Shown here one piece after another: positions 1 through 38,827 of a DNA stretch of 38,827 nucleotides. The stretch is taken from NCBI GenBank assembly GCA_039030355.1, contig JBCCEI010000003.1:1-38827 (forward strand), read 5' to 3'. Source of the stretch: Pseudomonadota bacterium. Its GTDB lineage: Bacteria; Pseudomonadota; Gammaproteobacteria; UBA4575. The notes under the pieces are model-generated. The model searched no databases, had not been told where the DNA came from, and was given only the letters and a program-made list of their open reading frames with translations. Within the stretch, counting starts at the first letter, position 1; each line of letters begins with the position of its first letter. Position numbers and translations under genes: made by a program.

Positions 1-675
1 CTATCGCCAATTCCACGGCCCAGACAAAACATTATGTGCTTGGGCTGGAATTATATCGAGCATGTAGAGGAAACGAGTGGCAAGGCGCTGGAGGCGCCTA
101 AACTTCCTAAATACCCCATCGTTTTTACCAAATCAGCCTACAGCATGAATGGACCCTATGCGGATATTCCTGTTGATCTTGAGGTTTCTAATAAAATGGA
201 TTGGGAAGTAGAACTCGCTGTTATCATTGGTAAGTCTGGTCAGGGCATTGCCAAAGGAGATGCGCTAAACCATGTTTTTGGCTATAGCATTATTAATGAT
301 ATCTCTGCTCGCGATATTCAAAAAAGGCATAAGCAATTTTTTGTCGGTAAAAGTTTTACCGGTGCGTGCCCTATGGGCCCATGGATTGTGACGGCTGACG
401 AAATTTTAGACCCACAAAAGTTGGATTTAAAAAGTTGGGTGAATAAAGAACTTAAACAAGATTCCAATACGCAATACCAAATTTTTGATGTTGCTACAGT
501 GATTGAAACGCTTTCAAGAGGTATGACTCTGGAAGCAGGTGATATTATTGCGACAGGAACACCAAGTGGCGTAGGTTATGTGCGTAACCCACCAGAATAT
601 TTAATGCCTGGTGATAATGTGGAATGTGAAATTGAAAGTATTGGAAAAATTTCCAACCCGATTGTTGCAAAATAA
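1..675 (+). CDS. Fumarylacetoacetate hydrolase family protein (5'-partial, runs off the window edge)
   Basis: Frame is open from base 1 (LSPIPRPRQNIMCLGWNY). FAH motifs: DWEVELAVIIG, NDISARD, GKSF, GPWIVT, GDIIATGTPSGVG. Confidence 0.92.
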   Translation, partial: LSPIPRPRQNIMCLGWNYIEHVEETSGKALEAPKLPKYPIVFTKSAYSMNGPYADIPVDLEVSNKMDWEVELAVIIGKSGQGIAKGDALNHVFGYSIINDISARDIQKRHKQFFVGKSFTGACPMGPWIVTADEILDPQKLDLKSWVNKELKQDSNTQYQIFDVATVIETLSRGMTLEAGDIIATGTPSGVGYVRNPPEYLMPGDNVECEIESIGKISNPIVAK

Positions 676-679
676 TTAG

Positions 680-1498
680 TTACAAAAATGCATCAAATGC
701 ATTTTGTAAACCAGCCACATAGCTTGGTTTTGAGAATATGAACCCACTTCCGTGTCCGCCATGAATTTCAATAAAATGTTTTGGTTCATTTGCAGCAGCA
801 AAATTACGTTGGCTTTGCTCAAATGGAATCACTTCATCTTGCTTGCTATGCACAAAAACAATAGGGCAGTGAATATCTGCTAATCTATTAATGGTTTCAT
901 AGCGATGCTTAACAATTAGATTTGTTGGCATAAAAGGATAATGCACACCAGAAACTTCAGTCATCGAAGTAAAAGTGGATTCTAAAATCAATAACGCAGG
1001 TTGAGATTTTTTCGCAAGCTCAGTTGCAACGCCACCACCCAATGAACGTCCTACAAGTATTATATCTTCAGCAGCTAATTTTTTTATACTTGTCAGATAG
1101 TGCCATACCGTATTCGCATCTATGTACGTTCCAGCTTCGCTTGGACTTCCTGTGCTGTTTCCAAAACCACGGTAATCAAAAATTAAAAAATTAAATCCAA
1201 ATTGATGATAAATTTTAATCGTTTCTAATCGATGCGAAATGTTTCCAGCATTGCCATGTAGAAACAATACGGTTTTACTAGTTTTTTCTTTAGCAGGAAT
1301 ATACCAGGCATGAATTCTTTCATTGTCTTTAGTAATTAAATTTATATTTTCATATGTGAGACCAATATCCGCAGGGCTTGCAACCAATTCACGTGTAGGC
1401 ATCTGTGGTGCATAGATAAACAACGCCTGTGCAAAATAAATTGCTATCATGGCTGCTATATAGAATAGAACGACAGCTAATATAAATTTAATAAACAT
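680..1498 (-). CDS. Membrane-anchored alpha/beta hydrolase (Bem46/ABHD13-like)
   Basis: N-terminal TM helix from MFIKF (ATG 1498 preferred over 1540), HGNAGN, DYRGFG, GRSLGG nucleophile elbow, D-E-V-I-P and GGH. Confidence 0.88.
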   Translation of the reverse strand: MFIKFILAVVLFYIAAMIAIYFAQALFIYAPQMPTRELVASPADIGLTYENINLITKDNERIHAWYIPAKEKTSKTVLFLHGNAGNISHRLETIKIYHQFGFNFLIFDYRGFGNSTGSPSEAGTYIDANTVWHYLTSIKKLAAEDIILVGRSLGGGVATELAKKSQPALLILESTFTSMTEVSGVHYPFMPTNLIVKHRYETINRLADIHCPIVFVHSKQDEVIPFEQSQRNFAAANEPKHFIEIHGGHGSGFIFSKPSYVAGLQNAFDAFL

Positions 1499-1507
1499 AA
1501 AACAAAA

Positions 1508-1948
1508 ATGCTTTCCAATCGCATACAAAATGATTTGCATACCATTCTGTTAATAGGCGGTATAGCAATTCTACTTGGACTAATCGGATATTTATTATTT
1601 GGCAAGATCGGCCTGATCATACTGGTATTGGGCGGTATCATTTTAATTTCTAGTGCACCACGAGTTATACCAAAACTTGTGTTAAGAATGTATAAGGCTA
1701 AACCTGTTGCTGTATAGGAAGATACACAATTATTTGCCATAGTAGAAGAATTGGCAAAGCGAGCTGGTTTGTCTAAAGTGCCACAACTCTTCTATATGCC
1801 TAGTCAAATGATCAATGCTTTTGCTTCTGGTACCAGAGATTATGCATTAATTGTTGTGATAGATTGAGTCTTGAGCGTACTCAAAAATAATGAAAATACT
1901 ACTGCACTGATACATGAAATGGCGCATATTAGAAGTTTGTGGTATTAG
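1508..1948 (+). pseudogene. htpX: htpX-like M48 zinc protease pseudogene
   Basis: One frame reads two TM helices...MYKAKPVAV*EDTQLFAIVEELAKRAGLSKVPQLFYMPSQMINAFASGTRDYALIVVID*VLSVLKNNENTTALIHEMAHIRSLWY*. In-frame TAG at 1715-1717 and TGA at 1865-1867; HExxH at 1913-1927; the C-terminal half is absent. Confidence 0.85.
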
Positions 1949-1953
1949 TACAT

Positions 1954-2538
1954 ATGGATATTAAAAATCGAGTACACGAAATTTTTGCACACGAAGCTGC
2001 AGCAATTTCATCAATCCCTGTAACAGATGAATTTGAACACGCGGTAAAATTACTTCAGGATTGTAAGGGTAAAGTGCTCACAACCGGTATGGGTAAAGCC
2101 GGACACATTGCACACAAATTTTCCGCAACTTTATGTTCTACGGGATGCCCAGCTTCTTTTTTGCATCCAGGGGAAGCGGCGCATGGTGATCTAGGAATTG
2201 TGGAAGAAAATGACGCCATCGTTGCATTTTCTACTAGTGGTAAAACCAAAGAAGTATTGGATACGCTCGCTGCGGGGCGCGAATTGGGCTTGCATACCGT
2301 AATTGGGATCACTTCACATCCAGACTCCTTGCTACGTGATTTAAGTGATGTAGTTTTAGACATGGGCGAGATTAAAGAAGCCTGTACCACGGGCCTTACC
2401 CCTACATCCAGTATGGCGGTGATGTTGGCGATTAGTGATGCATTGGCGCTATTGCTTATGGAAATAAAAGGTTTCACTGCTGAAGATTTTGGTAAGCGCC
2501 ATCATGGCGGTTATTTGGGTAAAAAAGCACGCAAATAG
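1954..2538 (+). CDS. SIS-domain sugar-phosphate isomerase, arabinose-5-phosphate isomerase (KdsD/KpsF/GutQ)-like, lacking CBS domains
   Basis: TGMGKAGHIA, FLHPGEAAHGDLG, STSGKT, PTSS, HHGGYLG; ends right after the SIS domain. ATG at 1954 preferred. Confidence 0.88.
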   Translation: MDIKNRVHEIFAHEAAAISSIPVTDEFEHAVKLLQDCKGKVLTTGMGKAGHIAHKFSATLCSTGCPASFLHPGEAAHGDLGIVEENDAIVAFSTSGKTKEVLDTLAAGRELGLHTVIGITSHPDSLLRDLSDVVLDMGEIKEACTTGLTPTSSMAVMLAISDALALLLMEIKGFTAEDFGKRHHGGYLGKKARK

Positions 2539-2630
2539 GGATTACTCACTACAACCCACTAGCAATCAATCATGCTAGGATATTTATCTCACTAACAAGT
2601 TAGCTTATACCAAGCAGGTAGGTGTCTATC

Positions 2631-3227
2631 ATGTTACGAAAAAATTTCATCGTACTCATTTTTTTTGTTCTAGTTATTAGTTTTGTAGCAAGTTTTACAA
2701 ATTCACATGCAGAAGATAAAGGTAAAGTGGCTATTCCAAATATCACAACATGTGCTGGCCAAGAATTGCAGCTAAATGGCTATGGAACACGAAAAAAATT
2801 ATTTATTAAACTTTACGTTGCATCACTTTATGTGCAAGAAAAGCAATCAGATGCAAATCAGATTTTAAAAATGATGCAAGCATCATGTATGCGTTTGAAT
2901 ATCATATCGTCAAAAATCACATCTGAAAAATTGGTAAAAGCAACACGTGAAGGGTTTGAAAAGGCAACACGTGGTAATACTGATCCAATTGAAGCAGAGA
3001 TTAAAACCTTTTTAAACTGGCTCGGGCAGCCGATTAAAAAAGGTGATGTATTCGAGTTTGCTTTCATTCCGCATCAAATGACGCATGTAACTAAAAACGG
3101 TAAAGAGTTAGGAGTCATTGAAAGTAAAGAATTTTCAACAGCATTATTTGGAATATGGTTGGGAAATATGCCAGTAGACAAAAAATTAAAAACAGGTTTG
3201 ATGGGTATACAACATACTATTCAGTAG
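2631..3227 (+). CDS. Secreted chalcone isomerase-like family protein
   Basis: Signal peptide; LQLNGYGTRKKLFIKLYVASLY and ALFGIWLGNMPVDKKLKTGLMG motifs. Confidence 0.85.
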   Translation: MLRKNFIVLIFFVLVISFVASFTNSHAEDKGKVAIPNITTCAGQELQLNGYGTRKKLFIKLYVASLYVQEKQSDANQILKMMQASCMRLNIISSKITSEKLVKATREGFEKATRGNTDPIEAEIKTFLNWLGQPIKKGDVFEFAFIPHQMTHVTKNGKELGVIESKEFSTALFGIWLGNMPVDKKLKTGLMGIQHTIQ

Positions 3228-3239
3228 TGATTTCTAACT

Positions 3240-4151
3240 GTGCCAAATACAATAGCGCATTTTGCGGTAAATGGATTAATCAGCCGCGCAATTATTAGAG
3301 ATGCAGATTTAAAGTGGATATACCTAGCCTGCCTCATTCCTGATTTTCCTTGGATTATTCAGCGGTTAATAAAGGCATTACCCTTATCACTTGATTTGTA
3401 TGACTTACATGCATACAGCATTGTGCAATCGTCGTTTTTACTGTGCATAATTTTATGTATAGCGCTAGCTGCTTTAGCTAAACAACACACGAAAATATTT
3501 TTTATCCTAATGCTAGGATGTCTTCTACACTTGCTTCTAGATGCGTTGCAGATTAAATGGGCCAATGGTGTTCAATTGCTAGCACCTTTTGATTGGCAAT
3601 TATTTAGGCTAGATTTATTTTGGCCGGAAAGCATGGGTACTTATCTACTTACTGCAGCAGGGATAATGTATCTGCTATTTAATTTAAAAAAAATGACAAT
3701 TCTAAATTGTGATGAATTCATTTTATCAAAAAAAGCACTAAGCTTTTGTACTGTTTTTGTTTTACTTTGGTTGTCACTTCCATTCGTTTTTATGCAGTCC
3801 GTATATGATAAAGATAATCATTTTATAGCAACTTTAAAGGATACTCAGAACAGGATGGGTAAATATATCGAACTTGATAGGAACACATTTGTTCATGCGT
3901 ATGCGGGCAATGCAGTATTAACTTCATATGGTGAAGTTATTGCAATTGCAAATGTTCATTCTGTAAATCATATGGCTAAGATTTCAATACAAGGAAAATT
4001 TACCGACAATGTATCTATCTATGTAAATAATTATCATGTGCATACAAAATTCAGAGACATTGCATCTATAATAGGTATTGCTTGTGTTTTGTTAATTTGG
4101 CTAATTTTTACAGTACGATGTTTAAATAGTAAATACAGGCTAACTAATTAA
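3240..4151 (+). CDS. Membrane-bound metal-dependent hydrolase (YdjM-like) with extra periplasmic domain
   Basis: MPNTIAH, LIPDFP and HLLLD motifs; multiple TM helices. Confidence 0.65.
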   Translation: MPNTIAHFAVNGLISRAIIRDADLKWIYLACLIPDFPWIIQRLIKALPLSLDLYDLHAYSIVQSSFLLCIILCIALAALAKQHTKIFFILMLGCLLHLLLDALQIKWANGVQLLAPFDWQLFRLDLFWPESMGTYLLTAAGIMYLLFNLKKMTILNCDEFILSKKALSFCTVFVLLWLSLPFVFMQSVYDKDNHFIATLKDTQNRMGKYIELDRNTFVHAYAGNAVLTSYGEVIAIANVHSVNHMAKISIQGKFTDNVSIYVNNYHVHTKFRDIASIIGIACVLLIWLIFTVRCLNSKYRLTN

Positions 4152-4651
4152 TGCAGCGCATACTGACACTAGTACGTCATGCAAAGTCCAGTTGGAATAA
4201 TTCGGATTTAAACGATTTCGAGCGTCCACTAAATAGTCGTGGATTAAAAAATGCACCGGAAATGGGTAAACGCCTTGCCGATGTAGATTTTAAGGTCGAT
4301 TTAATAATTTCGAGCCCTGCAGCTAGAGCTATTACAACGGCCGAACTTATATCGAGTGAATTAGGTTATAACTTTAAAAGAATAAATCATAATGAATCCA
4401 TTTATGAGGCAAACTTAAATACATTGTTGCATCTAGTTTCTAGCCTGAATGATAATATACATCGCGTACTGATGGTTGGACACAATCCCGGGCTTACATC
4501 ACTTTGTAATTACTTAAGTAATGCGAAGATAGAGAATATGCCGACCTGCTCCATCACACAAATTCAGTTTAGTGTAAATAGCTGGCAGTCAATTAATGAA
4601 CATTCAGGAGAGCTGCTAGACTATGATTACCCTAAGAAATTAAAAATGTAA
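4151..4651 (+). CDS. sixA: SixA-like histidine phosphatase
   Basis: LVRHAKS, DFERPLNSRG, SSPAARA, VGHNP; TAATG coupling to the upstream gene. Confidence 0.88.
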   Translation: MQRILTLVRHAKSSWNNSDLNDFERPLNSRGLKNAPEMGKRLADVDFKVDLIISSPAARAITTAELISSELGYNFKRINHNESIYEANLNTLLHLVSSLNDNIHRVLMVGHNPGLTSLCNYLSNAKIENMPTCSITQIQFSVNSWQSINEHSGELLDYDYPKKLKM

Positions 4652-4679
4652 AAATTAAAAATAATTATGTACTATAAAA

Positions 4680-5414
4680 ATGCCCATAACGAAAAAGCCA
4701 AAATTTACTGAATTTAATCTACCGACTGGTCGAATTATCGCGAAGAAATATGAAATCATAACCAAACTTGGTGGTGGTTTTGAGGGCGAAGTGTACAAAA
4801 TACGTGAAACCAGTACCGGTATTGAACGTGCAGCAAAGTTTTTTTATCCAAATCGCAATGAAAAAGACCGTGCAGTTAAGTTCAACGCAAAAAAATTGCA
4901 TAAGCTTAGACAGTGCCCAATACTGATTCAGTATCACACTAAAGAGCACTTTGTTTTTAAACGTATACCTGTAACGGTATTAATTTCTGAGTATGTAGAG
5001 GGTCAATTATTATCTGAATTTATTAAAACCTTCCCAGGTAAACGCTTAATGCCATACCAGGCACTGCACCTTTTATATGCATTAACCAAAGGTATTGAAT
5101 GCATTCACAGCCTTAACGAATATCATGGTGATTTGCATTCAGATAACATCATTGTAAACAAGTTTGGACTGGAGTTTGATTTAAAGCTCGTTGATTTGTT
5201 CTCTGCTAAAGAATCAAAACGAGAAAGTCGACGTTTTGATATTTTAACGTTAATCCAGGTGTTTCATGAGTCATTAGGTGGGTCAAAATATTATGCAAAA
5301 CATCCAGATGCAATTAAATATATTTGTTGTGGGCTCAAGTCTAATCTTATTTTGAAAAAATTTAAAACAGCTGGGCAGTTAAGAAGACATATAGAAAGTA
5401 TGAACTGGTCATGA
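4680..5414 (+). CDS. Stand-alone Hanks-type Ser/Thr protein kinase
   Basis: LGGGFEGEVYK Gly-loop, AAK catalytic Lys, SEYVEG hinge, HGDLHSDNI catalytic loop, DLF in place of DFG. Confidence 0.82.
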   Translation: MPITKKPKFTEFNLPTGRIIAKKYEIITKLGGGFEGEVYKIRETSTGIERAAKFFYPNRNEKDRAVKFNAKKLHKLRQCPILIQYHTKEHFVFKRIPVTVLISEYVEGQLLSEFIKTFPGKRLMPYQALHLLYALTKGIECIHSLNEYHGDLHSDNIIVNKFGLEFDLKLVDLFSAKESKRESRRFDILTLIQVFHESLGGSKYYAKHPDAIKYICCGLKSNLILKKFKTAGQLRRHIESMNWS

Positions 5415-5849
5415 TGCAATTTCTAATAAATTTCTCAACTGCCCTCTTTTATTCTTAATCAGATCCTCAATCGTGTATTGATCTAAAGCTTCTAAAAAAC
5501 TTAATGAAGCTTTGGATAAAGCCTGTTTCAAAATACACATGGGTTCGATTGGGCATGAGTTTCCATCAGGATTAAAACATTCCACAATATAAAAATCGTT
5601 TTCAGTATTTTCTACTACTTCACGAACAGATATTGCATTTGTATCTAGGGCTAGAGTAAGTCCACCACCTTTTCCTTGTATTGAGTCAATGTATCCAAGC
5701 TTTGAGAGTTTGTGTACGACGGAGCGAACGTGATGTCTGGACACAGCATAGGCTTTAGTGAGTTCATCAATGGTTACACGCTCCTGAGAGTGCAGACCTA
5801 AATAGATCAATACTCTCAGGGAATAATCAGTAAATTGGGTGAGACGCAT
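5409..5849 (-). CDS. nsrR: NsrR, NO-sensing Rrf2-family repressor
   Basis: MRLTQFTDYSLRVLIYL, wHTH with GKGGGL, three-Cys Fe-S motif VECF...C...C; divergent from a globin gene. Confidence 0.85.
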   Translation of the reverse strand: MRLTQFTDYSLRVLIYLGLHSQERVTIDELTKAYAVSRHHVRSVVHKLSKLGYIDSIQGKGGGLTLALDTNAISVREVVENTENDFYIVECFNPDGNSCPIEPMCILKQALSKASLSFLEALDQYTIEDLIKNKRGQLRNLLEIAS

Positions 5850-5892
5850 TCTATAGGTTCCTCAATTGACATCTGCTTGAATATGGATGTAG

Positions 5893-5921
5893 TATAACAT
5901 CTAAATAAAATAGATGTTATA
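5893..5921. promoter_or_regulatory. Palindromic operator, probable NsrR site
   Basis: Perfect 11-7-11 inverted repeat TATAACATCTA-aataaaa-TAGATGTTATA between nsrR and the globin gene. The 5896-5918 portion fits the 11-1-11 NsrR architecture; the right half AACATCTATTT matches AANATGCATTT at 9/11. Confidence 0.75.
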
Positions 5922-5933
5922 TGGATTTACCCA

Positions 5934-6359
5934 ATGTTAAGCCAACAAACAAAAGATATCGTTAAAAAGACTGCACCTATATTACAAGAGAAGGGTGTGG
6001 AAATAACAAGCAGAATGTATGAACGTTTATTTAGTGAATATCCTGAAACCAAAGTATTATTTTCAAATACGAAAGATGGTCAGGCTAATCGTTTAGCAGC
6101 AGCTGTGCTTGCCTATGCACAAAATATTGATAATTTAGAAGCGCTGGGACCCTCAGTAGCTGCAATAGCAGAAAGACATGTTGCGAATAATGTTAAAGCG
6201 GAGCACTACCCAATTGTTGGGAAAGTATTGTTAGCCGCAATGCAAGATGTATTAGGTGAAGCTGCGAGTGAGGAATTAATAGAAGCGTGGAAAGAGGCGT
6301 ATTTTTTCTTGGCGAATATCTTTATTGATAAAGAGGAGAGCATAAGGACATGCGAATAA
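5934..6359 (+). CDS. Single-domain bacterial haemoglobin (Vgb/Cgb type)
   Basis: MLSQQTKDIVKKTAPIL, MYERLF, QANRLAAAVLAYAQNIDNL, proximal His in IAERH, HYPIVG, AWKEAY; no reductase domain. Confidence 0.93.
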   Translation: MLSQQTKDIVKKTAPILQEKGVEITSRMYERLFSEYPETKVLFSNTKDGQANRLAAAVLAYAQNIDNLEALGPSVAAIAERHVANNVKAEHYPIVGKVLLAAMQDVLGEAASEELIEAWKEAYFFLANIFIDKEESIRTCE

Positions 6360-6406
6360 AAGTAACAACAGGGATGTTGTATCAATTTAAAATTAGGTGA
6401 ATTCGA

Positions 6407-6436
6407 AATGTACGCTTTGGATCGTAAGCGGTTATT
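6407..6436. repeat. 30-bp imperfect palindrome, copy 1 of a direct repeat flanking ybaN
   Basis: AATGTACGCTT-TGGATCGT-AAGCGGTTATT; 25/30 identical to 6818-6847. Confidence 0.85.
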
Positions 6437-6791
6437 GTGGCTCAGGGCGACTAATGAGAAAAGCTAAAATTACTATAAATAAAATACTCATAAAAGCTAT
6501 AAGCCATATATTGTCAATTCGTTGGTACATGATGACCCAGCTTAATGTAAGCAATAGAAATGCTATTACCTTGCTTGAACGTGAAATTGCGCCATGTTGT
6601 TCCCAATCAATTAGTAGCTTCCCAAGATATGGATGTTCGTAAAGCCAACGATGCAAACGTTGGGATCCTTTTGCAGAAAACCATGCCGCTAACAACAAAA
6701 AAGGCACAGTTGGTAAACCGGGTAATAATATTCCTATTAGCGCAAGGATTAAAAAGAAATAAGCAAGAATTAAAGCAACTAGGCGTGTCAC
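6432..6791 (-). CDS. ybaN: YbaN/DUF454 inner-membrane protein
   Basis: IGILLPGLPTVPFLLLAAWFSAKGSQRLHRWLYEHPYLG signature. Confidence 0.9.
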   Translation of the reverse strand: MTRLVALILAYFFLILALIGILLPGLPTVPFLLLAAWFSAKGSQRLHRWLYEHPYLGKLLIDWEQHGAISRSSKVIAFLLLTLSWVIMYQRIDNIWLIAFMSILFIVILAFLISRPEPQ

Positions 6792-6817
6792 ATTAGCTAA
6801 TAATACTATTGTATTTA

Positions 6818-6847
6818 TATGTCCGCTTTGGATCGTTAGCAGTCATT
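6818..6847. repeat. 30-bp imperfect palindrome, copy 2 of a direct repeat flanking ybaN
   Basis: TATGTCCGCTT-TGGATCGT-TAGCAGTCATT; lies 411 bp from copy 1 in the same orientation. Confidence 0.85.
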
Positions 6848-6931
6848 TTACTCTTGAGGTTTAATAAGCCCAATAAAACTTAAATATGAAGCAACACCCC
6901 TGTTGCAACTCATATGCACACATCCATGTGT

Positions 6932-7675
6932 TTACCAATAACTTTCAGTAGTAATCTGCCCTGGGCTGCGACGAAGATTTTTCTTTAGCCCCTTTTCTTT
7001 GAGTGCGTTGCGAGTATCTATCAACATTTGTGGATTGCCACACATCATAACTTGAGAAGAATCTGCAGAAATTTGCATATTCACTCTTTCTTCTAGTTGA
7101 CCATTTTCAATCGCGGCAGGAATACGACCACTTAATGCAAAATCGGTTTCTTCTCTACTTACAAATGTGATCATTTGAAAACGATCACTGTATTTGTTTT
7201 GAATTTCTTGAATCATTTTTTGGTAAGTAAGCTCATTTGCAAAACGAACAGCATGCACCAGCACGATTTGTTCAAAACGCTGCCAAACTTCTTTTGAATT
7301 CAGGATAGATAAAAATGGTCCTAGAGCCGTACCTGTTGCAAGCATCCACATGTCTCGACCATCTGGTACCTCATTTAACGTAAAAAATCCATTTGCACGT
7401 TTATCAATATAAACGGCATCACCTTTTTTAAGTTCTGCAAGCTTGGGTGATAGCGGGCCTTCCGAAACGGTTATAGAGTAAAACTCTAATATGGATTCAT
7501 GTGGTGGATTTACAAATGAATAAGGGCGTCCAATTATTTGATCATCGATTTCCAATCCCAAGCGACCGTATTGACCAGCAATAAACGGATCAATTTTCGC
7601 TTCAATACGTAGAGAATAAAGCAAATCAGTCCAATGCTTATTTTCAATAACTTTCCCTTCGATCCAATTACTCAT
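6932..7675 (-). CDS. fpr: Ferredoxin(flavodoxin)-NADP+ reductase, E. coli Fpr subclass
   Basis: RPYSFVN, GPLSPKL, ATGTALGPF, VSRE, MCGNPQM, C-terminal ESYW. Confidence 0.93.
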   Translation of the reverse strand: MSNWIEGKVIENKHWTDLLYSLRIEAKIDPFIAGQYGRLGLEIDDQIIGRPYSFVNPPHESILEFYSITVSEGPLSPKLAELKKGDAVYIDKRANGFFTLNEVPDGRDMWMLATGTALGPFLSILNSKEVWQRFEQIVLVHAVRFANELTYQKMIQEIQNKYSDRFQMITFVSREETDFALSGRIPAAIENGQLEERVNMQISADSSQVMMCGNPQMLIDTRNALKEKGLKKNLRRSPGQITTESYW

Positions 7676-7836
7676 TTTGCCAATTTCCTTACGGCTTAAT
7701 TTTTTCTGTTGATGAAAACATGATCAAGCAACATAGTGCTGTGCTTGTTAAAAAGCAACTACTCACGTCTAGGTACAAGAGTCAATTTGGCATATACGCG
7801 TAAATGCCATGTAGAAGGCGTGGGTTGACAGAGTAA

Positions 7837-8484
7837 CTATTTACTCACGGGAAGGTTCGTGTCAGGCGTGTTGTTTTGTTTACCGCTAAATAGATTCACA
7901 AAGAACTGTAATACACGTTTAATGCCTCGCCATAGTTTTGGCAACAACCAAATCATTAACAATATAAATACTGCAAGTAAGGCAATGAAAATATAAGGAT
8001 GTTCAATTGCTGCCCAGATACCAGCAAATACTGCAATATCTTCCATAATTGATGCACTCCAATTACTAACGGGCTCGGGTGAGGTATTGATCATCACGCG
8101 ACTGCCAGTTTTGGTGAAATGAGTACCTGCAGCAAGACTACCGCCAACGATAGCAGCAGCAAGTTCTGCAGCCGGTGCAACGTCGCCAATAAACCCAGCA
8201 GCCAAAAGTGCACCGGCAGGAATGCGTACAAATGTATGTAGTGTATCCCAACCCGTATCAACTCCTGGAACCTTATCTGCAAAAAATTCCACACCGTACA
8301 TGAGACCCGCAGCAGCGATAACCAATGGGTCACCTATAATTTGTAAATCAGCAGGTAGTTCTACATAACCCGTGTTTGACATAATGCCAAGCGCAAGCAA
8401 CGTACCATAAAGATTCAGTCCACTTGCCCAAGCAACCCCCATGGTGAGTGCTATAGTTTGTACGAGTGTTGAATATTCTTCCAT
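7837..8484 (-). CDS. DUF4126 membrane protein
   Basis: WASGLNLY, EFFADKVPGVDTGWD, TSPEPVSNW, EDIA motifs. Confidence 0.85.
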   Translation of the reverse strand: MEEYSTLVQTIALTMGVAWASGLNLYGTLLALGIMSNTGYVELPADLQIIGDPLVIAAAGLMYGVEFFADKVPGVDTGWDTLHTFVRIPAGALLAAGFIGDVAPAAELAAAIVGGSLAAGTHFTKTGSRVMINTSPEPVSNWSASIMEDIAVFAGIWAAIEHPYIFIALLAVFILLMIWLLPKLWRGIKRVLQFFVNLFSGKQNNTPDTNLPVSK

Positions 8485-8645
8485 TAATGCCCCTTAAATA
8501 TCTACGTACTTATAAGACTGTATGTTTAATAAATAGTGCCGTAAGTAGCTAATACAATGAGTAAAAAAAAGTAAATTAAGAATATAATATTATCTTCAAT
8601 GGCTTGAATTCGGTGCTTATTGCCCCCATATATTTTAGATTGCTA

Positions 8646-8975
8646 CTAACTCTTGGGCGTTAAACAAACCTCAATACGATCATTATGTACTCGTATAGGG
8701 TAACGGCGCAGTGGCTGAGTTGCAGGTTCTTCCATCGGTTCGCCGGTTCGAACATTGAAACGGCTGCCGTGTAAGGTGCAACTTACAAGTTCGCCTTTAA
8801 GGCAACCAAGTGACAAAGATGAATCTTCATGTGTGCACATATCATCAATAGCATAGAATTTACCATCAACATTTACGAACAATATATCGCCCACATCAGT
8901 TGCGAATTTTTTGGTTGTGCCAGTTGGTAAATCGCTACTGGCCATAATATCGATGAAAGTCAGCGAATCATCCAT
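8646..8975 (-). CDS. Rieske [2Fe-2S] ferredoxin (dioxygenase-ferredoxin type)
   Basis: CTHED...CTLHGSRFNVRTG (CxH...CxxH). Confidence 0.9.
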   Translation of the reverse strand: MDDSLTFIDIMASSDLPTGTTKKFATDVGDILFVNVDGKFYAIDDMCTHEDSSLSLGCLKGELVSCTLHGSRFNVRTGEPMEEPATQPLRRYPIRVHNDRIEVCLTPKS

Positions 8976-9008
8976 AGCTCATTTTTAAGGTAAAATACAA
9001 TTATTATC

Positions 9009-9248
9009 ATGCCGTACTATATATACAAAATCACTTCGGGTTCTACAGGCGTACTCAAAAATCTAGAGTTAATCGATCAATTCGATGAATTTAAGGTCGC
9101 TAAAAAGATTATTCGTGAGCAAAGACCTAAAGTTGAAAAAGACTCACGTACTACCTTAAAGATGATATTTGCTGATACGGAGTTTGAGGCAGAACAGCGC
9201 TTGAGTTCGCCACGTGATGCACCCATATTGCGTGAGTGGGAAAAATAA
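9009..9248 (+). CDS. Hypothetical protein
   Basis: 79-aa ORF with AAGG upstream; co-oriented with the downstream genes. Confidence 0.7.
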   Translation: MPYYIYKITSGSTGVLKNLELIDQFDEFKVAKKIIREQRPKVEKDSRTTLKMIFADTEFEAEQRLSSPRDAPILREWEK

Positions 9249-9281
9249 TTAGTATTAAAATATCCTTCAAAAGCTTTAACG

Positions 9282-9731
9282 ATGGATGAGCTACATTACA
9301 GAAGCACTTACAGCGATATCAACCCACAGCGATGTGTATTTGAGAAAGCAATTAATTCTAGAGTTTGCAATTGTAGTAAATCACAACGATTTAATCTTGC
9401 TGATCGAGAAGGTGTAGCTTGTCAATCTAAAGATGGGTTACAACGTTGTGAAAAGCTTATTAAACATCTTCATGAAAATGCACGCTTTACATTACAACGT
9501 CTTGATGTGGATCGATTAGGGCATGCACAAGAAATAAAAATTCAAAATGGAGGGTTATTGGGTTTGCAAATACAGCTTACTGAGCACTCTTCTAAAAATG
9601 TTGAAGATGTTAATGCCATTGTAGTCAAGGCTCAAAAAAAATATAAAGTTATTGAAAATTTTCCATTTTCTAAAATTGTTCAAGTTATTAGCGCGTATCA
9701 GATTCGTTCAAAACGTAAAACAAGAAAATAA
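9282..9731 (+). CDS. Cys-containing hypothetical protein
   Basis: 149 aa with five Cys in the N-terminal half (CVFEK, CNC, VAC, QRC); possible metal site. Confidence 0.7.
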   Translation: MDELHYRSTYSDINPQRCVFEKAINSRVCNCSKSQRFNLADREGVACQSKDGLQRCEKLIKHLHENARFTLQRLDVDRLGHAQEIKIQNGGLLGLQIQLTEHSSKNVEDVNAIVVKAQKKYKVIENFPFSKIVQVISAYQIRSKRKTRK

Positions 9732-9751
9732 TAAAAGTTTAAATTTTATAA

Positions 9752-10351
9752 GTGGCAAAGACTAAGCTAGATAAGTTAATAGCTGAAGTAAGAGCATGTC
9801 GTGAATGTGAAAATGATTTGCCACTTGGGCCAAATCCAATTTTACGCGCAAAACGTAGTGCAAAAATACTTATCATTGGGCAAGCACCAGGTACTAAGGT
9901 GCATGCATGTGGCGTTCCTTGGTTGGATCCTAGTGGTAAGCGTTTAAGAGTATGGCTGAATGTTGATGAGCGTACTTTTTATGATGAAACAAAGATTGCT
10001 ATTATCCCTATGGGCTTTTGTTATCCTGGGAAAGGTAAATCTGGAGATTTACCACCACGTGAGGAATGTGCGCCTCTCTGGCATGAAAAATTGCTGCACC
10101 ATTTACCAAATATCAAAATAACATTGTTAATTGGCCAATATGCACAAAAGTATTACCTGGGGAATTCCAAGTTTTATGATAAAAAGAGTGTGACGGAAAC
10201 TGTGAAATGCTGGAATCAATTCGCACCACATTTTTTCCCATTGCCGCATCCTTCGCCAAGAAATACATTGTGGTTGAAAAAGAATAGTTGGTTTGAGAAA
10301 ACGACTGTTCCACAATTACGTAAAAGTGTTCGTAATGCACTGCTTAATTAA
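9752..10351 (+). CDS. Uracil-DNA glycosylase superfamily protein (family 4-like)
   Basis: CREC, IIGQAPG, FCYPG, LPHPSPRN. Confidence 0.88.
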   Translation: MAKTKLDKLIAEVRACRECENDLPLGPNPILRAKRSAKILIIGQAPGTKVHACGVPWLDPSGKRLRVWLNVDERTFYDETKIAIIPMGFCYPGKGKSGDLPPREECAPLWHEKLLHHLPNIKITLLIGQYAQKYYLGNSKFYDKKSVTETVKCWNQFAPHFFPLPHPSPRNTLWLKKNSWFEKTTVPQLRKSVRNALLN

Positions 10352-10364
10352 CGTTTAGGAGTTA

Positions 10365-10745
10365 ATGATGACTATTGATGAAAACAAAGCAGAACATTCT
10401 CAAATTCTAAGTAGCGAGATTGAAAATTATGAAAGCTTAAAAGATATAACAACGCTGGTTTATTTGCTACAGGCCATTGCTTTTATCGGTTTTACACCTT
10501 TGATTGCACTGGTGATTAATTATTTTAAAAAGAGTGATGTGAAGGGGTCAATCCTTGAGAGTCATTTTCGCTGGCAAATTCGAACTTTTTGGTGGGGCCT
10601 GCTTTGGTTCTGTATTGCTGCTTTTTGTATATTCACAATTATCTTAATTCCTGTCGGATGGCTGATATCAGCTGGTTTATTTATCTGGTGGGTCTATCGC
10701 ATTGTGAAGGGGTGGCTGCGTTTAAACAAAGGTTTGACGATTTAA
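10365..10745 (+). CDS. DUF4870-family membrane protein
   Basis: ESHFRWQIRTFW and YRIVKGWLRL motifs; three TM segments. Confidence 0.82.
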   Translation: MMTIDENKAEHSQILSSEIENYESLKDITTLVYLLQAIAFIGFTPLIALVINYFKKSDVKGSILESHFRWQIRTFWWGLLWFCIAAFCIFTIILIPVGWLISAGLFIWWVYRIVKGWLRLNKGLTI

Positions 10746-10910
10746 GTATCTTGATAAACCTACCATCTATCAGGAATATTCATAATTTTTTATTTAAAAA
10801 CAACGACATAAAAAATCATTAAGAATCTATCTAAATTGATATATTATAATACTCTAATATACTGTTAGTATTGTTCTCAATAAAGATTTAACCAACTTGA
10901 GGATAACGTT

Positions 10911-11060
10911 ATGGAAAACACTATTGAAAAGGTAGATTTAGATTTTAAATCTAAAAGAGTGGGTGACGTGTTTACTACACTTTGGCTTGAAACAGCTGGG
11001 CTTATTACATTCATGTCATTAGCTTTTTTGTTGCCAACTATTTTTAGAGTACTTGGCTAA
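10911..11060 (+). CDS. Small single-TM protein, 49 aa (below the ORF-track cut-off)
   Basis: MENTIEKVDLDFKSKRVGDVFTTLWLETAGLITFMSLAFLLPTIFRVLG*; GAGGA RBS at 10899-10903; own terminator downstream. Confidence 0.65.
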   Translation: MENTIEKVDLDFKSKRVGDVFTTLWLETAGLITFMSLAFLLPTIFRVLG

Positions 11061-11112
11061 TAAGCTAAACACCTAAATTTAAGGAAGAAACTACAAACAC
11101 GGACAGTTTCTT

Positions 11113-11150
11113 AAGCCGGCCTTGATGGAAACATCATGGCCGGCTTTTTT
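11113..11150 (+). terminator. Rho-independent terminator
   Basis: AAGCCGGCC-t-TGATG-gaaa-CATCA-t-GGCCGGCTT followed by a T-tract. Confidence 0.85.
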
Positions 11151-11236
11151 GTATGCGTTAAATAATTACTTCCTGGAACTTGTAATCTACAAATGACTCA
11201 AAATTTGCATACCAATAACTTATATTTCACGTTTAG

Positions 11237-12058
11237 ATGAAATCACGTAACTATAGTCTTTCCCACTTAGTAATTTTAATTGTTTTTACAGCACCCGGCA
11301 CTGTATTCGCTGATACGGTTGTTTTGTTACATGGTTATTTAGGCTCTAGTGTTGAATGGCAGCGTTCCGATATCATTCAACAACTTGATTCTTCTAGTTG
11401 GCAGGATGCAGGCGTCCTTAACATACAGAATGATCGTGTTCATTCGAGTCAAGAAAAAACGAATTCAACGCGTCGCACTTACCGTGTGAATCTTACCAGT
11501 GAACAATCAATTGATGCACAAGCTGAGCAACTTGATCAATATATCGAGTACATACGTCATCGTCATCCTGATCAACAAATAATTTTAGTGGGCCACTCTG
11601 CAGGTGGTGTGGTTGCACGTTTATACATGGTGAAACATCCAAGTGATGATCTTCGAGCATTAGTAACCATTGCCAGCCCACACCTTGGAACACAAAATGC
11701 CGAATATGCGCAAACAATTTCTGAAAATTTTTTAACTTGGATTGAAGGTGTTCCAGGAGCCGAAAAGCTGTACCGATCTCAAGGATTGTTTTTTGATTTA
11801 ATACCGGGACGTTCAGATAACTTAATCGCATGGCTAAATGTTCAAGAACACCCATCCGCGCGCTATTACTCAATTGTTCGTGAAGAAACAGATGATGCGA
11901 TACGCGATTTTATTGTTCCAAGCTGGAGCCAAGATATGAACGAAGTGTTTGCACTGCGTGGCCTTAGTGAAACGTATACGATAAAAAGCCTACATAGCCT
12001 GACGAGTAAAGATGGTGAGATATTAAAGTCAATTCTCCTTGATCTTTATACTATTTAG
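11237..12058 (+). CDS. Secreted alpha/beta hydrolase (lipase/esterase-like)
   Basis: Signal peptide, VVLLHGYLG, LVGHSAGG, TIASPHLGT. Confidence 0.85.
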   Translation: MKSRNYSLSHLVILIVFTAPGTVFADTVVLLHGYLGSSVEWQRSDIIQQLDSSSWQDAGVLNIQNDRVHSSQEKTNSTRRTYRVNLTSEQSIDAQAEQLDQYIEYIRHRHPDQQIILVGHSAGGVVARLYMVKHPSDDLRALVTIASPHLGTQNAEYAQTISENFLTWIEGVPGAEKLYRSQGLFFDLIPGRSDNLIAWLNVQEHPSARYYSIVREETDDAIRDFIVPSWSQDMNEVFALRGLSETYTIKSLHSLTSKDGEILKSILLDLYTI

Positions 12059-12565
12059 ATGATGTTAAAAATTATCGTTTCTATTGTTGCTTGTTTAATG
12101 TTTGCATGTGCTTCAAGTGATACTTCTGGAGAAAAGCCAAGGGTTAAAGTGAAAACGGTTTCAGCAACAAAATTTGAATTACGTTTTATAGCAGAGGTTA
12201 ATAAAGTCAGGGCAATGCCAAGGACCTGCGGTAATAAAAAATTTTCAGCCGCCGCTGCACTAGCCTTAAATGCAAAATTAACGTTAGCTTCATATAAGCA
12301 TTCATTGGACATGTTTGAAAATCAATTCCTTGAACATGTTAGTTCAAACGGTGATACGCTTGTTGAACGTCTGCGTGATGTAAATTATGACTGGAGTGCA
12401 GTTGCGGAGAATTTGGCTCATAATCAAAAATCCATTCAACAAGTTATTGAAGATTGGCTTTCGAGCCCCGGTCACTGTAGTAACGTAATGTCATCCGATT
12501 ACACTCAGGCGGGGGTTGCAGTGGTGAATGGGTATTGGACTCAGGTTTATGCTGCGCCAAAATAA
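12059..12565 (+). CDS. CAP/SCP-domain lipoprotein
   Basis: Lipobox MFAC; HSLDM, AENLA, WLSSPGHCSN, YWTQVY. Confidence 0.88.
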   Translation: MMLKIIVSIVACLMFACASSDTSGEKPRVKVKTVSATKFELRFIAEVNKVRAMPRTCGNKKFSAAAALALNAKLTLASYKHSLDMFENQFLEHVSSNGDTLVERLRDVNYDWSAVAENLAHNQKSIQQVIEDWLSSPGHCSNVMSSDYTQAGVAVVNGYWTQVYAAPK

Positions 12566-12585
12566 TAAATTACAAAAGCAAACAA

Positions 12586-12915
12586 ATGAAAGGCCCATTA
12601 AAATTTAAAATCGTAAGCTTTGATGGTTCTGAGGATCGAGAGGTGCATGTTGACTTTAAAGAAGAATTTCAAAAATTGAGTCTTAGTGAGCAAGCAACTC
12701 AATTTGATGATCATATCAATTCACTTAAATCACAAGCGGCCAAGTTGTCAGAAGATTCGCAGGAAAGACAAGGTATCGTTTTTGTACTTGAGTTTCTGGA
12801 AGAGTTAGCACCACGCATTCAAGCTGGCGAGATTCCTCTAAACGAAACAATAATTGTTAAAGTGATGGAGCAACCACCACTAAAACAACTGATATCTAAG
12901 TTAGATATTAATTAA
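12586..12915 (+). CDS. Hypothetical protein
   Basis: Non-overlapping ATG at 12586 (MKGPLKFKIV); 109-aa soluble acidic ORF. Confidence 0.65.
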   Translation: MKGPLKFKIVSFDGSEDREVHVDFKEEFQKLSLSEQATQFDDHINSLKSQAAKLSEDSQERQGIVFVLEFLEELAPRIQAGEIPLNETIIVKVMEQPPLKQLISKLDIN

Positions 12916-12964
12916 TGTGTGATTAGCGTAGTTCTTAACTACAAATATAGCTAATAACCTTAAT

Positions 12965-13282
12965 CTAATCTCGTTTTCGACCCATTGCATCTTTGGCAAT
13001 GTCATTCGCATAAAATTCACGAATTTGTGCGACTGGTTCGATGCGGTTCGCACCTGATCCTGTTAAACATTGGTCTTTTTTATCGACAGCCCACATTACA
13101 TAAGCTGTGAAGCCAACAAAATCTTCAGGGAACTGATCTTTATGAGGTACACCCGTGTGCTCAACACGGTCACCCTTTAATTCTTTTTTGATGCGCGCCA
13201 ATTCATTTTTAAGATCATTCACATCTTCACCATCCCACTGGCCAACAACTTCACCTTTTCTGCTTATAATATCGTTTGACAT
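12965..13282 (-). CDS. Hypothetical protein
   Basis: 105-aa ORF with AGGA RBS and protein-like composition. Confidence 0.7.
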   Translation of the reverse strand: MSNDIISRKGEVVGQWDGEDVNDLKNELARIKKELKGDRVEHTGVPHKDQFPEDFVGFTAYVMWAVDKKDQCLTGSGANRIEPVAQIREFYANDIAKDAMGRKRD

Positions 13283-13550
13283 GAGAATTCCTTTATTTTT
13301 ATTAGTAAATTTTGAAGCACTCTATAATCAATATTTCAGCATAAAGTTAAATATTACAAGTTAAATAGTTGTTGCTGGAATACTTATACATACTTAGATG
13401 GTGGTTTTGAATTGTGCTTAATTACCATACGAATCAAGAATTAATGTGTATTTCTAAGTTATATTTAAACATATGCCTAGCTTAAATGTGGTAGAAATTT
13501 TAGAAATTTAATAGATAAAATAGACAAAATGATAAGAATTAGGGGGACAC

Positions 13551-14603
13551 ATGAAAAAATTCAAAAAGCTTTTAATCATCTCTTTCATTTCAATATTGAT
13601 GGCTTCTTGCGGAGGTGGCGGTGGAGGAGGAGGAGATGATGGCGGAATAGGAATTGCTGGAGGGATTATTGATCCAGCATCTTGTGTGTTGCCCGTGGGT
13701 TTGATCGCAATTACTGCAGCTAATGCAGAGGCCGTTGTTAGTGAAGTGAAAGGTGCAATTCAAACCGCTTTAGCATTTGCGAATGCTAATAGTGATTTGA
13801 TTTTTCTTAATAACTTTATGTTACCTTCGAACCCTGTAACGTTAGCATGCGATACTTCTGGTTCATTCACAACCACATTAACAGGTGCAAATCCGATATC
13901 AATGAATGACCAACTTGCGCTCGATTTTTCAAGCTGCCAGGATACAGGCACAACGTTGAATGGTGTATTTACTGCAACTTATAACACGATTACAGAAATG
14001 ATTGCAGGTGAGGCTGGAAATGTTTCCAGTGCAAATGATTGGGATTTCAACATCAGCAGTATTTCAAATGACTTGCAAGTTGAGGATAGTAATATTGATG
14101 TTGCAGCGGATGGCGTGATGGTTGCTGATATTGATTTTAATGCAGCAGGAGTAAACCTTGTATCAACAGCAACAAATACTAATCTTACATTTGCGGACAG
14201 AGGTGGTGAATGCACCTCCATAGATTTAATATTCTTTGTGTCTACTGCAATGAATGTAACTACAAATCCTGCTACCTATTCTTTGTCAATAAACGAACCA
14301 GCCAATGCTGGAGCATTTACGATTGCAAGTACAGAACTTGGTGGTGTGGTTGCAATATCAACAAATACAACACCGTTAATTGGTATGGAAAATTTATTTG
14401 ATGCAGGACAAGGTGAAGTTGATGAGTATTTTGTTGAACTTGATGATTCGTCTCCTCCAACTTCTGGATCGTTATTTATACAAAGCGGTACATCAGGCGC
14501 AACAGTTACAGCAATGCCGGGCGGAGTCGTTCAAATTGATGTTGATATCGATTTAGACGGCGTGATCGATGATACATTGATGACCACATGGGCTGCTTTG
14601 TAG
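13551..14603 (+). CDS. Acidic, beta-rich surface lipoprotein with poly-Gly linker
   Basis: Lipobox LMAS-C then GGGGGGGGDDGG; Asn/Thr/Asp-rich, almost no Lys/Arg in the mature part; C-terminal DIDLDGVID; GGGG RBS. Confidence 0.75.
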   Translation: MKKFKKLLIISFISILMASCGGGGGGGGDDGGIGIAGGIIDPASCVLPVGLIAITAANAEAVVSEVKGAIQTALAFANANSDLIFLNNFMLPSNPVTLACDTSGSFTTTLTGANPISMNDQLALDFSSCQDTGTTLNGVFTATYNTITEMIAGEAGNVSSANDWDFNISSISNDLQVEDSNIDVAADGVMVADIDFNAAGVNLVSTATNTNLTFADRGGECTSIDLIFFVSTAMNVTTNPATYSLSINEPANAGAFTIASTELGGVVAISTNTTPLIGMENLFDAGQGEVDEYFVELDDSSPPTSGSLFIQSGTSGATVTAMPGGVVQIDVDIDLDGVIDDTLMTTWAAL

Positions 14604-14632
14604 TTACATGTAGGATAAATTTAAGTAATTGC

Positions 14633-15445
14633 TTAAAAAACCGAAGAACTCAATTCATTTACTGCAGTTAGCATTTCAGCATCATCAGTCAATGCCTGAG
14701 ATATACAACTTGAGCATGCAGTAACAGGGTTTACTCCACTGGCAATTAATTTTCCTGCGTGCACCAATAAGCGTGTACTTGCCCCTTCATCAAGGCCACT
14801 GCCTTTTAAATTGCGTGTCATCTGAGCAAATTTAACCAACTGCTTAGCAGTAATTGAATCTATACCTGTTTCTTTCTCTACAATTTTTTGCTCAATGCCC
14901 GCATCCGGGTAATCAAACTCCAGTGCGACAAAACGTTGGCGTGTGCTTTGTTTTAAATCTTTCAACACGCTTTGATAACCTGGGTTATAAGAAATTGCCA
15001 TGCAAAATTCATTTGGCGCTTCAAGAATTTCACCCAGCTTTTCCATTGGTAGCACACGTCGATCATCACAAAGTGGATGAATTACCACGGTAGTGTCTTT
15101 TCGTGCCTCTACAATTTCATCAAGATAACAGATGCTACCAGCACGAACAGCACGCGCCAGAGGACCGTCGACCCAGACGGTTTCGCCCCCAGTAACGAGG
15201 TAGCGACCGACAAGATCCGATGCGGTTAGGTCATCATGGCAAGATACGGTGATGAGAGGGCGTTTGAGTTTCCAACCCATATATTCCATGAAACGAGTTT
15301 TGCCACAACCCGTAGGTCCCTTTAGCAAAACGGGCAGTTGGTTTTCGTAAGCAGACTGAAAAACATCAATTTCATCACCAACAGCCTCATAATAAGGCTC
15401 AGCTTGAATAAAATATTCTTCTGGTTTAAATGACTTTGCTTGCAT
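14633..15445 (-). CDS. CbbQ/NirQ/NorQ/GpvN-family MoxR AAA+ ATPase
   Basis: GPTGCGKT Walker [51 protein letters not shown]. Confidence 0.93.
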
Positions 15446-15743
15446 AACTATCTTAGGTTAACCGCATACTGGGTATTTATACAAAATAATTTCCGTATTC
15501 TTCTTCAGGAATATGTTTGCTAAAACAAGTCTTATACAAATACTGCTGTACATTACATTCAGTAATAAAAAGCATGTATGGGGTAATGAATCTATATATT
15601 ATAAATCAACAGCTTATGTCATTAGTGCTATAAGGTTACTTAAAACCACTATAACTTTATTTTTGTTGAATCCTTGCGGGATCGGCAGCAAACTTACCAA
15701 CCCGTACGAATAATCCAACAACTTTAGCGGAAGTCCACAAATA

Positions 15744-16595
15744 ATGTTTTCAAATAATCCATTTGCCGATCTTTCTTCAATCATTTCCCCAGCCATCATA
15801 GAAGGCTACATCATACTCATGTTTATCATGGTTGTGGGTGGAACGATCCTCGACATGTTGCACAAAAAAAGTGCCCAGTACTTTTTCCAAAATGCGGAAA
15901 AAGCAAAAAAGAATGCTAAACGCACTTTGAGTTTTGGTAAAAAAGCCTCTCTTGCTATCGGCACATTGACCCATGAGGTAATGACTGCAGGTGAGTTTGC
16001 AGGTAAAAATACTGCGCGGCGGCTATCACACAATCTAACAATGTACGGCTTTATACTATTCGTGGTTGCAACATCGGTATTGGTTTTTAATTATTCCACA
16101 AGTTCAGCAGCTAGTTTTTGGCCTGCCGTATGGCATATCGGCGCGATCATGTTATGTCTGGGTGGTTACTGGTTTTGGTTCTTTATTCGAGTGGATGTCT
16201 CATCAGAAGGAGTGAAGTGGTACAACTTTAATGGCCGTGGTGACATCTTCATTGTTGGACTAATTGCAATGGGTACCTTCGCATTAATTTGGTCTGGCAC
16301 ACTTGATAGTAGTGGACTGGTAAACATGGTTTTCCTTGTGCTGTTTATCGCATCCAGCACAATTTTATTTTGTTCAGTTTATTGGTCTAAGTTTGCGCAT
16401 ATGTTTTTCAAGCCTGCCGCTGCGTTCCAAAAACGTTGTATCAAGGCAGACGGTTCATACGAAAACCTTCCTGAAGTGGGTGATTTAACTGATCCTGAAC
16501 TTCAAGCGCGCTATCCGGATATACCAGAATATATGGGTGACAATCCTCCAGACATGGGTCTAGGAATTAAGGCGGAATCCCCACAACATTATTAA
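15744..16595 (+). CDS. aprM: AprM, membrane anchor of APS reductase
   Basis: About five TM helices; LDMLHKKSAQYFF, HNLTMYGF, WSKFAHMFFKPAAA; directly upstream of aprB. Confidence 0.9.
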   Translation: MFSNNPFADLSSIISPAIIEGYIILMFIMVVGGTILDMLHKKSAQYFFQNAEKAKKNAKRTLSFGKKASLAIGTLTHEVMTAGEFAGKNTARRLSHNLTMYGFILFVVATSVLVFNYSTSSAASFWPAVWHIGAIMLCLGGYWFWFFIRVDVSSEGVKWYNFNGRGDIFIVGLIAMGTFALIWSGTLDSSGLVNMVFLVLFIASSTILFCSVYWSKFAHMFFKPAAAFQKRCIKADGSYENLPEVGDLTDPELQARYPDIPEYMGDNPPDMGLGIKAESPQHY

Positions 16596-16632
16596 TTCAT
16601 ACTTACTAATCGAAATTTAAAGAGAAAATATT

Positions 16633-17115
16633 ATGCCTACTTTTGTATATATGACGCGTTGTGATGGTTGTGGACATTGCGTTGATATCTGTCCATCAGA
16701 CATCATGCACATCGACACTACAACACGACGTGCTTATAACATTGAACCAAACATGTGCTGGGAGTGTTACTCCTGTGTGAAGGCTTGCCCACACAATGCA
16801 ATTGACGTGCGTGGTTATGCTGACTTTGCGCCACTTGGTCACTCGGTACGTGTTATTCGCGATGAAGAAAAAGGTGTCATTGCTTGGCGCATTAAATCAC
16901 GTAACGGCAAAAAAGATATGAATCTTTTGGCGCCAATCACTACCAAGCCTTGGGGTAAGCACATACCTCAACTTTCTGAAGAGGCTGCACCTAGTAAAGA
17001 AATGCGCGATAGTCAGTTACTTTTCAACGAACCAAAATATATTCGTTTAGATGATGGCGATATTCATACGCTTGAATCGAATGGTTTGGAAATGAAAGAA
17101 GGGGTGTACTACTAA
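16633..17115 (+). CDS. aprB: Adenylylsulfate reductase beta subunit
   Basis: MPTFV, CDGCGHCVDICP and CWECYSCVKACP ferredoxin motifs, RGYADFAP. Confidence 0.97.
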   Translation: MPTFVYMTRCDGCGHCVDICPSDIMHIDTTTRRAYNIEPNMCWECYSCVKACPHNAIDVRGYADFAPLGHSVRVIRDEEKGVIAWRIKSRNGKKDMNLLAPITTKPWGKHIPQLSEEAAPSKEMRDSQLLFNEPKYIRLDDGDIHTLESNGLEMKEGVYY

Positions 17116-19001
17116 TGACTTCTCGTAAAACAATTGTTGAAGACGACATTGATATTCTTGTCGCAGGTGCCGGCATGGCTGGAACAGGTGCTGCGTTTGA
17201 AGCGCGCTATTGGGGCCAAGATAAAAAAGTAGTTATCGCGGAAAAAGCAAACATCGACCGTTCTGGTGCTGTTGCGCAAGGTCTGTATGCAATTAACACT
17301 TATATGGGCACCCGCTTTGGTGAGAATAATCCTGAAGATCATGTTCGTTATGCGCGAATTGATCTCATGGGTATGGTACGTGAAGATTTAGCATTTGATA
17401 TGGCACGCCATGTAGACTCGGCGGTGCACCAGTTTGAAGAATGGGGTTTACCACTGATGCGTGATCCTAAGACCGGTGCATATCAACGTGAAGGTCGTTG
17501 GCAGATCATGATTCATGGTGAGTCATACAAACCGATTGTTGCTGGTGCGGCGAAAAAATCTGCAGACGAAGTGTTCAATCGTATATGCCTAACACACTTT
17601 TTAATGGATGAATCAAAAGAAAACCGTGTTGCAGGTGCAGTGGGCTTCAATGTGCGTACTGGTAACTATCATGTGTTTAAATCTAAAACGGTTATTTGTG
17701 CTGCCGGTGGTGCATCTAATATATATAAGCCACGTTCAGTGGGTGAAGGTGCAGGACGTGTTTGGTATGCACCATGGTCATCTGGTTCCGCGTACGGATT
17801 GATGATTGGTGCCGGTGCCAAGATGACACAAATGGAAAATAAAATTGTATTGGCGCGTTTTAAAGATGGATATGGTCCGGTCGGTGCATACTTCTTACAT
17901 CTTAAAACCTACACACAAAACGGTCTGGGTGAAGAGTATGAATCAAAATGGTGGCCGTCCACGATGGAGATGGTGGGGAAAGAATATTTAGATCCGGAAG
18001 TTTCGCATAGAACACACCGACCTATTCCAACTTGTTTACGTAACCATGCATTTATTTCTGAAGTGAATGCAGGCCGTGGCCCAATTCACATGGTCACCAT
18101 GGAAGCGTTCCAAGATCCTCATTTAGAAGAGATCGGTTGGCACAACTTCCTCGGCATGACTGTGGGTCAGGCGGTACTTTGGGCGGCTACAGATGTTGAT
18201 CCTAAATACGAAAACCCTGAACTTACGACTTCCGAGCCTTATGTAATGGGTTCACATGCAACCGGTAGTGGTGCATGGTGTTCAGGTCCGGAAGATTTAT
18301 CACCACCAGAATACTTCTGGGGTTATAACCGTATGACTACAGTTGAAGGTTTGTTTGGTGCAGGTGATGCAGCGGGCGGTACGCCACATGCATTCTCATC
18401 TGGCTCCTTTACAGAAGGACGTTTGGCAGCCAAAGCGGCATGTCAGTACATCGATGATGGCAAAGCCGAAGGCATAACCGTTTCCCAGGACCAAATTGAG
18501 AGACGTAAAGCTGAAATATACAAGCCAATGGATCATTACAAGATTTATCGTAATGAGATCACTGCGGGCTCAGTTAATCCAAATTACATTAACCCACGTC
18601 AGGGTCTAGATCGCTTGCAGAAGCTGATGGATGAGTACTGTGGTGGTGTAACGGTTAACTATATGACCAATGAAAAACTTCTTAACATCGGTTTGAAGAA
18701 AATCAAAACATTGGAAGAAGACCTTGAGAAAATTGCAGCAGAAGATATACATGAATTACTTCGTGCATGGGAGCTCAAGCATCGCACCATGGCTTCTGAA
18801 GCGGTTTTACAACATACCTTATTCCGAAAAGAGACACGTTGGCCTGGTTACTACTATCGTGGCGATTTCATGAAAGTAGACGATCAGAACTGGCACGTAT
18901 TAACCGTTTCTCGACGTGACCCTGAAACTGGTGAGTACACCATGGAAAAAGCACCTTGCTATCACCTCGTAGGTGATGAAGAAAAGAAGGTTGCTGCTTA
19001 A
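17115..19001 (+). CDS. aprA: Adenylylsulfate reductase alpha subunit (lineage I, oxidative type)
   Basis: FAD motif GAGMAGTG, RSGAVAQGLYAINTY, WQIMIHGESYK, FSSGSFTEGR, RKETRWPGYY; TAATG overlap with aprB. Confidence 0.98.
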   Translation: MTSRKTIVEDDIDILVAGAGMAGTGAAFEARYWGQDKKVVIAEKANIDRSGAVAQGLYAINTYMGTRFGENNPEDHVRYARIDLMGMVREDLAFDMARHVDSAVHQFEEWGLPLMRDPKTGAYQREGRWQIMIHGESYKPIVAGAAKKSADEVFNRICLTHFLMDESKENRVAGAVGFNVRTGNYHVFKSKTVICAAGGASNIYKPRSVGEGAGRVWYAPWSSGSAYGLMIGAGAKMTQMENKIVLARFKDGYGPVGAYFLHLKTYTQNGLGEEYESKWWPSTMEMVGKEYLDPEVSHRTHRPIPTCLRNHAFISEVNAGRGPIHMVTMEAFQDPHLEEIGWHNFLGMTVGQAVLWAATDVDPKYENPELTTSEPYVMGSHATGSGAWCSGPEDLSPPEYFWGYNRMTTVEGLFGAGDAAGGTPHAFSSGSFTEGRLAAKAACQYIDDGKAEGITVSQDQIERRKAEIYKPMDHYKIYRNEITAGSVNPNYINPRQGLDRLQKLMDEYCGGVTVNYMTNEKLLNIGLKKIKTLEEDLEKIAAEDIHELLRAWELKHRTMASEAVLQHTLFRKETRWPGYYYRGDFMKVDDQNWHVLTVSRRDPETGEYTMEKAPCYHLVGDEEKKVAA

Positions 19002-19011
19002 GTCTTGGTAT

Positions 19012-19084
19012 CAAGAAGCCTCTATTTGTAGAGGTTTCTTGTTCTGATAGTAGAGAAAAGATCAACCTGTGTTGGTCTTTTTTC
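19012..19084 (+). terminator. Tandem hairpins/terminator after aprA
   Basis: CAAGAAGCCTCTA-tttg-TAGAGGTTTCTTG (19012-19041) and AAAAGATCAAC-ctgt-GTTGGTCTTTT plus T-tract (19056-19083). Confidence 0.75.
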
Positions 19085-19133
19085 ATTTTAGAAGCTTAAT
19101 AAATTTGATGTGTTAGTAAATTTAGAGTTGTAG

Positions 19134-19484
19134 ATGAATATTATTGAAAAAACTGACGATGAACTTCTGGAAATTGCCAACCCGATGTGGGATGACCTGA
19201 TTAAGTATTCTAACGAAGGTGAGTATGGAAAATTCATTCGCAAATTTTCCTACGATTTATTATTTGGGCTGAATGAAGTTGAGGTCGGCAAACAGTTTGC
19301 GCGCAGTGAGCTGACAAGAAACTTAAATACCGATTATGATTTTCTAGGATTTATTCGTCGTGGCGAACATGTGACGGTTTTATATCGTGTTACCAGTAGT
19401 AAGAAAGAAGGAGAATGGCTTGGCCGTATGGTACTAGGCTATGAAAAAGAAGAAGTTAGAATATTTGGCGCCTCAGTCTTTTAG
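19134..19484 (+). CDS. Hypothetical protein (possibly NTF2/DUF3887-like alpha+beta fold)
   Basis: 116 aa; helical N-terminus then three predicted beta strands. The fold call is a guess. Confidence 0.6.
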   Translation: MNIIEKTDDELLEIANPMWDDLIKYSNEGEYGKFIRKFSYDLLFGLNEVEVGKQFARSELTRNLNTDYDFLGFIRRGEHVTVLYRVTSSKKEGEWLGRMVLGYEKEEVRIFGASVF

Positions 19485-19508
19485 AAAGTTTTGAATATAG
19501 GTTCGCAT

Positions 19509-20048
19509 ATGAATGAAATAGTTAAAAATGTCATCTCTGATGAAAAATATGTTGAATTAACATACAAAGTCATCGACTTAAAAACTGAAGCAGTACTTAC
19601 CTCAGTTGAGTTTCCAATTGGCTATATTCATGGAGTTACCGAAGCACTTGCGCCACCCGTAACAGCAGCCTTGGCAGGTAAAGCGTCTGGTGATGTGATC
19701 GAAGTGCCTATTGATTGCAACAAAATCTATGGCCCGCGTGATGAGTCGCTAGTTTTTATTGATGATATTAACAATGTTCCAGAAGAGTATCGTGAAGTGG
19801 GCATGTCGATTTTGATGGAAAATGAGCAAGGCGATACAAAAAGTTTTCTTGTAACTCGGGTTGATGAAAAGTCGGTTACTATTGATGGCAATAATCCACT
19901 GTGTGGTCGCGAAGTCATTTTTAATTTAGAAATAATCAATGTTCGTGAGGCCACAGCTGAAGAAATTGAAGCAGGTGGCCCAGTAAATTCTGAGCCGGAT
20001 ATCAGTGAGATTGTAGGCGCTGATCAAAAAGTTCAGCGCATTAACTAG
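19509..20048 (+). CDS. SlyD-like FKBP peptidyl-prolyl isomerase without His-rich tail
   Basis: YIHG, YGPRDE, VTIDGNNPLCGREVIF, VREATAEEI. Confidence 0.88.
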   Translation: MNEIVKNVISDEKYVELTYKVIDLKTEAVLTSVEFPIGYIHGVTEALAPPVTAALAGKASGDVIEVPIDCNKIYGPRDESLVFIDDINNVPEEYREVGMSILMENEQGDTKSFLVTRVDEKSVTIDGNNPLCGREVIFNLEIINVREATAEEIEAGGPVNSEPDISEIVGADQKVQRIN

Positions 20049-20049
20049 T

Positions 20050-21159
20050 TTGCCTCAGAATCTATTTGCTGAAACGTTGTTAACACCTGGTTTAGGTGTG
20101 CCGATCGTTTGGCGCTTTGATAATAAAGCTCGTTATCTTATTGATCTACTCGATAGTGAATCGCCAGTGCGTCGAGCACTATCGCAGGCGATTGATCGTT
20201 ATGGCGAAACATTTTTTTCGCTGACACCTAACAAAGAATCACTCATCGAGTGGGCGAACTCGCAAAAGACATTACAAGATACAGCAGATATCCGTGAATT
20301 ACGTCTTGGTGGTGCGCATGTTTTCCAACAAGCCATCGAGCTCTTTCAGGGCATGCAAATGGAAGCGGATAAAGAAAGTGATGATGCGCATTGGTCTGCA
20401 ATTCATCACAATATAGGTGATGTAATGGGCTTCATTGGGCAGCGTAGCGGTAGTTCGCATTTTTTAGAACAAGCTGCCATGTCATACGAACAAGCATTGG
20501 AAGCACGCACATTTGAAACTACGCCTTATGAATGGGGTATCACGCAATACAATATGGGTGTCGTACTGCAAACACTCGGCCAACTTGAAGACGATCTAAA
20601 CTTATTAAAACAGGCTGGCGAAATATTTAAACAAGCTTCGACAGCATTAAAAAGAGAAGAACACCCTGAGGATTGGGCCTCTGCATTGCTAAGCGTAGGT
20701 AATGTACTTTGTTTGTTAGGCGTTCATCGACGTGGCCCGCGCACGTTGGAACAGTCTGTTGTTGTGATGCGTAATGCAATGGCCGAGCGTACACCAGATA
20801 AATCTGCTTATGCTTGGGCCATTACACAAAACAACTTAGCAGTTGCTTTGCAGTCATTGGGTACACATGAAGAAGACATTCAATCACTTGAAGAATCGAT
20901 TCCAATATACGATGCAACTTTAAAAGCATTACCAAAAGAAGAAGTACCCATGATATGGGCTATGGTTACATCGAACCGTGCTTCAGCCATGCATGCTTTG
21001 GCAAAGGAGTCAGATCATGTTGATATGGCAATAAAAGCTGCATCCGAATTTTCAGAAATTGCTGAATTATTTGCAAGTGCAGAATTAGTTGAATACCAAA
21101 AACTTGCTGAGCAGCGAAGAGATGAGTCAGAAATTTTAGTTAAACGGCTTCAGGTGTAA
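20050..21159 (+). CDS. Tetratricopeptide-repeat protein
   Basis: Repeated W-x-x-x-x-x-N-x-G/A helix pairs (WSAIHHNIG, WGITQYNMG, WAITQNNLA, WAMVTSNRA); TTG start 1 bp after the PPIase gene. Confidence 0.85.
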   Translation: MPQNLFAETLLTPGLGVPIVWRFDNKARYLIDLLDSESPVRRALSQAIDRYGETFFSLTPNKESLIEWANSQKTLQDTADIRELRLGGAHVFQQAIELFQGMQMEADKESDDAHWSAIHHNIGDVMGFIGQRSGSSHFLEQAAMSYEQALEARTFETTPYEWGITQYNMGVVLQTLGQLEDDLNLLKQAGEIFKQASTALKREEHPEDWASALLSVGNVLCLLGVHRRGPRTLEQSVVVMRNAMAERTPDKSAYAWAITQNNLAVALQSLGTHEEDIQSLEESIPIYDATLKALPKEEVPMIWAMVTSNRASAMHALAKESDHVDMAIKAASEFSEIAELFASAELVEYQKLAEQRRDESEILVKRLQV

Positions 21160-21170
21160 ATTCAATAACA

Positions 21171-22043
21171 ATGATCCGAACTTATTCCCAACGCTTGTTA
21201 ACGCCCTATTATGGGCTTGTGCAAATTGCAGAGACTGAACGTGCACGTGCATTAACTGTGGATGGGCAAACCTGGGAAATTCAATTTCTTCGTACGGGGA
21301 ATGGTGCACAAAGTCAAAGCCAAATTTACAGGCGAGCGGTCACTATTAGTGATCGTGAAATCAAGCAAAAAAAATTAGATTCACTATTGGATGATAGTTC
21401 TGTTGACGAACGAATTTTAGAATTAATTGAGTATCTTGCGGATATCTCGTTACCGTTTCCCGCAGCAGATATTCATGAGTATTGGTTACTAGATGCAAAG
21501 GAACAGGCCCCTTTAGCATTAATATTTTCTTGTAAAAATTCAGAACAAATGAACGCATATCCATCACGTCCAGAATGGACCGCATTACCGTCCGCTGTGA
21601 TGCCTATTGAATTGACTGAAGATGAAAAGTCCTATGCTTCCGCGCCGATAAATTATCGTTTAGAGCGTCTAGTTGCTGAGCGTGCTGGGATCAATCCAAA
21701 GGCAGATTGGTTTACAAGATGTACTAATGAAGAGCTAGAATTTCCGGCATTTATGTTGCGCGAGGATTGGCAAGAAGAAGAAAGTCATGATATGTGTCAA
21801 CGTTATCTAACGCGACAGGCGCCACGATTATTAATGCTGCATGGTTTAAGTCAGGAATTTAGGGCACAGTTGGAAAAGAATGCACGTCATTATGCGCTTG
21901 AAGTTGCACGCTTTTACCCACTTTACCCTGAAATTATTGATCAACCATTAATGAACGCCATACTAGTTGAGGCAAAGTTGCGAGGTACAACAGAAGATCA
22001 ACCATCATTGCATAATCGCAGAGATGGTATTCATTATCTTTAA
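21171..22043 (+). CDS. Hypothetical protein
   Basis: 290-aa ORF in operon-like spacing; no family recognised. Confidence 0.75.
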   Translation: MIRTYSQRLLTPYYGLVQIAETERARALTVDGQTWEIQFLRTGNGAQSQSQIYRRAVTISDREIKQKKLDSLLDDSSVDERILELIEYLADISLPFPAADIHEYWLLDAKEQAPLALIFSCKNSEQMNAYPSRPEWTALPSAVMPIELTEDEKSYASAPINYRLERLVAERAGINPKADWFTRCTNEELEFPAFMLREDWQEEESHDMCQRYLTRQAPRLLMLHGLSQEFRAQLEKNARHYALEVARFYPLYPEIIDQPLMNAILVEAKLRGTTEDQPSLHNRRDGIHYL

Positions 22044-22076
22044 TAACTTGTTACATGCATAACAATAGGAATTCAT

Positions 22077-22403
22077 ATGCAACAATATATTTTTATTTAT
22101 CTCGGTGGTGAACAACCCAGCAGCGAGGAAGAAGGTAAGAAACATTTTGAAAAATATCAAAAGTGGCTGGCTACATTAGGGGATTCAATTGTGAGTCCCG
22201 CTATTCCATTTAAGGATACGCACACTGTTCATACAGATGGTAGCACGCAACAAGGCACAACCACGCTAATGTCAGGCATGAGTATATTAAAGTTTGAGTC
22301 TATGCAGGCTGCTCTTGTTGCTGCAAAAGCGTGCCCATTTCTAGAAATTGGGGGCACACTAGAAGTCTCCGAAATGATTGAGATGTCTAAGGCTGTGAAT
22401 TAA
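22077..22403 (+). CDS. YCII/DGPF-family protein
   Basis: Motifs YLGG, W..LG, SGMSIL, AKACPFLEIGGTLEVSE; AGGA RBS. Confidence 0.8.
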   Translation: MQQYIFIYLGGEQPSSEEEGKKHFEKYQKWLATLGDSIVSPAIPFKDTHTVHTDGSTQQGTTTLMSGMSILKFESMQAALVAAKACPFLEIGGTLEVSEMIEMSKAVN

Positions 22404-22417
22404 AAATCGATAAGATC

Positions 22418-22732
22418 ATGACGCTTAAGTTGATTCAAAAACATATTTTATATGGCAGACGAGAATTCGAGTTACGTGATGATATTGTCAAAGTTAATGT
22501 TGTAAGCCTGCTGGATGAAAATAAAGATTTTGAAGTTGAGTTGGCAATGATCAATCCCGAACCTATCATCACCAAGTCACGAGTGGAGTTTCATAGTCGT
22601 GTGAAGTGTAGGCCGCTGCTTTCTTTATATATAAATAAGCCCAATGCAAAAGAATTTAATGCATTTGTGAATGCAATAAGAGAAAAGGCAGAAAATGATT
22701 TTAATACATTTGCAGGTATCAAAACGAGTTAA
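22418..22732 (+). CDS. Hypothetical protein, paralogue of the N-terminal domain of 22747-23391
   Basis: Shares QKH..G...E..DD, LA..NPEP.IT.S..EF.SRV...PLLSL...KPN..EFN.FVN....KA with the next ORF. Confidence 0.78.
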   Translation: MTLKLIQKHILYGRREFELRDDIVKVNVVSLLDENKDFEVELAMINPEPIITKSRVEFHSRVKCRPLLSLYINKPNAKEFNAFVNAIREKAENDFNTFAGIKTS

Positions 22733-22746
22733 CAATCTTTCTCGCT

Positions 22747-23391
22747 ATGCGTACAACACTAAAACAGAAGCATTTAATTAAAGGTACTACAGAATACGAG
22801 ATTTTTGATGATCATATTGTAATTCATGCAAAATCGAATTTTGGGCAGGAGAGTGGCGAAGCACTAACTGTAACATTGGCGGTGCTCAATCCAGAGCCGG
22901 TGATTACGCGATCACATTTGGAATTTGTTAGTCGTGTAAATGGTGAGCCACTGTTATCTTTAGCATTATCTAAGCCTAATGTGCGCGAGTTTAATGAATT
23001 CGTTAATACGCTTAAACAAAAAGCGCAGCAAGAATATGATGCAATATCTGGCCTTAGAGTTACTGCAAAACCTGTTATACCGAGTGGTAATTCTATTGAA
23101 GAACCACCCGAGTTTGATGAGGTTTCTCCAACAGATATCAGTAAAGATAAAAAAGTGAGTGTTGAAGGTGTGGAAAACGCAATCAATATGTTGAAACAAT
23201 ATGTAAATGACGAAGAGATTCAACCCCTAATAACAGCATTAACGTTACTAAAACAAGCGCCTGAAGATCATGCAAAATTGGTGAAGGTCGCAAGTGTATT
23301 TAATGAGCTTGGCTCTAGCCAAGGTGCCGTTCTAACGTATGCACCCTATATCACTATCATGCTTTCTGATGATCCGTTTGGCACTAGATAA
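22747..23391 (+). CDS. Hypothetical two-domain protein
   Basis: N-terminal domain as above, Pro/acidic linker, helical C-terminal domain ending QGAVLTYAPY...SDDPF. Confidence 0.78.
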   Translation: MRTTLKQKHLIKGTTEYEIFDDHIVIHAKSNFGQESGEALTVTLAVLNPEPVITRSHLEFVSRVNGEPLLSLALSKPNVREFNEFVNTLKQKAQQEYDAISGLRVTAKPVIPSGNSIEEPPEFDEVSPTDISKDKKVSVEGVENAINMLKQYVNDEEIQPLITALTLLKQAPEDHAKLVKVASVFNELGSSQGAVLTYAPYITIMLSDDPFGTR

Positions 23392-23519
23392 GTAGTTGAG
23401 TATTGGTTATCTATGCATATATTTTTACTATATAGACAAATAGGAATAGTCATTCAAGCGAGTTGGTTTGATAAAATTTGGTAATTAAACGAATTCTTAT
23501 ATCAAGCGGAAGGTGATTT

Positions 23520-23681
23520 ATGAGCGATGGAAATAACACAAGACCTAAGGTCCCCGAAGGTGTGACTGAGTACTATAAAACAACTCAGCAAGAGGCCAAT
23601 GAAAAAGGCTTTGTTGGTTATAAAACCACATGGAAGTCATTCCAGAAAGAAGCTGAATATCAAACACCAAAACGACCATAA
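23520..23681 (+). CDS. Small soluble protein, 53 aa (missed by the ORF track)
   Basis: MSDGNNTRPKVPEGVTEYYKTTQQEANEKGFVGYKTTWKSFQKEAEYQTPKRP*; strong GGAAGGTGA RBS; terminator 20 nt after the stop. Confidence 0.72.
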   Translation: MSDGNNTRPKVPEGVTEYYKTTQQEANEKGFVGYKTTWKSFQKEAEYQTPKRP

Positions 23682-23701
23682 GTATATTAGCATTAATGAA
23701 C

Positions 23702-23730
23702 AAAAAGCCCTCTTGATAGAGGGCTTTTTT
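23702..23730 (+). terminator. Rho-independent terminator
   Basis: AAAAAGCCCTCT-tgat-AGAGGGCTTTTTT. Confidence 0.88.
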
Positions 23731-23815
23731 ATGTTTGCCAATTTAGATGGCTTGGTCTGTTACAGATTTAACGTTATAGTCAAGCTTAAATACGCAATGT
23801 AGTTTCTTAATTATC

Positions 23816-25657
23816 ATGCAACAAGCATTAGCTGAACAAGAAGACCATCCACTAGCAGGCTCCAAAATGACCGGCTCAGATATTATTGTGCAAGTGCTTG
23901 CGCAAGAAGGCACTGATGTAATATTCGGTTACAGTGGCGGCGCCATATTACCTACCTACGATGCTGTGTTTCGTTTTAACGCGGAAACTAATGAGTCTAT
24001 GCCTTTAATTGTGCCGGCGAATGAGCAAGGAGCAGGTTTCATGGCAGCAGGTTATGCACGTGCAAGTGGCAAAGTCGGTGTAGTGATGGTGACTTCGGGG
24101 CCTGGTGCAACTAATACGGTTACTCCTGTGCGGGACTGCATGGCTGACTCAACGCCAATAGTTGTGATCAGTGGCCAAGTACCAACTCCTGCAATAGGCA
24201 GCGATGGTTTTCAGGAAGCACCCATTGCAAACATTATGGGCGCAGTAGCAAAACATATTTTTCTCGTAACAGATGCTGAAAAACTAGAGGCGACGATACG
24301 TACTGCATTTGAAATAGCTCGTACTGGCCGACCTGGGCCAGTAGTTATTGATATTCCAAAGGATGTGCAAAATTGGGAAGGAGTATTTCAGGGTAAAGGG
24401 CAATTACCAATACGTGGTTATCGTGAGCGTATTGAAGACGTAGCAGAAAATATTTTAAACGATAAAGATTGTGAAACTTTTTATCACGCGTTTAAAAAAT
24501 CTAAGCGACCATTAATTTATGCCGGAGGTGGCGTTATTAATGGCAATGCTGCAGATGAAGTACGTAACTTCGCAGATCAATTTAAAATTCCTGTTGTTAC
24601 TACGCTGATGGGCATTGGTGCATATGACACTACACAAGAACGTTCATTGCATATGTTAGGTATGCATGGCACTGCGTTTGCAAACTATGCTGTAGATGAT
24701 TGTGACTTTTTAATTGCTATTGGCGCACGTTTTGATGATCGTGTTGCAGCGGTACCGGCGAAATTTGCACCACGTGCAAAATATATTGCACATTTAGATG
24801 TTGATCCTTCTGAAATTCAAAAAGTTAAAAGTGTGGATTGGCACCATGTTGGTTTACTTCCACAAGCGATGCATAAGCTATGTGATTATGGTGTACACAC
24901 TGCAAAGATGAATAATGACTATTCTGCATGGCATGCACATATCACAAAACTTAAAAGCACATATGCGATGAATTACGATAGAGAATCGACTTATATACAG
25001 CCATACGCAGTAATTGAAGAGCTAAATAAGCATGCTGAAGGGAAAGCTGTGATCAGTACTGGTGTGGGCCAACACCAAATGTGGGCCGCACAATATTTTG
25101 ATTTTAAATCACCACGTCTATGGCTAACGTCTGGCAGCATGGGCACCATGGGTTTCGGTTTACCTGCTGCAATAGGTGCTCAATTTGCGAAACCAGACTT
25201 AGTTGTTATAGATATTGATGGAGATGCCAGCATTCGCATGAATTTAGGTGAACTTGAAACAGTTACTACTTATGATCTGCCAATCAAAATTGTTGTATTA
25301 AATAACTTGGGCGATGGCATGGTGAAGCAATGGCAAAAATTGTTTTTCAAAGGCAGATTATCTGCCAGTGACAAGTCTTTGCACAAAAAAGATTTTGTCA
25401 AAGCCGCAGAAGCGGACGGCTATGGCTACGCAGTACGGTTAGAAAATAAAGCGGAACTGCCCAAGGTGATCAAAGAATTTATAAATTTTAATGGCCCGGC
25501 ATTTTTAGAGGTGATGATCGATCCTGATGCTGGCGTTTACCCTATGGTAGGGCCTGGTATGAGTTATGATCAAATGATTACCGGCGATCATATCCCTACA
25601 CGTAATGCAGAGCTAACCAAGACTGATAAGGAAGTTGATTCGTCAGAAATGTTTTAG
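23816..25657 (+). CDS. ilvB: Acetolactate synthase large subunit (IlvB/IlvI family)
   Basis: FGYSGGAIL, TSGPGATN, FQE, LGMHG, RFDDRV, GVGQHQMW, GTMGFGLP, GMVKQWQ; ThDP motif GDAS...NN. Confidence 0.92.
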   Translation: MQQALAEQEDHPLAGSKMTGSDIIVQVLAQEGTDVIFGYSGGAILPTYDAVFRFNAETNESMPLIVPANEQGAGFMAAGYARASGKVGVVMVTSGPGATNTVTPVRDCMADSTPIVVISGQVPTPAIGSDGFQEAPIANIMGAVAKHIFLVTDAEKLEATIRTAFEIARTGRPGPVVIDIPKDVQNWEGVFQGKGQLPIRGYRERIEDVAENILNDKDCETFYHAFKKSKRPLIYAGGGVINGNAADEVRNFADQFKIPVVTTLMGIGAYDTTQERSLHMLGMHGTAFANYAVDDCDFLIAIGARFDDRVAAVPAKFAPRAKYIAHLDVDPSEIQKVKSVDWHHVGLLPQAMHKLCDYGVHTAKMNNDYSAWHAHITKLKSTYAMNYDRESTYIQPYAVIEELNKHAEGKAVISTGVGQHQMWAAQYFDFKSPRLWLTSGSMGTMGFGLPAAIGAQFAKPDLVVIDIDGDASIRMNLGELETVTTYDLPIKIVVLNNLGDGMVKQWQKLFFKGRLSASDKSLHKKDFVKAAEADGYGYAVRLENKAELPKVIKEFINFNGPAFLEVMIDPDAGVYPMVGPGMSYDQMITGDHIPTRNAELTKTDKEVDSSEMF

Positions 25658-25697
25658 AGCTTGCAGCTAATAATCTCGTCTTTCATAAAAAGTTAAT

Positions 25698-27272
25698 TTA
25701 TTTGGCAAAAATATAGATAGGCGAGTGTTTTAAAGTTAATTTATATTCCCCATTATTTATTGGAATTAATTTTCGCTTAGGAGCAATTTTATCAATAGAA
25801 AGCTCTTCTACTTCAATTATATTTTCATCAAAACTTAATTTGACCTTTTTATTCATACTTTTATGCTCTGGTAGATAAATTCCATCCTGTTGTAACCATG
25901 CTACCCAAACACGTTTTCCATTCTTTTGAAGTTTATATAAACGTACTTGTGAGTCATGATGTTTAATACGCTGGATGCGATCGTAATTGTTGATGTGTTG
26001 CACAAGCTGCTGGATTGAATAGTAAAGCGGCCGCTTTTTCCTAATTCTACCGTTACGATTAATTACTAAAGTACCCGCCCATGCTGAGATTCCAGCCCCC
26101 GCTTTCATGAACTTAGTAGTTAAAAAAGGCAGGTCAATGGTAAAAGACAGATTAATTAATTTATAACCCTGTTCTGCAGCAATGAGTGTTCGCTGTACAT
26201 GATCTGCTGCAATAAATTCTCGTGTCCATTTAAGTGTCTTTTTATCTTTGCTAACGAGTTTTTTAAAATAATCTGCTAGCTTGCAACGATCATTCTCGGA
26301 TGCAGGAGGGATTAAAATTCCCTGCACTCTTGCTTTGCAATTTGTTGCCGGACCCCAGGCAATGTATGAAGTTGGAATTGTATCGCTAATTATTTTTTCT
26401 TTTTGATAATTTCGCATGGCCATTTCATAATTTAACCATTTTGTGACGTGTTCAATTTCGTATGGGTCTCCCAGATTATGAATATTAATTACATCAAATA
26501 AATCTGGCCGGTCTAATATTGAACGAATGTCAGCAAGTCCATGATGCTTGTCATGACGTTTTGTGTTTTTCCAAACTGACTCATAGTCAGATGGGCTTTC
26601 AACATTGAGATTAACTGGGGTAGTTAAAAAAGCGGCATGTGCAACTTGTACATTTGTATAAGCGGCATGTGCTGCATCATAGGCAATTGATAACATAGCA
26701 AGATAATCTTCAACTGGTTCAGGTTCATAGCTTGAAAATTCAGAGCCAATCTCATAATAACGTACAGGCCAGCGCAAACCCGGCATATCATTTTTGCCAT
26801 CTGCATCGTAACGCTCAACTATTGTTTGAATCCAATTACGATATAAGTTTTCATATTGTTTTTTGGGTGTTGGATTGGTTGACTTAAATTTATTGCCATC
26901 TTTGTCTGCCCATTTGGAATGTGATTTAAGTGCAACTGTCAATTCAGTAAAGCCAACTTTTTGATATTCACGTACAAATAAATCAAGTTTTGAAAAATCA
27001 ATTGGCTTATTAGGACCTTTTTGCATCTCACCCCAGGCAATGGCTTCTGCATAGTGCTTCATGCCAGGCATTCTAGTGTTGCTTAATGCATCTGCCATGC
27101 CCTTAACATATGCCGGAGAGTCTAATCCGGCGTACTCCAGTCCAATGGTAATACCCTTCCCAGCGAATCGTCCTGGAGTCTTAGCGTAAGTAATATTTAC
27201 TGATGCATAAATAATAAGCGTGAGAAATAATCGAAGAAAGTTTAGAAATACACCAAATTTAGGAATATGCAT
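25698..27272 (-). CDS. Secreted glycoside-hydrolase-like TIM-barrel protein (clan GH-A-like)
   Basis: Signal peptide from MHIPKF (ATG 27272); DFSKLD..V, VERYDADG..DMPGL, RYYEIGSE, FDVINIH; beta-sandwich-like C-terminus. Confidence 0.65.
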   Translation of the reverse strand: MHIPKFGVFLNFLRLFLTLIIYASVNITYAKTPGRFAGKGITIGLEYAGLDSPAYVKGMADALSNTRMPGMKHYAEAIAWGEMQKGPNKPIDFSKLDLFVREYQKVGFTELTVALKSHSKWADKDGNKFKSTNPTPKKQYENLYRNWIQTIVERYDADGKNDMPGLRWPVRYYEIGSEFSSYEPEPVEDYLAMLSIAYDAAHAAYTNVQVAHAAFLTTPVNLNVESPSDYESVWKNTKRHDKHHGLADIRSILDRPDLFDVINIHNLGDPYEIEHVTKWLNYEMAMRNYQKEKIISDTIPTSYIAWGPATNCKARVQGILIPPASENDRCKLADYFKKLVSKDKKTLKWTREFIAADHVQRTLIAAEQGYKLINLSFTIDLPFLTTKFMKAGAGISAWAGTLVINRNGRIRKKRPLYYSIQQLVQHINNYDRIQRIKHHDSQVRLYKLQKNGKRVWVAWLQQDGIYLPEHKSMNKKVKLSFDENIIEVEELSIDKIAPKRKLIPINNGEYKLTLKHSPIYIFAK

Positions 27273-27348
27273 AAGCTGATATTCAGATTGTAATGGCACA
27301 TTATAAATAAGGTTGTAGTTATTTGTAAAAAGACTCAATAATCATTTT

Positions 27349-29988
27349 ATGAAAAGAACGTTATTCATTGTTATTTTATTTTTCTTGCTCGTACTCGTTC
27401 TAGCGGGAATTGCGCTTGCTGTAGGTGTTTATAACCCACGTGTATATGAAGGGTTGCTGAATAAAATTGTGCATAGCAAAACGGGTTATCAATATTCTAC
27501 GAAAGATCTTGCGATCGAACTTTCTCCTACAAGGATTAACGTGCATGGGCTTGTGCTGGAAAACCATGAATGGGAAGAGAACCCACAGCTTTTAACGGTA
27601 CAGAATGCAGAAATAACATTGAATATTAAACGTCTCTTCAATGATAATTTACCTTATTGGCAAGCCAAGGTAAGTGATGTAGTCGTTCAATGGCAAGAAA
27701 ATGATAAAGGCTTAAATTGGAGCACTTCAACGTTAGCTGATCAGCAAAAGTCAGAAATAGAAGAGCCACTAGATTTAAGAAATTTACTGAGTTTTTCAGA
27801 AATCGACGTAACTCAATCAAAGTTACGCCAACAAAAAAACGATGTAGAAAACGTTGTCGACATCAATGCGCTAAAATTGCTAAGAACAGATGAAAATTCG
27901 ATAACTCTAAACGGGATAGGGGTTTATCAACAGCAAGAAGTAGCACTTGAAGGCTCACTAAATATTGCAGGAAATAATCCAACCAAACAAAATCTAGTAT
28001 TTGCAATACAGGCAAAAGGTTTGGGGGTTGATTTACATACAAATGGCACCCTCAATCCATCGAATTTGGATGAGGCGGAAATGTCTTTGCAGGCAAGCTC
28101 AAAGGATCTCTCTGAAATAGAGAAATTTTTAGAAACATCTTTTCCTGCTATTGCACCTGTTGATGTGTCGTTAAATTTATTCGCTTCACAAGGTAATTAT
28201 GAGCTTTCCAAACTGGACTTAGCATTAGGCGATAATCATCTTACAGGAGACATTCTTTTTAATCCAAATGATTCATTTGTTCGAGTAAATTTAAGCTCAA
28301 AGAAAGTCGATTTGACTCCATTTAAGTTAGATGAAGCAAAGCCAGAAACACAAGATCATATAGAGCAGGAAAGTAGCAGCCTAGAAGTTGATGAAGAAGA
28401 GATTGATTGGTCTTGGATGAATGAGCTCAATTCAGAAATTAATTTTGATATTGGTGAAATAAAAATAAATCAGAAGAAGCTGAAAGATGTGGGCGCACAA
28501 CTAAAGCTAGTCGATGGAGTCATTGATATTAATTCAATCAAAGCATATTTCGAACTAGAAGACGAAGAAGATTCTGAACACACTTTTTTAACTGATCTGG
28601 TTGAAGTATCTGGCACATTGCAGCCTTTGAGCAAGAAAACGCTAGGTAAAGATCTTCAATTAGCGCTACTTATTAAAGATAGCGGAGCACAGTTGAATCT
28701 TGAGGGTGAAGTGAATGTTAATGGTATATCAGATAATAAATTAAATATTAAAGTAGAGGCATCTAAGCTAGACGCACTTGAAAATTATTTTCAGACAGAT
28801 TTCTCCGCATATCTTCCTGCTGATATTAGTGTAAAAGGTGAGATCACAGAACAAGGTTTATCGCTCAACCAATTGCTTGCAAGATTTGGCGAAAGTGATC
28901 TTGCTGCAAATATCGATGTTGACTGGTCAGATAAAGTCATAAAAATTGAGGGTCTTGCTGAATCTAATTTGATTGATCTTACATCACTCATGGCTTCATC
29001 TGATCGTGATGAAGCAAATGCTAAGTCCAAAGATGACAAGATTTTCAGTGATGAAGTTATTGATTGGAGTTGGTTAGATTCATTTAATGTAAATGCAGAT
29101 TTATCGATTAATGAATTAATCGCGAATAAAAATGTTTTTAATGATCTTAAAGTTCAGGTCAATCTTAGCGAAGGAAAATTATCCGTTGCGCCTCTGCAAG
29201 CGTTTTTTGCAGGTGGAAATGTAAAAAGTATTTTGCAACTCAATAGAATTGGCGAATCTGCAAATTTGGATCTACAGCTAGATGCACTAAATATAAGTTT
29301 AGCAAAATTAGGTGCAACAGGAGAGAGCGTATTAGAGGGTGGAACCACTGATGTAGTACTTGATTTAACTGGTAAAGGAAAATCGTTACATCAGATTATG
29401 TCCACATTAAATGGAGAAGTTGTTGCTGAAGTACAAAAGGGTGTAATTAAAAATGATACATTTGAGATGATTGGTACAGACGTTCTTCTAGAGCTGTTAA
29501 GCACATTGAATCCATTTATGAAAGAAGATGAAACCACCAATCTTGAATGTGCGGCATTAAAGTTTTCTGCAAAGGATGGAATTCTAAGTAGCAATAATCA
29601 AATTGCTGTTGAAACTTCTAAAATAAAAATTGTTGGTGGTGGAGTAATTAATATGAGTAGTGAAGAGCTTGAAATTGGTTTTAGTCCATCTGCAAAGAAA
29701 GGTATTGGTGTCAATGTAAGCAGTTTAGTAAAGTTTGTGCGTTTAGGTGGAACCTTGAGTAATCCACATCCGGAAGCAGATCCTGTGGGCCTATTAAAAA
29801 GTGGTGCTGCTATTGGGGCAGCTGTTTCTACAGGAGGTTTATCATTGCTCGTTGAAGGGCTGTTTAAACGTGCAGCGAATTCTGGCTCAGCATGTAACCA
29901 AGCGTTAAAAGATCAACAAGAATCAACCGACAATGAAGCGTTGGATCAACCTTCGCAGTCTATAGAAAAAGAATCGAATACTAGCTGA
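27349..29988 (+). CDS. AsmA-family protein
   Basis: N-terminal TM anchor, repeating beta-groove pattern, AsmA C-terminal TNLECAAL...GGGVINMSSEELEI...VRLGGTLSNP. Confidence 0.88.
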   Translation: MKRTLFIVILFFLLVLVLAGIALAVGVYNPRVYEGLLNKIVHSKTGYQYSTKDLAIELSPTRINVHGLVLENHEWEENPQLLTVQNAEITLNIKRLFNDNLPYWQAKVSDVVVQWQENDKGLNWSTSTLADQQKSEIEEPLDLRNLLSFSEIDVTQSKLRQQKNDVENVVDINALKLLRTDENSITLNGIGVYQQQEVALEGSLNIAGNNPTKQNLVFAIQAKGLGVDLHTNGTLNPSNLDEAEMSLQASSKDLSEIEKFLETSFPAIAPVDVSLNLFASQGNYELSKLDLALGDNHLTGDILFNPNDSFVRVNLSSKKVDLTPFKLDEAKPETQDHIEQESSSLEVDEEEIDWSWMNELNSEINFDIGEIKINQKKLKDVGAQLKLVDGVIDINSIKAYFELEDEEDSEHTFLTDLVEVSGTLQPLSKKTLGKDLQLALLIKDSGAQLNLEGEVNVNGISDNKLNIKVEASKLDALENYFQTDFSAYLPADISVKGEITEQGLSLNQLLARFGESDLAANIDVDWSDKVIKIEGLAESNLIDLTSLMASSDRDEANAKSKDDKIFSDEVIDWSWLDSFNVNADLSINELIANKNVFNDLKVQVNLSEGKLSVAPLQAFFAGGNVKSILQLNRIGESANLDLQLDALNISLAKLGATGESVLEGGTTDVVLDLTGKGKSLHQIMSTLNGEVVAEVQKGVIKNDTFEMIGTDVLLELLSTLNPFMKEDETTNLECAALKFSAKDGILSSNNQIAVETSKIKIVGGGVINMSSEELEIGFSPSAKKGIGVNVSSLVKFVRLGGTLSNPHPEADPVGLLKSGAAIGAAVSTGGLSLLVEGLFKRAANSGSACNQALKDQQESTDNEALDQPSQSIEKESNTS

Positions 29989-30135
29989 TTATTTATTTTT
30001 TAAATCTTTCATGTACTTATTAGATTACAAAATGCAAACGACTGTAAATCCTGTCTGATATAACTTTCTTGTTAGTGATATACAGGCTAACTTGCAGTTT
30101 CAAAATAAAATAATTTCGCAGTATTGGAGGGAGTG

Positions 30136-30879
30136 ATGAATTTATCAAAAAGCTTGGTTGCTGAATTTATTGGAACATTTTGGTTGGTACTTGGTGGCTG
30201 TGGTAGTGCAGTGTTGGCAGCAACTTTTATAACTGATACGGCAGTAATTGGTGAAAGTACTAGCTTTCCGTTAGGTATTGGATTAGTTGGTGTGTCATTA
30301 GCATTTGGATTAACAGTAGTAACAATGGCCTATGCGATCGGGCATATTTCTGGTTGTCATCTAAATCCTGCAGTCTCTTTTGGACTAATGGCTGCTGGTC
30401 GTTTTCCCGCTGGCAACTTAGTGCCTTATATCATTGCACAAGTATTGGGTGCAATTGTTGCAGCAATTGTGCTGTATGTTATTGCTAGTGGTGATGGCAG
30501 CTATGGCGGTCTAGCATCAAATGGGTTTGCTGGTCATTCACCTGGAGGTTACTCAATTGGAGCAGCATTGCTTACAGAAATCGTAATGACGTTTATTTTC
30601 TTATTAGTGATAATCGGCGCGACCGATCGACGTGCACCGGCTGGTTTCGCTCCGATCGCGATTGGTTTATGTCTTACACTAATCCACTTAATTTCAATTC
30701 CAGTAACGAATACATCAGTCAATCCTGCAAGAAGCACAGGCCCAGCGTTGATAGAAATGTTCACAGGCATTCAAAATGCAGCCGTAGGTCAATTATGGTT
30801 ATTCTGGGTTGCACCAATAATTGGTGCAGTTTTGGCAGGAATTGTTTACAAAGCATTCTTTGAAACATCTGAAAGCTAA
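30136..30879 (+). CDS. aqpZ: Aquaporin Z
   Basis: [39 protein letters not shown]; GGAGG RBS before ATG 30136. Confidence 0.96.
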
Positions 30880-30900
30880 ATACAACCACATCTTTAATTT

Positions 30901-30926
30901 AAAAGGCGCGATTAGCGCCTTTTTTT
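30901..30926 (+). terminator. Rho-independent terminator after aqpZ
   Basis: AAAAGGCGC-gatta-GCGCCTTTTTTT. Confidence 0.88.
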
Positions 30927-30994
30927 ATGCCAATTATTAAGTAGATCATAAATTGATTCTGCTATGATCACTAAGACTATACAGAGGAACTTTT

Positions 30995-31468
30995 ATGAAA
31001 TTTATTCAATTTGGTCTGTTAATTATTTGCTCAATTATGCTTTCGGCTTGTCTTGATAGTCAAAACAAAACAACTGAGTTGAGTGCTGAAGATGTTCATG
31101 CAAGACAGCTAAAGGTCTACGAGGATGCCGCTGCCGATCCCAGGCAGTTTAAAGCTGAGCTGAAAGAAAACTGCCCTCATTTTGGCAATGCACTGCTCAC
31201 TACGGCCGAAACTATTCAGCTGGGAACCAGAGTATTTAACGCAGGTGGGGTAAGTTTAACGAAACGAATTTATGAAGGTACGATCTATAAGCTATTATTT
31301 ACAATAAAAGATGATTGTATGAAGTTAAGTGATGCACTGCAGATTGGACTAGAGAATGCGTACGCAAGTAAAGACCACCATGATCAAGCATGGGCAATGC
31401 GCAACGCACTTGACTTGATTATGGGTGGCCCACCATTACAGCCGCCAGGGGCAAAACAAGGCTATTAA
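30995..31468 (+). CDS. Hypothetical helical lipoprotein
   Basis: Lipobox LSAC; GAGGA RBS. Confidence 0.75.
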   Translation: MKFIQFGLLIICSIMLSACLDSQNKTTELSAEDVHARQLKVYEDAAADPRQFKAELKENCPHFGNALLTTAETIQLGTRVFNAGGVSLTKRIYEGTIYKLLFTIKDDCMKLSDALQIGLENAYASKDHHDQAWAMRNALDLIMGGPPLQPPGAKQGY

Positions 31469-31475
31469 CTCAAGC

Positions 31476-31883
31476 ATGTACAGACCTAAGCAATTATATT
31501 CCCTGTTAATCTCAATTATGCTGCTGACTGCTGCGGTGACAGCAGTTCATGCTGGGGAAAATATTGTTACTGAAAAAGAGAGTTTTGCCCAAGAGTATGA
31601 TCAACTTGGAAGAATTCTCGAAAAAATACAGGATAGAGAAACAGCAATTATACATAAGCCTGAAATCATAAAAGAGATTGATAGAATCAAAAACTCTATT
31701 GGAAAACAAAGCAATTTTGATTCATTGTCTGAAGAAGATAAGAAATTATTCATAAAAAAATTCCAAAATAACAATCTTCATTGCGGTTATGTAACTAAAG
31801 TAATGAATGAACGAAATCGGTTATTACTGAATAAAGAAGCCCGGGCAGAGCTTGGCCCCTTATTAGATCAATTGCTGCAATGA
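31476..31883 (+). CDS. Hypothetical secreted protein
   Basis: ATG 31476 gives a signal peptide ending AVHA; helical mature part. Confidence 0.68.
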   Translation: MYRPKQLYSLLISIMLLTAAVTAVHAGENIVTEKESFAQEYDQLGRILEKIQDRETAIIHKPEIIKEIDRIKNSIGKQSNFDSLSEEDKKLFIKKFQNNNLHCGYVTKVMNERNRLLLNKEARAELGPLLDQLLQ

Positions 31884-31974
31884 CAGTTCATATTTAGTTG
31901 TTATCCAGGTAGCTATTCCAAATTGTGGCTGCATATGCGAATATTTCTCAACGGCTACTGTATCTAACTTTTCA

Positions 31975-32562
31975 TTGTTCAAAATATTTTTAAAGTTGAT
32001 CGCATCTATAATGGTGTTATTGACCACATCTTCGTGCGTACTATTACTATTGAATGGAAATTTAAGCCATGGATATTATGAGGCAAACAGTCAAACATTC
32101 AAATGTAAATTACCTGGAGGTGCGCTTAGTTCCCAAGTCGAAGTGACCGATAGAGTAAATGAGTTGGGAGAAACCGTAACATTCACTCTGGATCTTGGCT
32201 TGTTATGGCGATTAGACCATTTGCGAATAGGCAAACACAAATTAGCGATTATTGAGCCCGGTGTTGATCGTAGAATGCAGTTAGATCAAGCAAAAGAGAA
32301 TTATATGCAGGCTTATCTTTCACAGCATGCTGATCAAGTTGAGATTGAGTGGGAACAGTATGTAATTGTTGCTGATAGCGAGGTATTACTTACAAGCACT
32401 TATGTGAAATGGGCTGATAAAGAGGAAAAAAGAGAGTTGTTATTCGCAATCGATGGCGATTATGTAAACGTTGTGCACTTTGCACAAAATATGTCGAATA
32501 CTTTGCAGAGTTTTACCACGAGCGCATCAGGCTTTTATCAGAACTGTGAATTTTATCTATAA
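31975..32562 (+). CDS. Hypothetical exported protein/lipoprotein
   Basis: Hydrophobic N-terminus with possible lipobox TSSC; start codon uncertain. Confidence 0.65.
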   Translation: MFKIFLKLIASIMVLLTTSSCVLLLLNGNLSHGYYEANSQTFKCKLPGGALSSQVEVTDRVNELGETVTFTLDLGLLWRLDHLRIGKHKLAIIEPGVDRRMQLDQAKENYMQAYLSQHADQVEIEWEQYVIVADSEVLLTSTYVKWADKEEKRELLFAIDGDYVNVVHFAQNMSNTLQSFTTSASGFYQNCEFYL

Positions 32563-32564
32563 GC

Positions 32565-34046
32565 TTAGTTTGCACTAACCGTACGTGAACTTGCCCATTG
32601 TCTTAACTTTTCAACTTTTTCAGCCATTACAACAGATAATGGTTTGGTACTTAGCAGCTCTTCCAACACTTGAATTTGCTTTAATGGAGTATTTTCAGCA
32701 TGTGCAGCGTATAGGGCTGAAACAATGGCTTGTTCTATTTCTGCACCAGAAAATCCTTTACTAATTTTAGCCAGTCGATTTAAATCAAAACTATCTGGTG
32801 ATACATCACGCTTTGCTAAGTGAATGCGAAAAATTTCTTGTCGCGTTTCTTCGTCTGGTAAATCAACGAAAAATATTTCATCTAATCGCCCTTTGCGAAT
32901 CAGTTCGGGTGGTAAGGCTTCTATATTATTCGCGGTGATCGCTAAAAACACGGGCTGTTTGCGCTCAGCCATCCAAGTAAGGATGGTACCCAACACGCGA
33001 TCGCTGGTGCCCGTGGTGTCATCACCACCACTGATGCCTTTTTCTATCTCATCAATCCAAAGCACACATGGCGACATGACCTCTGCAGTCTTAATTGCAT
33101 CACGTAAGTTTTTCTCAGTTTCACCTATAAACTTGTTAAATAAACTACCCATGTCCAGTCGTAACAATGGTAAGCCCCATACTCCTGCGATCGCTTTTGC
33201 AGTTAAACTTTTACCACTACCTTGTACACCAATAAGTAATACACCCTTGGGCCGATCTAGGCCTTTGGGAGGATTTTCGGCAATGAAAACTTGTTTGCGG
33301 TGATTCAACCAGCTTTTTAATTTTTTCATTCCTGCAACATCAGAAAATTTTGCTGTGTTATATTCAAATGAAAGCCCATTATCACGGCTGAGCAGCCTAT
33401 ATTTTGCCGCCATGATTTCAGGTAAATCACATGTCGTAAGCGCACCGTCTTCTGCTATCGCCTGTCGTGCTAATCGCCGCACATCTTGTTCCGGTAAACC
33501 AGTAAGGTTACGTGCCAAGTGTTCGACAACCTCATCATCTTGGATGACATGTTTTGAATTATTTTTACCTTGCCATCGAATCGCTTCTTGAATGACGATA
33601 TTTTGTAATTCTTTTGTATTTGGTAAGCGTAGCTCAAAATGTGCCACAAATTTTTCCAGTTCAGCAGGTACTTTCAAGTTATGACTAATAAAAACCAACG
33701 TGTTTGGTTTTTCTTCATATTGCAATGCGATTTCTTTTATGGTGCGAATATTAAAAGGGTCTTCTATATAAGGATGGAAATCCATAAATAAATAGATGCC
33801 TGATGTTGAGCCACTGCGAATATGTTTGAGTGCCTCGAGGGGTTCTTTATTAAATGCCTGAGCTGGCATATCGTTAACGTCGATTCTACGCAAGCCTTCA
33901 GTTACTGCCCATTGATAAAGTTGTCGAGGAAACTCAAGGACTAATTGCGTAAACAACTCTGTTACTCGCTCTTCTTCATGCGTTTCAATAACGATAATAG
34001 GCGTTTTAGATTTGATCAGGACTTTGAGGTCATTCAGCTCATACAT
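32565..34046 (-). CDS. Ycf46-like AAA ATPase
   Basis: Degenerate N-terminal AAA module (IETHEEER, DFHPY); active module GVQGSGKS, WIDEIEKG, TANN, LPPELIRKGRLDEIFFVDLP. Confidence 0.88.
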   Translation of the reverse strand: MYELNDLKVLIKSKTPIIVIETHEEERVTELFTQLVLEFPRQLYQWAVTEGLRRIDVNDMPAQAFNKEPLEALKHIRSGSTSGIYLFMDFHPYIEDPFNIRTIKEIALQYEEKPNTLVFISHNLKVPAELEKFVAHFELRLPNTKELQNIVIQEAIRWQGKNNSKHVIQDDEVVEHLARNLTGLPEQDVRRLARQAIAEDGALTTCDLPEIMAAKYRLLSRDNGLSFEYNTAKFSDVAGMKKLKSWLNHRKQVFIAENPPKGLDRPKGVLLIGVQGSGKSLTAKAIAGVWGLPLLRLDMGSLFNKFIGETEKNLRDAIKTAEVMSPCVLWIDEIEKGISGGDDTTGTSDRVLGTILTWMAERKQPVFLAITANNIEALPPELIRKGRLDEIFFVDLPDEETRQEIFRIHLAKRDVSPDSFDLNRLAKISKGFSGAEIEQAIVSALYAAHAENTPLKQIQVLEELLSTKPLSVVMAEKVEKLRQWASSRTVSAN

Positions 34047-34254
34047 TTTTAGAGGCAACCTCGAAACCAAATTGATACTTTATCTTGCATTATGTGTGTT
34101 TTAGCACTGAAGAGATTAGTCATGCAAGATGATGTGCGCTCAAGTGCACGATACCCGTGATTACCTGAATAATTTCAGCATTGAATAGTCATATGGTTGA
34201 ATCAACAGAAAATGTTGGTGGAAAAAAACACCAAACGGTACTATTCATTACAAT

Positions 34255-34638
34255 ATGACTTCTGAATGTGTTTTTTGTAGAAAGCTGGATCTGATTTACC
34301 AGGGAGAGCTTGTTTTTATTAGCCAGGATAAATATCCAGCTTCACCTGGACACATGCTCATTGTTCCAAATCGACATGTACCGAATTATTTTGATTGTAC
34401 GAATGATGAGGTCAAAGAACTTTGGGATACGGTTAAAATTGCCAAACAGCTTGTAGAAAAAGAGCATCAGCCCGATTCTTATAATATTGGTATCAATGTG
34501 AGCGAGGCAGCGGGACAGTCCGTTCCGCATACTCATATACATCTAATTCCTCGTTATGTGGGTGATGTTGATGACCCAAGAGGTGGAGTACGTAGTGTGA
34601 TTCCACAAAAAAGAACGTATACAAAAACAGCTAGGTAA
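34255..34638 (+). CDS. HIT-family nucleotide hydrolase
   Basis: CVFC, PGHMLIVP, NIGIN..AAGQSVPHTHIHLIPRY..D..DPRGGVR. Confidence 0.93.
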   Translation: MTSECVFCRKLDLIYQGELVFISQDKYPASPGHMLIVPNRHVPNYFDCTNDEVKELWDTVKIAKQLVEKEHQPDSYNIGINVSEAAGQSVPHTHIHLIPRYVGDVDDPRGGVRSVIPQKRTYTKTAR

Positions 34639-34641
34639 GTC

Positions 34642-35730
34642 ATGAGCGAAACATCAAATTCAAACGAATTTAGAGAAATTCGAATTAATCCCATTGTGCC
34701 TACAGAGTCTGTATTGGTTTCAACAGCGCGAGGCTTACGACCACGTAAAAAAGAAAAGCCTCTGGAACAATCAGCTGAGGCAATTGTGGAAAGTTGTCCA
34801 TTTTGTAAAGGCAATGAAGATAAAACACCGCCTACCATTGTCAGTTGGCCCAATGAAGAAGATTGGGCAATTCGAATTGTAGAAAATTTATTTCCAGTTT
34901 TAAGCGATCGACAGATTGCACAAAATTTAAGTTTTGGATTGCAACATGTGATTGATGGGTATGGGCGTCACGAAGTAGTTATCGATCATAATAATCACTC
35001 TATACGTGTTGACCAAATGTCTCCAGAACATTTGCATGCGCTTTTTATGATTTATCGTGACCGTATGCAAGCCTTGTATGATAGTGATGTGCGCATTAAA
35101 TATGTATTGGTTTTTAAAAACTTTGGTCCAGCTGCCGGTGCAAGTATAGCGCATACACATAGCCAGATTGTAGCGATGCCAGTGGTGCCAGAAAATGTTT
35201 CCAATGAATTACAACATTCGCACCTACATTATGAAAAATATAACCAAAATATCTTTACGCATTTGGTAGACGAAGCACTCACATTTGAGGCAACTATTTA
35301 TGATCGTGAATCAGGAGAAGTGCGTAGAAAAATCGATGTCGGTCAATATGTAATAGAAAAAACAAAACGGTTTATTGCTATAAAGCCGTTTGCAAGTCGG
35401 TTCGAGTGGGAAGTGCAAATATTTCCATTATTTTCGCAGGCAGATTTTTTAGCGTGTAAAGATGAGGATTTGAAAGATTTTGCTTTATTACTAAAGCGCA
35501 CAATGATACGACTTAATAAAGTGATTGGTGGCGCACAATATAATTACTTTTTGCATTCCGTTCCACAAGGCGATGAATTTAAGAAACACGAAAAAAGCTA
35601 TCAATGGCATTTAGAAATCTGCCCGCGTACCAGCATTCCGACTGGCTTTGAATTAGGTTCTGGATTATTCGTTAGTACTATTAGTCCTGAAGATGCAGCA
35701 AAGGCTTTGAGAGATGTAGAGATTAGTTAA
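34642..35730 (+). CDS. GalT-family nucleotidyltransferase, candidate adenylylsulfate:phosphate adenylyltransferase (APAT)
   Basis: CPFC, ENLFP, GRHEVVID, FKNFGPAAGASIAHTHSQ (HxHxQ), WHLEICPR, GFELGSG. Family call is strong; APAT substrate is inferred. Confidence 0.8.
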   Translation: MSETSNSNEFREIRINPIVPTESVLVSTARGLRPRKKEKPLEQSAEAIVESCPFCKGNEDKTPPTIVSWPNEEDWAIRIVENLFPVLSDRQIAQNLSFGLQHVIDGYGRHEVVIDHNNHSIRVDQMSPEHLHALFMIYRDRMQALYDSDVRIKYVLVFKNFGPAAGASIAHTHSQIVAMPVVPENVSNELQHSHLHYEKYNQNIFTHLVDEALTFEATIYDRESGEVRRKIDVGQYVIEKTKRFIAIKPFASRFEWEVQIFPLFSQADFLACKDEDLKDFALLLKRTMIRLNKVIGGAQYNYFLHSVPQGDEFKKHEKSYQWHLEICPRTSIPTGFELGSGLFVSTISPEDAAKALRDVEIS

Positions 35731-38486
35731 TCTGAGTATGCCTTAAAACTCACTCTAAAAAATAAACTATATAAAACAGGTACAAGTAACAAAGTTAAAA
35801 GTGTTGCGAATAATAATCCAAATATGATCGTAACGGCCATGGGTCTAAACATAGCAGTGCCACCCCACCATAATGGCATCATGCCTAAAACTGTTGTTGC
35901 TGTTGTCAGTAAAATGGGCCTCAATCTTTGTTGACAAGCATCTACAATGGCTTGTTTAACTTGTTTGCCTAGCTCATCAATTTCTATTTTGATTCTATCA
36001 ATCAGCACAATTGCATTGTTGATGATGATGCCGGATAAAGATATCAAGCCTAGCAAAGTAAAAAAGCCTAACGAAGAATTTGCTAGTAATAGCCCTGCAG
36101 TTACGCCGATAATTCCCAATGGAATAGTTGCGAGAATGATAAGAGGGCGTCTTACAGAATTAAATTGGGCTACCAAAAGCAAAAGAATAGCCATTCCTGC
36201 AATAGGCAGTTTAGCAGCAATAGAAGCGTTTCCTTTTTCAGCCTCTTCTGATTCCCCGCCTTCATTATAGTAGTAGTCTCTTGGCCAAGATTTATGAGTT
36301 TCTTCAAGCCATGGGGATAATGTTTTATTTACCTCAGCTGCAGTCGCATCTTTTCGTAATTTTGCTTTCAGTGTGATGGTTCTATCTCGATCGCGGCGTT
36401 CGATCATCCCAGGTTCAAAAACTAAATGAATATCTGCAACTTGCTTAAGTGGAACAGATTGGCCTGTTGCTTCTGAGTACACGCTCGTGCCGTCTAATTT
36501 ACCTATGTCTTGTCGATCTGCTGCAACGGAGCGTAATGTAATAGGAATCAGTTTGTCATCTTCTCTAAATTCAGTCATATCTATGCCAGATAAGCTTGCA
36601 TTAAGAGAATAAGCAACATCGTCACTGGTTACGCCTGCGCGCCGTGCACGTTCTTGATCTACCTCGACTAACAGTTTTTTAGTTTGTTTACCCCAAGTAT
36701 TTTTGACATGTGTAACAAGCGGGTTTGCATATAAATAGTTCGTAATATTATCTGTTATTTTATATAGCTCATTGATATTAGGCCCTGAGACACGAATTTG
36801 TATGGGATAACCTACTGGTGGTCCATTTTCCAAACGACTTAGGCGGAGATTTAAATCTGGATGATGTTTCGCTGCATATGCTTCAATACCAGCAATAATA
36901 GGTTCTACATCTTTCCCACTTATAGAATTTGCAATGACAAAAGAATTTGCGGGATTTTGATTAGGTGGGTTAAGGCCAAGATCTAAACGAGGTCCACCTT
37001 CACCAACAAATGTGAGCCAGTTTTTAATTTTTGCATCACCTTCTTTGGGCTTATAATAATTTTCATAGATAAATTGATCTATATCTTCAATTACTGCTTG
37101 ATTCGATTCAATTGAGGTGCCTAAAGGCATTTCTAATGCGCCATTGAATACCGGATCCTCAGAAGGTTCAATAAAAGCAACTCTTACATAAGCCAAACCT
37201 TGAATTGCTGTGAAAAATAAGACTGATATAAAAATACCAAATATAAGCTTATGTTTAAGTGAGAAAAGTAAAATACTTTTATATAAAGCATAAAAAGGCC
37301 CTGAGAATGATGTTTGTGAAGAATTATCAGAAGCTTGTTTTTTATTTCTTAATGAAAAAGCCGATAACATTGGTATAAAAGTCATCGCAATACACCACGA
37401 AACTAAGAGTGTAATTGTGACAACATAGAAAATATCTGAGGTGTATTCACCTACAGCTGACTCTGCAAGTGCAATCGGCATAAAAGCGGCACTTGTGGTT
37501 AGTGAAGAGGTTAATAAAGGCAAAAATAACTCACGCCCTGATTCTATTGCTGCATCAATTGCAGAGGACCCTGCATCGTATTTAACCAAGATTGATTCAA
37601 CCATTACGATTGCGTTATCCACCAATAGTCCAAGCGAAATTATTAGTGCCGCAAGTGATATTTGATTGATATCAATTCCGAATATCTGCATTACAAATAT
37701 TGCAATAATCATTGCAATAGGAATCAAGCTGGCAACAACCAGTCCGGTTTTTAGGCCCAACATTATTACGATGACAATACATACGATCGCAACAGCTTGT
37801 AGTAAGCTTACGATGAAATCGTTAACACTGTTCTCGACTAAATTGGCTTGAAACCATATTTTTTCTATTTCGATTCCCCAAGGGTAAAGAGTTTGAATTT
37901 CTGGAACTAAGGCGTTTAATTGTGCTCCAAGCTTTAGAATATCTCCTCCCTCGCGCATCGAAATTCCAATTGCGATTGTGGTTTTTCCATTTGCGCGCGC
38001 GATACTCTCCGGCGGATCTTCATAGTCGCGAAATATATTTGCGATGTCACCTAGATATACGACACTGCCATTTGGAACTGGAATAACTGTCTTACGTAAA
38101 TCTTCCAGAGTTTCAAAATTACCTGTGGGTTCTAAAACAATTCTTTCTCTTCCTGTTAAGATGTCGCCGCCTGATGAAAGTATATTGACAGTACTTAAAA
38201 CAGCAGAAAGTTGTTTTGGAGAAATTCCAAGTTCGGTGAGTCTTGCATTGTCATATTCAACGAATATAGACTCTTTTTGCACACCGTGTAAATTAACTTT
38301 GGCAACATCTGGAAGTTTTAATAATCGGTCACGAATATCGTCTGCAACATCTTTTAATTCTGCATAACTGTAGCCATCACCAGTTAGTGTATAAACACTG
38401 CCAAATACATCTCCATATTCATCATTAACAAAAGGCTCGCTCGCTCCATCCGGTAGTTCTGATTGAACATCAGCAACTTTTTTATC
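35727..38486 (-). pseudogene. AcrB/AcrD/AcrF-family RND permease, 5'-truncated
   Basis: GLLVDNAIV, GIIINNAIVLID, RLRPILLTT. Homologous frame extends upstream of the listed GTG to 38486 (DKKVADVQSELPDG..PFVNDEYGDVFG), then meets TAA at 38487-38489. TM1 and the first periplasmic subdomain are missing. Confidence 0.75.
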
Positions 38487-38766
38487 TTATTTTTCTACTG
38501 TATGATGATTCACAATGTTTCCCTTATCGATGAGACTATTTTGAGTTTTTACTGCTCATGAGACTCCGTTATCTACCTCTATAATTTCTTCAACAAAAAA
38601 GCAAAGTATTTTGGGATTTAATAGAAGTAGTAAAATGTTTCTGCGTGTAAAAGAGAGAAGCAATACCTAAAAATAGTATTTTTGCTCAGGATATCTTTAC
38701 GTGTAATGCACCCTTTAATTCAGGCCTAATTATATTGAGCATTAGATCTGCACTAAGGATATATAA

Positions 38767-38827
38767 ATGGTGGTCCCAGAATCGTTTGATTTTGAGCGTG
38801 ACGTACTTCGTGGTGGAGTGTGGGATC
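38767..38827 (+). CDS. Possible start of a gene running off the window
   Basis: AAGGA then ATG; open frame MVVPESFDFERDVLRGGVWD to the edge. Too short to assign. Confidence 0.35.
   Translation, partial: MVVPESFDFERDVLRGGVWD

Follow-up and report, generated by a model that had tools for sequence, protein, structure and literature searches.

Organization of the ybaN locus

The window analysed in this study, i.e. the entire stretch of 38,827 nucleotides, corresponds to contig C3 of the draft genome G000 (2.0 Mb, 193 contigs, 39% G+C). It carries a ybaN gene, located between a gene encoding a single-domain globin and fpr, and bracketed by two 30-bp repeats (Table 1). The repeats are identical at 25 of 30 positions, they have the same orientation, and their starts are 411 bp apart, with ybaN as the only long ORF between them. 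A 28-nt pattern derived from the repeats (up to 3 mismatches allowed) matched the window at exactly these two places and had no match in 100 shuffled sequences. Both copies are imperfect palindromes that share the centre TGGATCGT and, at position 5 of the stem, a T:T mismatch. The TAA stop codon of ybaN (6432-6434) falls, on the gene strand, within the outer arm of copy 1. The geometry of the pair, the gene enclosed and the position of the stop codon are as given in a preliminary description of this DNA. The same description classified the repeats as hairpin-type; their palindromic symmetry is evident, but each copy alone folds weakly (-3.8 to -8.0 kcal/mol, z +0.29 to -2.06), not clearly better than shuffled sequences.

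Table 1. Location of genes and repeat elements in the globin-ybaN-fpr region (positions refer to the window)
Feature	Position	Strand	Remarks
Rrf2/NsrR-like gene	5409-5849		upstream of the globin gene
Single-domain globin gene	5934-6359	+	conserved left flank; convergent with ybaN
A unit, copy 1	6407-6436	+	stop end of ybaN; imperfect palindrome; 5 mismatches to the 24-nt A core
ybaN (cassette ORF)	6432-6791	-	119 aa, GTG start; Pfam DUF454/YbaN PF04304, E 6.9e-34
Leader of ybaN	6792-6817	-	26 nt, from A copy 2 to the ybaN start codon
A unit, copy 2	6818-6847	+	start end of ybaN; 3 mismatches to the A core
Promoter-like module	6845-6873	-	TTGGGC (6873-6868), 17 nt, TAAAAT (6850-6845); directly upstream of A copy 2
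C element	6888-6935	-	second repeat family, two small hairpins; abuts the fpr stop codon
fpr (ferredoxin-NADP reductase-like)	6932-7675	-	conserved right flank; matched in 23/24 genomes of the same family

The promoter-like module adjoining A copy 2 scored 8/12 in our pattern scanner, whose threshold is 9/12. Judged by its motifs, TTGGGC-17-TAAAAT is the local version of the TTGGAA-17-TAAAAT pattern described below and a putative promoter. One of the hairpins of the C element (6891-6906) constitutes a terminator-like site of fpr (GCAACAGGGGTGTTGC followed by a T-rich tail). Further copies of the C element were found, and the end of fpr in the related genome G004 carries a C element as well. 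Together with its two A units, ybaN forms one single-gene cassette, which in G000 alone is located between the fpr terminator-like site and the 3' end of the globin gene.

A lineage-wide family of intergenic repeats

The distribution of the repeats was analysed in G000 and its relatives, a set of 56 species genomes (numbered G000 upward) of uncultured marine Gammaproteobacteria belonging to one order and one family. A 13-nt core of the repeats occurs 26 times in G000 (up to 1 mismatch), compared to a single occurrence of the reversed control. Two types of unit sharing the same arms were distinguished with 24-nt cores (up to 5 mismatches): 39 A units with the centre TGGGTCGT and 28 B units with the centre TCGGCCAA. 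The window 30-mers are solo A units of this lineage-wide intergenic repeat system, and the further copies anticipated in the preliminary description do exist in G000 and, in large numbers, in its relatives. The statement that the two window copies have an identical centre holds, but this centre is a rare local variant and not that of the family consensus: the exact core containing it (CGCTTTGGATCGT) has only 3 matches in the whole genome. Of the 67 A and B units, 24 lie less than 700 nt from contig ends, in a zone comprising 13.5% of the genome. Since the units crowd the contig ends of the draft, their real number must exceed 67.

A 17-nt A core, found 34 times in G000, is present in 13 of the 14 other genomes of the genus, in 12-75 copies each; the genus member G013 lacks it. 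There are 107 copies in G019, 45 in G015 and 35 in G021. In other genera the A core is represented by few copies or none, with zero counts in genera g4, g5 and g10. The reversed A core was not found in any of the 56 genomes.

An Rfam search with two of the arrays (E up to 1) gave no matches, and the composite element described below did not match any of the plasmid and phage records searched. Viral contigs yielded only three matches to the core; these lack the palindrome arms and are interpreted as chance occurrences. The 13-nt core is absent from the article texts searched, in which word searches retrieved no description of such arrays.

Structure of the composite element

The 30-bp unit turned out to be one half of a composite element of ~105 nt with a promoter-like module, a fact overlooked in the preliminary description. 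The full composite (~100-110 nt) has the following order on the gene strand: stop codon of the preceding gene, B hairpin, spacer with TTGGAA-17 nt-TAAAAT, A hairpin, and start codon of the next gene, with 37 or 47 nt between the B and A units. The placement of the units with respect to genes follows a strict rule of orientation and position. With gene calls based on a longest-ORF heuristic, a same-sense start codon follows 29 of the 39 A units in G000 at no more than 130 nt (median 23 nt), with no A unit facing a divergent start, and 20 of the 28 B units are preceded by a same-sense stop codon at a distance of up to 130 nt (median 11.5 nt).

In an alignment of 35 composites from 4 genomes, the conservation is bounded by the outer arms of the two units. 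The spacer contains an invariant or almost invariant GGTTGGA, followed after 17 nt by TAAAAT, which abuts the A hairpin. A -10-like hexamer accompanies 35 of the 39 A units, compared to 19 of the 28 B units that served as controls, and both promoter elements are present at 25 of the 39 A units. The pattern scanner detected a -35/-10 pair at both composites of the array on contig C1. On these grounds the spacer reads as a sigma-70 -35/-10 pair and may be considered a putative promoter; the hairpin units, judged by their sequence, may act as terminators.

The folding of the composites was also examined. One composite of G010 folds as one long hairpin on both strands (-39 to -41 kcal/mol, z about -6.5). 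On the gene strand, a long single hairpin was obtained for 2 of the 3 copies folded; other composites form two local hairpins. In the alignment, the model with two local hairpins gave 86.8% paired positions, equal to the shuffle mean, and the model with one long hairpin gave 75.2%, below the values of all 500 shuffles; compensatory changes occur under neither model. A signal of cross-pairing between the left arm of A and the right arm of B was sought and was not borne out, and the relative orientation of B and A within the doublet is ambiguous, with no covariation. As neither hairpin model is accompanied by compensatory change, the conserved feature is the sequence, and the variation neither supports nor excludes a structure of the unit. 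On the gene-sense strand the hairpin of the A units is better paired than that of the B units (91.1% vs. 82.5%).

The A units are co-oriented with replication in ~80% of cases (37/46 in G010, 21/27 in G001 and 59 of the 71 places listed in G019), and this orientation bias switches at dnaA and dif.

Hypervariable arrays and their cargo

Composites and solo units separate small, unrelated, co-oriented ORFs, forming arrays at fixed loci. At a given locus, the array can be empty in one species and reach ~6 kb in another. The comparison across the genus covered three such loci: globin/fpr, the locus between a DnaJ-like gene and a gene for a 203-aa protein, and a locus at 1.6 Mb in G010. The DnaJ-like/203-aa locus (contig C1 in G000) contains four small ORFs in G000, each of them flanked by units. 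The corresponding gap is only 4 bp in G008 and 34 bp in G006; G003 has one B unit at this position, G010 and G002 carry one cassette, and G014 and G011 ~3.8 kb. The 1.6-Mb locus of G010 comprises ~11 cassettes within 6.3 kb, and its equivalents are reduced to 482 bp (G003), 61 bp (G000) and 18 bp (G006). The largest array read (~16 kb, about 35 ORFs) lies in G011, with the rimP-nusA-infB region on one side and the nuo operon on the other; almost all of its ORFs are individually flanked by units, and the adjacent operons are free of them. Thus, as foreseen in the preliminary description, the copies bound both single ORFs and arrays of unrelated ORFs, in association with gene gain and loss. Some cassette-type genes in G000 adjoin degenerate units only.

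The median length of 76 cassette ORFs from five genomes is 146.5 aa. In G000, ORFs located downstream of units have a median of 125.5 aa, compared to a genome median of 224 aa. Pfam families were assigned to fewer than half of the cassette ORFs, with 48 of the 76 having no match. The remaining ones resemble integron cargo: Cass2/GyrI-like, DinB, SnoaL, NYN, DUF1428, DJ-1, LysE and ankyrin proteins, as well as the immunity proteins Tdi1 and Rap1a; none of the 76 was identified by Pfam as a recombinase. Only one homologous pair was found among the 76 ORFs, and only 5 of the 60 ORFs originating from genomes other than G000 have any homologue in G000. The content of the arrays turns over completely between species while their positions stay fixed.

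Cassette boundaries

A cassette encoding a DJ-1/PfpI protein is common to G010, G004 and G007, and in G004 and G007 it resides on contigs different from those that match its G010 locus. The homology between the G010 and G004 copies, as well as between the G007 and G004 copies, begins 2-4 nt outside the core of one B unit and stops 3 nt outside that of the other; for the pair G010-G007 one side is longer by 56 nt. Outside these blocks of homology the sequences are unrelated. The neighbour of the B unit at the stop side of the DJ-1 gene is a C element in two of the genomes, and a spacer with an A unit in the third. The occurrence of the same cassette with different neighbours on the B side suggests, at the level of sequence comparison, that the single unit and not the whole composite is the exchange module. 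Since all of the relatives are distant, with the closest flanks 84-85% identical, neither a recent event nor an exact crossover point is visible. Contigs from four sequencing runs that align to positions 5000-8500 of the window are either pieces spanning the repeats or sequences of diverged relatives; none of them shows a joint, a result uninformative as to circles or deletions.

The globin/fpr locus and ybaN in related genomes

In seven relatives the nsrR-globin pair and fpr are adjacent, as judged from coordinates, with no ybaN between them; five of these seven loci were read at the sequence level. In G005, G012 and two metagenome contigs a gene of the HPP family is present between globin and fpr, and G006 has a gap of a size similar to the HPP-bearing loci. 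In other species different genes are found beside fpr. The best relative retrieved when metagenome contigs were scanned with Fpr is 82% identical, and the two closest carry the order fpr-HPP-globin. In G002, an A unit is located 65 nt downstream of fpr, in the orientation of window copy 2.

Homologues of ybaN with 77-86% amino-acid identity reside at other loci in six relatives, so that seven genomes provide seven different contexts. The absence of the gene from globin/fpr in relatives and its presence elsewhere show ybaN to be an insertion between these genes, in agreement with the preliminary proposal. The same proposal predicted an empty allele in which globin and fpr are separated by one site; such an allele was not seen, and none of the five empty alleles that were read carries a unit. 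The ybaN stop codons of G000 and G007 are overlapped by an A unit at an identical position, in spite of differing genomic contexts. In G015 and G007, ybaN is preceded by a common 150-nt leader starting at an A or B unit, again in differing contexts; the G015 gene sits within an array. In G002, ybaN is located between adk and hemH, without units. The A unit at the ybaN stop codon in G007 does not have the centre variant TGGATCGT. Its presence in both window copies and not in G007 suggests, as far as a comparison of these sites can indicate, an exchange or conversion between the two window copies in the G000 lineage.

Each of the outcomes that the preliminary description named as refuting its cassette idea was contradicted: copies of the repeat exist elsewhere, the synteny of the globin-ybaN-fpr region varies, and the copies are linked to gene gain and loss.

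Search for associated enzymes and known element families

The boxes typical of attC sites (RYYYAAC...GTTRRRY) are absent from the consensus of the 35 composites and from that of the solo units; in the long-hairpin register, TAAC of the A centre is opposite GAAA. The integron integrase profile TIGR02249 passed its cut-off in 3 of 26 genomes (G013, G015 and G025) and remained below it in G000, G001, G010 and G014. Among the 15 family genomes searched the integrase is present in two, and of the other genus members searched, 12 of 14 lack it. No A or B units occur on the cassette side of the G015 integron, and G013 has the integrase and no A cores. Given the lack of AAC/GTT boxes, the rarity of IntI and the unit-free integron array of G015, attC sites were rejected as the identity of the units.

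Each complete genome contains one canonical dif copy (...CGCATAATATATATTATGTTAAAT), as identified with a dif motif; a looser regular expression applied to the G000 draft retrieved nothing. The involvement of XerCD is improbable, because dif is canonical and unlike the A/B units, and pdif sites were rejected for the same reason. The units are therefore neither attC nor dif, as had been stated in the preliminary description. The tyrosine recombinase acting in trans that it envisaged was not encountered: apart from the integron integrases, only XerC, a XerD-like gene and phage-type integrases were found. The interpretation of the 11-bp arms and their spacer as a tyrosine-recombinase site is accordingly conjectural.

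The search for an HUH nuclease, the other enzyme suggested there, was likewise negative for G000, with no match to the Y1 transposase family PF01797. Matches to PF01797 were obtained in 2 of the 15 family genomes searched (G001 and G015), and a Y1/RAYT-like gene is present in 1 of the 14 other genus genomes. The ~3.3-kb loci around two of the Y1 genes, one in G001 and one in G015, contain no A or B unit at up to 6 mismatches. With Y1 genes rare and two such loci devoid of flanking units, RAYT-linked REP sequences were also rejected.

Serine recombinases were detected in 4 of the 14 other members of the genus, G001 and G014 not among them, and cannot be the universal partner of the units. In five unit-rich genomes there was no IS110 DEDD, TnpB, Rpn or DDE_Tnp_1, and rve matched in G019 only, which excludes these families as universal partners; Transposase_20 is absent from G000. 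The units have inverted ends, as MITEs do, but no parent IS or transposase was detected among the families searched, and they were not assigned to MITEs.

Possible explanations of the repeat-bounded cassettes

Promoter-early stem-loop (PeSL) cassettes are known from the hyperplastic regions of T4-type phages, where, according to the accounts of Arbiol et al. 2010 (PMC2839356) and Comeau et al. 2014 (PMC4122927), small ORFs are gained, lost and released as circles through recombination between repeated copies of the regulatory module; these accounts also report demonstrated mini-circles and promoter/terminator activity. As portrayed there, PeSLs resemble the elements described here in several respects. 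Both are small composites of a sigma-70-like promoter and stem-loop(s), recognized in our case by sequence alone; both lie beside small ORFs, most of them orphans, in hypervariable stretches separating conserved genes; and in both cases gene gain, loss or replacement ends in the repeats, with no dedicated recombinase involved in the exchange described for PeSLs and none found for the A/B units. Unlike the cassettes of T4-type phages presented in these papers, the A/B units are chromosomal and located between housekeeping genes; their composite differs in sequence, places one hairpin on each side of the putative promoter (B ahead of it, A behind), and occupies dozens of loci in each genome.

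By this analogy, the A/B elements may represent a chromosomal counterpart of PeSL cassettes, in which the repeats serve both as expression signals and as crossover points for general recombination functions; this is the explanation we favour, and we consider it about as apt to be right as wrong. The repeats would act as portable terminator/promoter modules. Recombination between two units would delete or circularise the intervening gene, and the freed cassette DNA could recombine with a unit elsewhere, resulting in insertion. These steps would employ the general recombination functions of the cell, and not an integron integrase or a transposase. The promoter and terminator activity, the crossover mechanism and the independence from a dedicated enzyme are what we infer from the arrangement of the repeats. 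As the unit is half of a ~105-nt promoter-like composite, recombination between regulatory repeats appears at least as likely as the action of a dedicated recombinase. Three observations count against this proposal: the 28-nt units with their asymmetric centres are constant across genera whose genes are only ~72% identical, the DJ-1 cassette is joined through its B unit to different elements, as if the single unit were exchanged, and the empty globin/fpr alleles offer no unit as a recombination partner.

The constancy of the units, unaccompanied by compensatory change, is more readily reconciled with recognition by a sequence-specific protein than with plain homologous recombination or a role as a purely structural RNA. 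It is one of the points in favour of a different explanation, in which a dedicated site-specific or single-strand recombinase of an unrecognised family, or a co-opted housekeeping enzyme, excises and integrates the cassettes at A/B units. This would amount to an integron-like system with another enzyme and another site, and corresponds to the idea of the preliminary description. Such an enzyme would also account for the breaks of cassette homology at the unit edges, the joining of units to varied neighbours, and the presence in both window copies of a centre variant so rare in the genome. The gene-sense strand of ~80% of A units, on which the A hairpin pairs best, is the lagging-strand template, and strand polarity of this kind is displayed by hairpin-dependent single-strand recombination (IS608, attC); it may merely follow gene orientation. 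Against this stands the outcome of the searches: none of the enzyme families examined provided a candidate, none of the 76 cassette ORFs encodes a recombinase, IntI and Y1 genes are each confined to two of the 15 family genomes searched, with units lacking both in the G015 integron array and at the two Y1 loci read, the serine recombinases and the transposase families are sporadic or missing, and the dissimilarity of dif makes XerCD a poor candidate. We regard this explanation as rather unlikely, yet as a serious rival. Its more specific form, an integron-independent gene capture in which an enzyme or a co-opted housekeeping function recombines ~28-nt hairpin units on the lagging-strand template, is unlikely in our estimation. 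If the repeats are instead passive, of the REP/BIME or MITE kind, and have gathered in tolerant intergenic space, ybaN would have arrived by an unrelated rearrangement. The short extragenic palindromes in mosaic combinations (A, B and C) are indeed BIME-like, the composite resembles a REP doublet that can form one long hairpin, and the cassette-type genes of G000 near degenerate units only, as well as the unit-free empty globin/fpr alleles, would be expected. However, three events (arrival of the gene and of each of two units) are then needed at globin/fpr, and the homology from repeat to repeat is left unexplained, as cassettes common to different loci stop precisely at units. Moreover, nearly all small ORFs in arrays of up to ~16 kb are individually flanked while the adjacent core operons are unit-free, most of the genomes lack a RAYT or a parent IS, and no filled/empty pair differing by the repeat alone was found. 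We consider passive accumulation unlikely. A chance origin or a purely local duplication of the window 30-mers, to which only the weak folding of each single copy could be held to point, is refuted by the absence of such sites from the shuffled sequences and by the hundreds of copies in relatives, the reversed control giving none; it deserves practically no credence.

If the repeats do mediate exchange, as in the proposed chromosomal counterpart of PeSL cassettes, the shuffling of regulatory cassettes would extend beyond phages. Genes in streamlined genomes would then have a general, enzyme-light route of mobility, and the arrival of orphan genes with ready expression signals would be explained as well. 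Should the capture of genes on the lagging-strand template prove true, it would represent a second, independently evolved answer to the problem that integrons solve, with dozens of dispersed, self-expressing single-gene arrays in genomes devoid of every transposase family tested.

Comparison with other systems of gene cassettes and repeats

The textbook systems for stockpiling and shuffling single genes are integrons, which need IntI and attC; the integron-like arrays found here are delimited by a promoter-plus-hairpin repeat. They share with sedentary chromosomal integrons and CALINs the co-oriented arrangement of single ORFs, the lineage-specific imperfect inverted repeats of ~100 nt, the type of cargo (Cass2/GyrI, DinB, SnoaL, immunity proteins and orphans) and a content that is hypervariable between species. 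Unlike integron sites, the A/B units have no AAC/GTT core triplets, and their arrays occupy many loci and not one attI platform. Whereas integron cassettes are mostly promoterless, the A/B cassettes appear to bring their own predicted promoter.

The pdif modules of Acinetobacter plasmids are likewise small gene modules placed between ~28-bp sites of the arm-spacer-arm type, for which the recombinase XerC/XerD is supplied in trans. The pdif sites are dif-like and alternate in orientation, whereas the A/B units are directly repeated and have a centre of 8 nt. In Neisseria, promoters or terminators are supplied by the Correia/NEMIS and dRS3/NIME elements, intergenic repeats whose ends are inverted, and the 'minimal mobile elements' are sites between conserved genes at which different strains carry different whole-gene cassettes. 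These cassettes are exchanged via the conserved flanking genes, and not via repeats bounding each ORF. The A/B units differ from the Neisseria repeats in sequence family and in lineage.

Similarity to REP/BIME/REPIN sequences lies in the ~28-nt extragenic imperfect palindromes, which are conserved in the lineage and occur in mosaic combinations and in doublets with a ~40-50-nt spacer, some copies of which fold as one long hairpin. Unlike REP sequences and their RAYTs, the A/B units are strictly gene-oriented, have a promoter-like spacer and bound mobile single-gene cassettes, and a RAYT-like gene is rare. The mosaic forms include hybrids of a C element and half of an A unit, considered as possible marks of a fixed crossover point; all of them have one junction and one flanking element in common, and a single ancestral hybrid may have given rise to them.

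A third repeat family and variants of the composite

A third family of repeats, C, was identified alongside the A and B hairpin repeats that bound the single-gene cassettes. The C element is ∼47 nt long, contains two small hairpins (GAAGCAACATCCATGTTGCAAC and TCATATTCGCACATCCTATGCTCAC) and is located immediately 3' of stop codons, as exemplified by fpr in the window and in relative G004, and by the 203-aa gene in G003. In at least five copies C is joined to a partial A unit consisting of its right two-thirds, with an identical junction in each (…GCTCAC followed directly by GCTTTGGGTCGT…).

The spacer of the composite (B hairpin, promoter-like spacer, A hairpin) occurs in two lengths, 37 and 47 nt (alignment A2, spacer columns ∼38–58), the longer form containing an extra conserved TAAGGGGAA block. 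Composites of G011 are mostly of the short form and those of G010 of the long form.

Coordinates of repeats, recombination sites and associated loci
Feature	Genome	Contig	Position	Remark
C element	G000	C3 (window)	6888-6935	adjoins fpr stop
C element	G000	C30	16089	
C element	G000	C97	6810	
C element	G000	C116	739	
C element	G000	C117	5662	
C element	G000	C137	4306	
C element	G000	C49	11966	
C element	G000	C85	259	
Canonical dif	G010	C1	624195	
Canonical dif	G001	C1	786125	
Canonical dif	G019	C1	1911912	
Integron integrase	G015	C29	7056-7997	L041; TIGR02249, 484 bits
Integron integrase	G013	C20	40615-41559	L042; TIGR02249, 387 bits
Left array boundary	G011	C1	7703-9100 (within L128)	L128
Region syntenic with this boundary	G000	C49	1-3220	contig end
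Globin-fpr neighbourhood	G000	C3 (window)	5409-7675	also L016, L020, L138, L139

Genomic context of the cassettes

In G010, G001 and G019, the orientation of A units flips at dnaA and at the single canonical dif site, and ∼80% of the cassettes are co-directional with replication (a raw share, uncorrected for background gene-strand bias).

The left boundary of the ∼16-kb array of G011 adjoins rimP and a 122-aa globin-like gene, and is syntenic with one contig end in G000. A Tdi1-like cassette extends into this end together with a degenerate B unit, so G000 probably carries an unassembled array at the same locus.

Two related genomes, G015 and G013, encode true integron integrases. Upstream of the G015 integrase lies a row of small minus-strand ORFs, among which no A/B units were found, and no A unit was present in the entire G013 genome. 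The complete genomes G001, G010 and G014 lacked matches to every transposase family tested (IS110, TnpB, Rpn, DDE_Tnp_1 and rve); among these three, G010 alone has a serine recombinase and G001 alone has Y1 transposase-like genes.

The neighbourhood of the ybaN cassette is conserved: besides an Rrf2/NsrR-like regulator and a single-domain globin it includes an Fpr-like reductase in convergent orientation, and it may represent a nitrosative-stress cluster with a variable middle slot. In several relatives, the globin-fpr interval contains a gene for an HPP-family membrane protein.
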